DNA from: Candidatus Sulfotelmatobacter sp.
Lineage (GTDB): Bacteria; Acidobacteriota; Terriglobia; Terriglobales; Acidobacteriaceae
Length of the DNA: 64,000 nucleotides
NCBI GenBank assembly: GCA_035272245.1
Contig: DATEQW010000071.1
Coordinates: 42 to 64,041 of the forward strand
Direction: 5' to 3'
The position numbers and the translations under genes are program-made. Each line of letters begins with the position of its first letter. Positions within the stretch are counted from its first letter, which is position 1. Of this stretch, positions 1 to 64,000 are shown one piece after another. The notes beneath the pieces were generated by a model. That model ran no database searches and was not told the origin of the DNA. It worked only from the letters and a program-made list of their open reading frames with translations.

Positions 1-554
1 AGCAACTCGGCTGGCCAGTCGAGATAATAAGCATCGCGATATTTGGCTTTCAGCGCTCGGAATAGGGCGTAATCCTCTAGCCAGCTCGCCTGTTTGAGGC
101 AGAACTCGTCGAAAGCAGGTGTCAGTTGATCGCCTCCGCGCCCGGCTTTGAACTTCGTCCACGCCTTTTGGAGCAGCTGCAGCTTGAACAGAATCACGGA
201 GTCGTAGTCGACCACGTCGGCGGAGAAGTGAGACTCACAATCCTTTGCAGTCAGCAATCCGTGCATAATGAGCGGCTCCGGGCTGATCAGCAAAGCATTC
301 CCGGCGAACGACGAAAGCGATTGATACGGCGAATTTCCGTAACCCGTCGGGCCGAGTGGTAGCGCCTGCCACCAACTTTGGCCGGCATTATGGAGACGAT
401 CAATCCATGAGGACGCCGACGATCCCAGATCGCCGATGCCATACGGCGACGGCAAAGACGTAACGTGCAGCAGCAAGCCGGAAGCGCGATAGTCAGACGG
501 AAACGGCGGAACGGGCGAAGGTGCCCACCCCCACGCGCGCGGCGCTTCGCTCAT
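1..554 (-). CDS. malQ: 4-alpha-glucanotransferase (amylomaltase, GH77), N-terminal part only; gene runs off the window start
   Basis: Absent from the ORF track because it has no stop in the window. The reverse frame is open from ATG at 552-554 down to position 1. The translation [10 protein letters not shown]...GLLLHVTSLPSPYGIGDLG...GQSWWQALPLGPTGYGNSPYQSLSSFAGNALLISPE matches the conserved amylomaltase N-terminus. The ATG overlaps the pgm stop codon (TAATG). Confidence 0.85.
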   Translation of the reverse strand, partial: MSEAPRAWGWAPSPVPPFPSDYRASGLLLHVTSLPSPYGIGDLGSSASSWIDRLHNAGQSWWQALPLGPTGYGNSPYQSLSSFAGNALLISPEPLIMHGLLTAKDCESHFSADVVDYDSVILFKLQLLQKAWTKFKAGRGGDQLTPAFDEFCLKQASWLEDYALFRALKAKYRDAYYLDWPAEL

Positions 555-2290
555 TATCGCGCTCCATCCTGAGAAACGCCTGTGGAGGAACCTAGTGCAT
601 TGTTCACCATCTGCTGCGCTTCGCTCACGATCGCGGACAGATGCGCTTGGCTCTTGAAACTCTCCGCATAGATTTTGTAGATGTTCTCGGTACCGGAGGG
701 CCGAGCTGCAAACCAACCAGTCTGCGCCACAACTTTCAGGCCGCCAATGGGAGCGTTGTTGCCCGGCGCTTTGGTCAGCTTGGCTGTAATTGGCTCACCC
801 GCGAGATCCAACTCCTTTACTGCGTCCGGCGAGAGCTTCTGTAACTTCGCTTTCTGCTCGGGCGTGGCGGGGGCGTCGATACGCGTGTAGTAGGGAGTGC
901 CAAACTCCGCCGTCAGTTCGCGATAATGCTCTCCCGGATTTTTGCCGGTGCGCGCGGTAATCTCTGCCGCCAGCAGGTCCATGATGAGTCCATCTTTGTC
1001 GGTCGTCCACACCGTACCGTCAAGACGAAGGAAACTTGCTCCCGCGCTCTCTTCTCCACCGAAACAACACGAACCGTCGACCAAGCCGGGCACAAACCAC
1101 TTGAAACCCACCGGCACTTCGAGTAGGTGGCGGCCGAGCTTTTGCACGACTCGATCGATCATGCTGCTGCTCACCAAGGTCTTCCCCACCGCGACTTCGT
1201 GACGCCACTGTGGTCTGTGCGTGAGCAAATATCGAATGGCGACGGCAAGGTAGTGGTTCGGGTTCATCAGACCGGCAACCGGAGTTACGATGCCATGCCG
1301 GTCTGCGTCGGTATCGTTGGCGAAGGCCACCTGGTACTGATCTTTGAGGCCGACCAGCCTGGCCATTGCGTACGGGCTCGAACAATCCATTCGAATTTTG
1401 CCATCGTGATCGACGGTCATGAACGAAAACGTTGGATCGATGATGGGATTGACGACGGCGATGTCCAGCCCGTAAATGGAGTTGATCGGTTCCCAGTAGG
1501 GCTGCGATGCCCCGCCCAGCGGATCTACTCCAAGTTTGAGGCCGGCGCCACGAACTGCATCCATATCAACCACGTTCTTGAGATCGCGAACGTATGGGAG
1601 AACGAAGTCTTCCTGGTGCGTTGTCGCAGCCTGAATCGCTTTGGCATACGGAACTCGCTTGACTCCGGCATTTCCCGATCGCAACAAATCGTTCGCGCGA
1701 TCTTCCACCCAGCGCGTCACATCAGTGTCAGCCGGGCCGCCGTTGGGCGGGTTGTACTTAAACCCTCCGTCCTCCGGCGGATTGTGCGAAGGCGTAACCA
1801 CAATGCCATCCGCGAGGTGTTCTTTGCGTCCGCGGTTGTAAACCAGAATGGCTCGCGAGATGACCGGAGTGGGAGTGATGCCGTCCTTTTCCTGGATGAT
1901 GGTCTCTACGTTATTCGCGGCCAGCACTTCGAGAGCGGTGCGCTGCGCCGGTCCAGACACCGCGTGCGTGTCCTTTCCCATATAAAGCGGGCCGTCTGTT
2001 CGCTGCTGCCGGCGGTAGTCGCAGATCGCCTGGGTAATGGCCAGGATGTGCGCTTCAGTGAACGTTCCGTTCAGAGGAGAGCCGCGGTGCCCGCTGGTAC
2101 CGAAGCTGACTAGCTGAGTACGATCCTGCAGGTCCGGACGTCGCTCGAAATATTCCTTCTCCAAGCGAGCTACGTCTACCAACAGCTCCTTTGGGGCCGG
2201 TTTGCCCGCAAGCGGCGAAATTATCATTCCGTTAGTCTTACTTGCTGCCGGGGGTGTTTCTAAACTACTGGGCATGGTTCCACCTTCCAA
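554..2290 (-). CDS. pgm: Phosphoglucomutase (alpha-D-phosphohexomutase family)
   Basis: 578-aa ORF with phosphoserine loop [15 protein letters not shown] and a GTSGHRGS motif. A start at MPSSLE (2275) is also possible. It overlaps the end of glgP by 16-31 nt. Confidence 0.9.
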
Positions 2291-4788
2291 ATGTCAGATG
2301 CGTATTCCGAAATGCTGCGGTCACTTGAAAACTTTCCGGAACTGGCCACGTTCAGGATCGCTTTGTGCGCCCACTCGCCGGGGTCGGCGTACAGTGCACC
2401 CACTCGTTCCTGCGCCTGACAATAAGAGGTCAAGTCGGCCAGGTGCATGTAATGATCGCCGCCAGTCAGCAGCGTATCGCGCAAAGGAGCGAACACTCCC
2501 GGTTCGTTGCGGCTGAAGTGGTCGGAAAAAATCAGGTCGAGAGCGGCTCGAGTCTCCGGTTCGTGGTCATAATGCCAGTACGGGTTGTACCAACCGCGAC
2601 TGTTCTCCACCTGCTCCACCGTCAAACCGAACAGGAACATATTCCCTTCCCCTGCCTCCTCCGCCATCTCGATAGTAGCTCCGTCGCGAGTTCCCACCGT
2701 CAGGGCCCCGTTCATCATGAATTTCATGTTACTCGTTCCGCTGGCCTCGTACCCGGCAGTCGAGATTTGATTCGAGACATCACTGGCCGGAATCAGCCGT
2801 TCTGCCAACGAAACACTGTACTCAGGCAGAAAGAGCACATTGAGTCTTCCGCGCACGGCAGGGTCACCGTCAATTGTTGCCGCCAAGTTATTGATGAATT
2901 TTATGATCAGCTTCGCCAGCGTGTAAGCTGGTGCCGCTTTACCGGCAAAGAAGAATGTGCGCGGCACCATGTTCAAGTCGGGATTCTCCCGCAGCCGGTT
3001 ATAAACAACTACAATTCGCAGCGCATTCATTAATTGTCTTTTGTATTCGTGGATGCGCTTGATCTGGCAATCGAAGATCGTGTTCGGATCGACGATCTGA
3101 CCGGACGTCGTCTTAAGCCAGTTGGCAAACTGCACCTTCGCCGCTTTCTTTGATTTGAGAAACACTTCACGAAAGCTGTGATCTGCAGCAAATGATTTAA
3201 GTTCCTTGAGCTGGCTCAGGTCAGTAGTCCAACGCTCGCCGATCACCTCCGTGATTACACTTGCCATCGCAGGATTGGCTTGCAGCAACCAGCGCCGCGG
3301 CGTCACCCCATTCGTTTTGTTGTTAAAACGCTCAGGGAACATTTCGGCAAGATCCTTGACGGTCACGGTCCGCAACAGTTTTGAGTGAACCGCAGCCACA
3401 CCATTGGTGCTGTGGGTGCCGACGATCGCAAGGTTCGCCATGCGGATCTTCCGCTGGTTGCCTTCTTCCACCAGGCTCACGCGCTGCACGCGTCCCTCGT
3501 CGCCCGGGAACCGACGCCGAACTTCGTCCAGCAACCGTCGGTTAATTTCGTAAATGATCTGCAGATTCCGGGGAAAAAGCGTTTCAAACCAAGCCACGGG
3601 CCATTTCTCCAGAGCTTCGGGCAGCAAGGTATGATTTGTGTACGCGAGCGCCTTCTTCGTCAGGTCCCAGGCCTGGTCCCATCCCAGGTGCGCATCATCT
3701 AGGAGGATTCGCATCAACTCAGACACCGACATGGAGGGATGCGTGTCATTCAATTGAATTGCGACCTTCCCCGGCAATTTGTCCCAATCGGTGTTGTGGC
3801 GCAGGAAACGGCGGATCAGGTCGGCCATTGAGCACGCCACCAGAAAATATTCTTGCAGGAAGCGAAGTCCCTGCCCCTGAGTGGTGGAATCGTCGGGATA
3901 CAGCACGCGGGTAAGTGACTCCGCTTCGAGGGTCTCACCAAGCGCTCCGACGAAATCCCCAGTGTCGAACTTCTCGAGATCGAAATACTCAGGCGCCGCA
4001 GCGGCCCAAAGCCGCAGAGTATTAATCGTCTTTCCGCCATAGCCCACCACGGGACGATCAAATGGAATGCCGATCAGGCTCGACGGCCTGTCTCGGACAA
4101 TCTCAAGCTTACCGGCTCGCAACCTGAATGAAACATTCAGCTTAATTTCCACCTGCTCGTGAGGCCGGGCGATCTCCCAGGGATCGCTGTCGCGCAGCCA
4201 GTTGTCAGGATTCTCTTTCTGCCAACCGTCCACGATCGTCTGCTTGAACATGCCATATTCATAGCGCAGACCGTACCCCGTGCCTGGAAGCTGCATCGTC
4301 GCCATCGAGTCGATAAAGCACGCAGCCAGACGGCCCAGTCCACCGTTGCCCAGTCCCGCATCGGGTTCCTGCTCGAGTAATTCCAGCCAGTCGATATCCT
4401 TCTCTCGAACCACAAGTTGCGCCAGCGGATCGAGCAATAGGTTGGAAACGTTGTTGGCCAGGGAACGGCCGATCAGAAACTCCATGGAAAGGTAATAAAT
4501 GCGTTTGGCGTTCTGTTGTTCATAGGTGGTCTTAGTCTGCACCCAGCGCTGCGCGAGAATATCCCGGATGGAATGAGAAAAAGCTTCAAAGCGTTCACGG
4601 GCGCTCGCTACTTTCGGGTCGATCGCCCGGTCAAAAATCAAATGCCGTTCGTAGAGCGCGCCGTCCGTTCCCGCGAACGGCAGGGAACCGGTCCCGTATT
4701 GTTGCAGTAGCTCTGAAGCTTTGGGTGCGCTCGTCGTCATCGGAACAACTTTCGGGGAGCCGGGCCGTGCCACACTCTTTGTGCTCAT
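2260..4788 (-). CDS. glgP: Glycogen/maltodextrin phosphorylase (GT35)
   Basis: PLP-lysine region [27 protein letters not shown] and typical length. The ORF is open to 4866, but ATG at 4788 ([10 protein letters not shown]) is preceded by AAGGA. Confidence 0.9.
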
Positions 4789-4873
4789 TGGGTGATCCTT
4801 TATCTTCCGGTTATCTGAAACTGTTAGGGTTCCACATCCAAAATCAACACGTTCCGGCTGAACCATCGTCTAT

Positions 4874-5473
4874 TCACGCGGCCACATGATGATCGTCATT
4901 CCATAGCCGGATCACCGGCTGGGAGAGATTATGCTCGTAACTAAGCGCACTCAGGCTCGCCGGGTTTAATAGAAAATACCTACCCGCCGATCCGAGACCG
5001 ACTGCCAGCCAACGGGCGGTCAAAACTCGAATAAAGTGCCCGCTGGAAAAGATCAGCACATTTCCCTGAACTGCGCGCACTCGCTCGACGACCCGATCTG
5101 CCCGCGCGCCAATTTGTTCCGGCGACTCACCTCCCGGTGCGCCGTCACGGAACAACTGCCAGCCGGGGCGTTGTCGAAGAATCTCATCCGAGCGTAGTCC
5201 TTCATATTGGCCGTAGTTCCATTCCACCAAGTCAGGGTCGATCTCGGCCATGGCTCTAAACCCAGCCAGCTCGCAGGTTCGAGCGGCGCGCTGCAACGGG
5301 CTGGTAAACACCTTGGCGAATGTCATGCCCTTCAGCCGTTCTCCCAGCCTTCGGGCATTGCACTCACCACTCGGAGTGAGAGGTAAATCCGTAAGGCCAG
5401 TATGCTGGCCCGTGATGGTCCAAGCAGTGTTACCGTGCCGTGCCAGATAGACCTGTGGAAGCGTTTCGCTCAT
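4874..5473 (-). CDS. Histidine phosphatase family protein (phosphoglycerate-mutase-like)
   Basis: RHG motif in VYLARHGNTAWTITGQHTG and a second catalytic His in IFSSGHFIRV. The ORF is open to 5656, but the conserved domain starts at MSETLPQVYLARHG (ATG at 5473). Confidence 0.8.
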   Translation of the reverse strand: MSETLPQVYLARHGNTAWTITGQHTGLTDLPLTPSGECNARRLGERLKGMTFAKVFTSPLQRAARTCELAGFRAMAEIDPDLVEWNYGQYEGLRSDEILRQRPGWQLFRDGAPGGESPEQIGARADRVVERVRAVQGNVLIFSSGHFIRVLTARWLAVGLGSAGRYFLLNPASLSALSYEHNLSQPVIRLWNDDHHVAA

Positions 5474-5546
5474 GTAGTCTCTCTTCTCGGATGCTAGAAT
5501 CCAGCCCGTTCTCGGCGGATAACCCCAAAAAGAATGAGCAATGCAG

Positions 5547-5705
5547 CTAAGTCGTGAGCGGACATGCCGGGTGACCGCATTGACAGGCGATGTCCACGTC
5601 TTCGCTTCCAGCGTCCCTACACACTTCCCCGCAGTACTCCTGTCCCTGTGGGACATTGCAAAGGCATGGCAGGTGTGCGCACTTTCTCGTGTCTTGATTC
5701 TTCAT
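5547..5705 (-). CDS. smtA: Bacterial metallothionein, SmtA/BmtA-like (52 aa, 9 Cys and 2 His)
   Basis: Below the ORF-track size cutoff. GGAGGAAACCA precedes the ATG. The translation is MKNQDTRKCAHLPCLCNVPQGQEYCGEVCRDAGSEDVDIACQCGHPACPLTT. It aligns with Synechococcus SmtA as recalled from memory: KCACEPCLCNV...YYCSEACADGH...GCGHTGCNC. Confidence 0.7.
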   Translation of the reverse strand: MKNQDTRKCAHLPCLCNVPQGQEYCGEVCRDAGSEDVDIACQCGHPACPLTT

Positions 5706-5738
5706 TGGTTTCCTCCATCGTGCATCTGGTTGGCCTTT

Positions 5739-7121
5739 TTAATCCTCGAAGCTGCGTACACCACCCTGGAATCTATTCTTCGCATTGGACCACAGCCACT
5801 TGATCACGCGCGAATCGTTGTAGCAGTACGCCAGGTTATGGTTCAGGGTGGAGAAACAATGCTGCTGGCAGGTTGACTTCATGGCTGAGAGTTGCCCCTG
5901 ATCGAATTTCGGCTGATCGATGTTCCCCCAGTCAAAGGTTGCACCATACATCGGGAAACACGGAGCGACCGTGCCGTCGGTTCGGATGATCACATTATTC
6001 TGACCGGCCCGACAGTTCCACTTCGCAAAATGCAGTTGGCCATCTTCCTGCTGCTCGATTCCTGGCAATGAAGCGAGCAGTTCCGCCTTGTGCCCGTTCC
6101 CGCTGGTTCCATCGCCGTTCCAGCCGTATTCCTTCAGATCGAGCCCGGAGGACATGCGCAGGAAGGCTTTGATCTCTTGCAGCCGTTGCACCGAGTTCAC
6201 CATCTGATAGCCCGCTTTGTTTTTCTCAGTCAGCCAATCGACCAGAGCGTCGACCCTGCACCAATCTTCCGGGCGGATGTACGTGGGATTGTCGTAAAGA
6301 TGCTTGAAGTGGTCATCCTGTTCGAGCATCGGAGTTTCGTTGATGTGATAGTCGGTAGCAATGCGGTGGTCGTGGGCGTATTCGGTTAATTTTCTGACGT
6401 CTTCGGTGTTGTTGCGGCAGATGTTGATGTTGAAAAAAACCAGGTATCGATGTGCATATTGCTTGCGCAAGATATGTTCCAGGTTTTTCTGCGAGGGCAC
6501 GAACGCCTTGGGAAGACTCGGCTGAAGATCCCAAGAATCCAGCGCGAAGTTGAACACAGCTACGCCGGCATCACCCAGGCGGTCTGCCACGTCGGGACGC
6601 AGCAAACGCCCATTGGTGGCGATATAAACCCAAAAACCTTTCTTCGCCGCGTAGTAGACAACCTTATGGATGAAATCCGGCCGCAGCAGCGGTTCGCCAC
6701 CCATCAGGGCCAGCACTCGGCAACCGTTGTCGTGCAGCCAGTCGATCGAGCGCCGGGCTACGTCCTCGGTCATGCCCTTGACTTTGTTGTTGTACGACCA
6801 GCAATACCAGCAATCCAGATTGCACTTGTACTCGACAAACAGGTACGCGGTAATAGGGTGGAACTCGCCTGGCAGAACTCGTGAGCGCACGTAGGGGAAC
6901 AGCCACCCGCGCGAGTAGCGGTAAACATCTCTCACACCCCACTGCCGTTTCTCAGGAGGAGCCTCGGGGCCTGGATCGCTCAGGCGCTCGGGGTACTGCG
7001 GAAACACAGGCTCCGGAAGGGTTAAACCCTGTGCACTCGCCGGCGCCGGTGAGCGCTGAGCCGAGTTCATCAGGAGGTCGTGAATCGCAACGTCGATGCG
7101 GAATTTAGCGGCCGTCGCCAT
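5739..7121 (-). CDS. Radical SAM enzyme with C-terminal SPASM/twitch-like Cys cluster, function unknown
   Basis: CNLDCWYC (CX3CX2C) lies after an N-terminal extension of about 95 aa. GGEPLLRPD is present. The C-terminus has C-X12-G-X4-C (CRAGQNNVIIRTDGTVAPC) followed by CQQHC...C. Confidence 0.85.
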   Translation of the reverse strand: MATAAKFRIDVAIHDLLMNSAQRSPAPASAQGLTLPEPVFPQYPERLSDPGPEAPPEKRQWGVRDVYRYSRGWLFPYVRSRVLPGEFHPITAYLFVEYKCNLDCWYCWSYNNKVKGMTEDVARRSIDWLHDNGCRVLALMGGEPLLRPDFIHKVVYYAAKKGFWVYIATNGRLLRPDVADRLGDAGVAVFNFALDSWDLQPSLPKAFVPSQKNLEHILRKQYAHRYLVFFNINICRNNTEDVRKLTEYAHDHRIATDYHINETPMLEQDDHFKHLYDNPTYIRPEDWCRVDALVDWLTEKNKAGYQMVNSVQRLQEIKAFLRMSSGLDLKEYGWNGDGTSGNGHKAELLASLPGIEQQEDGQLHFAKWNCRAGQNNVIIRTDGTVAPCFPMYGATFDWGNIDQPKFDQGQLSAMKSTCQQHCFSTLNHNLAYCYNDSRVIKWLWSNAKNRFQGGVRSFED

Positions 7122-7355
7122 GCAGATCTACCTCGTAAAAGAGTTGGTTGGAAGCGGTTGTTCCGTCGTCTTGGCTGAGAGATAAAACCGCCAGCAGCGC
7201 AAACTTCCTTCACACCGCTTCTAGATGCGAAATGCAAGTCATTGGCCAACATTGGGAGAGAACTGCCCCCTCTAACCTTTTGTAAAACAGAAGGTGGATG
7301 GGAGCCGCGACATTCTTAGCGAGCCCACGGTTTGGCAACTGCCAAGGCATTGACC

Positions 7356-8834
7356 TTAATTCGGCGTTAGATTTTGTGAGTGAAGTGAAGGGCCATTGGG
7401 CATCTGGGAATCCTGCTGCCAGCCTCCACCAAGGGCCTTGTAGAGTTGCACCAGGCTTTGGTATTCGTTGCCTCGAGCCTGGGCAAGCGTGAGCTCAGCC
7501 TCAAACAGCGATCGCTGCCCATCGAGGACTTCAAGATAGGTGGTGATGCCTCCCCGATAGCGTACGAGCGACGTATCGACCGTATCCTGCAGGTCCTTGA
7601 CGGTCGTCTCCTGCGCAACGCGAACCTGATGTAGTTTCTGATAGCCAATCAGAGCATCGGAAACATCACGGAACGCCAGCTGGATGACCTGCTTGTAAGC
7701 GATCAGTTCCTGCCGGTGTTGTGATTCAGCCAGCCTTAGGTCTCCGCGCAGCGCGCCTCCCGTGAAAATGGGTTGGGTGACCTGGGCGCCGTACGACCAG
7801 ATTCCGGTTTGTGAACTCATCAGGCCGCTGAGAAGCGTGCTCCGACCGAACGCGCCTCCCCCGGACCCAGTGAGAGAAATCTGCGGAAAAAATGCGGCCT
7901 TGGCGACGCCGATCTCAGCGTTGGCGGCGATCAACACTTGTTCAACCTGGCGAATATCCGGCCGGCGTTCGAGCAGCGTCGAGGGCATGCCTGGCGGCAC
8001 GTCCGGAGGAAGCGGCTGTTCCGTTAACCGGCGCCCACGTCGCACACTGTCGGGATAATGTCCAAGCAGAGTACTGATTGCATCCTCTTCCTGGCCGATC
8101 TGCCTCTCTAAGTCGGGTATCTGCGCATTGGCGGTGTCGAGCACCTGCTCCGCCTGCAGCACATCCAGCTTGGTGGCAACGCCATGGTCGAGTCGCAACC
8201 GTGTCAGCTTTACGGAATCTTCCTGCGTGTTCACCGTGTCGCGCGTAATCTGAAGTTCGAGATCAAGTTGCAGAAGCGTGAAATAGTCACTGGCCACATC
8301 GCTGACCAGAGTAAGTATGACCGTATTACGCGCATCTTCCGTGGCCAGCAGCTCGGCGCGCGACGCTTCCGTCGCACGCCGCAGGCGGCCAAAGAGGTCC
8401 AACTGGAATGCTGCATCCGCCGTGAGCGCCAGAATATTGTATTTAGCTTGGGTAGTTGGATCTTTTCCGCCAGCAAAGTTGCCACCTGCTTGCACTTGCG
8501 GAAACAAACTGGAACGCGTGATGGTGACTTGGGCACGCGCAGCGGCGATGCGCTCCGTAGCCAGTTGCAGGTCATAATTTTCTTTCAGCGCTGTCCGAAT
8601 GAGTTCTTGCAGTTGCGGATCCTGGAAGACTTGCCACCAGGGAAGGTCTGCAAACGACGCTGCTTGAACCTGAACCTGCGAGTTTTCGTTTAGATCACGA
8701 TACACGCCGGGAGTCTGAACGACGGGCCGGTGATAATTCGGACCGACCATGCATCCGGTCATTTGGAGCGAGGCGAAGGTCGCAAAACAGACCCCAAACA
8801 AAATCCCTGACATCGGCGACACCAACTTTTTCAT
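7356..8834 (-). CDS. RND efflux outer-membrane factor lipoprotein (NodT/OprM family)
   Basis: Signal peptide with lipobox LQMTGC, two-repeat OEP-like sequence, and last position in the efflux operon. Confidence 0.9.
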   Translation of the reverse strand: MKKLVSPMSGILFGVCFATFASLQMTGCMVGPNYHRPVVQTPGVYRDLNENSQVQVQAASFADLPWWQVFQDPQLQELIRTALKENYDLQLATERIAAARAQVTITRSSLFPQVQAGGNFAGGKDPTTQAKYNILALTADAAFQLDLFGRLRRATEASRAELLATEDARNTVILTLVSDVASDYFTLLQLDLELQITRDTVNTQEDSVKLTRLRLDHGVATKLDVLQAEQVLDTANAQIPDLERQIGQEEDAISTLLGHYPDSVRRGRRLTEQPLPPDVPPGMPSTLLERRPDIRQVEQVLIAANAEIGVAKAAFFPQISLTGSGGGAFGRSTLLSGLMSSQTGIWSYGAQVTQPIFTGGALRGDLRLAESQHRQELIAYKQVIQLAFRDVSDALIGYQKLHQVRVAQETTVKDLQDTVDTSLVRYRGGITTYLEVLDGQRSLFEAELTLAQARGNEYQSLVQLYKALGGGWQQDSQMPNGPSLHSQNLTPN

Positions 8835-8882
8835 GACTATCTCCGCAGCTCATTCTTTTTATGCATTCGGGAGCAAACCATT

Positions 8883-11800
8883 TCAGTCTCCTTCCGCCGG
8901 TGCCGGCGTTCCTGGCAGCGCGGTGGTTGCCCGTTCCTGGCCAGCGCCGGACCACTTCTCCACCAGGAAGAAGATGGCCGGCACCAAGAAGATTCCGATG
9001 AAGCTGGCCGCCATCATGCCTCCGATCACCGTGGTTCCCATGATTTGGCGGGCGACCGAACCGGCGCCGCTCGCCGTCCAGAGCGGCACGCAACCCAGAA
9101 TGAACGCAAAGGATGTCATCAAAATCGGTCGCAAGCGAACCTTCGCGCCCTCGAGAGCAGCATCCGCCAAAGGCTTTCCTCTTTCATATTCGTCCTTGGC
9201 AAACTCGACAATCAGAATCGCGTTCTTCGCGGTCAGGCCGATGAGCATGACCAAACCAATTTGCGAATAAACATCACTCTCGATCTGGACCAGGTAAGGC
9301 GGCAGGAAGACGCCGAGCAGTACGCGCCGCAGCCATAGGATTGCAAAAGCTCCGAAGACCGCCACTGGCGTGCTCAGCAACACGCTGAACGGCAGCGACC
9401 AGCTTTCGTACAGGGCCGCCAGAATCAGAAAGACGAACAGCAGGGAGAGCCCGAAGATCACCGCTGGTGGCACTCCCTGCCGTGCTTTCTGCTCCTGAAA
9501 CGACATGCCTGAATAGTCGAAGCCCATTTCGCTCGGCATCGTCTCTTTAAAGACGTCTTCCAGCGCGGCTGTGGCTTGGTCCGCGCTATAGCCGGGCGCG
9601 GCGCTGCCGTTGATTTGCGCGGAGCGATATTCGTTGAAGCGCAAAGTGAACTCCGGACCCAGGCGCGCCTTGACGCTGGTAAGGGTGGAGAGAGGAACAT
9701 TGTCTCCCTTGTTGTTGCGGACATAAAACTGTCCGACATTCTCCGCTTTGGCGCGCTCATCGCCTTCCGCTTCGATATAGACCTGCCACTGCCGGCCAAA
9801 GCGGTTGAAATAGTTGATGAAGTAGCCGCCCATGAAGGACTGAATCGTGTGGTACACGTCGCTGAGGGCTACACCTTGCTTGAGCACTTTGTCGCGGTCT
9901 ACTTCCACAAATTGCTGCGGCACGGTCGCCAGGAAAGTGCTGCTGAGGCTCGCAATTTCCGGCCGCTTTCGGGCAGCCTCTAGAAAAGTATTGAGGTTCT
10001 TGGCCAGGAACTGAATATCGCCGCCTGAACGGTCCTCAAGCATGAAGGTAAATCCGCCGGCAGTGCCGACGCCTGGAATCGCGGGCGGAGAGAAGCCGAA
10101 GGCAACTCCTTGCGGCAACTTGCTCAACTGCTGGTTGAGATGTGCCTTGAGCGACTGAAATTGCTCATCTCTTGTCTTGCGTTGGTCCCAGGGCTTGAAG
10201 TTCACAAAAAAGGTCGAGTTGTAACTGGTGCGAACAAAACTGAGCAAACTGAAGCCAACGAAGCCGGTGACCTGTTGAACCCCCGGTGTATCCATCAGGA
10301 TTTTTTCCACCTCACCCGATACCGCCGTGGTGCGTTCGAGCGATGACCCATTCGGTAGCTGCAGATTGACGTAGGCGTAACCTTGATCTTCGTCAGGAAG
10401 GAAGCTCGATGGGATTCGGCCGGCAAAAAAGAAACCCGCCGCGGAAAACACCACAAGCAACACGATCACCACGATCGTCTTTTGGACCAGGACTGCGCTC
10501 CATCGCACATAGCCCTCACTGGCTCGCTCAAAAACGCGGTTAAACCAATCAAAAAACCTTCGCAAGAGGCCGTGGCTCGGCGTCTTTGGCTTGAGCAGCA
10601 ATGCGGCAAGCGCCGGGCTAAGCGTGAGCGCATTGAACGCAGAAAGCAAAACAGAGATCGCGATCGTGACTGCAAATTGCTGGTAGAGCTTACCGGTGAT
10701 TCCGGGAATGAAGGCGGTGGGAACAAAAACGGCGGACAGAACCAGAGCGATGCCAACAACAGGGCCGGAAAGCTCTTCCATAGCTTTCAACGCCGCGGCC
10801 TTCGGCGTCATCCCCTCCTCAATGTGGCGCTCGACGCCTTCTACCACGACGATGGCGTCGTCAACCACAAGCCCGATCGCAAGCACCAGACCAAAGAGCG
10901 AGAGCGTGTTGATGGAGAAACCGAAAATCGGGAACAACACGAACGTTCCGACTAGCGAGACGGGCACGGCGAGCAGCGGAATCAGCGTAGCCCGCCAGCT
11001 CTGCAAGAAAATAAAGACCACCAGGATTACGAGCCCGAGCGCGATGAGAAGCGTCACGACGATTTCCTTCATGCCCTCCGTGACCGCGCGCGTTGTATCC
11101 AGCGCAACCGTGTAATCCAGATCCTCCGGGAAGCGCTCTTTCATCTTGGCCATCAGCTTATTGACTGCCGCAGCCGCGTCCACCGCGTTCGACCCCGGCA
11201 GTTGGTAGGTGGCAATGACCGCGCTCGGCTTCCCGTTATAGCGTCCCGCAACGCTATAGTCCTGCGAACCCAGCTCGATTCGAGCGACATCGCGGACCCG
11301 GACAACTGCCCCGTCAGGGGTCTCGCGCACGACGATCTTTCCGAATTCTTCCGGGGAGATCAGCCGGCCCTGCGCCAGCACCGTATAAGTAAATTCCTGG
11401 CCCTTGGGCGCCGGTTCGCCGCCTGCTTTCCCAGCCGGGTTCACTGTATTTTGCGCTTGAATGGCGCTGATGATTTCCGGGACAGTGACGCCGAGCTTGG
11501 CCAACGTGTCAGGCTTTACCCACATTCGCATCGCATATTGGCCGGAGCCGAACACCTGAACGTTACCGATGCCTGGCGAACGCAGAATGGGGTCAACAAG
11601 GTTGATGTAGGCGTAGTTCGCTAGAAAGGTCGCGTCGTACGTTCCACGAGGCGAGTACACGGCAATCAGCGTGAGGGGAGCGGTGACGGACTTTCGAACG
11701 GTGATTCCGTAATTATTGACGTCCACGGGAAGCTGAGACGCAGCCTGGGTTTCACGGCTTTGGGCAAGAATGTAATCGTTGTTCGGATCGGTTTTTGCAT

Positions 11801-12086
11801 CGAAATCCACGATCAGGCTGGTGGTGTTGTTAGCGGTTGCATTCAGCGAATACATGTAGTTCATGTTGTCCACGCCGCTCATCTGCTGCTCGATGGGCGT
11901 GGCAACAGCCTGTTCGAGGGTTTGCGCGTCGGCCCCGATGTAGGTCGCCAGAATTTGAACCTCGGGCGGAGCGATGCTGGGAAACTGCGCGACCGGCAAA
12001 CTCAGGATGGTAAGAGTACCAACCAGCACCAGGACGATCGAGATAACCATGGCCACGATGGGACGGTTGATAAAAAACTTTGACAT
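8883..12086 (-). CDS. RND multidrug efflux pump, inner-membrane permease (HAE1/AcrB family)
   Basis: Canonical N-terminus MSKFFINRPIVAMVISI, about 1067 aa with 12-TM architecture. The ORF is open to 12224, but ATG at 12086 follows GGAAGGTGA and sits 5 nt after the MFP stop. Confidence 0.93.
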   Translation of the reverse strand: MSKFFINRPIVAMVISIVLVLVGTLTILSLPVAQFPSIAPPEVQILATYIGADAQTLEQAVATPIEQQMSGVDNMNYMYSLNATANNTTSLIVDFDAKTDPNNDYILAQSRETQAASQLPVDVNNYGITVRKSVTAPLTLIAVYSPRGTYDATFLANYAYINLVDPILRSPGIGNVQVFGSGQYAMRMWVKPDTLAKLGVTVPEIISAIQAQNTVNPAGKAGGEPAPKGQEFTYTVLAQGRLISPEEFGKIVVRETPDGAVVRVRDVARIELGSQDYSVAGRYNGKPSAVIATYQLPGSNAVDAAAAVNKLMAKMKERFPEDLDYTVALDTTRAVTEGMKEIVVTLLIALGLVILVVFIFLQSWRATLIPLLAVPVSLVGTFVLFPIFGFSINTLSLFGLVLAIGLVVDDAIVVVEGVERHIEEGMTPKAAALKAMEELSGPVVGIALVLSAVFVPTAFIPGITGKLYQQFAVTIAISVLLSAFNALTLSPALAALLLKPKTPSHGLLRRFFDWFNRVFERASEGYVRWSAVLVQKTIVVIVLLVVFSAAGFFFAGRIPSSFLPDEDQGYAYVNLQLPNGSSLERTTAVSGEVEKILMDTPGVQQVTGFVGFSLLSFVRTSYNSTFFVNFKPWDQRKTRDEQFQSLKAHLNQQLSKLPQGVAFGFSPPAIPGVGTAGGFTFMLEDRSGGDIQFLAKNLNTFLEAARKRPEIASLSSTFLATVPQQFVEVDRDKVLKQGVALSDVYHTIQSFMGGYFINYFNRFGRQWQVYIEAEGDERAKAENVGQFYVRNNKGDNVPLSTLTSVKARLGPEFTLRFNEYRSAQINGSAAPGYSADQATAALEDVFKETMPSEMGFDYSGMSFQEQKARQGVPPAVIFGLSLLFVFLILAALYESWSLPFSVLLSTPVAVFGAFAILWLRRVLLGVFLPPYLVQIESDVYSQIGLVMLIGLTAKNAILIVEFAKDEYERGKPLADAALEGAKVRLRPILMTSFAFILGCVPLWTASGAGSVARQIMGTTVIGGMMAASFIGIFLVPAIFFLVEKWSGAGQERATTALPGTPAPAEGD

Positions 12087-12090
12087 AGGA

Positions 12091-13296
12091 TCACCTTCCC
12101 GTTGTTGCCGTAACAAATGGCTTGGGGTTGACGTGCATGCCCGGACGCACCTTCTGCACGCCCTCGGCGACGACGCGGTCGCCGGGCTTGAGTCCCTTAT
12201 CGATAACCCAGTCGCTGCCGACACGGTCGCCGACCTTAACCGTCTGGATGTTCACTTTGTTCTGATCGTCCACCGTCGCGACCTGATAACCGCCTTGCAG
12301 CTCTGTCACTGCACGCTGAGGTACCAGCAGCGCGTTCGGCTGGACCCGGATGACCGCGCGAACCTTGGCGTAACCGCCGGGACGCAGGATGTTTCCAGGG
12401 TTGGCAAACAGGCCCGCGAGCCGAATTGCCCCCGTACTCACACTTACCTGACGGTCGGCAAAATAGAATGTGCCCTCGTGCGCGTAGGTTGAGCCGTCGG
12501 CCAAAATCAGTTGGAGGTGGAGGTTCTTGTCAGCCGCTTCCCGACTGGCGTCGGTCGGGTAGCGGTCCCTCCATGCCAGATATTGCGGCTCGCCGACTTC
12601 GAAAAACACCTTGATAGGGTCAACGGTGGAAACGGAGGTGACTGGTGCGCTGCTCAGATCGACCAGAGCGCCGACCTGCAGCTGAGCCTGCCCCGCGATC
12701 CCGTCGATTGGCGCTACGAGCCGTGTGAAATCAAGGTTGATGCTGGCAGTTTCGACCGCAGCCTCATCTGTTTTGATTAGAGCCTGCGCCGTCTGCACCG
12801 TGGCCTTGGCGGCTAAGTTGTTCTGAACGGAGTTGTCGAGATCTTGCTGGCTGGCTGCTTGCTGTTTGGCCAGTGGAGTGTACTTCTCCACATCGAGCTG
12901 AGTTCTGACTTGAATGGCTTGCGCAGTGGCAAGCTGCGCTCTGGCCTGCGCTAATTGTCCTTCGGCCTGATCGAGCACGGCTTGAAAAGGCCGTGGATCG
13001 ATTTCAAAAAGCAACTGGCCCTTTTTGACGAATGAGCCTTCTTGATAGGCCTGTCGCAGCAGGTAGCCCGTGACCTGTGCTTTGACGTCAGCATTTGTAA
13101 ATCCGTCGAGGGTTCCGATCCATTCGCCGTAAATCGGGACTTCCTTCTGCTCGACCTGCACCACCTCAACCTCTGGCACCAGGGCGGGCTGTGCTCCCGA
13201 TACGTGCTTCGGGTATATCGCTCCAACAATCAGGCCGATGACGAGCAAACAACCCGCCCCGCCTATCCATACTTTGTACTTCAGAAGCGTGTTCAT
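12091..13296 (-). CDS. RND efflux membrane fusion (periplasmic adaptor) protein
   Basis: 401 aa with an N-terminal TM anchor and an HlyD/AcrA-like coiled-coil and barrel sequence. It is immediately upstream of the pump gene. Confidence 0.9.
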   Translation of the reverse strand: MNTLLKYKVWIGGAGCLLVIGLIVGAIYPKHVSGAQPALVPEVEVVQVEQKEVPIYGEWIGTLDGFTNADVKAQVTGYLLRQAYQEGSFVKKGQLLFEIDPRPFQAVLDQAEGQLAQARAQLATAQAIQVRTQLDVEKYTPLAKQQAASQQDLDNSVQNNLAAKATVQTAQALIKTDEAAVETASINLDFTRLVAPIDGIAGQAQLQVGALVDLSSAPVTSVSTVDPIKVFFEVGEPQYLAWRDRYPTDASREAADKNLHLQLILADGSTYAHEGTFYFADRQVSVSTGAIRLAGLFANPGNILRPGGYAKVRAVIRVQPNALLVPQRAVTELQGGYQVATVDDQNKVNIQTVKVGDRVGSDWVIDKGLKPGDRVVAEGVQKVRPGMHVNPKPFVTATTGR

Positions 13297-13408
13297 ATTC
13301 TTCCTCGGCTGCGTGCCTTCACGCCAGGATCGACTTATCAGGTCTCTCGACTATTTCTTAGCAGTTGCTGAATCCACTTCCTTCACTAGTTCGCGCCCGT
13401 TCAGGCAT

Positions 13409-15151
13409 TCAAACCAGGCGAACGTTGCGTTCCATTGTCTTAATCACCGAGTCCATGCGGCCGGAGAGCACCTGCTTGGCGAGGCTCAGGGTAAAGCCTT
13501 TGGCCGCGTGAAAGGGCACATGCGACGGCAGCGAGAGGGCAAACGGATCTACGACGGCGTCGACAACGACCGGACCGCCCTCGTATGCGAGTGCCTCGGC
13601 GAGCGCCTCCCGAACATCACCGGGCTCCTCGATGCGGATACCCTTCGCGCCCATTGCTCCTGCGACCTTGGCGAAGTTTGGATTTTTGAAGTCAACTCCG
13701 AAAGGGACAAAGCCGGCCTCTTGCTGCTCGATCTTGACGAAGTCCAGGGAGTCGTTATTCAGGATGATTTGGACGACCGGAGTCTTTCGCTCCACTTGCG
13801 TCAACAGGTCGCCCAGGGCAAGCATCGTGTAGCCCCCGTCGCCGCATAGAGCGATCGTTTGACGGCCAGGGTAGGCCAACTGCGCACCGAACGCATTGGG
13901 CGCGGCATTGGCCATGGACGCCCATGAAAACGAACCGAAGAGTCTGCGATCTCTGCCGCCCCCGATATACCTTGCGAGCCAAATTACTGCCGTGCCGGTG
14001 TCGGCAAAAAACATCGCATCGTCGGAAGCCACGTCATTCAGAGTCGCGGCTAGGAACTCCGGACGGATGGGCTTGATGTCAGGTCCTTTGTCAACGTAAT
14101 GCTGCAATAAATCACGGAAAGAATTGGTCTCCGCGAGCTGCTTGTCGAGAAAGCGGCGATCGGTTTTCTCAGTGACGTTATCAAGCAATGCAGCGACGGT
14201 TGTTTTGACGTCGCCAACCAGCCCAAGATCAACCGCCGTGCGGCGGCCTATGTGCTTGGGGTTCTTATCGATCTGGGCTTTCTTCACACCCTCACCGGGC
14301 AGAAATTCAGAAAACGGAAAATCCGTCCCGAGCAGGAGCAAGAGCTCGGCTTCATTAATTGCGCGATAGGCTCCGCCATAACCGAGCAAGCCGGTCATGC
14401 CCACTGCGTTAGGATTGCGGTGTTCCAGCCACTGCTTGCCGCGAAAGGCGTACCCGACAGGCGCCTTTAGTCTGTCCGCTAATTGCAGCACCTCGTCGCG
14501 AGCATCCCTGCAGCCGTCGCCGCCGAAGATGGCAACTGTTTTCGCGTCGTTGATCATCTCTACGAGCCGACCAAGGTCGGCGTCGGAAGGGCGCAACATG
14601 GGCGTACACGGAATCGTGATCTCGGTCGAGCGCTTGTTCGCATCGGGCATATCAGCCGAGGCGATATCGCCCGGAAGCGAAATTACTGTCGGGCCTTTTT
14701 CCAGGAGCGCCGTACGAATGGCTGTGCTGAAGACGGTGAGCGCCTGCTCGGGATTAACGACGCGTGCGGTATAGAGGGAGGCAGTCTCGAAGAACTTGTA
14801 GGGATTAAGTTCTTCAAGCGCGGCTGTGTCTAAGACGTTGGTCTCGACATCGCCCGCAATGGCGATGATTGGCGCTCCCTCCTTACGCGCATCCATCAGC
14901 CCGTTGAACAGATGGACGACGCCGGGGCCGGCGGTGCCACACACCGCTACGGGATTGCCGCTCAGATAAGCCTCTGCGACAGCGGCGAAAACTCCGTATT
15001 CTTCATGTCTCACATGAACCAACTCGATCTTGCCGTTGCGACGTAAAGCGTCGTTCACAGGATTAAGAGCATCCCCAACGATGCCATAGCAACGTTTGAC
15101 TCCCGCCTTCTCTAACATGGTCCACAGGGCGTCTGCCACTTTTTCCGACAT
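13409..15151 (-). CDS. poxB: Thiamine-diphosphate enzyme, pyruvate oxidase / pyruvate:quinone dehydrogenase (PoxB-like)
   Basis: 580 aa. The N-terminus VADALWTMLEKAGVKRCYGIVGDALNPVNDAL...RHEEYGVFAAVAEAYLSG...GPGVVHLFNGL parallels E. coli PoxB. The TPP-binding GDGGYTM...NN motif is present. Confidence 0.8.
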   Translation of the reverse strand: MSEKVADALWTMLEKAGVKRCYGIVGDALNPVNDALRRNGKIELVHVRHEEYGVFAAVAEAYLSGNPVAVCGTAGPGVVHLFNGLMDARKEGAPIIAIAGDVETNVLDTAALEELNPYKFFETASLYTARVVNPEQALTVFSTAIRTALLEKGPTVISLPGDIASADMPDANKRSTEITIPCTPMLRPSDADLGRLVEMINDAKTVAIFGGDGCRDARDEVLQLADRLKAPVGYAFRGKQWLEHRNPNAVGMTGLLGYGGAYRAINEAELLLLLGTDFPFSEFLPGEGVKKAQIDKNPKHIGRRTAVDLGLVGDVKTTVAALLDNVTEKTDRRFLDKQLAETNSFRDLLQHYVDKGPDIKPIRPEFLAATLNDVASDDAMFFADTGTAVIWLARYIGGGRDRRLFGSFSWASMANAAPNAFGAQLAYPGRQTIALCGDGGYTMLALGDLLTQVERKTPVVQIILNNDSLDFVKIEQQEAGFVPFGVDFKNPNFAKVAGAMGAKGIRIEEPGDVREALAEALAYEGGPVVVDAVVDPFALSLPSHVPFHAAKGFTLSLAKQVLSGRMDSVIKTMERNVRLV

Positions 15152-15359
15152 AGTAATGACCTTTCCCGGCTGGAATACCGATTTCGGACTTCGGGATGCG
15201 GAATACCCGCACCCACTTCATGCCCGCAACATTGTCGTTTTTGCTCCGGTGGGTGGTTCCGGCCTGTGATTGTTCTCGGTGGACTATGCGCTGGTGAAAT
15301 CTGACTCTACAGCGCAAGCTAAACTGATGTCCTCGCTTGAGACAATGTGCGACACGGAC

Positions 15360-15438
15360 GAAATAAAGACATCACGAGATGCAGGGTTTTTTTACTACCA
15401 CTGAAGGCTGCGCAAGAGATACCTCTTTTGTGGTAGGG
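15360..15438 (-). repeat. Conserved upstream element, copy 4 of 4 (core CTGCATCTCGTGATG), in the PoxB-like leader region
   Basis: On the minus strand the order is: CTACCAC, a 28-nt spacer, GTGGTAG, T, A7, CC, CTGCATCTCGTGATG. The two arms form a perfect 7-bp inverted repeat (plus-strand 15395-15401 and 15430-15436). Confidence 0.7.
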
Positions 15439-15545
15439 CGCAGGGAGGGATGGCTTGCCCGCCCTTACTGACAGCCGCAGGGGAGGTAAGCGGAACAATA
15501 TGCAATGGGTTATGATGATCTTCCAATCATCGTCGCGACCGTCCT

Positions 15546-17042
15546 ATGCCGCGGTGGAAACTATCATCGCCGAAGATCCCGTCCGTAATTCAGCGCTACG
15601 GTCTTGCAATTTTGTCCGTTGTGATTGGTCTCGGGATCGGTCTTCTTCTCGAACGCTCGCACTTTCACGACGTAGAATTCCCCCTCTTCCTGTTGGCCAT
15701 CGTCGTAACGGTCTGGTATGCCGGAGTCGGCCCTGGGATTCTTGCAGTCGTACTCTCCAGTTTGGCTTTCGATTTTTTCTTTACCGAGCCCGTTTACAGT
15801 TTTTATGTCAGCAGATCAGAGCTCCCGTACTACTTCGTTTTCATCCTATTCGCGTTGCTTTTGACCTGGTTCAGCGCTGTCCGCCGGCGCGTCGAACGGG
15901 ACCTTCTACAATCCCGCGACGAACTCGAACAAGAAGTGGCCATGCGAACGCAACAGGCCAGCCTGCTTAATCTCACACATGACACAATTTTTGTCCGCGA
16001 CATGAGCGACGTCATCACATACTGGAATCGCGGCGCTCAGGAACTTTACGGGTGGAGGGCCGAGGAAGCGATCGGAAAGCGCTCTCACGATCTCTTGCGG
16101 ACCGTTTTTCCGGCACCGCTCGACGACATAGCCGCCGATCTGCTGCGGAACGGCCGCTGGGAGGGCGAACTCGAGAAAACTAAGTCTGATGGAACCCGAG
16201 TGGTAGTGGCCAGCCGATGGTCCTTGCAACGAAACGAGCAAAGGATCCCGATCGCGATCCTGGAAACTAACAACGACATCACCCAGCGTAAACGAGGCGA
16301 AGAAGAAGTGCGCCAGCTCAACCAGGAACTCGGAAAACGAACCATTGAGCTGGAGGCCATCAATAAGGAGCTGGAAGCATTCGCGTATTCCATATCGCAT
16401 GATCTGCGCGCCCCGCTTCGCCATATGGTCGGCTTTACCGAGCTACTTCAGAAGAATGCTTCTTCAGTGGTGGATGACAAGGGCCGCCGGTACATGACGA
16501 CGATCCTGGAATCGGCAAAGCGGATGGGGACTCTGATCGATGACCTCCTCGCCTTTTCACGGATAGGGCGCGCCGAAGCCCGGGAAAGCATCGTTAATTT
16601 GGAAGAACTGATAAACGAGGTTCGGAGCGAAGTAGCTCAGGAGGCGGAAGGGCGCAATATTACGTGGAAACTCGGCCCGCTGCCCGATCTCTGCGGCGAT
16701 CGTTCGATGCTTAAGCTTGCGCTCGTCAATCTTCTTTCCAATGCGATAAAATTCACGCGCCCGCGTCCACAACCCGAGGTCGAAGTGGGGTGCGCCGAGA
16801 AACAAAACGGCAGGATCGTGATTTTTATTCGAGATAATGGAGTTGGCTTCGATATGAAATATGCAAACAAACTATTCGGCGTGTTCCAGCGTCTTCACCG
16901 CCCCGAAGAGTTTGAAGGCACAGGGATCGGGCTGGCCACAGTTCAGCGCATTATTCGTCGTCACGGTGGTGAGGTCTGGGCTGAGGGGTTCGTGGACAAA
17001 GGTGCAACCTTCTTTTTCTCAGTTCCGAGCCAGAGGAGATAA
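15546..17042 (+). CDS. Membrane sensor histidine kinase with PAS domain
   Basis: N-terminal hydrophobic segments, one PAS domain, H-box FAYSISHDLRAPLRH, and ATPase boxes LLSNAIKF, RDNGVGF and GTGIGLA. Confidence 0.88.
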   Translation: MPRWKLSSPKIPSVIQRYGLAILSVVIGLGIGLLLERSHFHDVEFPLFLLAIVVTVWYAGVGPGILAVVLSSLAFDFFFTEPVYSFYVSRSELPYYFVFILFALLLTWFSAVRRRVERDLLQSRDELEQEVAMRTQQASLLNLTHDTIFVRDMSDVITYWNRGAQELYGWRAEEAIGKRSHDLLRTVFPAPLDDIAADLLRNGRWEGELEKTKSDGTRVVVASRWSLQRNEQRIPIAILETNNDITQRKRGEEEVRQLNQELGKRTIELEAINKELEAFAYSISHDLRAPLRHMVGFTELLQKNASSVVDDKGRRYMTTILESAKRMGTLIDDLLAFSRIGRAEARESIVNLEELINEVRSEVAQEAEGRNITWKLGPLPDLCGDRSMLKLALVNLLSNAIKFTRPRPQPEVEVGCAEKQNGRIVIFIRDNGVGFDMKYANKLFGVFQRLHRPEEFEGTGIGLATVQRIIRRHGGEVWAEGFVDKGATFFFSVPSQRR

Positions 17043-17047
17043 ACATT

Positions 17048-17500
17048 ATGGAATTATTGGGACGCATCTTGATGGTTGAGGACGACCCCAAGGATGTGGA
17101 ACTCACCTTAACTGCACTCGAGGAATACAACCTCAGCAACGAGGTTATCGTTACCCACGACGGCGAGGAGGCCTTGGATTATCTCTATCACCGAGGAAAG
17201 TTCCAGACGCGTGCCAATGGGAATCCTGCTGTCCTGTTGCTGGACTTAAAATTGCCCAAGGTCGACGGACTGGAAGTGCTGCAGCAACTTAAATCGGATG
17301 AGAAGTTGAGAATGATTCCCGTGGTCGTACTCACATCTTCGCGAGAGGAACGGGACATGGTGGCGAGCTACAAACTTGGCGTAAACGCCTACGTGGTAAA
17401 GCCTGTGGATTTCCACGAATTTGTGAATGCCATCAAAGAGCTTGGCGTTTTCTGGGCTATTATCAACGAAGCCCCGCCCGGCAGCATAAAGAAAAAATAG
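17048..17500 (+). CDS. Single-domain response regulator (receiver only)
   Basis: 150 aa with acidic pocket VEDDPKD, phospho-acceptor context LLLDLKLPKVDG, and conserved T and K positions (LTSS, VVKP). Confidence 0.9.
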   Translation: MELLGRILMVEDDPKDVELTLTALEEYNLSNEVIVTHDGEEALDYLYHRGKFQTRANGNPAVLLLDLKLPKVDGLEVLQQLKSDEKLRMIPVVVLTSSREERDMVASYKLGVNAYVVKPVDFHEFVNAIKELGVFWAIINEAPPGSIKKK

Positions 17501-17515
17501 CGGTATGTATCGTAT

Positions 17516-20500
17516 TTGAATCTGATCGACACAACCGTGATTTCTCCTATCAAAATTCTTCATCTTGAAGACGACCCCAAGGACGCAGAGCTTCTTCAGG
17601 CAACCCTGGAAGCCGAAGGCGTCCCCTGTCATATCGCTCGTGTTGAAGCGGAACCCGAGTTCTCCGCCTCTCTGAAGCAAAGTAGTTTTGATTTGATCCT
17701 CGCGGACTATACCCTTCCCTCTTTCGACGGCATTTCTGCGTTGAAAATTGCCAAAGAAATCCGCCCTGACGTGCCGTTCATCTTCGTTTCCGGAACTCTG
17801 GGCGAAGAAGTGGCCATTGAGGCGCTCAAGATGGGGGCAACGGATTATGTCTTCAAAACACGCCTTTCGAGAATCCTGCCCTCGGTGCAGCGAGCCGTGC
17901 GGGAGGGTGAGGAGCGAGCCGAGCGCAGACGGGCTGAGGAGGCTTTACGCACGAGCGAAAAGAGGTTCCGGCTCATTTTTGAATCCATTCCGGGCCTCAT
18001 CGCGGTGCAGACGGCGGCGGGTGAGCTGGAACTGGTCAACCATCGACTCCTGGAATATTTCGGCAAGACCCTTGAGGAACTGAAAGCTTGGGCCACCAAC
18101 GATGTCGTCCATCCGGATGACCTCGCCCGCGTAAGAGCGGCGTGGAAGCGATCCGTCGAGACCGGGCAACCCTACGACGATGAGCACCGAATCCGCCGCG
18201 CCGATGGCACATACCGTTGGTTTCACGTGCGCGGACTCCCGCTGCGGGACGCAGACGGTCGGATCGTCCGTTGGTACGAGTTGTTTACTAATATTGATGA
18301 CCGCAAGACGGCCGAGCAGGCGCTACGCCGGAACGAAGCTTACTTAGCGGAAGCACAGAGGTTAAGCCACACAGGCAGTTTCGGCTGGCATGTTTCAAGC
18401 GGCGAGATTTATTGGTCCGAGGAAACCTTCCGCATATTCGGTTTCGAAGTTACCTCCATCCCAACATTGGAACGTGTGCGCCAACGCACTCACCCGGACG
18501 ACAGACCCGCTTTGCAAGAACTACTCGAGCGTGTTTCGCGCGACAGGACGGAGTTTGATCTTGAACATCGGCTGCTGATGCCGGATGGATCCGTAAAATA
18601 CTTGCAAGTCGTGGGACGTCCGTCCAAGGACAAAACCGGCAACTTTGAATTTGTGGGAGCAGTAACCGACATCACCGAGCGCAAGCATGCGGAATCCCTC
18701 TTAGCTGCAGAAAAGCGCTCGCTGGAGATGATCGCCAGTGGTGCGAGTCTCAGCGCTATTTTGGAAGATTTGTGTAGTGCCATCGATGCTCAGTCTCCTG
18801 GGGTCATCTCGTCGGTTCTGCTGACAGATACCGAAGGGAAGAGGTTGTGGCCGGCAGCAGGGCCCAAAGCGCCCAAAGGCTGGAGTCAGGCCATTGCTGG
18901 CGGGGCGATCGGTCCAAGGGCAGGCTCGTGCGGAACGGCAGCATTCCGCAAGAAGCGCGTGATCACCTCGGATATCGCCACCGACCCTTTATGGATCGAT
19001 TATCGCGACCTCGCCTTAAGCCATGGACTGCGTGCGTCCTGGTCGCAGCCACTTATTTCGAAAAATAACGAGGTGCTTGGCACCTTCGCCATGTACTACG
19101 CGGAGCCCAGAAGCCCCGACGGCAGCGATCTTCAATTGATTGAAGCGGCGGGACACATTGCCGTCATCGCGATTGAGCGACGGCGCGCTGAAGAAGCGTT
19201 GCAGGAAAGCGAAGAGCGTTTTCGCCACATGGCAGATGCCCTTCCTGAGGTCATGTGGATCACTGGCTTGGATCCAGAAAGACCGCTGTATACGAGCCCA
19301 AGCTTTGAACGCATTTGGGGCTTCCCCGTCTCAGATCTCTCTGGGAATCCGCGTCTATGGACGGAGAGGATTCATCCCGACGACCGCGCCCGTGTGATCG
19401 ACATTTTCTCCCGCTGGATAGCTGGTGAAAATGTCAGTTATCGGGACGTTGAGTTTCGCATCGTCCACCCAAATGGCGAAATCCGCTGGATTCACGAGCG
19501 GGGAGTCCTCAGTCTCAACGAGTACGGCAAGCCGTACCGCGCCAGCGGCATTTCCACGGACATCACCGCCCGCAAGAAGGCGGAAGCCAAGTTCCGCGAG
19601 TTGCTGGAAGCGGCCCCGGACGCGATGGTGGTGGTGAATCGGGAAGGCAAGATTGTATTGATCAACGCCCAGGTAGAGAGAATGTTCGGATACCGCCGCG
19701 AGGAACTGCTGAACCGGCAAATTGAGGTGCTGGTGCCCGAGCGCTTCCGCAGTCAACACCCTCAAAGCCGAGCGCGCTTTTTTAGCGAGCCTCGAGTACG
19801 TCCGATGGGCGCAGGGCTGGAATTATACGGATTGCACAAGGACGGTCATGAATTCCCGGTGGAGATTAGCCTGAGCCCGCTCGAAACGGAAGACGGTACG
19901 TTAGTCTCAAGCGCGATCCGCGACATCAGCGCTCGCAAGCAGGCGGAGTCTTTACTCCGAGAAAGCGAGCAGCGTTTTCGAACCATCTTCGATGAGGCAG
20001 GTACGGGCATCGCTTTGATCGATCTCGTATCCGGCGGACCGATTGAGAACAACCGCGCTCTGCAGAGGATGCTTGGCCGCACCCAGGACGAACTCGGACG
20101 GATTGAGACGTACGACGAATTGACCTGCGAAGAGGACCGAGAAGCGGACGCCATTCTGTACCGTGAACTTTGCGAAGGGAAGCATGAGACTCTTCGGCAC
20201 GAAAAGCATCTTGTCCTCAAAGATGGCAGGTCCGTGTGGGCAAATGTCGTTTTTACTCTCTTGCGTGACTGTGAAGGGCGCCCTAAACGCGTCATCGCCA
20301 TACATGAGGACATCACCGACCGCAAGCGGGCCGAAGAGACTTTGCGGAAAAGTGAACAGCGCCTTCGCGATGTGATCGAAACGATTCCCATCATGGCATG
20401 GACCGCGCTCCCCGACGGGGCCAACGATTTCGCGAATCAGCGTTGGCAGGAATACACCGGGATATCATTGCAGGACACATCGGGCGCCGGCTGGAAGATG

Positions 20501-22159
20501 GCGCTGCATCCTGCAGACATTGCTACCCACGTTGAAAAGTGGCGCGAGTCGTTGGCTACCGGGAAGCGGTTCGAAAATGAAGCACGCCTGAAAAGATCTG
20601 CGGATGGGCAATGCCGCTGGTTCCTGCATCGAGGCGTCCCTCTTCGCGACGAGCGCGGAGAGATCGTCAAGTGGTACGGAACGGCCACCGACATTGAGGA
20701 TAGCAAGCGCGCAGAGGAGGCTCTGCGAGACAGCGAGTCCCGCTTAGCGGAGGCACAGAGGCTCAGCCATTCGGGAAGCTGGGCATGGAACTTTGTCACC
20801 AATAGTGTTTACTGGTCGGAGGAAGCATTTCGAATTTACGGCTTCGACCCAGCGACCATCCCCACCAGGGAACTTTTCCAGCAGCGGGTTCATCCTGACG
20901 ATCTGGCAGCCGTGGAGGCAGCAAGCGCTGATCTTCTCGCGGGCCGCGATGGGGAATCCAACTTTCGTCTGGTTCTTCCCGACAACTCAATCAAGCATGT
21001 TCACAGCGTTGCTCACGCAGTCACCGATGAAAATGGCAAGGTCGTTGAGTTTGTCGGAACCGTGGTGGATGTCACCGAACAACGGAATGCCCACGAAGCA
21101 TTGAAGAAGGCTTTCGAAGAAATCAGAACTCTGCGCGATCAGCTTTACAAGGAAAACATTGCCCTCCGCGATGAGGTCGACAAGGCATCGATGTTTGAGG
21201 AGATTGTCGGTGATTCACCAGGACTACAATCCCTCCTCGCGCGTGTCAGCAAGATCGCGCCTTCGGATGCCACGGCTCTTATCACCGGTGAAACGGGCAC
21301 CGGAAAAGAACTCATCGCGCGAGCCATCCACAAGCGGTCCCGGCGCTCTTCCCGGGCATTTGTCACGGTGAATTGTGCGGCTACTCCCTCGTCGTTAATC
21401 ACCTCGGAGTTGTTCGGTCACGAGAAGGGAGCTTTCACCGGTGCGCTGCAGCGGCGCCTCGGCCGGTTTGAGCTTGCCGAAGGAGGCACAATCTTCCTGG
21501 ATGAGGTCGGGGAACTCCCCATGGAGACTCAGATCGCATTGCTGCGCGTTTTGCAAGAGCGGGAGTTTGAACGAGTTGGGGGCAACCAAACCATTCGCAC
21601 GGACGTGCGGGTGATTGCGGCGACCAATCGCGACTTGCAAGCGGCGATTGCCTCGGGTGCGTTTCGAAGCGACCTGTTTTATCGGCTGAATGTAATCCCT
21701 ATGCAGATTCCACCCCTTCGCGAGCGAAAAGAGGACATTCCTCTCTTGGTGGAGTACTTCATCAATCGCTATTCAAGAAAGGCTGGAAAGAGAATACGGA
21801 CCATAGAAAAGAAAACGTTGGAGCTATTGCAGTCGTATTCCTGGCCGGGAAATATCCGCGAACTCCAGAACGTGATCGAGCGTTCCGTCGTAGTCTGTGA
21901 GACCGAAACGTTTTCGGTGGACCAAGGCTGGTTCTCTCACTCGGTGCCATCCCTGCGGGAAGAAGAACGCGAAGTCAAGTCTCCTAGCCGACGATCAGCT
22001 GCTCAAGAGAGAGAAATAATCGAGGCGGCGCTGGCACAAGCCGGCGGCCGCGTCTCGGGACCCTCGGGCGCGGCAGCTCAACTGGGCATGCCCGCTTCCA
22101 CCCTGGAATCCAAGATCCGGACCCTCAAGATCAATAAATATCGGTTCAAAAGCGCATAG
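17516..22159 (+). CDS. Giant sigma-54-dependent transcriptional activator: REC, about 7 PAS/PAC, GAF, AAA+, Fis-type HTH
   Basis: Receiver at the N-terminus ([10 protein letters not shown]...[13 protein letters not shown]). Repeated coiled-coil plus PAS starts ([26 protein letters not shown] and similar). Walker [15 protein letters not shown] loop (HEKGAFTGA) and a C-terminal HTH ([19 protein letters not shown]). The start is uncertain: TTG at 17516 or GTG at 17537. Confidence 0.9.
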
Positions 22160-22192
22160 AAGGCTCTCGAATCGGTTTCTCGCCGCGATTTT

Positions 22193-22237
22193 TTCGCGAA
22201 AAATTCGTGAATTCGCGAACTTCGCGAACTTCGCGAC
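22193..22237. repeat. Array of five TTCGCGAA-type palindromes (9-11 bp spacing)
   Basis: TTCGCGAA at 22193, 22212 and 22221, TTCGTGAA at 22204, and TTCGCGAC at 22230. The array lies between the activator stop (22159) and the STAS gene. Confidence 0.8.
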
Positions 22238-22280
22238 TCCGAATTTCCACAGGTTTCCTTACTTTTCAACTGGTTGCGAA

Positions 22281-22296
22281 TGGCAATCCCGGTGCC
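22281..22296 (+). promoter_or_regulatory. Candidate sigma-54 (-24/-12) promoter
   Basis: TGGCAATCCCGGTGCC has correct GG-N10-GC spacing (consensus TGGCAC-N5-TTGC). It lies 33 nt upstream of the ATG at 22329 and 45-90 nt downstream of the palindrome array. Confidence 0.4.
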
Positions 22297-22328
22297 CTTG
22301 TAGTTGGCGACCACCGAGAAGAGAGCCG

Positions 22329-22607
22329 ATGCTAAGGATCCAGCGCTTATTAAATGAAGGAATCGTCTTCGCCTTGACGGGTCGAGTCGGGATCGAAGAC
22401 ATCGCCGAGTTGCAGCGACTTTTCAGTTTGGAAGAAACCGGTCGCCGCTTTGCTCTTGATTTAGAAGAAGTTACGCTCATCGATCGGGATGCGGTGAAGT
22501 TTTTGGCAAGCTGCGAGGCGGACAGCATCGCGCTCGAAAATTGCCCAGGCTACATACGCGTCTGGGTTGACCGCGAAAAAAAACGAGATCAACAACTGGC
22601 TAACTGA
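22329..22607 (+). CDS. Small STAS-domain (anti-sigma-antagonist-like) protein
   Basis: 92 aa. FALTGRVGIEDIAELQRL...FALDLEEVTLIDRDAVKFL resembles the STAS beta-alpha core. The usual phospho-Ser position reads DRDA. Confidence 0.6.
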   Translation: MLRIQRLLNEGIVFALTGRVGIEDIAELQRLFSLEETGRRFALDLEEVTLIDRDAVKFLASCEADSIALENCPGYIRVWVDREKKRDQQLAN

Positions 22608-23193
22608 CGTCAAACCAAACCGAGATCCGGGAGTCATCGCCATGAATTTGAATGGTTTTTGCCAAGACGGCCCACAACTAAGTGCTCAGTTCCAGCAGAT
22701 TCCCAGTGGGTCTGAGGGTATCGCTCAGGATAGGTCCGCCGATGCGGATAACGACCTGGAAATTGCCTTCTCACGCATTCGTCAAGAGGTGCGTCTCGGA
22801 TCACGGATGGTTTTCCGCATGGTCATCCGAGGTAAATCCCGAGCGCTCGATCCGATAATACGAGACGAAGCCTATCGCATTGGGCGGGAGGCTTTGGTCA
22901 ACGCATTCCTCCACTCCGGGGCCGCCCGCGTCGAGGTCGATCTCGAGTACGCCCCAAGGCAATTCCGCATTTCTGTGCGTGACGATGGGAAAGGCATAAC
23001 GCCCGAATTGCTGCGGTCGGAGTGTAGTCATCAGGGCCTTACCGAAATTCGGGATCTTGCGCAACGAATGGGCGCGAAACTCAAGTTGTTAAGTCGAGTT
23101 GAAGCGGGAACGGAAGTCGAATTGTCGATACCGGCTCACATTGCATTCGCGTCAGAGACAAACCATCGCCAATTGGAATGTGCGGCAGCCTGA
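22567..23193 (+). CDS. HisKA_3-type histidine kinase remnant: ATPase domain retained, no sensor domain, H-box degenerate
   Basis: N-box REALVNAFLH, G1 VRDDGKGI and G2-like GLTEIRDLAQRMGAKLKLLS are present. Where the HDxxxQxL H-box is expected the sequence reads QDGPQLSA. The ORF overlaps the STAS ORF by 41 nt. An alternative ATG is at 22642. Confidence 0.6.
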   Translation: MTAKKNEINNWLTDVKPNRDPGVIAMNLNGFCQDGPQLSAQFQQIPSGSEGIAQDRSADADNDLEIAFSRIRQEVRLGSRMVFRMVIRGKSRALDPIIRDEAYRIGREALVNAFLHSGAARVEVDLEYAPRQFRISVRDDGKGITPELLRSECSHQGLTEIRDLAQRMGAKLKLLSRVEAGTEVELSIPAHIAFASETNHRQLECAAA

Positions 23194-23233
23194 AGCAGGA
23201 AAACACGAACCATTGGTTTGCAGGGAGATCGAA

Positions 23234-23863
23234 ATGACAACGCCAGCCCAGATCCATATCCTGACCGTCGATGATCATCCTTTGCTCCTGGAGGGGTTAG
23301 CGGCCGTAATCCAGAGCCAGCCAGACATGCTCCTCGTTGGACAAGCTTCGAATTGCCGCGATGCAATCCAACAGTTCCGAAAACTTCGACCGGACGTCAC
23401 CCTGATGGACCTGAGATTGCCAGACATGAGCGGAATCGACGCGATGATGGCCATCCAGGCCCAATACCCGGACGCTCGTATCATTATTATGACGACGTTT
23501 GAGGGCGATGGCCCGGTTCAACACGCCCTTCAGGCCGGCGCTCGTTCCTACATTCTTAAGAACATGCCGCCGAGAGAGATAGCAGACGTCATCCGACAAG
23601 TTCATGCGGGCAGCAAGTGTGTGCCCGCGGAAATTGCCGCCACCATGGCTGAACACCTCGGTGATGAGAAACTGACAGATCGTGAAGTTGATGTTTTGAG
23701 GCAGACCGCGGGCGGAAATCGCAATCGTGACATAGCAGACACACTCTTCATCGCGGAGGAGACTGTAAAAGCGCACATGAAACACATCATGGAGAAGCTT
23801 GGCGCAAGCGACCGCACGCATGCTGTCACCATCGCCGCCCGGCGTGGCATTATTCAACTGTAG
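23234..23863 (+). CDS. NarL/LuxR-family response regulator
   Basis: Receiver domain (ILTVDDHPLL...TLMDLRLPDMSG) plus a LuxR HTH (LTDREVDVLRQTAGGNRNRDIADTLFIAEETVKAHMKHIMEKLG). GGGAGATCGAA precedes the ATG at 23234. Confidence 0.9.
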   Translation: MTTPAQIHILTVDDHPLLLEGLAAVIQSQPDMLLVGQASNCRDAIQQFRKLRPDVTLMDLRLPDMSGIDAMMAIQAQYPDARIIIMTTFEGDGPVQHALQAGARSYILKNMPPREIADVIRQVHAGSKCVPAEIAATMAEHLGDEKLTDREVDVLRQTAGGNRNRDIADTLFIAEETVKAHMKHIMEKLGASDRTHAVTIAARRGIIQL

Positions 23864-24015
23864 GCTCGCTTCCGGGAAATACTTCCAGGTAATCGCTCAA
23901 TTCCTTGGCCTTGGCAACTCGCAACGAGGCCGATTCTTGCGTCTACTGTTCAGAATGCGAGCGACGAGAAAATCACCCGCTAGCCCTTCCTCATCGTTAG
24001 AAGCATCCATGTGCC

Positions 24016-24112
24016 GCTAACCCGAACGAGGTACCCCTCCACAAAACTCCCGTGGTAGAAAAAAAATACTGCATCTCGTAATGTGTTTCCGCGAGCAATC
24101 TGTGAAAGTACT
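24016..24112 (+). repeat. Conserved upstream element, copy 1 of 4
   Basis: GCTAACCC, a 28-nt spacer, GTGGTAG, A8, TA, CTGCATCTCGTAATG, then ...CGCGAGCAATCTGTGAAAGTA. It ends 107 nt upstream of the dksA/traR-like ATG. Confidence 0.7.
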
Positions 24113-24218
24113 TCGTCAGTGAACCTGCGCATGCCATCGCGTGACACAACAACAGTAGAGAATTTTGTAGTGCGCTTTTGTTCGCAGGCTCTAGCCATTC
24201 CATTTCGAGGGAAAGAAT

Positions 24219-24608
24219 ATGTCACCTCAATTTCCGTTTGATAGCCCCATCCTTTTGCAGTTCAACAGCGGTCTGCGCGAACTGCAGAACAAGTTGCAGG
24301 AACTAATTGAAAAAGCGGAAAAGGAAATTCGAGAATTCGCCGATCTTGGACCTCAGGATGCGGTGGATATCTCGTGCTTCAACTCTTCCAAGGAGTCCAT
24401 GTTTGCCGACAGTAGCCGGAACCGCAACCAGCTACGTCTGGTCCAGCGCGCACTGGAGCGCATTCGCGATGGTAGTTTTGGAATTTGCGCCAGCTGTGAG
24501 GGTGCGATCGGCCTCGAACGGCTACAGGCTGTCCCTTGGACCAGGCACTGTATTCAATGCCAGGAGCAATTCGAGCACGGCAGACGGCAAGACTGGATGA
24601 CCGCGTGA
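24219..24608 (+). CDS. DksA/TraR-family C4 zinc-finger protein
   Basis: 129 aa with a coiled-coil N-half and CASCEGAIGLERLQAVPWTRHCIQCQ (CxxC-N17-CxxC). GAGGGAAAGAAT precedes the ATG. Confidence 0.85.
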   Translation: MSPQFPFDSPILLQFNSGLRELQNKLQELIEKAEKEIREFADLGPQDAVDISCFNSSKESMFADSSRNRNQLRLVQRALERIRDGSFGICASCEGAIGLERLQAVPWTRHCIQCQEQFEHGRRQDWMTA

Positions 24609-24617
24609 CTTATTGCT

Positions 24618-24712
24618 CCTACCCGAAGGTGGTACGGATTCGCAGGCCTTCTGGGGCACGAAAAAAGTACTGCATCTCGTGATGCGTTCCCAGCGGCGTC
24701 GTGTGAAAGTGG
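24618..24712 (+). repeat. Conserved upstream element, copy 2 of 4
   Basis: CCTACCC, spacer, GGGGCACG, A6, GTA, CTGCATCTCGTGATG, then ...GTGTGAAAGT. It starts 10 nt after the dksA-like stop and ends 49 nt before the next ATG. Confidence 0.7.
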
Positions 24713-24760
24713 ATCACACGCAATAGGTGACAAGAGTCGCGAGAGAAGAAGGAGTCTTTT

Positions 24761-24955
24761 ATGGAGAGGCTGATTGACATTCTCGACTTCGTGTTTGGTT
24801 GCCACCACGGTCATCTGAGCCGCGTCTTCAGCATCGACGGGCGAACTTACCGGGTGTGTTGCGACTGTGGAGCGAAATTCAAATATTCGTTGGCCAGCAT
24901 GTGCATCGAACGAAAGTTGCGAGTGTTAGATGCTCCACACGCGACGCTGACCTGA
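24761..24955 (+). CDS. Small Cys/His-rich zinc-ribbon-like protein (64 aa), conserved hypothetical
   Basis: GCHHGHLSRVF...TYRVCCDCGAKFKYS. GAAGGAG lies 6 nt upstream of the ATG. Confidence 0.55.
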   Translation: MERLIDILDFVFGCHHGHLSRVFSIDGRTYRVCCDCGAKFKYSLASMCIERKLRVLDAPHATLT

Positions 24956-25053
24956 TCCGGAAGCGACCTGCGGGGTGAGCGCAGAGATCCGTGAAACCTT
25001 CGGATCATTCCTCGGGACTGAGCGTATGCCGCCGATAGAACCCGCCTGGATAT

Positions 25054-25356
25054 TCAACCCGACCCAAAAAGGTCTTCGCGATTCAGCATCGTACTTTCCA
25101 CGATAGTAATTTCGACCTGTCGCGAAAGGCTTTGAATAATCGGATGCCCCGAGCCGTCGAGGCCTAGCGTGCTGGTCAAACTGCAGGTCTCGCAAAGCCA
25201 CAAAAACAACGGAGTACCGCCAGCCTTCGTGCTTCCCGAGGTAGAGATATTTCGCGATATTCTCGGGAAACTAGCGGCCTCAAAAACAAACAGCTTACCG
25301 TGTCCGAGCCGCCGGAATGGAGCGGAGCACGAGGGATTAGCGCACTTACCAACCAA
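25054..25356 (-). CDS. Small zinc-ribbon-like protein (100 aa), conserved hypothetical
   Basis: N-terminal CANPSCSAPFRRLGHGKLFVFE and a later WLCETC pair. TTG start with GGAGGAG 4 nt upstream. It sits directly downstream of the oxidoreductase gene. Confidence 0.55.
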   Translation of the reverse strand: MVGKCANPSCSAPFRRLGHGKLFVFEAASFPRISRNISTSGSTKAGGTPLFLWLCETCSLTSTLGLDGSGHPIIQSLSRQVEITIVESTMLNREDLFGSG

Positions 25357-25427
25357 CTAGCTCCTCCGAATGAGTAACTCTTTTTGAATCCGCTAAAACG
25401 GCGAAACCAACTGACGCCGGGAGAACT

Positions 25428-26372
25428 CTAGGTCGCGTCCGTTACCCTCAGGACGATTTTGCCTCGCTTGTGCGGCGCACCCGCGAGCATTTCATGCGCC
25501 ATGCACGCTTCCTCGAGTGGTACTGTCGTGCCCACCTGAGAAATCAGTTCCCCGCCTTCAAACAACTTCGAGATCGTATCCAGACGGGCTTTGGTCACCT
25601 CTACAATGAAGAAGACGGAGCGAACGTCGCGATGTTGCGGTGTTTCAGAAAACGGCGACACAACCGACACGAGGATCCCGCCCTGCTTCAAAACGCTAAA
25701 CGATCGCTCCCGCGTATCTCCTCCAACCGTGTCGATCACCACGTCGACAGGCGGCACAACATCCTCGAACTTTGTCGTCTTGTAGTTCACAATTTGCTCA
25801 GCGCCCAAACGTCGTACATACTCGAGATCGGAGGGCCCCGCAGTTGCGAAGATCTTCAAGCCTGCATTCTTCGCGAGTTGCACGGCATATGCGCCCACGT
25901 TGCCCGCCGCTCCATGGATAAGAATCGTTTGTCCGGTTTTCGCTTCAGCATGCTCGAACAACATCTGCCAGGCAGTGACCGCTACGACTGGCGCCGAAGC
26001 AGCCTCCAGAGAGCTCAGCGATTTCGGCTTTCGGGCCACCATCTCGGCTGACGCCAGCGCATACTCCGCGTAAGCACCGATAAATTGTTGGTTGGTAACC
26101 CCGTAAACTTCTTCACCCAACTCAAAATCCGTGACTCCCGCTCCGACGGCTTCGATTACTCCGCACACGTCGGACCCAAGAGTGAGTGGCAGCGGTGATT
26201 CGACGACGCTCTTGTGTTCTCGGATGAGCGCATCCCAAGGCCCAACCCCGGCGGCAGCAACCCGTACCTGCAACTCACCTGGGCCCGGTGTTGGACGCGG
26301 CAGCTCGTCGATCACGATCACATCTGGCGGACCGAATTGATGAATCCTCGCTGCTTTCATGGCTTTGTTCAT
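25428..26372 (-). CDS. NADPH:quinone oxidoreductase / zinc-type alcohol dehydrogenase superfamily (MDR)
   Basis: MKAARIHQFGPPDV N-terminus and Rossmann motif IHGAAGNVGAYAVQLAK. The start could be 26393 (GTG), 26372 or 26360. Confidence 0.88.
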   Translation of the reverse strand: MNKAMKAARIHQFGPPDVIVIDELPRPTPGPGELQVRVAAAGVGPWDALIREHKSVVESPLPLTLGSDVCGVIEAVGAGVTDFELGEEVYGVTNQQFIGAYAEYALASAEMVARKPKSLSSLEAASAPVVAVTAWQMLFEHAEAKTGQTILIHGAAGNVGAYAVQLAKNAGLKIFATAGPSDLEYVRRLGAEQIVNYKTTKFEDVVPPVDVVIDTVGGDTRERSFSVLKQGGILVSVVSPFSETPQHRDVRSVFFIVEVTKARLDTISKLFEGGELISQVGTTVPLEEACMAHEMLAGAPHKRGKIVLRVTDAT

Positions 26373-26558
26373 TTCACCGCGACTCGTTGACACGCAGGAA
26401 TTTCATCAGGGCGCCGGTCGCCAGTCCGAATGTCATCGGAAGAACCCGCTCACCAGTCCAATTGTGCGTATGTGCCAGCAAACTAACCAGGAGAAGCAAA
26501 CCAAGCACAATCTCCGGGCGCCGAAAATCTTTTCGTAGGAAAGTAAAAGGGCCATGAT

Positions 26559-26657
26559 CCCTACTCTCGCAGGTTGCTCCGCGTGGCGCGTCACGAGATG
26601 TAGTGTTTTTCTTCTACCCCGGATGACTGGTGGATGCGTAACTCCTTCGGGGTAGCT
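26559..26657 (-). repeat. Conserved upstream element, copy 3 of 4
   Basis: On the minus strand the order is: CTACCCC, a 28-nt spacer, GGGGTAG (perfect 7-bp arms), AAGAAAAA, CA, CTACATCTCGTGACG, then ...CGCGGAGCAACCTGCGAGAGTA. Confidence 0.7.
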
Positions 26658-26810
26658 GGCCGACGCGCAGCGGCATGATCGAACCGTAAGAGGCGGGACT
26701 GCCGACGTGGCCTGCGCTCGCACCGGACCATAGCGCCGTCCTGTGGCGCTGCAGCCCGCTCTCGGTTGCATTTTTCTGCAGGCGGTTAGCAAAGCCAGAT
26801 TGCCCGGCTT

Positions 26811-26981
26811 TCAGGCAGCCTCGTCGTCCTCCAGCCCCCAATACTTCAGCAGTTCGGTCGGCACATACTTCTGGTCCTTATTCTTCTGGACCCATTCTTT
26901 CAATGGCAGGGAATCTTTGTATTGGTCGGGTCGGATACCCAGGATGGCGACGACGTGATCGAAAGAACTGGCTTGGTCCAT
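26811..26981 (-). CDS. Small conserved hypothetical protein (56 aa)
   Basis: MDQASSFDHVVAILGIRPDQYKDSLPLKEWVQKNKDQKYVPTELLKYWGLEDDEAA. GAGGTG lies 5 nt upstream of the ATG at 26981. The longer ORF open to 27101 has no such signal. Confidence 0.5.
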   Translation of the reverse strand: MDQASSFDHVVAILGIRPDQYKDSLPLKEWVQKNKDQKYVPTELLKYWGLEDDEAA

Positions 26982-27354
26982 GGCACACCTCATGTTTGTT
27001 GTAGGTTTCTGGCATTCTAGCGGTCGGGTATTAAAGGAGCGTAAAACTTCAAAATCAGTAGTGCCGGAGAGTCGAAGATGGAGGCGGCAAGATCGAATCA
27101 TCCCAATCGTCTTTTGCGTGAATTTTTATAGGAGTTCAGCAACCCGCACACACCGGGACTAACAAGTTTCCGTGCGCCGGGACGTGTACTCGAATTCGAG
27201 ATGTTGGCAGAGATCCAGCATAGTAGCGATTAGAGCGATCCGCGAACCTTCGCGCAACTCCGGCGCCTCTTAGTCGTCGTCATAGCTGGGACGCTTATCT
27301 TGGCCCCTCCAGCCGATGACTGCAGTCACGCCTAAACAGTATCCGGATACGAAC

Positions 27355-27384
27355 AAAAAAGCCCTCTCCCGCAGGGGAGAGGGC
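27355..27384 (-). terminator. Rho-independent terminator of the phosphoesterase gene
   Basis: 10-bp GC-rich stem GCCCTCTCCC/GGGAGAGGGC with a 4-nt loop, followed on the minus strand by TTTTTT. It lies 21 nt after the stop at 27405. Confidence 0.75.
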
Positions 27385-27404
27385 CGTTACAGTTGGAACG
27401 CGTT

Positions 27405-30400
27405 CTAGTCGTCGTCGTCGGCCTTCGCGGGCGCCGGTCTGTTGAAGTCGCTCGCGGGGCGAACTTTGCTCTCGCCGGGGTAGGGGCGAGTGAACGAGGT
27501 GGATTCGTACCAGTTCAGGTGGTTGACGGTGTCCGAGTCTTCGACGTCTGGCCTGTGGTAATTGCCAGCGAAGACCTCGGCCTTCTTCTTCATCCATCCA
27601 GCTCTCAGAGCCTTAACCGCAGGGCTCTCGGTCCGGATGGACTGAGCCTTGACCGCAGGGGCCGCCGCGGGCGTCGCAGAACACGAGGCCGGGAGGGTCT
27701 GGGTTGGACTCTGGCTAACACCATAGGTCAGCGGCACTCCCGCTGCCACGTGGGTCCACGGCAGGAAGTTGTCCGCCGGGGGGTTATCGAGGAAGACCGT
27801 GCTCATCGGCGAGGCCACGAGGTCGTTCTGGTTCATGGGCTCAATGCCGAGAATCTGCTCAATCGTGCGAGTCATGTTGACCTGCGTGTAGAAGGTGCTG
27901 TCTGCGTAGGTCGAACCACCCGTACTCTGGATGACGTAGGGGCTAATGATATAGCCAGGGCTACGGTGACCGTCGACGTGGTCGACGCCGGTCTGCGCGT
28001 CGTCTTCGGTGACGAAGATCGCCGAAGAGGACCAAATCGAGCTGTGGCTGATGGCGTCGACAAAGCGGCCAAGAGCCAGATCGTTGTCGGCCTGCATGGC
28101 TGCCGCGTTCGGCGGGCCGCCAGTGTGGTCGGAGCTGATCCACATCATCTCCAACTGGGGAACCGTACCTGCGGCGACGTCGCTCTGGAAGTTCTCATTC
28201 CAGATATCGAAGCGGAACTGGTCGGGGATGCCCAAGTCGAATTGTGGGTAGATCTGGTACGTGTTGTTAATCAGGTTCGGCAGCGGGGAGTGCGATGCCA
28301 CCGTGTTGTAGTTGTAGAGCTGGGGCTCGTTGCCCGCCTCGTAACAGGTGATGTCGTTGTAGAAGTCGATCCACTGCGGCTCGGCGGTCGAGCCGGTCGG
28401 CTGCAGGAACGAGTTGTACTCGATGTATTCGCCGTAGTTCTTGAACGAGACTTTGTACTTTGCAGCCTGATCCCACAGGTGGCCGGCCTTCTGGTAGGCA
28501 ATCGCGTCGCCGCCGTTGGAGGGGTAGTCGCGTAGCCAGTCTGGCGACTGGACGTCGTCGGAATAAGGAGCGATCGCCTGCGTGATCCAGTTGTGACCGT
28601 CGGCCGACTGGCGGCTCGGGTTGTAATAGTTGTCCAGCAGCGGGAAGCGCTGCACGATCGCGTGCGCGTTGGGTGTTACGACGGGGTAAGGTGTGTAGGT
28701 CGAGTTGATTCCGAAGGTTGCCAGGGAGGCGTCGCCGTTGCCGGCAGTCACGTCGCCCAGGATCTGATCGTAGGTGCGGTTTTCGCGGATGATCAGGAAG
28801 ACGTGCTTGATCAGCGAAGGCGAGCCGATCTTAGCCGGGATCGCAACCGGCGTAGCAGTCTTGCTGCCACCGGAGGCAGATTCGATATTTGCCGTGAGAT
28901 CCCAGTGGTTGTTGTATAGAACCTGCGTGGTCATCGCCGGCAGGTTCAAGCTCGCAATGGGAATGATGCTCGCGGTGCCGAGGTCCTGGTGCGTGTTAAA
29001 AAAGTACACGCCGAATTCTTTGGCGTACGAATTTTCGAACGAATTCGTAGGAGGCGGCGATACGCCGTAGCCGTCGGTGCCGAGGCCTTTGTCGTTGGCA
29101 ACGAGCAGCTCACCGTCCGTCGAATCGAACACGACCGAGCTCGGCGCGTAGCCGACCGGAATCAGGCCTTGAACAACGGAGGTGTTCAGGTCGATTACGG
29201 CAACTGCATTGGCATTGTAGAGCGCCACGTATGCATTGTTTGAGTTGTCGACGGCGATCGAGTTTGGCCCCACGAGAGTGACGAGGTTTTTGGGCACTGT
29301 GACCCCCAGCCCAGCAAGGAAGGGATCAAGCTTAATCGTCGACGAGACCGCATTGGTGGTCGTGTTGATCACCGAGATGGTGTCGTCATAGGCATTAGTG
29401 ACCAACAGGTAAGTGGTCCCCCCCTTGGTCCAGAAGGTCATACCCGTCGGGTGCAGGCCGACCGTGATGGTCTTGGTGACCTTGAACGTGGACAGGTTCA
29501 CGACGGAAATCGTGCCGTCGCTCGTCGCGCCCGTCGGATAGACGGCGACGACCGGCGTGCCATTCGAATATCCCTGGAAGTTGCTCGCGGTAGGAACCTT
29601 TCCAGCCTCGTTGGCAACGTAGGCGGTGGCGCCGCTCGGCGAGATCACGATGTTGTTCGGAACCTGACCGACGCGGAGCTCCGGACCCTCTACCGGGGTT
29701 CCCGTCAGGTTGATGCTGGCGATCGTGTCATTGTTGTCCAGCACCACGTAAGCAGTATTGCCATTCGGCGTGACCGCGATGCCCATCGGATAGGAAGTGG
29801 GTGCACCGTCTGATACAAGCGAGACGGTCTGGCCGCAGGGGATTTCAATGCTGCCCGTGGTCCCCGGAGGGCTGCCAGAGGGGGGCGTCGACGCAGCGTT
29901 GTACGGATAACACGTTACGTTGGTCAGATTGCCGCCGCCGTCGGCGTCGAGCGGAACGCTGATCTCAGCGTAATTGGAGAGCAAGCCGGTCGTTGGATTG
30001 ACACTGGCCATAGCAACGTAAGCCGGCCCGTAGCCGCCGTCTTCGCTAAAGAGTAGGTACGCGCCATTCGGTGTATAGGTGATGCCCATGGAGCTGCCGC
30101 TGTGGTTGCCAAGAGTCGGTATGTAGTTCTGCATGACCTGGCCTTGCGTGTAGGTTCCGCCATCGCAGCCGGCGGTGGCGACGCAGAAGATCGAGACGGA
30201 CTGTGGGGCGCCCATTTGAAGTACAGCGGCGGTTCCGTTGCCCGTGGGATTAAGTGCGATGGCCTTGGCCCGGGTCGTTGTGCCGAGGTAGACCTGGGTG
30301 CCGGCCGGGGTGATGATTGTGCCATCGCTGACCACCCATGGATTGCTCAAGGGCGCCGTGAATTCCGGGCCCGTGGTTGCGCTTGTGTTCTCGCCAGGTG

Positions 30401-30518
30401 TGTAGGTCGGAAACTCTGTGGATTGCGCTAGCGCCGAAACGCTCAGCGCCGCTACCAACAGTCCGACGACTAGAGGCAGACGCCTCATCGAAGACTTATT
30501 GCTAGACTTTGGGGACAT
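27405..30518 (-). CDS. Secreted beta-propeller (YncE-like) / phosphoesterase-family (PLC/AcpA-type) fusion protein
   Basis: Signal peptide MRRLPLVVGLLVAALSVSALAQ. Repeated propeller strands (AYVVLDNNDTIASINL, LLVTNAYDDTISVINT, AYVALYNANAVAVIDL). C-terminal half with IKHVFLIIRENRTYDQILGD and TEDDAQTGVDHVDGHRS. The protein ends in ADDDD. Confidence 0.85.
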   Translation of the reverse strand: MSPKSSNKSSMRRLPLVVGLLVAALSVSALAQSTEFPTYTPGENTSATTGPEFTAPLSNPWVVSDGTIITPAGTQVYLGTTTRAKAIALNPTGNGTAAVLQMGAPQSVSIFCVATAGCDGGTYTQGQVMQNYIPTLGNHSGSSMGITYTPNGAYLLFSEDGGYGPAYVAMASVNPTTGLLSNYAEISVPLDADGGGNLTNVTCYPYNAASTPPSGSPPGTTGSIEIPCGQTVSLVSDGAPTSYPMGIAVTPNGNTAYVVLDNNDTIASINLTGTPVEGPELRVGQVPNNIVISPSGATAYVANEAGKVPTASNFQGYSNGTPVVAVYPTGATSDGTISVVNLSTFKVTKTITVGLHPTGMTFWTKGGTTYLLVTNAYDDTISVINTTTNAVSSTIKLDPFLAGLGVTVPKNLVTLVGPNSIAVDNSNNAYVALYNANAVAVIDLNTSVVQGLIPVGYAPSSVVFDSTDGELLVANDKGLGTDGYGVSPPPTNSFENSYAKEFGVYFFNTHQDLGTASIIPIASLNLPAMTTQVLYNNHWDLTANIESASGGSKTATPVAIPAKIGSPSLIKHVFLIIRENRTYDQILGDVTAGNGDASLATFGINSTYTPYPVVTPNAHAIVQRFPLLDNYYNPSRQSADGHNWITQAIAPYSDDVQSPDWLRDYPSNGGDAIAYQKAGHLWDQAAKYKVSFKNYGEYIEYNSFLQPTGSTAEPQWIDFYNDITCYEAGNEPQLYNYNTVASHSPLPNLINNTYQIYPQFDLGIPDQFRFDIWNENFQSDVAAGTVPQLEMMWISSDHTGGPPNAAAMQADNDLALGRFVDAISHSSIWSSSAIFVTEDDAQTGVDHVDGHRSPGYIISPYVIQSTGGSTYADSTFYTQVNMTRTIEQILGIEPMNQNDLVASPMSTVFLDNPPADNFLPWTHVAAGVPLTYGVSQSPTQTLPASCSATPAAAPAVKAQSIRTESPAVKALRAGWMKKKAEVFAGNYHRPDVEDSDTVNHLNWYESTSFTRPYPGESKVRPASDFNRPAPAKADDDD

Positions 30519-30604
30519 TATGCTCCTCCTCCTGGATCTAGCCAGGGGATCCCATGGTCGCAGCGCAGGGCTGACGCCCGCATGACGCGAACATTACATT
30601 CTTG

Positions 30605-32101
30605 TCATCTTGCGAAGGCGGAAGACGCCGGCATCTGCAGCGTGACCCGAGTACCGTGTCCCGGTTGGCTTGAAATCTCCACATTACCGCCGTGAAGCAC
30701 CGCAATGCTCTGGACGATCGCCAACCCCAAGCCGGTACCTCCCGAGCCTTGGGATCGCGAAGAGTCGACACGGAAGAAGCGATCGAAAACTCTCGGCAGA
30801 GCTTCCGCTGGAATGCCCACGCCCGTGTCGGAGACTTCAATGCGAATGGTGGAAGAATCCGGTGTCGAGAAATTCTTGTTCGAGAAATCCTTGTTCGAGA
30901 AATCAATGTCCGTCCCCAACACGACCGTTCCGCCCGGCGGCGTGTGTGCTAAAGCATTCGAGACCAGGTTGCCCACCGCCCTCTGCAAGAGCGTACGATC
31001 GAGTTCGGCAATCACCGGATGGTTCCCGACAATAGTCGTGAGAGAAACTCCGCCGTCGGCAGCCGAAGCTTCGTAATATTCCCGCACTCCGCTAAGCAGT
31101 TCGCCCACATCCACCCGCTCCCGGCGCAAATGGGTCAACGGGCTTTCCGCGCGTGCCAGAAATAGCAGGTCGCCGATCAGATCCGAGAGTCGCACGGCTT
31201 CCTCGAGACAGGACTCCACCACATCGCGATATTCGTCGGCACTCCGCGCACGGGCCAGAGCTACCTCTGCTTCGCCGCGAATGTTATTCACCGGCGTGCG
31301 CAGGTCATGCGCAATGTCCGCCGAGAATCTCGAAATGCGCTCGAAGGACTCTTCCAGGCGATCCAGCATTTGGTTGAAGGTACGGGCCAGGGACGCCAGC
31401 TCGAACGGATATCCTTCCGGCAGAATTCGTTCCCGCAGGTTCGTCGAACTGATGTGGCGCGCGGTCGTCGCCATTTCTTCCACCGGACGAATCCCGTGCC
31501 GTGCAATCTGGTATCCCACCAATGGAAAAATGGCGAAAGTCGCCAGCAAAATGGACCAGAACCAAAACCGGTAGCGAGCCAGCAATCGCTCTTTTTGCGA
31601 GACATCGACTGCAATCTGAATGGTATCGGTTTGCGCTGCCTGGAAACCGACCGGAACCGACGCACTGGTCACGCGAAAAGGCTGGCCGTCTCTGCCCTTC
31701 ATCGGAACAGTGCGATCAGGCCGGCTTTGACTGGCTAATCGCGCCAGGTCTAATTGTTCTGCCATGCCTGGAGTCATCAGCAGTGGTTTGCTTCGTTCAT
31801 CCAACAGGCGAATATAGAATTGTTCGTATCGTCGCGCGGCCGATTCCAGCTCAACTTCCTCCCGCAGCGCATCCCAGTCGTCGGGCCTCTCCCGCAACAT
31901 GGTGCGTAGTACGTGCACCTTGTCCGCGAGAAACAGATCTGTGCTTTTCTCCAGTTCGCTCACCAGCACAAAGTAAAGACTGGCTGTGGCAAGGAACACC
32001 AGAAATAAGCCTGCAAGCGCGTAGCCCGCCGTTAACCGGAAGGCCAAAGTTCCCCGCAAACGTGAGACCGGCGCGAGGCTATTGACTGGATTCCAGGACA
32101 T
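30605..32101 (-). CDS. Sensor histidine kinase, heavy-metal-sensor (CusS/CzcS) type
   Basis: Two TM segments, HAMP domain, H-box [13 protein letters not shown], and ATPase boxes ([26 protein letters not shown]). It overlaps the regulator gene by 23 nt. Confidence 0.85.
30866..30910. repeat. In-frame 15-bp tandem repeat, three units, inside the kinase ATPase domain
   Basis: The units are CGAGAAATTCTTGTT, CGAGAAATCCTTGTT and CGAGAAATCAATGTC. They encode [13 protein letters not shown] between the N-box and the G1 box. Confidence 0.85.
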
Positions 32102-32753
32102 AACCGGCGCCCCGAACGGTATGGATCAATTTGAACGGGAAAGGATCGTCCACTTTGCTGCGCAGCCTTCGCACATTGACGTCGACCACGTTAGTGTCGC
32201 TGTCGAAGTTCATGTCCCAGACCGCTTCAGCGATCAGAGTCCGCGATAACACTTCACCCGAGCGTCGCGCCAGCAGGGATAGAAGAAGGAACTCTTTGGA
32301 AGTCAGCTCCAATCGCTGACCGGCGCGCGTGGCACGCTGGCGCAACAAGTCAATCTCAAGGTCGCCCAAGCGAAGCGTCTCCGGCGCGCGTGAAGGCCCA
32401 CGGCGCAGCAGCGAACGTACGCGCGCTAGCAATTCGGAAAAAGCAAACGGCTTCACCAGATAATCGTCTGCACCCAGTTCGAAGCCTCGTACCCGCTCGT
32501 GGACGGCGTCGCGAGCAGTCAGGAAAAGCACCAGCCCGCGCTGGCCGTCGTGGCGCAAACGCGTGAGAACCTGCCAGCCATCCAGCCCCGGGAGCATCAC
32601 GTCGAGAATCAGCAGGTCAAAATGTAATTCTTGTGCGAGATGCAACCCATCGAATCCATCCCCTGCAACATCCACGACGAACCCTGCCTCTCCCAGTCCC
32701 TTCTGCAGGAACTTGGCAGTTTTGGCTTCGTCTTCGATGACCAGAATTCTCAC
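32079..32753 (-). CDS. OmpR/CusR-family response regulator
   Basis: [16 protein letters not shown]...[12 protein letters not shown] receiver domain plus a winged helix ([12 protein letters not shown]). Confidence 0.9.
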
Positions 32754-32765
32754 GATCAGCCACCC

Positions 32766-35700
32766 CTAAAACGTAAATCTCATGGAGAACTGCAATACCC
32801 TGGGAAGACCGTTAGGACTGATCTCCTGTAAAGCACCAAAATTGCCCGGACCTGAATTCGGCACCAGATAGCAGGTCTGGTTCACTGATGTGCCATCCCC
32901 GCAATTGCTGCCGAACGGGTTGTATTGCAGTTGGTTGATGCCGTCGCCGTTCTGCACGTAGTAGTTGGGATGATTAAACAGATTGAATGCCTGCGCGCGA
33001 AATTCCAGTTCCTTGCCTTCGCGGATTTCGAAGCTGCGCGCCAGGCCAAAGTCGATTCTCTCCAGCCATGGACCATAAAAGGAATTCAGGCCGATTCCCG
33101 GCGTTGGGCCAGCGCCGTTGATTCCGCCCGCTGTGTTGGCCGTGTCCTGATTGAAGGCGGTGTCATTCAGGTTGTCGTTCCCGAAAGGTTCGCAACCCAG
33201 GTTCGTCAGGTTTCCGGAGTTGCTTGCGGTCGTGCACGCTGGACTTAGCAAACCCGCATAAGGACGTCCGGAGGAGAACTCCAGTACGGTGCTCAACGTC
33301 CAACCTGACAAAACTACGCGTCCTTTGTCGGAAGTGGTCAGCCTTTCCAGTTCAGGGCGGTATACCGCAGCCAGGCTAATTCGATTTCGCTGGTCAAGCA
33401 GTGAAGGTGCGTGAGTATTGCTGAAGTCGAACTGATTGCTGAAGTCCATGCCGTCGAGCATGATGCTCTTCGCGAAGGTGTAAGAAGCCTGCAAAGAAAG
33501 TCCACGCGACATGCGCCGCTGCAACTGGACGAAGAACGAGTTGTAATAATTCTGCGCCGGGCTGATCAGTTCGTTAATTTCGCCCAGGCTTCCGCTGATG
33601 CGGCCTTCCGTCAGCAGGCCACTGTCCATGTTCGGCAGTACGTAGGTGGGGCCGTTGCAGGGCAGTGCGGCAGTGTTGGCAGGACACACGATGTACGCGG
33701 TCGTTCCTTGCAGCGGATTCAAGTTTAGGTCATAAGCGCTGCCGGAGAGGATGTGCACGCCGTGATTCCACATGGTGCCGACCGTCAAAGTTGTGTTCTC
33801 CGCAATCTCCCGCTCAATCTGCAAACTCGCCTGCAGAATGTATGGCACCCTGAATTGCGGAGAAACCAGGGAAATGTCTGGGGACGCGCCAAACAGGGGA
33901 GAGTTGACGGGCAGGATATTGGGAAACGTCGGCAGTTGCTGGTTCGGGGGACCTGCTGTGTAACTTGCACTTACCGACGACTGCTGCGAAGCCAAGCCAT
34001 TCGAGACAACCGCATTTCGATAGTTCAGGCCGTTCATGTTCGTATAGAACTGCCCGAATCCTCCACGTACTACGGTCTTCGATGCTGGTTGCCAGGCAAA
34101 TCCGAAGCGCGGAGCGAAGCGGCGAAACTGGTTCGGATACTGTCCGGTAAGAGGAAACGCCGGATTTTCTGCCGGCTGCGGATAGACCTGAAAGTCCTCG
34201 CGCAGGCCCATTTCCAGCGTCAACTGCCGAAACGCACGGAATGTATCCTGCACGTAGAGCCCATAGTAAGGCACCGAAAAAGCAAACCTCGGATCGCCGG
34301 CTGCCTGGCTGAAATTGATGTATTGGCCGAGGGCGAAGGCTTGCAGACTCGGAAATTCGTAGAGTCCGAGTGGCGACCCGAAATCGACAGCCTCGTTCGG
34401 GTCAGCGCCGCCGTCATTGGTGTCCGCATCCGAGGAGCGGCTCCAATCAAAACCAAATTGCAACGTGTGTTTGCCGATTACGTAATCGATGCGCTCCGAA
34501 AGCGAGTACTGTCTTTCAAAAACTCTCCCGATAGAAAACGCGGCATTCCCCAGAGTAAAAGCTGGACTATCCAGAATTACCGTGGGCATGTTTGGAGCTA
34601 AACCGGTGGGTGTCGAGATTTCGTTGTCTTGCGACGTGCCTGCATGGAACTCACTTAACAATCTCGAAGAGAACGCGTGCGTCCAGCCTAAGCTGGTTTC
34701 AAACGTATGCACGGAGGAATTAGCCAGGGTTTGCAGGCCATAGTTCCCAACGGTAGGATCGGTGATCACGCCTCCGGGCGAATCGAAATGATTGAAGTTC
34801 AAGCTGAGGAACAAACCGTCCCGCGCACTCGCCTGGTAATCAAGCCGGGGCGTAAGCACCAAATCGTTGCGCTTTCTTGCTCGGCTGCCCAGATTGGAAT
34901 TCAATGCATTGATCACATTGGACACTTGCTGCAGGTACACCGGATTGTTAGCATCCGGTGCAACGTCGGCGCCAGGCACAGGCAAAGGTCCGTTTGGTGC
35001 CGGGAGTGGAGTCTTATCCGGGATTCCAAAGTTAGAGGATAAGAAACCCGGTTGTGTGCTCACCAGCGCCTGGTTGATCACGGAAATCGGATCATTCCGC
35101 AGTTGTTGCTCATAATCCACGAAGAACCACAGACGGTTACGGAGGATCGGCCCACCCACCCCGGCGCCGAACTGCTGCAGATTGTCCTGTGGTTTCGGAA
35201 AACCTGCCGCTTCGTCGAGAGCATCATTCGCTCCGGTAGCGGAATTGCGGTTGTAATAGAAGGCACTGCCGTGGAACGTGTTGCTCCCCGAACGAGTCAC
35301 GGCATTCACGAATCCGGCTCCGCCACCATACACGGCGGAGTAAGGGCTCACCGAAACTTGAAACTCCTGGATCGCGTCCTCGCCATATAGATACGGGATG
35401 CGGTAACGGCCGATAATGTCGGCGAAGTAGTTGTTGGTAGCATTGGTTCCGTCGACGGTGAATGCATTGGAGCCATTTCCGTTGGCGTACCCCGAGTCTT
35501 CCCCGCCCTGCTGGCCCGCGATGCTTATCAGGCCGGTATCGCCGTCATAGCTGGTGTTGGGCGTTAGCGCGGTGAAATCGGTGTAGCGGCGTCCATTAAG
35601 CGGTAGCTCATCAATGAAGGAGCGGTCAAGCACGGTGCTGGCCGAAGATTCCGCGGGCCGCAAGAGTGCCATTGTGCCCGTAACCTTTACTGTGTCGCCG

Positions 35701-36095
35701 CTGGTTCCCACTTCCAGCCTGACATCCTGCGATGTAGTGTTTCCCACCAACACTCGCACCAGAGCCGCTACATCGTGAAAACCCTTTCCAGTCGTCGTAA
35801 CCGAATACGTTCCCGGCATCAGAGCCACGAATTGATAAAGTCCCGCATGATTTGTAACAGCGGAGTGCTGCAGTCCGGTCGCAAGATTTCTCACCGCGAC
35901 TGACGCTCCCGGAACGATTGCTCCGCTTTGGTCAGTGACGCGACCACCGATCGCGCCGGTTAACACAACGTTCTGAGCTGACGACTGCCGCATGCCCGCT
36001 AAAACAAACAATGCGGTGATGACCAAGTGGGTCGTCAGCAGACTTAGCTTTGCGGCCGATGGAAAGAAGTTGTTTGTCGTCGAGGTGATTGTCAT
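32766..36095 (-). CDS. TonB-dependent receptor with N-terminal CarboxypepD_reg-like domain
   Basis: Signal peptide ending SSAQ. GRVTDQSGAIVPGASVAVRNLATGLQHSAVTNHAGLYQFVALMPGTYSV. About 1100 aa of barrel ending in the aromatic tail MRFTF. The start at 36095 (MTITS...) is preferred over 36152. Confidence 0.88.
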   Translation of the reverse strand: MTITSTTNNFFPSAAKLSLLTTHLVITALFVLAGMRQSSAQNVVLTGAIGGRVTDQSGAIVPGASVAVRNLATGLQHSAVTNHAGLYQFVALMPGTYSVTTTGKGFHDVAALVRVLVGNTTSQDVRLEVGTSGDTVKVTGTMALLRPAESSASTVLDRSFIDELPLNGRRYTDFTALTPNTSYDGDTGLISIAGQQGGEDSGYANGNGSNAFTVDGTNATNNYFADIIGRYRIPYLYGEDAIQEFQVSVSPYSAVYGGGAGFVNAVTRSGSNTFHGSAFYYNRNSATGANDALDEAAGFPKPQDNLQQFGAGVGGPILRNRLWFFVDYEQQLRNDPISVINQALVSTQPGFLSSNFGIPDKTPLPAPNGPLPVPGADVAPDANNPVYLQQVSNVINALNSNLGSRARKRNDLVLTPRLDYQASARDGLFLSLNFNHFDSPGGVITDPTVGNYGLQTLANSSVHTFETSLGWTHAFSSRLLSEFHAGTSQDNEISTPTGLAPNMPTVILDSPAFTLGNAAFSIGRVFERQYSLSERIDYVIGKHTLQFGFDWSRSSDADTNDGGADPNEAVDFGSPLGLYEFPSLQAFALGQYINFSQAAGDPRFAFSVPYYGLYVQDTFRAFRQLTLEMGLREDFQVYPQPAENPAFPLTGQYPNQFRRFAPRFGFAWQPASKTVVRGGFGQFYTNMNGLNYRNAVVSNGLASQQSSVSASYTAGPPNQQLPTFPNILPVNSPLFGASPDISLVSPQFRVPYILQASLQIEREIAENTTLTVGTMWNHGVHILSGSAYDLNLNPLQGTTAYIVCPANTAALPCNGPTYVLPNMDSGLLTEGRISGSLGEINELISPAQNYYNSFFVQLQRRMSRGLSLQASYTFAKSIMLDGMDFSNQFDFSNTHAPSLLDQRNRISLAAVYRPELERLTTSDKGRVVLSGWTLSTVLEFSSGRPYAGLLSPACTTASNSGNLTNLGCEPFGNDNLNDTAFNQDTANTAGGINGAGPTPGIGLNSFYGPWLERIDFGLARSFEIREGKELEFRAQAFNLFNHPNYYVQNGDGINQLQYNPFGSNCGDGTSVNQTCYLVPNSGPGNFGALQEISPNGLPRVLQFSMRFTF

Positions 36096-37076
36096 AAACC
36101 GATCTGCGGGGGGACAAAACCCAATGTACATGGGCAGCCTGCCCACTTTCATTGAGTTTCCACCGGCGGCAAAGGCATCCTTTTCTCGTTCAGACCTGGG
36201 CTTGTCCGCTCACCATCACAGAGACAAGCAGGTGGTCAGTGAGCAGCAGACTAAATGAACTTGTGAACCTGTAATCCGGATCTCATTACCAGATTCCTTT
36301 TCGAGAGCTCCATTGCTGGTTGGGGTTCAAAGTTATGGCGGCACAGAGTCGCCGGCAGGATTGCAGCGCTGAATTCGCGTAGGGGCGAACGTGCAAGGTC
36401 GCTCCAAGCGGGTAACAGGAACAAGCAAACATACGTGCGCATAGTTACGGAAAGTTGAAGCAAGTGTGAATTTCGCATGAAAATTACGACTGCCTCGGAA
36501 CGTTGCATCTGACCCCTGTGGGATGTAACCCTGGGCTCGCAAGTTTGACTTGGCTGCGGAGCCACGTCCGAAATTTCTCGGACTTTTCGCCACGCATCGT
36601 CGGGTCAGCCAAACAGCAGTGGCGATATCCGATTCTTCCTCTCACTCTCCCTCTCTCTTCTCAGCCCCTACGGGCCTCGGTGATGTTCGACTGCGACCCT
36701 ATCAAGTGGACTAGTTTGTTCAAAGTAGCCCACTTGCTACCCGTCTCTCTTGTTGACATTCCCGGCCTGAGAATGCAGTATGAATGGGCTGTGGGCCGTC
36801 GAGTTCGGTGAGGTTGGTTCTACAAAGGGCGCGTCATACCCCCTATCCGTGCCACGCCAGGGCGGCAAACCGGTTGTAGGAAGTAGAGAATCGCCGTCTT
36901 GGTCGCTCTGGCCGCGCCAATTGGATCGCTTCACCCTCCCCCTAATCCAAGCGGCTACGCTAAAAGAATTAGTTCTTAATATTAGGCAGTCCCAGTGGCC
37001 TTGCGATTCGTTCCGCGTAGGCTTTCACCGCCGTGGTTATCGAACCCCAGATTACGAATTCCCGAAGGAGAACAAG

Positions 37077-40000
37077 ATGAAATCGCTCCAAGGCAGGTTC
37101 GGCACAATGATTGTTGTTGTTCTTGTCTTTCTGGGGTTGGGCCTTGCCCAAAACTCGCTGGCACAGACGGTGTCGGTCTCACCGGGCGACCTTTCTTTCG
37201 GGATCCCAACCGGAACGCCACCCCCACTGGCCATTACAGATCTGGTCACTGTAAACGTCACCGGGACCGGACAAGCCACGCTGAGTAATTTCGCGATTAC
37301 TGGCGGCCCGTATGCGAGTGATTTCACATTCAACGGTAACACCTGCTTAACTCCGCAAACCGCCCCCACTACCTGCCAGATTGGAGTACAGTTCACCTCC
37401 ACGCAACCAGCGGGAACCTTGGAAACAGCAACCCTTAGCTTTAATTCCTCCACGCAAACCAGCTTGATTACTGTTCCGCTGAATGGTGCATACGGCGCTA
37501 TCAAGCTTTTTGGTCCTATCGACGTCGATCGCTCCCTCATTTCCTACGTAACGTGGACCCAGAACCCACCCTCAGCGGGCTACACCGTGCAAAGCGCGAA
37601 CATTAATCTGTCGTGTCCGGCTGGCGTTACTGCGTCTCTATCTTCAACACCCGACGGGTCAGGAAACGTTTTCCAGGACAACACCATTCAGTTTGCCGAT
37701 ACCCTTGGAGCATCCACAACGACCACCACAGATGTTTGCACAGGTGGGGACAACGACTTCGACGGATTCACAGGTTATCCTGCCGGGGCATCGAACTGTT
37801 TCAAGTTTCCTTATGAGAATGCAGCGAGCAACTACGTCGGACAGAATCCGGACCTCGCTACCTACCCACAAACCGGCGGTCCGCTAGGCAGCTTTATTGC
37901 GACATACGGCGTAAGCCCGGTCAACGTTTCCAGCCTGCTCACGCCTGGAACTCCGAGCACGAACCAACTTCAGTCCGTAACTGTGCAGCTGCAGGATGCG
38001 GGTGGCTATCTGGGCGCGGCCACACTTCACCTGGTTACCAGTTGCAGCCCGGCGGGAATAACACCTGGAGGCACGATCACCGGGAATCCCATCACGCCGA
38101 ACGATCCTTCATCCTTGACGCAGACCTATGCCTTTGCCAACTCTCCGGGCCAGAACATCTCGTTGATCGATAGCACCACGCAGAACCCTCCTCCTACGGG
38201 AACAGTGCCGGCCGTTACTGATATCGGCGTGCCCCAGTCTCTCTTCTCTCAGCTCGTCGCTGGCACGTCGGCCGCCCCTGCCGTTTGTTTGCGCATGTCC
38301 GGTGAACTGGATTCTCTTGGCAATCCAATGTGCAAAGGCTTCCTGATCCAGTGCACCGCCTCGGGATCCACGAGCGGAAGCAATTGCGATCCTGCGATCG
38401 CGGGCATGTCGAGAAGTCTTTTTGACGCCGTCCAGTTTGCCTCGCCGGACGCCCCGACTAACGGGCTTAACTTCCTGTACGGTCCGGTGGGAACTCCTCC
38501 TGCGGATGCTTGCAGCAACGCGTTGAGTGCAGTGTCGGGTGCTGCTTGCGCATCGAACACTGGGCCGGGCATGTTGATGGGAAGTGACAACTGGCTGTGT
38601 GCGCCCGGACAGAGCGCGCCCTGTACTCCGCTCGAGCCCAATACTTCGACGACTGGAACAGTTTACTCGGCCAGCAATTGCCAACTGACAGGCAGTGTAG
38701 CGGGCGACTTGTGCCCGCTCGACACCCTGACTCAGTTCATGGGAGCGGCAGATCCGTCGCATGGTGGCACGACCGCCGGCAAGAACTCATTGCTCATCCC
38801 AGTCGTGAATATGCCACTACCCTCCACGGCAATAACGAACGCGACGTATCAAGCGAACGGCTGGGTACCTGCGCCCAGTTCTACCGCCCAACTTACCTTC
38901 ACCGCGAACCCGGCAAGCTATAGTCCGTCGACAGCAAATCCACCGTCCAACACCTTCGTCGCGGCGTCGGCGTACAGTGTGACGTACGGCATCACTCCAG
39001 CGAATATGCCGTTGCCCGATACTACCTATCCGGTTTCGGGAGATATAACCCTGTTTAATTCGACCGCGAATCCAAATTTTGGCGACCCGCTATGCTCGAC
39101 GTCGACCACAAGTTCCTTTTCTCCGCCGACCGTCAGCATAACTCCTCCACAAGACGGTATTTACAACCTGCACTACTTCACGACGGATTGCGCTCTGACC
39201 GAAGAACTAATCTTCAATCCGCAGGGTTCGCAACTTACGGATCCAACTGCGAACTGGGCGTCGTTCCGCTTTGTGACCTTCGGCGTTGACACTGTAGCTC
39301 CCACTTTTTCCTGCAACTCACCGAACACTGGCGTCTGGTACAACACGAACCAAACGGCAACATGCACGGTAACGGATCAAGACTATGTTGCCAACGTATC
39401 GGGATCCGGATTCTTACCGCTGACCACCGGCATCCAGGGTAGCCAGACTGAAACCGTCAACGTTTCCACCAATGTGGCAGCTGGCACCATCAATTCGGCA
39501 GCCCCTACCAATTCTCCGCAGGCGTGCGATTTGGCTGGCAACTGCGTTACCGTTTCTGCAGGTCCGTTCAAAATCGACTTGCAGCCTCCAACTATCACTG
39601 GACCCACCGTGAGCTCCGCTGGACCTTATTATGTGAACGGACCGCCCGTCACCGTGACGTTTAGCTGCTCCGATGGAGCGGGGTCCGGCATCGCCAGTTG
39701 CACTGCCACTGATGCGCTCTCGGGAGGCGGTACCACCAGTATCTCTAGCGGCGGAACAATCAGCGCCTCGGTCGCAGGAACTTACACAATTACCGTGACC
39801 GCCGTCGACAACGCCGGAAATCAAACCAGCTCTTACGTGATCTATAAAGTTGTTCCTGCGAGCACTACCACACTGACTTCTTCCCTCAATCCTTCGCCGT
39901 ACGGCAAGTGGGTAACCTTCACTGCAACCGTCACTTCATCCTCAGGAACACCCACAGGTACGGTTGAATTCCTCAACGGAACAACGGTGCTGAAGACCGT

Positions 40001-40712
40001 GCCCCTGAAATCGGGTTCTGCCCAATACCTCACGTCTCAACTGCCTCAAGGCTCGAATTCGATGACTGCAGTCTACGGCGGCGATTCCAATAACAGCTCC
40101 AGCACCTCACCCGTCTTGATCCAAGTTGTGCAGGCACCTACCACGATTACGCTCGGTTCTTCGCTAAATCCTTCCGTTTACTACCAGACTGTGACATTCA
40201 CCGCGATCGTCACTTCCACCATCGGTGCTCCACCGGATGGTGAACTTGTCACCTTCAAGCAAGGCACCACCGTGTTGGCAACAGGAGCACTGAGCAGCGG
40301 CACGGCCACGTTTTCTACTCTCGCGCTTCCTGCCGGCGACGATAAGATCACGGCGGTTTACGGCGGGGATGAGTACTTCCTCCGCAGCCAGTCAGAGGCC
40401 TTGGGTCAGGTCGTCGCGGCTGCTTCCACCACAACCGTGCTGGTTTCCTCACAGGATCCATCCAGCTACGGGCAGTCTGTGACTTTTACCGCGACTGTGA
40501 CACCACAGTTCGGCGGCACAGTACCCGGGAACGTTACTTTTATGGATGGAACGAAACAGTTGAAAGTCGTTCCGCTGAGCGGTGGGGTCGCAAGCTACAC
40601 AACCTCGAAGCTTGTCTCCGGCACACACAACATTAGCGCAACCTACTACAGCTACAACGGTAATAGGGACTTCGCAGGTAGCTCGGCATCGCTCACGCAG
40701 ACCGTGCATTAA
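37077..40712 (+). CDS. Large secreted surface protein: choice-of-anchor-D/HYDIN-like N-terminal domain, long Thr/Ser/Pro-rich region, three C-terminal Ig-like repeats
   Basis: GAAGGAG precedes the ATG at 37077. Signal peptide MKSLQGRFGTMIVVVLVFLGLGLAQNSLAQ. The ORF extension back to 36780 has no signal peptide or ribosome-binding site. Confidence 0.8.
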   Translation: MKSLQGRFGTMIVVVLVFLGLGLAQNSLAQTVSVSPGDLSFGIPTGTPPPLAITDLVTVNVTGTGQATLSNFAITGGPYASDFTFNGNTCLTPQTAPTTCQIGVQFTSTQPAGTLETATLSFNSSTQTSLITVPLNGAYGAIKLFGPIDVDRSLISYVTWTQNPPSAGYTVQSANINLSCPAGVTASLSSTPDGSGNVFQDNTIQFADTLGASTTTTTDVCTGGDNDFDGFTGYPAGASNCFKFPYENAASNYVGQNPDLATYPQTGGPLGSFIATYGVSPVNVSSLLTPGTPSTNQLQSVTVQLQDAGGYLGAATLHLVTSCSPAGITPGGTITGNPITPNDPSSLTQTYAFANSPGQNISLIDSTTQNPPPTGTVPAVTDIGVPQSLFSQLVAGTSAAPAVCLRMSGELDSLGNPMCKGFLIQCTASGSTSGSNCDPAIAGMSRSLFDAVQFASPDAPTNGLNFLYGPVGTPPADACSNALSAVSGAACASNTGPGMLMGSDNWLCAPGQSAPCTPLEPNTSTTGTVYSASNCQLTGSVAGDLCPLDTLTQFMGAADPSHGGTTAGKNSLLIPVVNMPLPSTAITNATYQANGWVPAPSSTAQLTFTANPASYSPSTANPPSNTFVAASAYSVTYGITPANMPLPDTTYPVSGDITLFNSTANPNFGDPLCSTSTTSSFSPPTVSITPPQDGIYNLHYFTTDCALTEELIFNPQGSQLTDPTANWASFRFVTFGVDTVAPTFSCNSPNTGVWYNTNQTATCTVTDQDYVANVSGSGFLPLTTGIQGSQTETVNVSTNVAAGTINSAAPTNSPQACDLAGNCVTVSAGPFKIDLQPPTITGPTVSSAGPYYVNGPPVTVTFSCSDGAGSGIASCTATDALSGGGTTSISSGGTISASVAGTYTITVTAVDNAGNQTSSYVIYKVVPASTTTLTSSLNPSPYGKWVTFTATVTSSSGTPTGTVEFLNGTTVLKTVPLKSGSAQYLTSQLPQGSNSMTAVYGGDSNNSSSTSPVLIQVVQAPTTITLGSSLNPSVYYQTVTFTAIVTSTIGAPPDGELVTFKQGTTVLATGALSSGTATFSTLALPAGDDKITAVYGGDEYFLRSQSEALGQVVAAASTTTVLVSSQDPSSYGQSVTFTATVTPQFGGTVPGNVTFMDGTKQLKVVPLSGGVASYTTSKLVSGTHNISATYYSYNGNRDFAGSSASLTQTVH
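39858..40709 (+). repeat. Three tandem Ig-like domain repeats of about 95 aa (protein-level repeat)
   Basis: The pattern S(S/L)NPS.YG..VTFTA.VT...G.P.G.V.F..GT..L....L..G.A......L..G...I.A.Y.GD recurs three times. Confidence 0.75.
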
Positions 40713-40792
40713 AGAAATCTGTCTGAGTAGGGATGGTGGAGATAGTCACCGCCTCGAATATTGTCGACGAATCGCGGTGAAGAGGACCGGCC

Positions 40793-43700
40793 TTACTTGG
40801 TCGCGCCGGCAATGGGGCCAGATTCGGTGTACATGGCATGGAGGTCGGAGCGATCCAGTAGATGCTCCGCGCCTGGATCCTTCCGGAGTTCTTCGAAAAT
40901 GTCGCGACCCAACTGATACTGGTGGGGCGCGTCGTCAGCATTTCCGCCAAGTCGGAGGGTGTCTCCGAGGAAATAATGAATTCGCGCAGTTTCCAGGCGC
41001 AGGCCCAGTTTCTCACTGCTACCAAGAGCATTCTCCAGTTCCTGACGAGCGTGCAGATAGTCCTTGCTCTTGATCATCGCTTCCCCCAGGTCAACGCGAC
41101 TGCGGAGCCAATAATATTTCAGGTGAAGAGTGTCAGCTTGCTGGATAGCGGCGCGTAATTCGCTGATGGCGGACTGCGAACGCCCATCGGCAATCGCAAC
41201 CCGGGCCAGATTCATCTTGGCGATCAAGATGTTTTGACGATCCTTCGTTTTCGCGGCGGCCAAGGCAGCCTGTTCGTAAGCGCCGCGTGCCGACTTCAAA
41301 TCTCCCCGGTAGTAGGCCGTGTCTCCCCGGGTGTTCAGAAGTTGACTGCGAACGCTTTCGGTCTTGAGCTCGCCAGCGAGTTTGTTGGCTTCGTCCAAAG
41401 GTTTGCCGGATTCGTCCCCATGGCCGGCCAGGGCCAAAGTTTCTGCAAGGTTATTCAAAGAGTCGGCCAGCTCAAAGCTCTGGTTGTTGGTGGAGCGAAA
41501 GCCGTTAACCGAATCCTGCATGGCGCTGACAGCAGCTCCCAGGCGTCCCTGGTACATTAAAACTTTGCCGATGGAACCGGACACGTTCGCTGCATCCCTG
41601 GCGTCATTTGCCTTGCGCGCGACATCCAGCGCATTCATCATGTTCGCCAGCCCTTGATCGTAATCGCCCATGGCTGTGTACACTTCGCCAAGAGCGGCAA
41701 GGGTTTCCGCAAGGTAGATCGGTTCGTTCAGCTTTTGCCGCAGTTGAAGGGATTGCTGGTAATAGATCAGCGCGTTGTCGGTATCGTATTTCGAGAAATA
41801 TACGTCACCGATATTGCTGAGGCACAAGGCCTGGTAGTTAACATCGTTCGCGTCGCGCTGGATTTGCAACGCCTCCTTATAGTCCTGAAGCGCTTTGTCA
41901 TAGTCGCCGCGCGTCTGGTAAAGAACGCCACGATTGATCAGGATATCGCCGTAATCCTTAGTCACCCCAGTCTCGTGCAGAATTTGCAGCGCCTGGTTGT
42001 AACTGGCCGTCGCCGCGTCGGGCTTACCGAGCGTGATCTGATCCTGTGCCAACTCAGAAAGGCTATTCGCCAGCAAGCGCTTCATGCCCAGCTTGCGGCT
42101 AATCTCCATCGAGTCCTGGATGTTACGGATCGCTTCGTCCGGCTTGTCCATCTCACGATAAGAAATGCCCAGCGATTGCAAGATCAGCGCCTTCTGCTCC
42201 GGGTTATCCACCTGCACCGCCAAGCTTAAACCCTTGCTAAGTGGCTCCAAGGCCGCCTGCGGATTTCCTGATAGGAATTCCACGCTGCCAATCTGCCACA
42301 ACGCTTTGATGTTCTTGGGATCCGCTTTCAGAATGCTTGCGAACTGGGCACGCGCTTTGTCGAAATCGCCATTGTCCGCATAGAGGCTTCCCAGGGTATA
42401 CTCCACGTCCGTGTTATCAGGGAAAGTCTTGGCCAGATTTTCGTAAGCTTCGATGGCCTTCTTGTTATCTTTCATGACGTGCGCGTGGTTGGCTTCGATA
42501 AGGTATTTTTCCGCCAAAGGAAGTTGCTGGCTGAGTTCGAGAGCCTTCCTTGAATACTGTTCCGCCTGAGTGTCGTATCCAAGAGCCGACTCGGCTTCGG
42601 CGAGCCGGGAATACGCCATGGCAAACTGGGGATCTTCCTGGATCGCGGTTTGCAGTACGTGCACGGCATCCAGGTTCTTGCCTTCGCGCAAAAGCTGCAC
42701 GCCTTGACTGAAGTCGCGGAGCGCCGGCGCAGACTTTGACGATGGCTGGAAAGAACTGGCCTTCAACTCCTTCAAGACATCCGAAGAGACGGAAAGATTC
42801 TGGCGGATAAGATCGGCCAGGCGATCGACGGAGACGGGGATTTCCTTCTCATTAGCCGCTTCGATTTTCACCGGCACACGCTGGTTGCGCTTTAAGTCCT
42901 GCAGTGTGGCGTCGATGCGAATCTGGTCTCCGAACCTGGCATATTGTCCCCAAACCACGATATCCGCGTTACTGAATTCAGCGAGGCGGCCAATCATGGT
43001 TGGATCAATAGGGGTTGCGGGATTAACGTGCAAATCCGAAAGGACTTGATGAAGCCGTTCAGGCGAGATCGTGCGCAGATGGGCGGACTGTCCTACATCG
43101 GTGCTCAGCATGTCTGCCAAACTCGGCCCCAGCCAGTCGAGACTGGTGTCTCCGGAAGCATTTCTAAAAGGCAAGATTGCCAGCGACACAGCGTGAGCTG
43201 CACCATTACCAGCCGCCGAAGGCGCAGAGAGCATGCCGCGAAACACGTAGCCCAGAATCGCCAGCACGATCACGGTACTGATGCCCGCGACCAGCGGCCA
43301 GTGAATCGTCCGTCCCCAGGGCTCGACGGCCGGCTGAAAACCCAGGGTTGCCGCAGCGCGATTGCCCTGCCATGCCTCAAGGTCCGCCAGGAGTTCGCCC
43401 GCGCTCTGATAGCGTAAGTTGGGGTCGCGCTCCAGGCACCTGCTGACAATATTGCTAAGCGTGCGTGGAATCGTCCCATCGTGATCGGAAACCGGGATGG
43501 CCCGCTCCTGGTTGCGCTTGATCAAGCTGGCCACAGCGCTCTCGGCCCGGAACGGCGTCACGCCCGTCAGCAATTCATAAAGAATCAGGCCCACGGTAAA
43601 AAGATCGGAGCGCTGGTCCAGATCTTTCGCCAGAGCCTGCTCCGGAGACATATATTCCATGGTCCCAACCAGAGCTCCGGTTTGAGTCATGCCGTCGCCT

Positions 43701-44440
43701 TGCACCGTGCGTGCCAAGCCAAAGTCCATCACCAGGATCCGGCCGGTCTGATCGCGCATGATGTTTTGCGGCTTCAGGTCGCGGTGGATCACGCCCACGC
43801 TGTGAGCGGCTTCGAGCGCGCGGCAAACTTGTTGAATGATCTCGACCGCCTCTTCTGGTGGAAATTTCTTTTTCTCCAGGATCAGACCGCGCAGGTCCTG
43901 GCCTTCGACGAACTCCATGGTTATGAACTTCACACCATCGGCGTCACCAAAATCGTAGATGCGGATCACATTTTTGTGAGTGACCTGATGCGCCAGCAAG
44001 AGTTCTTGCTTGAATCTCGCCAGAATCGAAGGATTGGCGGCCAATTGCGGCCGAATGAGCTTTAGCGCCACGGGGCGGTCTAGTTCGCGGTCCATGGCTT
44101 TATAGACCGCGCCCATTCCGCCTTCACCCAGCAGCTGCAAGATCTCGTAGCGTCCTCCCAGCACGTCGCCCGTTTGCAATACTGTCGCGCCAGCCTGAAA
44201 ACGAGCGGGGCCGCCGGATGGAGAACGCGGAGCGGGAGTTACGTCGACCTGTGTCGCGTCGGCATCCACGGGACCGCCGGGGGGAGCAGAAGACGGTTGG
44301 GGAAAATCAACTAAAGTAGCATCGGGATCAATCGCAGAATTCGAGGCAGAACTTTCTCCTTTGGTCGGAACGCTCACACCGAGCGGGTTCGTCGAATTCG
44401 CTTGATCTTGCGGATCAAAGCGCGGATTCCTGTTCTCCAT
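40793..44440 (-). CDS. Transmembrane Ser/Thr protein kinase with extracytoplasmic TolB-N-like and long TPR region
   Basis: GEGGMGAVYKA, VALK, HRDLKPQNIM, DFGLAR and MEYMSPEQ, followed by one TM segment, LAILPFRNASGD and many TPR repeats. The start at MENRNP (44440) is preferred over 44533. Confidence 0.9.
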   Translation of the reverse strand: MENRNPRFDPQDQANSTNPLGVSVPTKGESSASNSAIDPDATLVDFPQPSSAPPGGPVDADATQVDVTPAPRSPSGGPARFQAGATVLQTGDVLGGRYEILQLLGEGGMGAVYKAMDRELDRPVALKLIRPQLAANPSILARFKQELLLAHQVTHKNVIRIYDFGDADGVKFITMEFVEGQDLRGLILEKKKFPPEEAVEIIQQVCRALEAAHSVGVIHRDLKPQNIMRDQTGRILVMDFGLARTVQGDGMTQTGALVGTMEYMSPEQALAKDLDQRSDLFTVGLILYELLTGVTPFRAESAVASLIKRNQERAIPVSDHDGTIPRTLSNIVSRCLERDPNLRYQSAGELLADLEAWQGNRAAATLGFQPAVEPWGRTIHWPLVAGISTVIVLAILGYVFRGMLSAPSAAGNGAAHAVSLAILPFRNASGDTSLDWLGPSLADMLSTDVGQSAHLRTISPERLHQVLSDLHVNPATPIDPTMIGRLAEFSNADIVVWGQYARFGDQIRIDATLQDLKRNQRVPVKIEAANEKEIPVSVDRLADLIRQNLSVSSDVLKELKASSFQPSSKSAPALRDFSQGVQLLREGKNLDAVHVLQTAIQEDPQFAMAYSRLAEAESALGYDTQAEQYSRKALELSQQLPLAEKYLIEANHAHVMKDNKKAIEAYENLAKTFPDNTDVEYTLGSLYADNGDFDKARAQFASILKADPKNIKALWQIGSVEFLSGNPQAALEPLSKGLSLAVQVDNPEQKALILQSLGISYREMDKPDEAIRNIQDSMEISRKLGMKRLLANSLSELAQDQITLGKPDAATASYNQALQILHETGVTKDYGDILINRGVLYQTRGDYDKALQDYKEALQIQRDANDVNYQALCLSNIGDVYFSKYDTDNALIYYQQSLQLRQKLNEPIYLAETLAALGEVYTAMGDYDQGLANMMNALDVARKANDARDAANVSGSIGKVLMYQGRLGAAVSAMQDSVNGFRSTNNQSFELADSLNNLAETLALAGHGDESGKPLDEANKLAGELKTESVRSQLLNTRGDTAYYRGDLKSARGAYEQAALAAAKTKDRQNILIAKMNLARVAIADGRSQSAISELRAAIQQADTLHLKYYWLRSRVDLGEAMIKSKDYLHARQELENALGSSEKLGLRLETARIHYFLGDTLRLGGNADDAPHQYQLGRDIFEELRKDPGAEHLLDRSDLHAMYTESGPIAGATK

Positions 44441-44819
44441 GATTCGCCCGGGTGGGGCCAGACAAAAAGCCCCGGAGAGAGCCGCACATAACGATAATCC
44501 GGAAAGTATATACCGCCGGAGGTCCCCGCGCACGAAGAGCTTGGAGCCTAGCTGGCGGGCGAGTAGTGGGCGGTCCCTCGTGCGGCGGAGATCAATCCTG
44601 ATGGCTTGTTTGACCCTCGGGTCTAGCTGACTTGTCGTCGCGGCATACCCGAGGCGAAAATGCGGTTGCCCAAATCGCCAGGAGGTCGCGCTGTTTGGCC
44701 GGATTTTCTCATGTTATGAGCGCGCGCCCAGTCGTCCGCTGGCAGGCCGAACGAAATTTCACAGAGAATTAACACTGCCCACAATTTGGCCCGCTAATAC
44801 TAACTTCCTAGAGGTTCCC

Positions 44820-46532
44820 ATGAACACGAAGAAATTCATAGTGGCTGGAGTTGCGCTGGTGAGCACGCTAGCGTTGTCGACAAACGGAGCGGTAGCTCAA
44901 ACCAACACGGTGGGTTCAGGCAAGATCAAGCACGTGCTGCTGCTGAGCATTGACGGCATGCATGAGGCGGACTTCTACAACTGTGCGCACGGTCTCTCCG
45001 GCGTGAACGGTGGCAATCCATACTGCCCGAACATGGCAGCCTTGAGCCAGACGGCGATCAATTATGTGAACACAACCTCATCCAAACCTTCAGACTCTTT
45101 TCCCGGGATGGCGGCGCTGGCCTCTGGCGGCACTCCGAAATCGACCGGCCTTTACTACGACGTAGCCTATGACCGATCACTCGATGCTCCAGCAGAGACA
45201 ACCGGCACTGGTCTGGCTGCCGGTCCATGCGTTCCTTACGCGACTCCATTTGGCACGACGACCGACAACGATCAAGGTGTCGACATTGACGACACGAAGC
45301 TGAACGGCGGCGCGCCGGGAGCGGGACTGACGGAGGGAGGAATCGCCTCACTCGATCCAATGAAGCTGGTGCGCGATCCGCAGAACGGTTGTGCCCCGGT
45401 TTATCCCTGGAACTTCATCCGAGTCAACACCGCATTTGGTGTCATCCATGCGGCGGGCGGATATACGGCGTGGATCGACAAGCACCCGTCATACTCCTTT
45501 GTGGGTGGGCCTGGCGGCAAGGGCCTCGATGATTATTATTCGCCTGAGGTCAGCTCGACCGTGGTGCCGCTGCCCGGAGTGAAAACTTTGGAAGGCGCTT
45601 CGTGCGATCCGATCCGCGACATGGTTGGAGTCTCGGCGTGGAATGCCAGCTTCAAGAACATACAGTGCTATGACGCGATCAAGGTCTATGCTCTGCTGAA
45701 CCAGATTGCCGGGAAGACGCATTCGGGTGCTCCGGCAGTCGTGCCGGCAGTTTTCGGCATGAACTTCCAATCCGTGTACGTGGGCGAATCGGTCAATGAG
45801 GCAGGAGTCTCAGTGGGCGGCTACAAAAACGCGGCGGCCGTGCCCAGTGCGGAGTTGCTGGGGGAGATTGAATACGTTGACACCGCAATCGGCGAGATTA
45901 TCGGTGCCCTCAAGACTGCCGGCATTTACAACAACACCCTGGTCATTATCACCGCCAAGCACGGCGAGTCTCCGATCGATCCGACTCGGTACGTGGCAGA
46001 CGGTACAGATACTCCGGCGACTCTGCTAGGGGATCTCATTCCCTACTCCGAGTCGCCGCTGAACACGACGGGCATCGGCGCAACCGAAGACGATGTATCT
46101 GTGCTCTGGCTAAAAAAGGGCGTGAACGTAGACACGGCCGTGCAAATACTTGAAAGTGATGCGACCGAGATCGGGATGGGGGAAATCCTCTACGGGCCGA
46201 CACTGGCGCCGAACTACAACGTGGGCGGACTTGAGCCAGGTGAGGATCCGCGGTCACCCGACATTATCGTGACCCCGAACATCGGAGTGACGTACTCGAA
46301 CAGCACCTCGATGATTGGAGATCACGGCGGGTTCGCGCATGACGATACGAATGTCATGTTGCTGGTAGCGAATCCCGGCTTTGCGGCACAGACGGTTTCG
46401 GCCGAGAACGCGACCATCCAAGTCGCGCCGACGATCCTAAGTGCATTGGGCCTCAATCCCGCGGCGCTGCAGGCGGTGCAAATAGAAGGCACGCCGGTGC
46501 TCGCCGAAGTGGCTTCGCAACTCGCAAAATAG
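44820..46532 (+). CDS. Secreted alkaline-phosphatase-superfamily enzyme, nucleotide pyrophosphatase/phosphodiesterase (NPP) type
   Basis: Signal peptide ...NGAVAQ, metal-site region VLLLSIDGMHEADF, and ITAKHGESP plus GDHGGFAHDD. Confidence 0.8.
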   Translation: MNTKKFIVAGVALVSTLALSTNGAVAQTNTVGSGKIKHVLLLSIDGMHEADFYNCAHGLSGVNGGNPYCPNMAALSQTAINYVNTTSSKPSDSFPGMAALASGGTPKSTGLYYDVAYDRSLDAPAETTGTGLAAGPCVPYATPFGTTTDNDQGVDIDDTKLNGGAPGAGLTEGGIASLDPMKLVRDPQNGCAPVYPWNFIRVNTAFGVIHAAGGYTAWIDKHPSYSFVGGPGGKGLDDYYSPEVSSTVVPLPGVKTLEGASCDPIRDMVGVSAWNASFKNIQCYDAIKVYALLNQIAGKTHSGAPAVVPAVFGMNFQSVYVGESVNEAGVSVGGYKNAAAVPSAELLGEIEYVDTAIGEIIGALKTAGIYNNTLVIITAKHGESPIDPTRYVADGTDTPATLLGDLIPYSESPLNTTGIGATEDDVSVLWLKKGVNVDTAVQILESDATEIGMGEILYGPTLAPNYNVGGLEPGEDPRSPDIIVTPNIGVTYSNSTSMIGDHGGFAHDDTNVMLLVANPGFAAQTVSAENATIQVAPTILSALGLNPAALQAVQIEGTPVLAEVASQLAK

Positions 46533-46561
46533 CTGTTCGTTCGTAGAAACCAACCGTGGTG

Positions 46562-46595
46562 AGAGGAGCCGACAAACGGCTCCTCTTAATTTTTC
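46562..46595 (+). terminator. Rho-independent terminator
   Basis: Stem AGAGGAGCCG/CGGCTCCTCT with loop ACAAA, followed by TAATTTTTC. It lies 30 nt after the stop at 46532. Confidence 0.65.
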
Positions 46596-46873
46596 TGGCT
46601 TTAGTAAGTCAAAAATCGCGCGATCAACAGAGCGCTGAACTTCGAAAGGCCAACTGCGCTTGGTGGCTTCAGGGAAAAGAAGGCAAACATGAGCCTGCGA
46701 TAAAGCAAAGTCCGCTCTCTCCAGTTCGGTTCTTCCGAGAAGAATAACGAAATGCGGGGGCCTTCAGTACACGTGTCGGTCTCATGCGCGAGATTACGAG
46801 ATTGTAATCCCCGCGTCATCTTAAGGTCTCCTTCACGCCGCTAGGCTAGGAGCGATCCTAGGAGGATCAGCCT

Positions 46874-49768
46874 ATGACGTTAAGAAATCTGCTTCGCGGA
46901 GCCGGCTTGGCGGCCGCTCTGGCCCTGACGAGCTTCGCTTCAGCACAAATTCTACCGACGGGTGCAACCATCACACCGGACGCGGCTCCTGGATCGGTGT
47001 TCGTACCTTTGACGACTTCTTTGCTAGATGTTCCGACCTTTACGCCAGATGGTGCCGAGACCACTGCCATTAGCCCGGACGGCAAAACTTTGCTGATCCT
47101 CACCAGCGGCTACAACCTGAATGAAGACGCGAGCGGCAACTTTCCCGGGGCGGATTCCGGTGAGTTCGTTTTCGTGTATGACATTTCCACGCCCAGTGCG
47201 CCGGCGCAGAAGCAGGTAGTCCAGATGTTGAACTTTGACACCACCTTCGACGGCATCGTGTGGGCGCCGAGCGGTTCGGCGTTTTACGTCGGCGGAGGAG
47301 CCGAAGACAATGTTCACACGTTCACGCTACAGAGCGGTGCGTGGACCGAATTCGGAACGCCGATTAACCTCGGTCATAACTGCGATCTGATGTGCGAGGA
47401 GACCGAAACCGGCCCGACGGCAGCTATCCTCGGCATCACTGCCGACGGCAATACTCTGTTCGTGGCAAACCACGAAACCGACTCCATCACAGCACTGGAC
47501 CTGGTTCACGGCGTGGTTCTGCAGGAGTATGATCTCCGTCCCGGCCTCATTAATATTGCGCAAACCGGCGTCCCGGGTGGAGAGTTCCCCTACGGAATCG
47601 CCGTCGCCGGCAGCAGCACCGTTTATGTCTCCAGCGTTCGCGACCGCGAAATCGATGTGCTGAATTTTGTCGACGGTGCGCTGAAGCTCACGACCCGCAT
47701 TCCCGTTGCCGGCAACCCGGAACGGATGGTTCTCAATGCGGCTCAAACCGAGTTGTTCGTCGTGGCAGCCAACTCTGACGAGTTGATCATCATTAACACC
47801 GCGACCAACAAGGTGCAGAGCCAGGTCAACGCCAGCGCTCCGGCAGATGTTCTGGGCAGCGGCAAGACGGTGCCTAAGGGCGCCAATCCCAACAGCATTA
47901 CGCTTTCGCCCGATGAGACTACCGCCTACGTTACCGACGGCGGCACCAACGCTGTGGCCGTCATCAGCCTCACGGGAAAGACGCCTGTAGTTCTTGGCCT
48001 CATCCCCACTGGCTGGTACCCCAATTCTGTGAGCATCAGTCCGGATGGCTCCACTCTGTACGTGGTGAACGGCAAGAGCGTAGAGGCCGCGAACCCGGAG
48101 AACTGCCGCAACATCTTTAACAGTCCTGCCGGCAGTCCTTTCGGCTTCGGCTCGGCGTGTCAAACCGCATTTTCGCAGGACGGCGCGGGCAACCAGTATG
48201 CGTGGCAGAACGAGTCCTCGGGATTCCTCACGCTACCCGTTCCCAACGCCGTTCAGTTGGCTGGGCTTACCGGTCAAGTCGCGCAAAACAACGGCTTCAA
48301 CTTCCAGTTGAGCGCCAATGACATTGCGACCATGACCTTCCTGCGCGAGCATATTCAGCACGTCATCTACATCGTCAAGGAGAATCGCACCTTTGATCAG
48401 ATTCTCGGCGACCTGACCAACGGAGCCAACGCGGATCCCGCCTACACCCAATTTCCGGCCGCAGTCACTCCCAACTTCCACAACTTCGCCAACAACTTCG
48501 TGACCTTCGACAACTTCGACGATTCGTCGATGGTCAGTATGGACGGCTGGCAGTGGTCGCTCGCGGCACGCGCTCTTGATATCAACGAGAAGTGCGTGAA
48601 GGTCAACTACGGTAAGGGCGGCTGCCAGTACGACAGCGAAGGCACCGCGCGCAACATTAACGTTGCCATCACCGGGGTCGCCGCTCGCCAGGTGGAACAA
48701 CCTCTTTATCCACCCGACCCAAACCTGCTGCCCGGCAACGCCAACGAAGTCGAAGCGGACGGTCCCGACGGCGAACAGGGCGGGGGGTATCTCTGGGATG
48801 CCGCGCTCAAAGGTCATCTCACCGTTCGCAACTACGGGTTTTACACCGACCTGGGCGCTTTGGATGTGCGCGAAGCCCTCGGGGAAATCAGTCCTACTCT
48901 GGCCTATCCTTGCGCCACAAAGCCCGCAACCCAGGTTGAGTGGCCGGCAAAGAAGGAACTGCTCACGCGCACCGACCTCTGCTTCTGGCCCTTCGATCAG
49001 AGCTACCCGGATTTCTTCCGCTACGCGGAATGGGCGCGGGAGTTCGACCTGCAGGTTAAGCACAACGACATGCCCAGTCTGACCTTGCTGCGATACGATC
49101 ACGACCACTTCGGTAGCTTCGGCAGCGCCAGTTTCGGCGTGAACACGCCGGAACTTCAAATGGCCGACGATGACTACGCGGTAGGATTGACGGCCGATAA
49201 GATCGCCCACAGTCCTTACGCCAACAACACACTCATCTTTGTGATTGAAGATGATCCGCAGGATGGCGCCGACCACGTCAGCGGAGACCGTAGTCTCGCG
49301 TTCATCGTCGGACCTTATGTGAAGCAGGGCGCGGTTGTCTCCGATCCCTACTCCACGGTCACCATGCTCCGGACCATCGAACAAGTCCTCGGCCTGCCCG
49401 CACTGGGCGTGCACGATGCGGGTGTTCCGCCCATGACGGACGCCTTCAACATCTCTCAAGCTAGCTGGACCTATTCCGCGATACCGTCCGCTTACCTCTA
49501 CAACACCTCGCTTCCGATTCTGAATAAGTTCGTCGTCAATCGCGCAAACGTGCCTCAACCTACGCACAACGCAGCCTGGTGGGAGGCGCAAACCAAGGGT
49601 ATGGACTTCAGCGATGCAGACCGCAATGATCCGGAGACGTTCAACCGGATTATTTGGAAAGGGATGATGGGGAACAAGCCCTATCCGGCGAAGCGCACCG
49701 GCGGAACTCCACAACCCGAAACCAAAGGGGCAGCCAAGGCCGCGTCTTCACATCGGGACGACGACTAG
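46874..49768 (+). CDS. Secreted beta-propeller (YncE-like) / phosphoesterase-family fusion protein, paralog of 27405-30518
   Basis: TAGGAGGATCAGCCT precedes the ATG. Signal peptide ...SFASAQ. Propeller strands (LFVANHETDSITALDL, VYVSSVRDREIDVLNF, AYVTDGGTNAVAVISL). IQHVIYIVKENRTFDQILGD and IEDDPQDGADHVSGDRS. The protein ends in HRDDD. Confidence 0.85.
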   Translation: MTLRNLLRGAGLAAALALTSFASAQILPTGATITPDAAPGSVFVPLTTSLLDVPTFTPDGAETTAISPDGKTLLILTSGYNLNEDASGNFPGADSGEFVFVYDISTPSAPAQKQVVQMLNFDTTFDGIVWAPSGSAFYVGGGAEDNVHTFTLQSGAWTEFGTPINLGHNCDLMCEETETGPTAAILGITADGNTLFVANHETDSITALDLVHGVVLQEYDLRPGLINIAQTGVPGGEFPYGIAVAGSSTVYVSSVRDREIDVLNFVDGALKLTTRIPVAGNPERMVLNAAQTELFVVAANSDELIIINTATNKVQSQVNASAPADVLGSGKTVPKGANPNSITLSPDETTAYVTDGGTNAVAVISLTGKTPVVLGLIPTGWYPNSVSISPDGSTLYVVNGKSVEAANPENCRNIFNSPAGSPFGFGSACQTAFSQDGAGNQYAWQNESSGFLTLPVPNAVQLAGLTGQVAQNNGFNFQLSANDIATMTFLREHIQHVIYIVKENRTFDQILGDLTNGANADPAYTQFPAAVTPNFHNFANNFVTFDNFDDSSMVSMDGWQWSLAARALDINEKCVKVNYGKGGCQYDSEGTARNINVAITGVAARQVEQPLYPPDPNLLPGNANEVEADGPDGEQGGGYLWDAALKGHLTVRNYGFYTDLGALDVREALGEISPTLAYPCATKPATQVEWPAKKELLTRTDLCFWPFDQSYPDFFRYAEWAREFDLQVKHNDMPSLTLLRYDHDHFGSFGSASFGVNTPELQMADDDYAVGLTADKIAHSPYANNTLIFVIEDDPQDGADHVSGDRSLAFIVGPYVKQGAVVSDPYSTVTMLRTIEQVLGLPALGVHDAGVPPMTDAFNISQASWTYSAIPSAYLYNTSLPILNKFVVNRANVPQPTHNAAWWEAQTKGMDFSDADRNDPETFNRIIWKGMMGNKPYPAKRTGGTPQPETKGAAKAASSHRDDD

Positions 49769-49804
49769 GTCAAAACCAGCAAAACGTAAGAATCAAGAAA
49801 CCAA

Positions 49805-49833
49805 AGAGGCCCGAAAGTTCGGGCCTCTTTTTT
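49805..49833 (+). terminator. Rho-independent terminator
   Basis: Stem AGAGGCCC/GGGCCTCT with loop GAAAGTTC, followed by TTTTT. It lies 37 nt after the stop. Confidence 0.8.
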
Positions 49834-49964
49834 GATAGCCCTGCAAAATAACGAGCCTTGACCACAACTCCACCGATGGCCTCGACCTTACGTCTGCTAA
49901 TCGTGGCACAATACGCGCGTCTCCGTCAGCGCAAGCGTCCCGCCGTTCATCACGCGCCTCGAGA

Positions 49965-50384
49965 TTATGTGTCCATCCGTTCGACCCATTGAGCGCGCCA
50001 TGCGGGAGCCACGAATGGATCCGCAAAGTATTGTGTTTCCCGCGCAACCTTGTCGCCACTGAACTCCATGATGCTCACGGTGTAGGACGGCTTGCCGTCA
50101 TATGTCAGGACGAATTCGGTCACCCAAAGATCACCGCTACCGATGATTCGTCGGACAGTAAACCGCTTTTTGCTCGGCTGACTGGCGCGTTGGTTCTGTA
50201 TGTTGCATCGACCGCGGGTTCGCTCGCCTGACTGCGGGTACTCCAGCACCGCGTCCTCGTGATAGATGCGGTGCTCTGTTTCAAAATCGTTGGCATCGGA
50301 CGCCGCCCAGTGCTGATCCAGTGCCGCACGGATCTCTTGATCTCGCACAGCAGAATACTGTCCCTTCTTTTGTTGATCGTTCAT
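49965..50384 (-). CDS. NTF2-like / SnoaL-type small protein
   Basis: 139 aa. The pattern ALDQHWAASDANDFETEHRIYHEDAVLEYPQSGER...WVTEFVLTYDGKP...IMEFSGDKVARETQYF is typical of SnoaL-like cone folds. Confidence 0.65.
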   Translation of the reverse strand: MNDQQKKGQYSAVRDQEIRAALDQHWAASDANDFETEHRIYHEDAVLEYPQSGERTRGRCNIQNQRASQPSKKRFTVRRIIGSGDLWVTEFVLTYDGKPSYTVSIMEFSGDKVARETQYFADPFVAPAWRAQWVERMDT

Positions 50385-50932
50385 CTTGAGCCTCCAATTT
50401 GACCGAGCCTAGATGCTTCAGTGGAATCGGAGTGTGCCACTCCTCAAGTCGCGCTGTTTCTTCGATCACCCCGAGTCCACATCGCGTCGGAGCGTCTAAC
50501 TCCTGCGTGGCTCCAGCGCATTACGACTGGGGCCCGAACGCCGGCCATGGCCAAAAGACGCCGGCCAAGACAACCCACCTCAACCGTGCCCTATAAGATT
50601 CTGCCGCCTGTCGTAGATTCCGTAAAGCAGGTCGTGAGTTCGCGCCTGAAACTGTTCAATGCTCAACGGACGTCTGACGAAATTCAGTTATCAGCTTGAA
50701 GACGAGCGGCCCACTTTCCGCCTTTTGGAGGACGAATGAGAAAGATTCGCAGTCTGAATCGGCAAGTCGGGGGTAACTGCGGCACACGCAGTTCGATTTT
50801 TAGTTTGGCCAAGACCAATGCCGGCGTCGGACATCAGAACGACCATGAGCGTTACGGCGTGTCCTGTAGTGCGGCTGCAGACCGTTAGTAACGACAGAAC
50901 AATACAGAAGCGGCCACCCAGATTGTCCGAGC

Positions 50933-50964
50933 AAGAAAGCCCCGCTCTTACGAGCGGGGCTTTC
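50933..50964 (-). terminator. Rho-independent, potentially bidirectional terminator
   Basis: Stem GCCCCGCTC/GAGCGGGGC with loop TTAC, flanked by AAGAAA and TTTC. It lies 38 nt downstream of the DUF3300 gene stop. Confidence 0.7.
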
Positions 50965-51001
50965 GAGTTGGACTGGAACGGGTGACGACTATACGGAACA
51001 C

Positions 51002-52243
51002 TTAGCGCTTGCCGCCGTGTCCGCCGCCGCTGTGACCTCCACCGCCGCCGTGTCCAGCGCTGGCATGTCCGCCGCCGGAATATCCGCGGTTGCCTGCGTA
51101 TGCTCGGTTACCTCCAGCGCTCCGGTTAACGGCTGCGCCGCGATTGCTGCCGGCGAGGCCGTGGGAAGCCCCCGCGTAGCCTCGCGATGCGCCCGCATTC
51201 GAGTGCGTTCCGAATGCGCCATGCGCGGAAGAGAAGCCTCGGTAAGAAGAGAATCCTCGATAATTTCCGTGCACGAATGCGGCGTGGTTATAAAATGCTC
51301 CGCCGCGGAAGGCATAAGGATGGCCGCCGTAGAAGATTCCACCGTGGAAGCCCCAGCCGATGCCCCATCCATGCCATCCCCAGCCGAAGCCGAAGAACGG
51401 CGCGATTGGAAAACCAAAGCCAAACGAAATGTACGGGCCGCCAAATCCCCACCACGGATAGAACCCAGGCCACAGGCCTACGGGATATCCGTACACATAC
51501 GCCGGGTTGTAAGCGGGCACGTACACCACATCCGGATTAACCGGCTGGATGTCTACATTCGGCCCCTGTTCGTACACGCGCTCTTGAGGCGTACTCCGCA
51601 GATTGCCCGCGTCGTAAGCTTTGTGACGCATGTACTGGATCGCCTGCATCACGTCATCCGGCTGGTTATGATAGGCTTCGCCCAGCTCAGAGGTCCACGA
51701 CAAATCCCTGTCCAGGTTCGCCAGCACTGTGGGAAACTCCACGAGAGACTTCACGCTCGGATCCCAATCCTGCCGGTCCACTTCCTCGGCCAGATCTTGT
51801 CCCTTCAGCGCCGGGTTATCCCGGACCATCCGGTCCGCCACTACAATCTGCGTCGGATACGCTGAAGCGGCCAGTATCTGCGCCACGAGCGCATCGGGAT
51901 ACAACGCAATCGGAGCTACCAGCTTATTCAACTGCTCCGGAGGCAACGATGTGTACTGCCGTTGATCCGGCCCCGTTGGAGGCGGAGGCGCCTGCGCCTG
52001 GCCTTGATATACATCTTGATCTTGCGGCGGTGGAGGCGCGACATCCTGAGGTGCGCTCTGGTCCGGTGCATTGTATTGCGGAGCGGTCTGCTCTGGCGGA
52101 GGTCCTTGATCCACCTGCGCGCTTACACCCGCTGAGGGCTTGTCCATCGACTGGTCCTGCCCCCGCAAAGAAGCACCAGCCCCGAGCGCCATTGCGCCCG
52201 TCAACAGCGCGGTAAGAATCGTTCTAGATAATTTGCTTTTCAT
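51002..52243 (-). CDS. DUF3300-family secreted protein with Gly/His-rich C-terminal tail
   Basis: Signal peptide MKSKLSRTILTALLTGAMALGAGA. DUF3300 signature LVAPIALYPDALVAQILAASAYPTQIV. Tail ...GGGHASAGHGGGGGHSGGGHGGKR. Confidence 0.8.
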   Translation of the reverse strand: MKSKLSRTILTALLTGAMALGAGASLRGQDQSMDKPSAGVSAQVDQGPPPEQTAPQYNAPDQSAPQDVAPPPPQDQDVYQGQAQAPPPPTGPDQRQYTSLPPEQLNKLVAPIALYPDALVAQILAASAYPTQIVVADRMVRDNPALKGQDLAEEVDRQDWDPSVKSLVEFPTVLANLDRDLSWTSELGEAYHNQPDDVMQAIQYMRHKAYDAGNLRSTPQERVYEQGPNVDIQPVNPDVVYVPAYNPAYVYGYPVGLWPGFYPWWGFGGPYISFGFGFPIAPFFGFGWGWHGWGIGWGFHGGIFYGGHPYAFRGGAFYNHAAFVHGNYRGFSSYRGFSSAHGAFGTHSNAGASRGYAGASHGLAGSNRGAAVNRSAGGNRAYAGNRGYSGGGHASAGHGGGGGHSGGGHGGKR

Positions 52244-52539
52244 AATGTCCCCCAGAATTCCTGTTACTAGGTTGAACACTGGGAATGGGGAAGAGTTCCG
52301 TTATTTTGATTGACTTACAGCGGTTGATTTCAGCCAGGGGCGGTGGATTTCGCGCGATAAACACGCTTGCGACGAGAGAGGAGAAACGGTAGTTTTTCCG
52401 ACCTACGGTAGCTGCGAGCGTTTCCCCGGATGTTGAGCACGCATTATTTGGAAGGCAGCACGCTGTTCCGCAACTTGCATTCGCGCTGAGTCGTGTGACT
52501 TAATCGGGAAGGAAACTGAAGCGCAGTTGTCGCTCTGCT

Positions 52540-53568
52540 TTAGGCTTCCACGGTCACGGTGGACCTCTGTTCGATCTTGGAGGCAATGCTGGCCACTCGC
52601 CGATACGACTCGATCCTGTCGGTATGCTCGTAGGTGTCAGTCACGACGATCACTTCATCGGCAGCCGTATCAACCACCAACTTCTCCAACCCCGCCTTCA
52701 CCGTCACATTCGATCCTACAATCGCTGCTCCCAGTTTGTTCTCCACGGCCGCCCGCTCCCAGTCCTGCCAAAGCGGTTCCATAGAATTGACAGGGGGCAA
52801 CAGCTCGACTGGCTGGTTTCGAATGAGTCGCAGAAAGCGCTGCTGGGGTGTCGTGAATAACCGCTTCGCCGCTGTGTCTGTCTCCGCCGCAATCACCTGC
52901 ACCGCTACCATAAAGTACGGCGCCGGAAGTACTTTGCTTGGCTTGAACTCATCTCGGTATAGCTGAGCTGCCGCGTATAGGTGCTCAGGAGCAAAGTGGG
53001 CTGCAAACGCAAACGGCAAGCCCAGCATCCCCGCTAGTTGCGCGCTGAAGCCGCTCGACCCCAGCAAGGTGATCGGCACATTGCTCCCCTGTCCGGGAAT
53101 TGCTCTCACTGTTTGCCCCGGCCGCTCCGGGCCCAGATAGGTTTGCAATTCCGCAAGGAGTGCCGGAAAATCATCGCCACTCTGCCGCAAATCCCTTCGC
53201 AACGCCCGCATCGTTTGAAAGTCACCGCCCGGAGCGCGTCCTAGCCCTAAATCAATTCGACCTGGGTACAGAGCTTCCAGCGTCCCGAATTGTTCCGCCA
53301 CCACTAGCGGTGCGTGGTTTGGCAGCATCACGCCACCACTGCCCACTCGAATCGTCTTTGTCGCCGCCGCCACATGCCCAATCAGCACCGGTGTAGCTGA
53401 GCAAGCCAGTCCAGGAATCGAGTGATGTTCCGCCAGCCAATAGCGCTTGTATCCCCACTGTTCCACGTGCTGCGCCAGGTTCACCGATCGGGCAATTGCA
53501 CTACCCGCAAGCTCCCCGGCTCGCATGCCTACAAGATCCAGTACGGAAACAGCCAACCCGTTATCCAT
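52540..53568 (-). CDS. LLM-class (luciferase-like) flavin-dependent oxidoreductase
   Basis: [10 protein letters not shown] and [41 protein letters not shown]. The conserved domain begins at [12 protein letters not shown] (ATG at 53568). The ORF extension to 53766 is unsupported. Confidence 0.85.
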
Positions 53569-53843
53569 GCCCTTTAGATGAGTCACATGCGAAAGCGATG
53601 CGGACGTTGTTTGGTGGCTCACAGAACAGAAGCTTGGGTATGGGCGAGGGGGCAACTGCACGCGCTGCCAGCGGGCGCGAAATTGCTGCGGCATGACTAC
53701 CTGCTTGGCGCCCAGTCTAGCCTCATGAATCTCTCTGCCGAGCTTGGTCACAAAAAGGGCAGACAAACTGCTCTACGAACTGCCCCAGCTTTTTCGTACC
53801 CACTCCCATGGGCTCCTCCACATCGACTTAACGAGCCAAGGAT

Positions 53844-54332
53844 TTATTTCTTGCTAGGGTCGTCTGCGGGATTGACATAGTTAAACTGCAAGGGCGCGCT
53901 ACCGTGGACCTGCACGATGACTTGGCCGGAAGCCATCGCGTAGTGATGCATGTCGGGATCCAGATAGGCGAAGCTGCCGGCCGGGAATGATCCCATCTTG
54001 TCCTGGTCGAAGGTGTCTCCCATACCGACCTTGAACGTCCCGGAGATGACCGTGACGTTTTCGCGCTGCGGATGCCAGCGGGGTGCAATCCGATAACCGT
54101 CTGGCATTTTCAGGCGCACGGTGTAGTCACCGGTGGCAGCTGCGGGGTTGCCTTCGAGTACGGCGAGCTGCGCACCCGGGGCGACGAAAGGCGGTGGCGG
54201 ACCCCACGAAATTGCGTCCGGGGTGAATGCGTTCTTGTCATGGGCGCCGGGGTGTGCAGCAATCGTGACCAGGTGGCCTGCAACGCACAGCGTCCCAACG
54301 ATCACCAGGGCGATGGACAGCTTTCTTTTCAT
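53844..54332 (-). CDS. Secreted cupin-fold protein
   Basis: GGAGGAGACTCGC precedes the ATG at 54332. Signal peptide MKRKLSIALVIVGTLCVAG. Cupin-like WHPQRENVTVISGTF...PAGSFAYLDPDMHHYA. Confidence 0.65.
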   Translation of the reverse strand: MKRKLSIALVIVGTLCVAGHLVTIAAHPGAHDKNAFTPDAISWGPPPPFVAPGAQLAVLEGNPAAATGDYTVRLKMPDGYRIAPRWHPQRENVTVISGTFKVGMGDTFDQDKMGSFPAGSFAYLDPDMHHYAMASGQVIVQVHGSAPLQFNYVNPADDPSKK

Positions 54333-54476
54333 GCGAGTCTCCTCCGAGATTCTTGATGGGGCATGATCTCGTAAGATAGAGGGCATTGCAATGCCGCCGA
54401 TATAGCCTTTGGATATCTTCTTTATATCGTTGCAAGTTGTTGATTTTTATCGGATCATGTTGGGCCAGAACTCTCC

Positions 54477-56285
54477 ATGGGGCGTGCAAAACAGAGTACA
54501 GGCGACGTCGAAGTCGACTTGGGACGCTACGAACTGCGGCGATCCGGACGTCGGATCAGGCTCGAGAAGAAGCCCATGGAGTTGCTGATCTTTCTGCTCG
54601 AACGCCGTGAGCAGATGGTATCGCGCGAGGAGATCGTGAAACGCCTGTGGCGCTCCGATCTGTTTATCGATACCGAAAAAAACGTCAACAACATTGTACG
54701 CAAGCTTCGCACCGCGCTGGGTGATAACGCGGACCGGCCCAGGTTTCTTGAGACGGTAGTCGGAAAGGGATATCGGTTCGTCGGCCAGGTCCGCGTGATT
54801 GATGCGAGATATCCGCCCTCCGATCCTGCACGAAACTCCGTCCGCACCGACTTCCGGAAGAATGGGAGCGACTTGGGTGAGCGGCCTTCCATCGCTGTGC
54901 TGCCGCTGTTGTTGCTGGAGAAAGCGACGGACGACCGAGGCTTGTGTCTCGGGTTTGCGGATGCACTCGTCTCGCTCCTCGGCAATCTCTCAGGCGTTGA
55001 CGTGCTGCCCACTTCGGCAGTCTTGAACTTGCCTCTTGAACTGACGCCTTCGGAGATCGCTTCTCGGCTGGGAGTGCGATTCGTTATCCACGGCGCCATT
55101 CAGATGTCAAAAGGGCAGTGGCGTCTCTCGCTGGAAATGTTTGACACCTGCCTGCAACGTCCCTGCTTTACGAAGAAGTGCGATATCGACATGGATCGCC
55201 TTGCAAGTCTCGTAGGCGATATTGCGAAGCAAATCACCCGCGCGCTGCACCGGCCGTATAGTCCGATGACGGTCGAGCAATGCCCACGCTATAGCAGGGA
55301 TCCGATGGCCTATGCGGAATTCATGCGCGGCTATCGGATCACGGTGTCCGGCGATGCGTCCATGATGGATCAAGCCAGCCATCATCTCACCAATGCGGTG
55401 ACTCGCGATCCCGCGTTTGCCCTGGCTCACGCAACCCTCTCATTCGCATGCACGACGCGCCATTTCGAATTCGATCCAGCCAGCGTGTGGCTGGAGAAGG
55501 CTGAATTCCACTGCCGGCGAGCGCTCGAGATTGACGCGAATCTTCCCGAAGGACACGTCGCCCGCGCCTTTCTGCTTTGGGGACCCTCGAAGAATTTTCA
55601 GCATCTGGAGGCGATTGCAGATCTCAAACGCGCTCTGGCCCTGCAGAACAACCTGCCTCATGCTTACAATCGCCTGGGCACCGTCTTGGCACACGTCGGT
55701 CTGCTCGATCACGCGCGCGAGATGTTTGAAAGAGGACGGCCCTTTCAACCCCGAAAAGCGGTCAGCCCGAGCATCGTGCAAGTTTATGTTTGGGGCCAGG
55801 AATACGACCTGGCGCGCCAGCAGATTCAGATCTGGCGGGCGGAGAGTCCCGGCAACAAGTACCCCCTCTATTTTGCTCCCTATCCAGCAATGATGACCGG
55901 GGATTGGAAAGAGGCGAATCGCCTGATGGAGGAAGCACTGCAGCTTGTTCCGAACGAACCCCTCCTCGTCAGCCTACAGGGCCTGCTGCACGCAATGATG
56001 GGGAATCAAGACGCGGCAATCGAGTGTGTGACCAGGGCCTGTTCGAGTCCAAAATCCTTTGGGCATGCGCATCATACGTATTATCAGATTGCCGGCACGC
56101 TGGCCCTGACCGGAAGGCGCGAAACCGCCTTTGAGTGGCTGGAGCGAAGCGTCAGCACCGGATTTGCCTGTTGGCCTTACTTCCTGAAAGATCCCAGCCT
56201 TGCGAGTTTGCGAGGTCTTCCGGAGTTCGAACTTCTGATCAGCGCGTTGCAGGCCAAGTACCCGGATCATCTGGGGCTGCTGTAG
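54477..56285 (+). CDS. CadC/OmpR-type winged-helix transcriptional regulator fused to TolB-N-like and TPR domains
   Basis: YELRRSGRRIRLEKKPMELLIFLLERREQMVSREEIVKRLW...VVGKGYRF (Trans_reg_C), then SIAVLPLLLLEKATDD and TPR-like helices. Confidence 0.8.
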   Translation: MGRAKQSTGDVEVDLGRYELRRSGRRIRLEKKPMELLIFLLERREQMVSREEIVKRLWRSDLFIDTEKNVNNIVRKLRTALGDNADRPRFLETVVGKGYRFVGQVRVIDARYPPSDPARNSVRTDFRKNGSDLGERPSIAVLPLLLLEKATDDRGLCLGFADALVSLLGNLSGVDVLPTSAVLNLPLELTPSEIASRLGVRFVIHGAIQMSKGQWRLSLEMFDTCLQRPCFTKKCDIDMDRLASLVGDIAKQITRALHRPYSPMTVEQCPRYSRDPMAYAEFMRGYRITVSGDASMMDQASHHLTNAVTRDPAFALAHATLSFACTTRHFEFDPASVWLEKAEFHCRRALEIDANLPEGHVARAFLLWGPSKNFQHLEAIADLKRALALQNNLPHAYNRLGTVLAHVGLLDHAREMFERGRPFQPRKAVSPSIVQVYVWGQEYDLARQQIQIWRAESPGNKYPLYFAPYPAMMTGDWKEANRLMEEALQLVPNEPLLVSLQGLLHAMMGNQDAAIECVTRACSSPKSFGHAHHTYYQIAGTLALTGRRETAFEWLERSVSTGFACWPYFLKDPSLASLRGLPEFELLISALQAKYPDHLGLL

Positions 56286-56468
56286 GGAAACAACATCAAG
56301 TGCACTTCCCCCAGAATCCGAAATCGGTCAGGTCCGGGTTCTGAGCGCTAAGTTGAACGCAACTGTCAAGATCTCTGTTTCGGTATTATTGAGTCCGCCA
56401 GAATCCATGTTCTTGACGGAACGCGCGGCTGAAGGCGCACGTTTTCAAGAAAACAAATCTCAACTTTC

Positions 56469-59400
56469 TTACCAGATTACTTTCGCCGCGATCTGGATGT
56501 GGCGCGAGCCGCCGGAGCCGATGACCGGGTTGGCGGCGGCCACGTCCGGCGTGTAGACGACCGTTCCGACGGTGCTCGGTGCGGAGAGGTCGGTGTTCAT
56601 CGTAAACACGTCGAAGTTGGCGTGGTTGAGAATGTTAAACATCTCGCCACGAAGCTGCAACTTGAAACGCTCGCCCAGCTTGAACACTTTGGACACACCC
56701 ATGTCCCAATTGGCGAAGCTGGGTCCGCGGAAGATGTTGCGGCCCATATTACCCTGGCTTCCCAAAGCCGGCGGCGTAATCACCGTGCTTCCTGAGACAT
56801 AGCATCCCAGGTCATAACCGTTGGGACCGCCCAGGTTATCCGCCGCACCGACGCCGCCCGTTGCATAAGCCTGACTGACGCAGGCTTGCGCTACGGTCGT
56901 GTTGCCGCCGATGACATCCCCATTGGAGTTGAGGTTGAAGGGAGAGACGGTCGCATTGGGATTTACGTAGGGCAGCGGCGCAATCGGCGACCAGTGGATA
57001 TTGCTGGCCGGACCTGTCATATTCCAACGGTCGTTGTATTCGCCGGTGAGGCTGATGTCATCGTTGAAGTCGCCGAGAGTGTAGGGCTCACCCGCCTGCA
57101 GATTCACAATGCTGGTAACTTGCCAGCCCTCCAGCAGTTGCGAGCGCGTCTTCATGGAAGGCAAGTCATAAGTCATCGAGAGTGTGAAGCGGTGGCGAAT
57201 ATCGAAGTCGCCGTTGCCGCGTTCTTCGTTGTAGTTGTTGCTGTCCGGCGGCACGCCCGCCAAGTTACTGGTGGCCGTGTCGATTGCGTGCGCGTAGGTG
57301 TAACCCGCCAGGAGGTACAGGCCGTGAGAATAGCGCTTCGTCAACGTGACTTGTAGGGAGTTGTAGGCCGAGTTAGAACGATTACTGAGATAGTTGAAAA
57401 AGCCAAGCCATGGGAAGCATGGTCCGCCGAAGCCCTGCCCTCCTTCGGAGACAGGACAGTTTGTCGCCAGCGGGCGGCCAATCGTTTCCGATCCGTCATC
57501 ATAAAGCGGGTTCACCTGGTTGATGTCGGTCACACTGTAAAGGTGCACGCCGTGATTGGCGACGTAGGCGACTTGCAGCAGCGTGGTCGAATTGAGGGCT
57601 TGCTGCACGTTGAAGTTCCAATTCATCACGTAGGGAGTCTTCAGGTGCAGGTCGACGGCGAAGATGTTGCATTGGCTGCTTACGCTGCAGACGTTCCCCG
57701 AGTTCGCGGCATTGGGAAAGATCGTGGCCGACTGGTTCGGCGCCAGCCAATTGATTTGCGTGCCGTCGTTTGACTCCTGCAAGAAGGCTGTGATCGTGCC
57801 GGTGGGGTTTTGCTGAACCCCGTTGGCGTCGATGTAAGGTACACCGGTCGGATTCAGGTTGAGGCCGCCACCATTGAACATGAAAGTGCGAATGGCGGGT
57901 TGCTCATAGATCACGCCGAAACCGGAACGGACGACGGTTTTGCCAGTGCCGAAGACATCCCAAGCCAGGCCAACGCGAGGCGAGACGTTGTTGTAATTCG
58001 TGGGGTAGGGAGAGCCGATGCCCTGCCCGATCTGGGTGAGTCCGCTCGGCGAGGACGGGTTGTAATTGGCGAGCAGGTTGCGGGAATCCTTGATCGGGTT
58101 GGTGATGTCATAGCGGAGTCCGAGATTAAGGGTGACGCGCGGGCTGGCCTTCACGTCGTCTTGGAAGAAAAAGCCCATGGCCCTCTGGCTGACTTGACGA
58201 TGAGGATCTCCGTAGAGGAAGCGCCAGCGTTGGACATCGCCGTCCAGAAAATTCCAGAGATGGCGGAAGTCCACCCGGCCGCGGCCATTGCCGGCACGAT
58301 AGTAGTCGACGTCTCCGTAGTGGAATGTTCCGCCGAAGCGAAGCGTTTGTCGGCCGCGGGTGTAGGAGGCTGTATCTCCGAAGCTGTAGGTCTTGCTGGG
58401 CGTTGTTTCGAGGGGCCAACTGGAATTGCCGCCCATGTAGTTGAATTCTTCGCCGATGCCGATGCGGGGGAATCCGAATAGTCGGGGATCGATGACTCCC
58501 GTGTTCAAGCCGTACCCGCTCAAGGGATTGATGGTGTGATCGAGTGGGAAAATGGCCTCGTTGAAAGTGTTGTAGCTGAAGCGCACCTCGTTGGACCAAG
58601 CCGAATTCGGGTTGGAGGCCAAGTTGACGCCAAAGACCTGGGTGATCGGGCTGGTGGTCGAGAGCCATTGCGGGCGCAAAGGGATGGTATCTTCTTCGGT
58701 TTGCGTCGTATTCCCGTAGATAAAACGCGCGCTCAGGACGTTCTTCTTATTCAAAACATAGTCGGTCTTGGCAACCAGATTGTCCCCCCGGTTGTGATTT
58801 ACAAAATCAAAGTTGATGGCAGCCGGATCGGTTTGCGACATGGTGAAACCGGGATTGGGAAGAAACAGCGACGTGAGTTGCTGGCTTAAAGGATTGAGGG
58901 CGCAGATCCCGATATTGTCGTAGTTATTCTGACAGTAAGTCATGCCCGCCGCAGACTTAACGTAAGAGATCGCGTCCGGAACACTGTACAAAGCCGAATT
59001 AGGGCTGCCGTCAGGATTCGCGATTCCACCCATCTGGTTCGCCAACGAAACCGTCACGGGACTGTCGGTGACTCCCGGATTTCCTACCCTGTCGCGGATG
59101 CCCTCGTAGTTCACGAAGTAAAACCAGCGATCCTTCTTGATCGGGCCGCCGATAGATGCTCCGAACTCGTGCATAAGTAATGAGGCGACGGGCTGGGGCC
59201 CCGGATTGAAGTAATTGCGCGCGTCGAAAGCAGAGTTACGGTTGAAATAGTAGGCCGAACCATGAATAGCGTTGGTCCCGGACTTGATTCCGATATTCAT
59301 CACCACGCCGGGTTTGACGCCGTAGTCTGCAGTGGGGCTCTCTTGCGTGTTGAACTCTTGAATCGCATCCAGGGGCAGGAAGCTTGCGGGAGTGCCCTGA

Positions 59401-60023
59401 ATACCGGCCTCATTCGCTACGCCTTCCCCGTAGTAGGCATCGTTGTCATCGGCGCCATCGATGAAAAAATTGTTGTCGTCGGCGCGGTTGCCGTTGGAAG
59501 TGATTGACTGGAATCCGCCGCCTGGCGTGCGCTGCACTCCGGGATGCAGTTCAAGCAGGTTCTGGAAATCGCGGCCTTCGACGGGAAGTTCGGAAATGGC
59601 TTTATTCGAAAGCACGCCGTTCAGCGTAGCATCGGAGGTGTCAACCAGCGTTCCCTCTGCGCTGACCTCCATGGTTTCAGTGATGGCGCCGGGCTGAAGT
59701 TTGAGATCGATGCGCACATCCCGCGATACCTCAAGCACAAACGGCTTGCTGACGGCCTTCTTGAATCCCTTGGATTCGGCGGTCACAGTGTAGGTCCCGG
59801 GCTCCAAATTTGGAGCAACGTATTCGCCCGCGCTGGTGGTGACCAGCTGGCGCGCTACATTGGTGGCCGTGTTTGTGACCGTGACGTTCGCTCCCGCAAC
59901 CACGGCGCCGCTCGAGTCAGAGACGGCGCCCAGAATCCGTCCCTCTGAGGTCTGAGCCACCAAACAGCCAGTAACCAACAGCAGCACCGCACTTACAAAT
60001 GCAAACGACCGTGTCGTGTTCAT
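56469..60023 (-). CDS. TonB-dependent receptor with N-terminal CarboxypepD_reg-like domain
   Basis: AGGAGGCATTT precedes the ATG. Signal peptide MNTTRSFAFVSAVLLLVTGCLVAQ. GRILGAVSDSSGAVVAGANVTVTNTATNVARQLVTTSAGEYVAPNLEPGTYTV. 1184 aa with a terminal aromatic residue (KVIW). Confidence 0.9.
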   Translation of the reverse strand: MNTTRSFAFVSAVLLLVTGCLVAQTSEGRILGAVSDSSGAVVAGANVTVTNTATNVARQLVTTSAGEYVAPNLEPGTYTVTAESKGFKKAVSKPFVLEVSRDVRIDLKLQPGAITETMEVSAEGTLVDTSDATLNGVLSNKAISELPVEGRDFQNLLELHPGVQRTPGGGFQSITSNGNRADDNNFFIDGADDNDAYYGEGVANEAGIQGTPASFLPLDAIQEFNTQESPTADYGVKPGVVMNIGIKSGTNAIHGSAYYFNRNSAFDARNYFNPGPQPVASLLMHEFGASIGGPIKKDRWFYFVNYEGIRDRVGNPGVTDSPVTVSLANQMGGIANPDGSPNSALYSVPDAISYVKSAAGMTYCQNNYDNIGICALNPLSQQLTSLFLPNPGFTMSQTDPAAINFDFVNHNRGDNLVAKTDYVLNKKNVLSARFIYGNTTQTEEDTIPLRPQWLSTTSPITQVFGVNLASNPNSAWSNEVRFSYNTFNEAIFPLDHTINPLSGYGLNTGVIDPRLFGFPRIGIGEEFNYMGGNSSWPLETTPSKTYSFGDTASYTRGRQTLRFGGTFHYGDVDYYRAGNGRGRVDFRHLWNFLDGDVQRWRFLYGDPHRQVSQRAMGFFFQDDVKASPRVTLNLGLRYDITNPIKDSRNLLANYNPSSPSGLTQIGQGIGSPYPTNYNNVSPRVGLAWDVFGTGKTVVRSGFGVIYEQPAIRTFMFNGGGLNLNPTGVPYIDANGVQQNPTGTITAFLQESNDGTQINWLAPNQSATIFPNAANSGNVCSVSSQCNIFAVDLHLKTPYVMNWNFNVQQALNSTTLLQVAYVANHGVHLYSVTDINQVNPLYDDGSETIGRPLATNCPVSEGGQGFGGPCFPWLGFFNYLSNRSNSAYNSLQVTLTKRYSHGLYLLAGYTYAHAIDTATSNLAGVPPDSNNYNEERGNGDFDIRHRFTLSMTYDLPSMKTRSQLLEGWQVTSIVNLQAGEPYTLGDFNDDISLTGEYNDRWNMTGPASNIHWSPIAPLPYVNPNATVSPFNLNSNGDVIGGNTTVAQACVSQAYATGGVGAADNLGGPNGYDLGCYVSGSTVITPPALGSQGNMGRNIFRGPSFANWDMGVSKVFKLGERFKLQLRGEMFNILNHANFDVFTMNTDLSAPSTVGTVVYTPDVAAANPVIGSGGSRHIQIAAKVIW

Positions 60024-60629
60024 AAATGCCTCCTGGATGACGTTGCCTGGCTTCGGGAAATAGTGGGGACCAATCCGGAAACGGAGCTTGGGACGAAACT
60101 ACAGACCGGCCTCGAGCTTGCCGATGTTGACGAGGACCAGGGCGATGCCCTGATCACTGACGGAGATGCGCACCTGCAGCTTGTTCATAACTTCAACGGC
60201 ACAGCAGTCTGTCATGAGAGGGAGACCGAAGTCAACGCTGGATCCCACTCGCGTTCTTGATCGCATTTTTAGCGGTCCCGGCTTGCCTTTAAACGAACAG
60301 GTGCTTGCGCGGTTGTTCGGCGAATGCTGATTTCGTTTCCCCGCTGAATCGATCAAGAGTGCCGAGGGCTCAACTCTTGATTAGTCGGCAATACGGAAGT
60401 TATCCAGAAACGGGCTTATGGGAAGCATCGGAATCAGCTTCCACGATGCCTACAAAGTCAACTTCGCTATGGCCGAATGGTCGCGGGCAATCACGATTAC
60501 TTCCCACATGCCGAACTCTGGCCCGCGTCGTTGAGAGTTCGTACGCAGCCGTGACTTCCGTTTGCCCGTCACTCGCCCAGAATCGTTGGAAGCATTTCGT
60601 GGATGCCTGGGTACAGGTACACTTGCGAA

Positions 60630-61541
60630 ATGATGAAAAAGCTGCGATTCCTGGTGTCTCTTCACACCCGGGAGAACGATTTCCAAGTGGCACAAGCCCA
60701 GACCGCGGAAGAGACCGCGCACAAACTGGGGAGCGATGTGGAGATAGTATTTGCCGATAACGACGCCGTGAATCAGAGCACGCAACTGCTAAAGGCAATC
60801 CAAAGTCGAGTTGAGTCCCGACCCAATGCGATTGTGGTAGAACCGTTTGGAGGCACGGCTCTTCCGCAGGTCGCCCGGGCTGCCAGAGCTGCAGGAATCG
60901 GTTGGGCGGTCCTGAACCGGAGGCCGGATTACTTGTCCGATCTCCGCAAGGCGGCAACCCCGCCTATGTTTGCTGTTAGTTCAAATCACTTGGAGATTGG
61001 ACGCATTCAGGGAAAACAATTCGCAGCGTTGCTGCCCCGAGGCGGTTCTGTTTTGTACATTGAAGGGCCTTCGCAGAGTTCCTCGGCCCAGGAACGCGAG
61101 TCCGGGATGCTGGAGACGAAACCGCCGAACATTGAAGTGAAGATGCTGAAGGCACACTGGACAGAAGAAAGTGCCTTACGGGCTGTGCGGTCTTGGCTGA
61201 AAATGGCCACCTCACAGAGCGCGTCAATTAGCCTGGTCGGCGCGCAGGACGACTCGATGGCACTGGGAGCTCGCAAAGCTTTTCAGGAGATTACCAATGA
61301 AGCCGAGCGGTCGCGATGGCTGAGTTTACCGTTTACCGGATGTGATGGTCAGCCGGCGACGGGCCAAGCCTGGGTGCGCGAAAAATGGCTCGCGGCGACG
61401 ATCCACATTCCGCCGCTTACGGGACAGGCGATGGAGATTCTCGCAAAAGCCATTCAGGACGGAACCCAGCCGCCGGAACATGCCTTTACCACGTCCTTCT
61501 CGATTCCGTCCCTCGAATCATTGGTTCCGCGAAACCCATAA
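60630..61541 (+). CDS. Periplasmic-binding-protein type I (RbsB/LacI-ligand-domain-like) protein without a recognisable signal peptide or HTH
   Basis: MMKKLRFLVSLHTRENDFQVAQ... runs straight into the first beta strand. AIVVEPFGGTALPQVARAARAAGIGWAVLNR is typical of sugar-binding PBP folds. Confidence 0.65.
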   Translation: MMKKLRFLVSLHTRENDFQVAQAQTAEETAHKLGSDVEIVFADNDAVNQSTQLLKAIQSRVESRPNAIVVEPFGGTALPQVARAARAAGIGWAVLNRRPDYLSDLRKAATPPMFAVSSNHLEIGRIQGKQFAALLPRGGSVLYIEGPSQSSSAQERESGMLETKPPNIEVKMLKAHWTEESALRAVRSWLKMATSQSASISLVGAQDDSMALGARKAFQEITNEAERSRWLSLPFTGCDGQPATGQAWVREKWLAATIHIPPLTGQAMEILAKAIQDGTQPPEHAFTTSFSIPSLESLVPRNP

Positions 61542-61838
61542 GCATCTTCGTCGTGGAACCAGGGAGAAAGCAGCAAAGTACTTTAAGCGAGCAGTCGCGA
61601 TCTAAATCCCACAATTCTGAGCGTACAACTCCACAGGTTCGGGGTTGTCGGCAACCCTTACCTAATTCGGTAAGGTAAGTTTTGCCAGTCCTCACCCGTG
61701 ATCTACTCAATTCCCGACAAACCAACTTCTGGCCTGGAACAATTTCCGGCAGGTAGGATACAAGCGGAGAACACTATTCGCCGAGTCGCGCAGCGCAAAG
61801 AGGGTCGGCACCAAGCACGGGTGCTTACTTGTGGAGAG

Positions 61839-63578
61839 TCAGTGTCCGTGTTTAACAGGAGTGGCCGTGGTAGGATCCTCTTCAGCGGGCCGACGCCCAA
61901 TTCGCGCCATGCGAGGAACGAGAATCAGAGCAAGCGCGTACAGGAAGATCGACACGGCTGTAGATCCCGGATGTCCATGTTGCAAGTCTTCGAACAACAA
62001 CTTCGCTGTGACTAAAGCCAGCGTGCCGTAGGCAATCCATACGAGTTCAGTCCGCTGCCAACGGGTACCGCTGAAGGCAAGCGCGAGCGCGACCACGCAG
62101 GTGATCAATGTTCGGATGACTGCAACGTGGGATGCGCCCGGAGTCATGCCATTCTCCGCCAGCCACACCAGGACAGAAACCAGGAACGTGATCGCTGCGG
62201 CCACCGCCAGAATGGCCGAAAGCGCTTGCAGAAGGCGCTGGTTCCAGCGCTCCGTGCGCAAGTGGCCTGCGATCGCGTAGCACGGAATGGCCGAAGCGGC
62301 GACGATCCAGACAATCCATCCCGGCGCGGCTGGAAACGTTCCCGCGAGCGCACGCCCCGCATATTCCAGCAGGCCGGACGCATAGGCCGCAGCCGCCAAA
62401 TACATCAGGCCGTGGAATTCCAGCGTCAGGCGAGATGCCCGCGCGCCCAAGATGGTGGCGACGATCGCGGCTACGCTCAAGCACAGCGCCAATAGCACCG
62501 GCGGAAGACAGAGAGAGCTGCCCGCGAGGAAAAGAGCCCCGCTCCAAGTGGCATACACATGGTAGTTACGTTCTTCGTGATAGCGGTCGAAATAAGCATA
62601 GGCTGCGCTGTAACACGCTGCCGAGAACAGCAAGCAGAGCGCCCCTAACACCGGCGCGCCGGCACTTTCCCCAAAATGCACAATACCAAAGGCAGCCAGC
62701 AAGAACGTAATGACGGCCTGCCCGGTCTCGAAGACTCCGATTTTCTGACGAAGCCGCACGGTGCGGAAAACTATGCTCCCTCCATAAATCAGAAACCCGA
62801 TGCACCCCAGTGCCATCAACTCTGGCGTCGCTACGTTCTTGTACTCCGAGGGGATACCCTCCGGGCGGGAGTAAACGTAGAGGAGAATAGATATGGCAAG
62901 ATCCACTGCGGCGGCTATCAGCGGCCGGAGCCTGAGCCAGTGGTTGCGGCCAGCCGCCGCCTCACTGGCCAATGCCATAAACAGAAGCACCAAGATGAAA
63001 GGGACGAGATCGAGCGTCGCGATCAGCAACGCGAGGGCAGTGAACACTGCGGCCACATTGGCCACCCAGAGGATCGATACCAGATTGCGCTTCCAGGCCA
63101 GTGCATACGCGGTGGCCACGAACACGCCGAGCACGGCGGCGGTCGCCCAACTGGGCAAGACCTTAAATCGCAGAGTCAGTTCCCAGAGCATGGGAGCGAT
63201 GATCAAGGCTGCCGTGGTGGCGTAAACGCTACTCACAAAGCGCGCCTCAGCCGAAACTCGCGCTGCCCATACCAGCCACATCTCCGCATAGGCGAGCGCC
63301 AGAACTACGACCGCCAACTTTGGAAACGTACCGGATTCAGCTACAGCCCGGAGGAGATAGCCACCGGCGATTCCGAGCATGGCTTTACCTACCACCGGGA
63401 ACACTCCACTAGCTTGTGCAAGTGAGAATGCGGCGGCGGTTGGCTGGATTACGGTCGGAGCGGCGAGTATGGCGGCAACACCTGCCGCTTTCTCGGATCG
63501 ATCTTCGAGGTCGGAGACTCGGCTCTCCAGCTTCTCCAAACGAGCGATGAGCCGTGCTAAAGCGTCGAGATCGTCCAT
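61839..63578 (-). CDS. Polytopic membrane protein, DUF2339-like (N-terminal coiled coil and more than 12 TM segments)
   Basis: MDDLDALARLIARLEKLESRVSDLEDR followed by many hydrophobic helices. GGAG lies 4 nt upstream of the ATG at 63578. The ORF track starts at a TTG at 63608. Confidence 0.6.
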   Translation of the reverse strand: MDDLDALARLIARLEKLESRVSDLEDRSEKAAGVAAILAAPTVIQPTAAAFSLAQASGVFPVVGKAMLGIAGGYLLRAVAESGTFPKLAVVVLALAYAEMWLVWAARVSAEARFVSSVYATTAALIIAPMLWELTLRFKVLPSWATAAVLGVFVATAYALAWKRNLVSILWVANVAAVFTALALLIATLDLVPFILVLLFMALASEAAAGRNHWLRLRPLIAAAVDLAISILLYVYSRPEGIPSEYKNVATPELMALGCIGFLIYGGSIVFRTVRLRQKIGVFETGQAVITFLLAAFGIVHFGESAGAPVLGALCLLFSAACYSAAYAYFDRYHEERNYHVYATWSGALFLAGSSLCLPPVLLALCLSVAAIVATILGARASRLTLEFHGLMYLAAAAYASGLLEYAGRALAGTFPAAPGWIVWIVAASAIPCYAIAGHLRTERWNQRLLQALSAILAVAAAITFLVSVLVWLAENGMTPGASHVAVIRTLITCVVALALAFSGTRWQRTELVWIAYGTLALVTAKLLFEDLQHGHPGSTAVSIFLYALALILVPRMARIGRRPAEEDPTTATPVKHGH

Positions 63579-63661
63579 AATCTCCACTCGCTTTGAGGCT
63601 GGCAACAAGAACTAATCGAACGGCGCGCTCCGAAATGTCGTCCTAAAACTTGCTCTTGAAA

Positions 63662-64000
63662 TCAGTGCGCGGGTGCGGCGTCCGGAGACAAGCCGGAATC
63701 CTTCTCAGGCCAGGGAGGCAGAAGCTTCGTCAGCACCCACAAAATAAGCAATGGCAAAATAGTCAGCGCAATGGCCACAAGCAGTCCTTCGCGCGTGGCC
63801 AAACCCATCTTGTAAGTCGTATACCCCAGAAAACTTTTGGAAAACAACTGGCCTCCGATCACGATGTTCCAGCGCATGGCAAAGATTCCGACCAGCGTCA
63901 GGCATCCCGCCAGGGCGTAAATGCGCTTGCGGGCCATTTCGCCGAGCCTTAAAACCTGAGTCAAGGCCAGAAGCGCAATGGGAGTGACCGTGCCAAGAAT
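63662..64000 (-). CDS. NrfD/PsrC-like integral membrane subunit, C-terminal part only; gene continues beyond window end
   Basis: The reverse frame is open to the window edge; the TTG start in the ORF track at 63964 is an artefact. FAMRWNIVIGGQLFSKSF plus the terminal TM helix resemble polysulfide-reductase-type membrane anchors. Confidence 0.45.
   Translation of the reverse strand: MLGTVTPIALLALTQVLRLGEMARKRIYALAGCLTLVGIFAMRWNIVIGGQLFSKSFLGYTTYKMGLATREGLLVAIALTILPLLILWVLTKLLPPWPEKDSGLSPDAAPAH

Follow-up and report, generated by a model that had tools for sequence, protein, structure and literature searches.

The 64-kb stretch of DNA analysed here (the window) contains a gene for a NarL-family response regulator with REC and GerE domains, the stop codon of which lies 154 nt ahead of the first of four copies of a conserved element. 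The genes found behind these copies encode a DksA/TraR-type zinc-finger protein, a small CxxC protein, an operon of a mini-ORF, a quinone oxidoreductase and a zinc-ribbon protein, and a PoxB-like enzyme (Table 1). The initial annotation had described the element as four non-coding copies of about 95 nt, each facing the next gene. All four copies were recovered, on the strands given there and essentially at the same coordinates. A 22-nt degenerate pattern, AAAANNNCTRCATCTCGTRAYG, matched exactly four sites in the 64-kb window, with 0.00 expected from dinucleotide-preserving shuffles. Copies 4 and 1 were paired independently by a repeat search (72 nt, 72% identity), and an HMM built from the family returned the same four copies from the window and no others. 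The extent of copy 4, given as 15360-15438, was too short, as the 3' block of the element is also there, down to 15344. A co-directional gene is located downstream at all four sites. The element is indeed non-coding: the genes that follow it in many genomes are unrelated to one another, and it is conserved contiguously, without codon periodicity.

Table 1. Positions of the four element copies, their parts and the associated genes in the window.
Feature	Position	Strand	Remark
NarL-family response regulator (REC + GerE)	23234-23863	+	open frame from 23099; likely start M 23234
Copy 1, type I promoter module	24017-24109	+	upstream of DksA/TraR-type gene
Copy 1 7-2-7 palindrome TAACCCGAACGAGGTA	24018-24033	+	
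Copy 1 heptamer GTGGTAG	24052-24058	+	
Copy 1 A8 tract	24059-24066	+	
Copy 1 core CTGCATCTCGTAATG	24069-24083	+	one mismatch
Copy 1 TG	24101-24102	+	
Copy 1 -10-like GAAAGT	24104-24109	+	
Copy 1 predicted transcription start	~24116	+	
DksA/TraR-type C4 zinc-finger protein, 129 aa	24219-24608	+	behind copy 1
Copy 2	24619-24710	+	upstream of 64-aa CxxC gene
Copy 2 palindrome, 15 nt, 7-1-7	24620-24634	+	1-nt deletion
Copy 2 third heptamer GGGGCAC	24653-24659	+	degenerate
Copy 2 A6 tract	24661-24666	+	
Copy 2 core	24670-24684	+	exact match
Copy 2 TG	24702-24703	+	
Copy 2 -10-like GAAAGT	24705-24710	+	
Copy 2 predicted transcription start	~24717	+	
64-aa CxxC protein	24761-24955	+	behind copy 2
Copy 3	26655-26563	-	upstream of mini-ORF / quinone-oxidoreductase / zinc-ribbon operon
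Copy 3 palindrome	26654-26639	-	
Copy 3 heptamer GGGGTAG	26620-26614	-	
Copy 3 A-rich tract	26613-26606	-	
Copy 3 core CTACATCTCGTGACG	26603-26589	-	two mismatches
Copy 3 TG	26571-26570	-	
Copy 3 -10-like GAGAGT	26568-26563	-	
Conserved 40-aa mini-ORF	26433-26555	-	first gene behind copy 3
Zn-ADH-type quinone oxidoreductase gene	26393-25428	-	after mini-ORF
100-aa zinc-ribbon gene	25356-25054	-	after quinone oxidoreductase gene
Copy 4	15436-15344	-	upstream of PoxB-like gene
Copy 4 palindrome TACCACAAAAGAGGTA	15435-15420	-	
Copy 4 heptamer GTGGTAG	15401-15395	-	
Copy 4 A7 tract	15393-15387	-	
Copy 4 core	15384-15370	-	exact match
Copy 4 -10-like CACATT	15349-15344	-	without TG
PoxB-like TPP enzyme (pyruvate dehydrogenase [ubiquinone] / pyruvate oxidase type)	13409-15151	-	behind copy 4

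From 5' to 3', the element consists of a palindrome TACCnCG-AA-CGnGGTA, a single heptamer GTGGTAG with an A-tract behind it, the core CTGCATCTCGTGATG, a spacer and the motif TGnGAnAGT. The 7-2-7 palindrome was present in nearly all copies of two collections, one anchored on the pattern (64 copies) and one on the CxxC gene (67 copies). The core is the most conserved part. Most of its 15 positions are near-invariant, CAT...G.GATG above all, and it is symmetric (CAT...ATG), with an imperfect palindrome CATC-N4-GATG inside it. Numbered from the predicted transcription start, the centre of the 7-2-7 palindrome would lie near -90, the heptamer at about -64 to -58, and the tract of six to eight A residues, placed as an UP element or a DNA bend would be, at about -57 to -50. 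Next, from about -47 to -33, would come the core, its inner palindrome being centred near -38.5 and its 3' half lying where a -35 element would be. TGnGAnAGT at -15 to -7 would form an extended -10-like motif. Conservation ends directly after this hexamer and does not extend towards the ribosome-binding site.

The core is separated from the -10-like hexamer by 20-21 nt in 65 of the 66 gene-anchored copies, with a variable sequence in between. Since the hexamer was located as the best match over 11 offsets, base frequencies in this region are inflated, but the spacing result is not. With that bias, A at -11 was found in 66/66 and T at -7 in 65/66 gene-anchored copies, and TG at -15/-14 in 61/66, against only 25 of the 54 pattern-anchored ones. 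The hexamer carries G or C at -12 and, in most copies, G at -8. A scan with the canonical sigma-70 consensus called none of the four copies, and no TTGACA-like -35 was found in them; this position is taken by ATGYGY, the 3' end of the core. At seven loci with the quinone oxidoreductase (Qor) operon, the ATG of the conserved 40-aa ORF is located 6-7 nt past the hexamer, a leaderless-type geometry, and no conserved Shine-Dalgarno sequence precedes this ORF in the Qor-operon copies.

At one locus (L056), two divergent copies mirror each other around one common palindrome, TACCACATTTGGGGTA, and three more divergent pairs of elements were found. The sharing of a palindrome by divergent copies argues for an element that acts at the DNA level. 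The same palindrome and A-rich tract also occur in a second architecture (type II promoter), at the same distance to a canonical-looking -10, TAnnCT. The palindrome is thus a separable module, and the two types illustrate how promoters can be built from modules, here a common regulator module joined to either of two core-promoter modules.

Pattern matches with the full flanking architecture were found at 51 loci in 36 Terriglobia species genomes. A further 18 matches in unrelated phyla were all devoid of this architecture. As a gene-anchored test, 68 metagenomic loci with homologues of the CxxC gene were retrieved without reference to the motif. The element was located upstream of 50 of these 68 genes, on the same strand, and ended 15 to more than 130 nt from the start codon. 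Orthologous genes in two Terriglobales families were preceded by the element at the same position. The element is thus conserved in related genomes across the soil order Terriglobales. No description of the element or its regulators emerged from literature searches on promoter motifs and stress regulons of Acidobacteria.

The 64-aa CxxC gene is also the commonest gene behind the element in other genomes. Its product matched no family in Pfam or NCBIfam, and the AlphaFold2 model (42-sequence alignment; mean pLDDT 59.6, pTM 0.34) was too poor for a fold search. Other genes found behind the element elsewhere encode chloroperoxidase-type alpha/beta hydrolases, glyoxalase, ECF sigma factors and further response regulators, with AhpC and Dps/ferritin genes further along operons headed by the element. 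The element most likely marks the members of one regulon conserved across Terriglobales. The earlier proposal of a stress or stationary-phase regulon is consistent with this much wider gene list, and is still deduced from gene content. A gene for a giant enhancer-binding protein adjoins the element as well, and sigma-54 activator genes are frequent among its neighbours.

Linkage to the NarL-family regulator extends beyond the window. In 33 out of 34 distinct 209-aa regulator genes, the palindrome follows the stop codon at a distance of no more than about 200 nt, and the full element was found within about 1 kb in 6 of the 7 regulator-anchored contexts, which were retrieved independently of the element. 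Many copies are adjoined by a HisKA_3 histidine kinase gene together with the regulator gene. The best NCBIfam model for the regulator was NarL (E = 4e-49), but with 166.7 bits against a curated cut-off of 250 it does not qualify as a NarL orthologue or equivalog. Its HTH domain shares 49% identity with that of E. coli NarL. NarL contacts its bases through K188, V189 and K192 (PMC10853779). The recognition helix reads TVKVH(I/V)KH in most lineages, compared to TVKVHVKH in NarL; the lineage of the window has TVKAHMKH, with Ala in place of Val189. NarL binds 7-2-7 sites composed of TACYYMT heptamers (PMC4886647). The heptamers of the element agree with this consensus at positions 1-4 and 6 (TACC.C), with mostly C or T and in some cases A at position 5, and carry G or A at position 7 as opposed to the T of NarL. 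On this resemblance, the 209-aa regulator is a candidate for binding the TACC/GGTA heptamers and, very highly conserved as it is, a specific candidate master regulator together with the HisKA_3 kinase. A NarL-like regulator leaves the core, the most conserved block, unexplained.

Transcription of the element as a structured RNA, whether 5' leader, riboswitch-like element or small RNA, is very improbable. In such an RNA, CTACCNC/GNGGTAG and GCATC/GATGC would form stems; individual copies do contain inverted repeats and, as the initial annotation noted, lie at varying distances from the start codon. For the outer arms, a weak excess of paired or covarying cells over shuffles was obtained (5/500 and 2/500), which is within the false-positive range stated for the tool on related sequences. 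However, the fold z-scores of the four copies ranged from +0.6 to -1.6 on both strands (-0.3 to -1.3 on the forward strand), none beating the shuffles, and RNAalifold predicted 0 pairs on either strand, both for the alignment of 64 sequences and for an independent one of 67. The outer helix was paired in 66-69% of cells and the inner palindrome in 62%, below the shuffles. The variable columns were mostly unpaired (for example 40/63 at columns 10/43), so that CTACCNC and GNGGTAG, taken for stem arms in the initial annotation, are conserved as sequence and not as base pairs. None of three candidate helices nor a small core hairpin gained support from consensus structure and pair counts, the hairpin being beyond covariation testing because the core barely varies. 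Nor did the element correspond to an Rfam family: the whole window gave 0 matches to Rfam 15, including Acido-1 and Acido-Lenti-1, at the gathering score, and at E <= 10 only an unrelated miRNA match, at 22160, appeared between 15000 and 27000. An RNA would also require overlapping antisense 5' ends, since divergent copies share one palindrome, and conservation should not halt at the -10-like motif, short of the ribosome-binding site. Even less probable, to the point of being negligible, is a REP/MITE-like or other mobile repeat that spread within genomes without a regulatory role. The window does hold several copies within a few kilobases of one another, with copies 1 and 2 as direct repeats flanking the DksA gene, where relatives have a single hybrid copy. 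Against this stand the low copy number (1-5 pattern matches per species genome), the fixed position before orthologous genes across two Terriglobales families and the constant orientation towards the downstream gene. Neither terminal inverted repeats nor target-site duplications were seen, and conservation in blocks around a variable spacer is what protein-binding sites would show.

A different reading of the core is that its 3' half, CGTGATG (about -39 to -33), and GAnAGT are the -35 and -10 boxes of a dedicated alternative sigma factor, for which the ECF-type sigma encoded behind the element would be the candidate, with the NarL-like sites only modulating. This is unlikely, though it accounts for several observations. 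The full element precedes every ECF-sigma gene of that family in the fetched loci (L098, L100/L102, L121/L126, L157-160, L162-165), a hallmark of an autoregulated sigma, and a more divergent sigma-like gene is also found behind it at L004 and L047. Type I and type II promoters have the upstream regulator module in common while their -35 and -10 regions differ together, their conserved -35-region blocks finish at almost the same position, and the hexamer deviates from TATAAT at -12 and -8. On the other hand, the 20-21 nt between GATG and the hexamer are long for a promoter of the sigma-70 family, and especially for an ECF promoter. ECF41 promoters, TGTCACA-N16-CGTC, have a spacer of 16 ± 1 and CGTC as the -10 (PMC3426412). 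A symmetric core of 15 bp is more in keeping with a dimeric factor than with a single sigma domain, and the 64-kb window contains no ECF-type sigma gene of that family. The conserved TG at -15/-14 also argues against an ECF sigma: such a TG is recognised by sigma region 3, a region absent from ECF sigmas. Other placements of ECF-type boxes, with A-tract/AAC and CGT or with TGCATC and a downstream -10, gave spacings of 9 nt or 25-28 nt and were rejected. A sigma-54 promoter was discarded likewise, as 17 nt separate the GG of GGTAG from the GC of CTGCAT in each of the four copies, and not 12 as in TGGCAC-N5-TTGC, and the consensus of the element has no GG 12 nt upstream of TGC at -15 to -13. The core hairpin of copy 2 with its T-run, though flagged by a simple scan, does not qualify as a reverse-strand terminator, with a stem of 5 bp, the T-run 5 nt off and such calls arising at chance expectation. 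We know of no LexA, Fur/Zur, IHF or CRP/FNR box that convincingly matches the element.

The copies are probably composite promoter/operators of about 95 bp, which act as double-stranded DNA, depend on a two-component system and belong to one Terriglobales regulon. Where the initial annotation had proposed either a promoter/operator or an RNA leader, the fixed spacing from core to -10, the varying distance to the start codon, the sharing of a palindrome by divergent copies and the tight linkage to the regulator speak for the former, and the leader is not supported. In the proposed mechanism, the phosphorylated NarL-family regulator would bind the TACC/GGTA heptamers and, once bound, recruit or stabilise RNA polymerase. 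A second factor, which could be a transcription factor binding as a dimer or else region 4 of a sigma, would read the core, and transcription would start about 7 nt past the hexamer, which predicts a 5' UTR of about 185 nt for copy 4. Terriglobales rank with the most abundant bacteria of soils, and the element would serve as a sequence-searchable marker of one conserved regulon; the promoter and regulator predictions can be tested in cultured Granulicella aggregans, strain M8UP14 of which carries the element on the minus strand at 672-781 of locus L042.

A more far-reaching possibility, to which we give little weight, is a general-stress switch peculiar to Terriglobales. The core and the unusual -10 would then define a Terriglobales promoter class, the NarL-type system would gate an autoregulated ECF-type sigma, and the CxxC zinc protein, always first behind the element and often encoded directly upstream of the sigma gene, would be the anti-sigma of this factor or its RNA-polymerase-binding partner. 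If true, the element would be the order-wide signature of a stress/dormancy regulon in very abundant soil bacteria.

The composite promoter/operator appears not to have been described before, but to be of a known kind. The NarL/NarP promoters yeaR, ogt and nirB likewise carry an inverted heptamer pair with a 2-bp gap and outer TACC...GGTA; the E. coli yeaR site is TAACCAATAAATGGTA, compared to TAACCCGAACGAGGTA in copy 1. NarL promoters may also have extra single or second sites, such as those of ogt at -44.5 and -77.5, and NarL systems similarly comprise a REC-GerE regulator with the recognition helix K-V-H-x-K and a HisKA_3 kinase encoded nearby. The sites of the element differ in their predicted positions, about -90 and -61 compared to -43.5 for NarL. 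Unlike that of NarL, the regulon of the element is without nitrate-respiration genes, and its conserved 15-bp core has no counterpart in NarL promoters. For this core, the LuxR/TraR-type boxes offer a parallel in that they overlap the -35, as CATC-N4-GATG would with its predicted centre. Compared by eye with the consensus sequences known to us, the core bears no relation to the CRP, FNR, lux and tra boxes. Extended -10 promoters with a class II activator resemble the element in that a partly palindromic site replaces a recognisable -35 and TG is found at -15/-14; the class II CAP site is located at -41.5 (PMC10853779). The autoregulated sigma signatures of the ECF41 type share the occurrence of a conserved bipartite motif before the sigma gene and before stress-type genes. 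The element is distinguished from them by its spacer of 20-21 nt, the TG at -15/-14, the 15-bp upstream block and a further 45 bp or so of conserved operator sequence upstream of it.

Four copies of the element were found in the window, as described in the initial annotation, and each of the four (4/4) faces a co-directional downstream gene. The core 15-mer CTGCATCTCGTGATG is exact at 24670-24684 (+) and 15370-15384 (-), while the copy at 24069-24083 (+) differs from it at one position and that at 26589-26603 (-) at two. A 22-nt degenerate pattern of core and A-tract matched these four window sites only, with 0.00 expected from shuffles, and the repeat finder paired copies 4 and 1 across 72 nt. 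The 3' block, reported earlier as missing from copy 4, is present there too.

Features of the element, its promoters and the associated genes (window coordinates unless a locus fetched from another genome or metagenome, L-number, is given; parts of the element numbered from the predicted start about 7 nt after the hexamer)
Feature	Location	Strand	Remarks
Copy 1, full extent	24017-24109	+	faces DksA/TraR-type zinc-finger protein gene
Copy 2, full extent	24619-24710	+	faces 64-aa CxxC protein gene
Copy 3, full extent	26655-26563	-	faces mini-ORF, then Zn-ADH-type quinone oxidoreductase and 100-aa zinc-ribbon protein
Copy 4, full extent	15436-15344	-	faces PoxB-like TPP enzyme gene
Palindrome	centre near -90
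Single heptamer GTGGTAG	-64 to -58
A-tract	-57 to -50
Core	-47 to -33
64-aa CxxC protein	24761-24955	+	without known family
40-aa hydrophobic mini-ORF	26433-26555	-	MALLLSYEKIFGARRLCLVCFSWLVCWHIRTIGLVSGFFR, containing CxxC
1547-aa sigma-54 activator	first of three genes upstream of regulator (17516-23193)	+	REC, several PAS domains, GAF, AAA+, HTH_8
92-aa STAS-like protein	22329-22607	+	second gene upstream of regulator
208-aa kinase remnant	22567-23193	+	third gene upstream of regulator; HATPase_c kept
ECF-sigma genes with element	L098 4723-5469; L102 3185-3936; L121 3393-4145; L157 4761-5565; L162 4769-5574
Type II promoter	L005, 26 nt after regulator stop codon	-	outside window
Type II promoters, further examples	L098 2271; L102 2258; L121 2256; L154 4158; L162 4154		outside window

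When one genome of each prokaryotic species was scanned for the exact pattern, 69 loci were obtained, 51 of them in 36 Terriglobia species, including Acidobacteriaceae (e.g. the cultured Granulicella aggregans) and, of the Korobacteraceae, Candidatus Sulfotelmatobacter. The whole architecture of about 95 bp, outside the searched pattern, was seen in 51/51 Terriglobia loci; the 18 matches in unrelated phyla consisted of the pattern alone. About 11 more diverged copies were detected by HMM within the same loci. Since this set is conditioned on the core, a second one was fetched from metagenomes with the CxxC protein alone as query (alignment A3). Upstream sequence of at least 250 nt was available for 68 loci; 50 of them had the element, on the strand of the gene and with its end 15-130 nt 5' of the start codon. 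The unbiased consensus of this gene-anchored set is cTacCcCgAAcG.GgTAc ... CaagcCt.ccGtGGtAg.aAAAAAacaCTgCATcTCGTGATG.Gtt ... TGcgAaAgT, in which the core varies and CAT, one central G and GATG are its best-kept positions. Neither Rfam 15 nor the literature searched yielded a description of the element.

3' of the core, a variable spacer leads to a conserved TGnGAnAGT, whose hexamer begins 20-21 nt from the core in 65/66 gene-anchored and 48/54 pattern-anchored copies. Among the gene-anchored copies, TG was found at -15/-14 in 61/66, A at -11 in 66/66 and T at -7 in 65/66; best-match selection inflates these base frequencies but leaves the spacing result unaffected. Conservation stops at this -10-like hexamer, and the arrangement would fit a transcription start about 7 nt past it. 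The promoter scan revealed no TTGACA-like -35 element in the copies, the expected position being filled by the 3' end of the core. An independent fit to this start comes from the 40-aa mini-ORF behind the quinone-oxidoreductase copies, present at window copy 3 and in six relatives, where 6-7 nt separate the hexamer from its ATG. Its length is the same in the seven loci and its C-terminal two-thirds are near-invariant. Because of this geometry, and since no conserved Shine-Dalgarno precedes it at the seven loci, the mRNA from which the mini-ORF is translated is probably leaderless.

Of the earlier proposal of a promoter/operator or an RNA leader, the promoter/operator part held and the RNA part did not. 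The Rfam scan, which had been left as a check, gave the element no match, whether at gathering score or at E <= 10. On neither strand did any of the four copies fold better than shuffles, and RNAalifold predicted zero pairs on either strand of 64 pattern-anchored and 67 gene-anchored copies. For the arms CTACCnCG/CGnGGTAG, taken earlier as a stem, just 66-69% of cells were paired and the variable columns were mostly unpaired (e.g. 40/63 at one position); for the local palindrome the value was 62%, below the shuffled expectation. The arms are thus conserved as sequence, fitting protein half-sites, without a helix. In L056 (4190-4305), one 7-2-7 palindrome, TACCACATTTGGGGTA (4239-4254), is shared by two divergent copies that mirror each other almost perfectly; heptamer, A-tract, core and -10-like block are present separately in each. 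This layout comes naturally to a bidirectional operator but suits an RNA poorly. On one side lies a DUF308 gene followed, judged by N-terminal sequences, by an apparent 4-alpha-glucanotransferase and transaldolase; on the other lies a candidate phosphoglucomutase gene.

The intergenic region that holds copy 4 (15152-15545) is divergent, with the palindrome of this copy (15435-15420) about 110 nt upstream of an opposite-strand PAS histidine-kinase gene (15546-17042). As this gene heads a long same-strand regulatory cluster, the palindrome might serve both divergent genes. Three loci without the DksA-like gene (L002, L046, L071) have one hybrid element between the regulator and CxxC genes, with a 5' half like copy 1 and a 3' half near-identical to copy 2 (window 24017-24710). 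The DksA gene was either inserted with a duplicated element or lost via recombination between two direct repeats.

The CxxC protein is by far the commonest gene product behind the element. In other genomes the element is also followed by chloroperoxidase-type alpha/beta hydrolases (at least six contexts), an epoxide hydrolase, a glyoxalase, DUF1269, DUF308 and MarC proteins, a 6PGD-like dehydrogenase, an apparent phosphoglucomutase, an HlyD-type protein, a GH28 glycoside hydrolase, two sigma-54 activators, FixJ-like response regulators and ECF or ECF-like sigmas. Further along these operons, ferritin/Dps, AhpC/redoxin and DsbA-like genes occur. Going by gene names, the list would fit a stress programme, whether oxidative, electrophile or general. 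The CxxC protein, with relatives encoded at at least 464 metagenomic loci, has invariant F12, G13, C14, H15, H16, S20, F23, Y30, V32, C33, C36, A38, F40 and Y42. No Pfam or NCBIfam family was found, named matches were all "hypothetical protein" or "uncharacterized membrane protein", and the AlphaFold2 model is of low confidence (mean pLDDT 59.6).

When the ORFs surrounding all copies were clustered, a 209-aa REC-GerE response regulator recurred, whose window gene ends before copy 1. The usual order is HisKA_3 histidine kinase, regulator and DoxX/DoxD-like membrane protein, and in many different contexts this set ends just upstream of the element. When seven different regulator homologues were fetched by protein identity, independently of the element, the full element lay no more than about 1 kb away in 6/7 contexts. 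Scanning with a weight matrix of the 16-bp palindrome brought out another architecture, type II: TACCnCnAAAGTGGTA-G-GAAAAGA-TTCC..TAGGGATTC-N~18-TAnnCT. It starts 8-67 nt 3' of the regulator stop codon, upstream of the DoxX/DoxD-like gene, and was present at 26/34 regulator genes; the window lineage lacks it and copy 1 occupies its place. Counting type II and the core-bearing type I together, a palindrome lies at most about 200 nt downstream of 33/34 distinct regulator genes. GTGGTAG and the A-rich module fall at about -65 to -50 in both types, with the -10 assigned independently for each, which supports both assignments and makes the palindrome/heptamer module separable from the core. Upstream of the window regulator, the kinase remnant has no recognisable H-box (HisKA_3), other lineages having full kinases here; the repeated PAS units of the sigma-54 activator account for direct-repeat family D1 of the repeat finder.

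The core, the most conserved block of the element, is not accounted for by the NarL-like regulator. Being 15 bp long and conserved symmetrically (CAT...G.GATG), it looks like the site of a dimeric factor, which would bind near -38.5, a class-II-like position. The main rival, in which the 3' half of the core and the unusual hexamer are the -35 and -10 of an alternative sigma, seems unlikely: each gene of one ECF-sigma family in the fetched loci does have a type I element immediately ahead, and types I and II do differ jointly in both promoter regions, but the core-to-hexamer spacing of 20-21 nt and the conserved TG at -15/-14 speak against it. In several lineages the CxxC gene lies directly upstream of such an ECF-sigma gene. 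Ferritin/Dps and alpha/beta hydrolase genes come after the sigma gene in L157-160, and no homologue of this sigma was found within the 64-kb window. Sigma-54, mobile-repeat and terminator readings of the element were also tested and rejected.

Several features of the 209-aa regulator are NarL-like. Among NCBIfam models NarL fits it best (E = 4e-49), with a score below the curated cut-off, so it is no NarL orthologue. Over the HTH it shares 49% identity with E. coli NarL, and its recognition helix reads TVKVH(I/V)KH (TVKAHMKH in the window lineage) versus TVKVHVKH in NarL. In published structures NarL binds 7-2-7 sites and reads bases via Lys188, Val189 and Lys192 (PMC10853779). The element heptamers TACC(C/T/A)C(G/A) agree with the NarL consensus TACYYMT (PMC4886647) over positions 1-6, apart from an A at position 5 in some copies, and depart from it at position 7. 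The element is most likely a two-component-system-dependent promoter, a kind already known.
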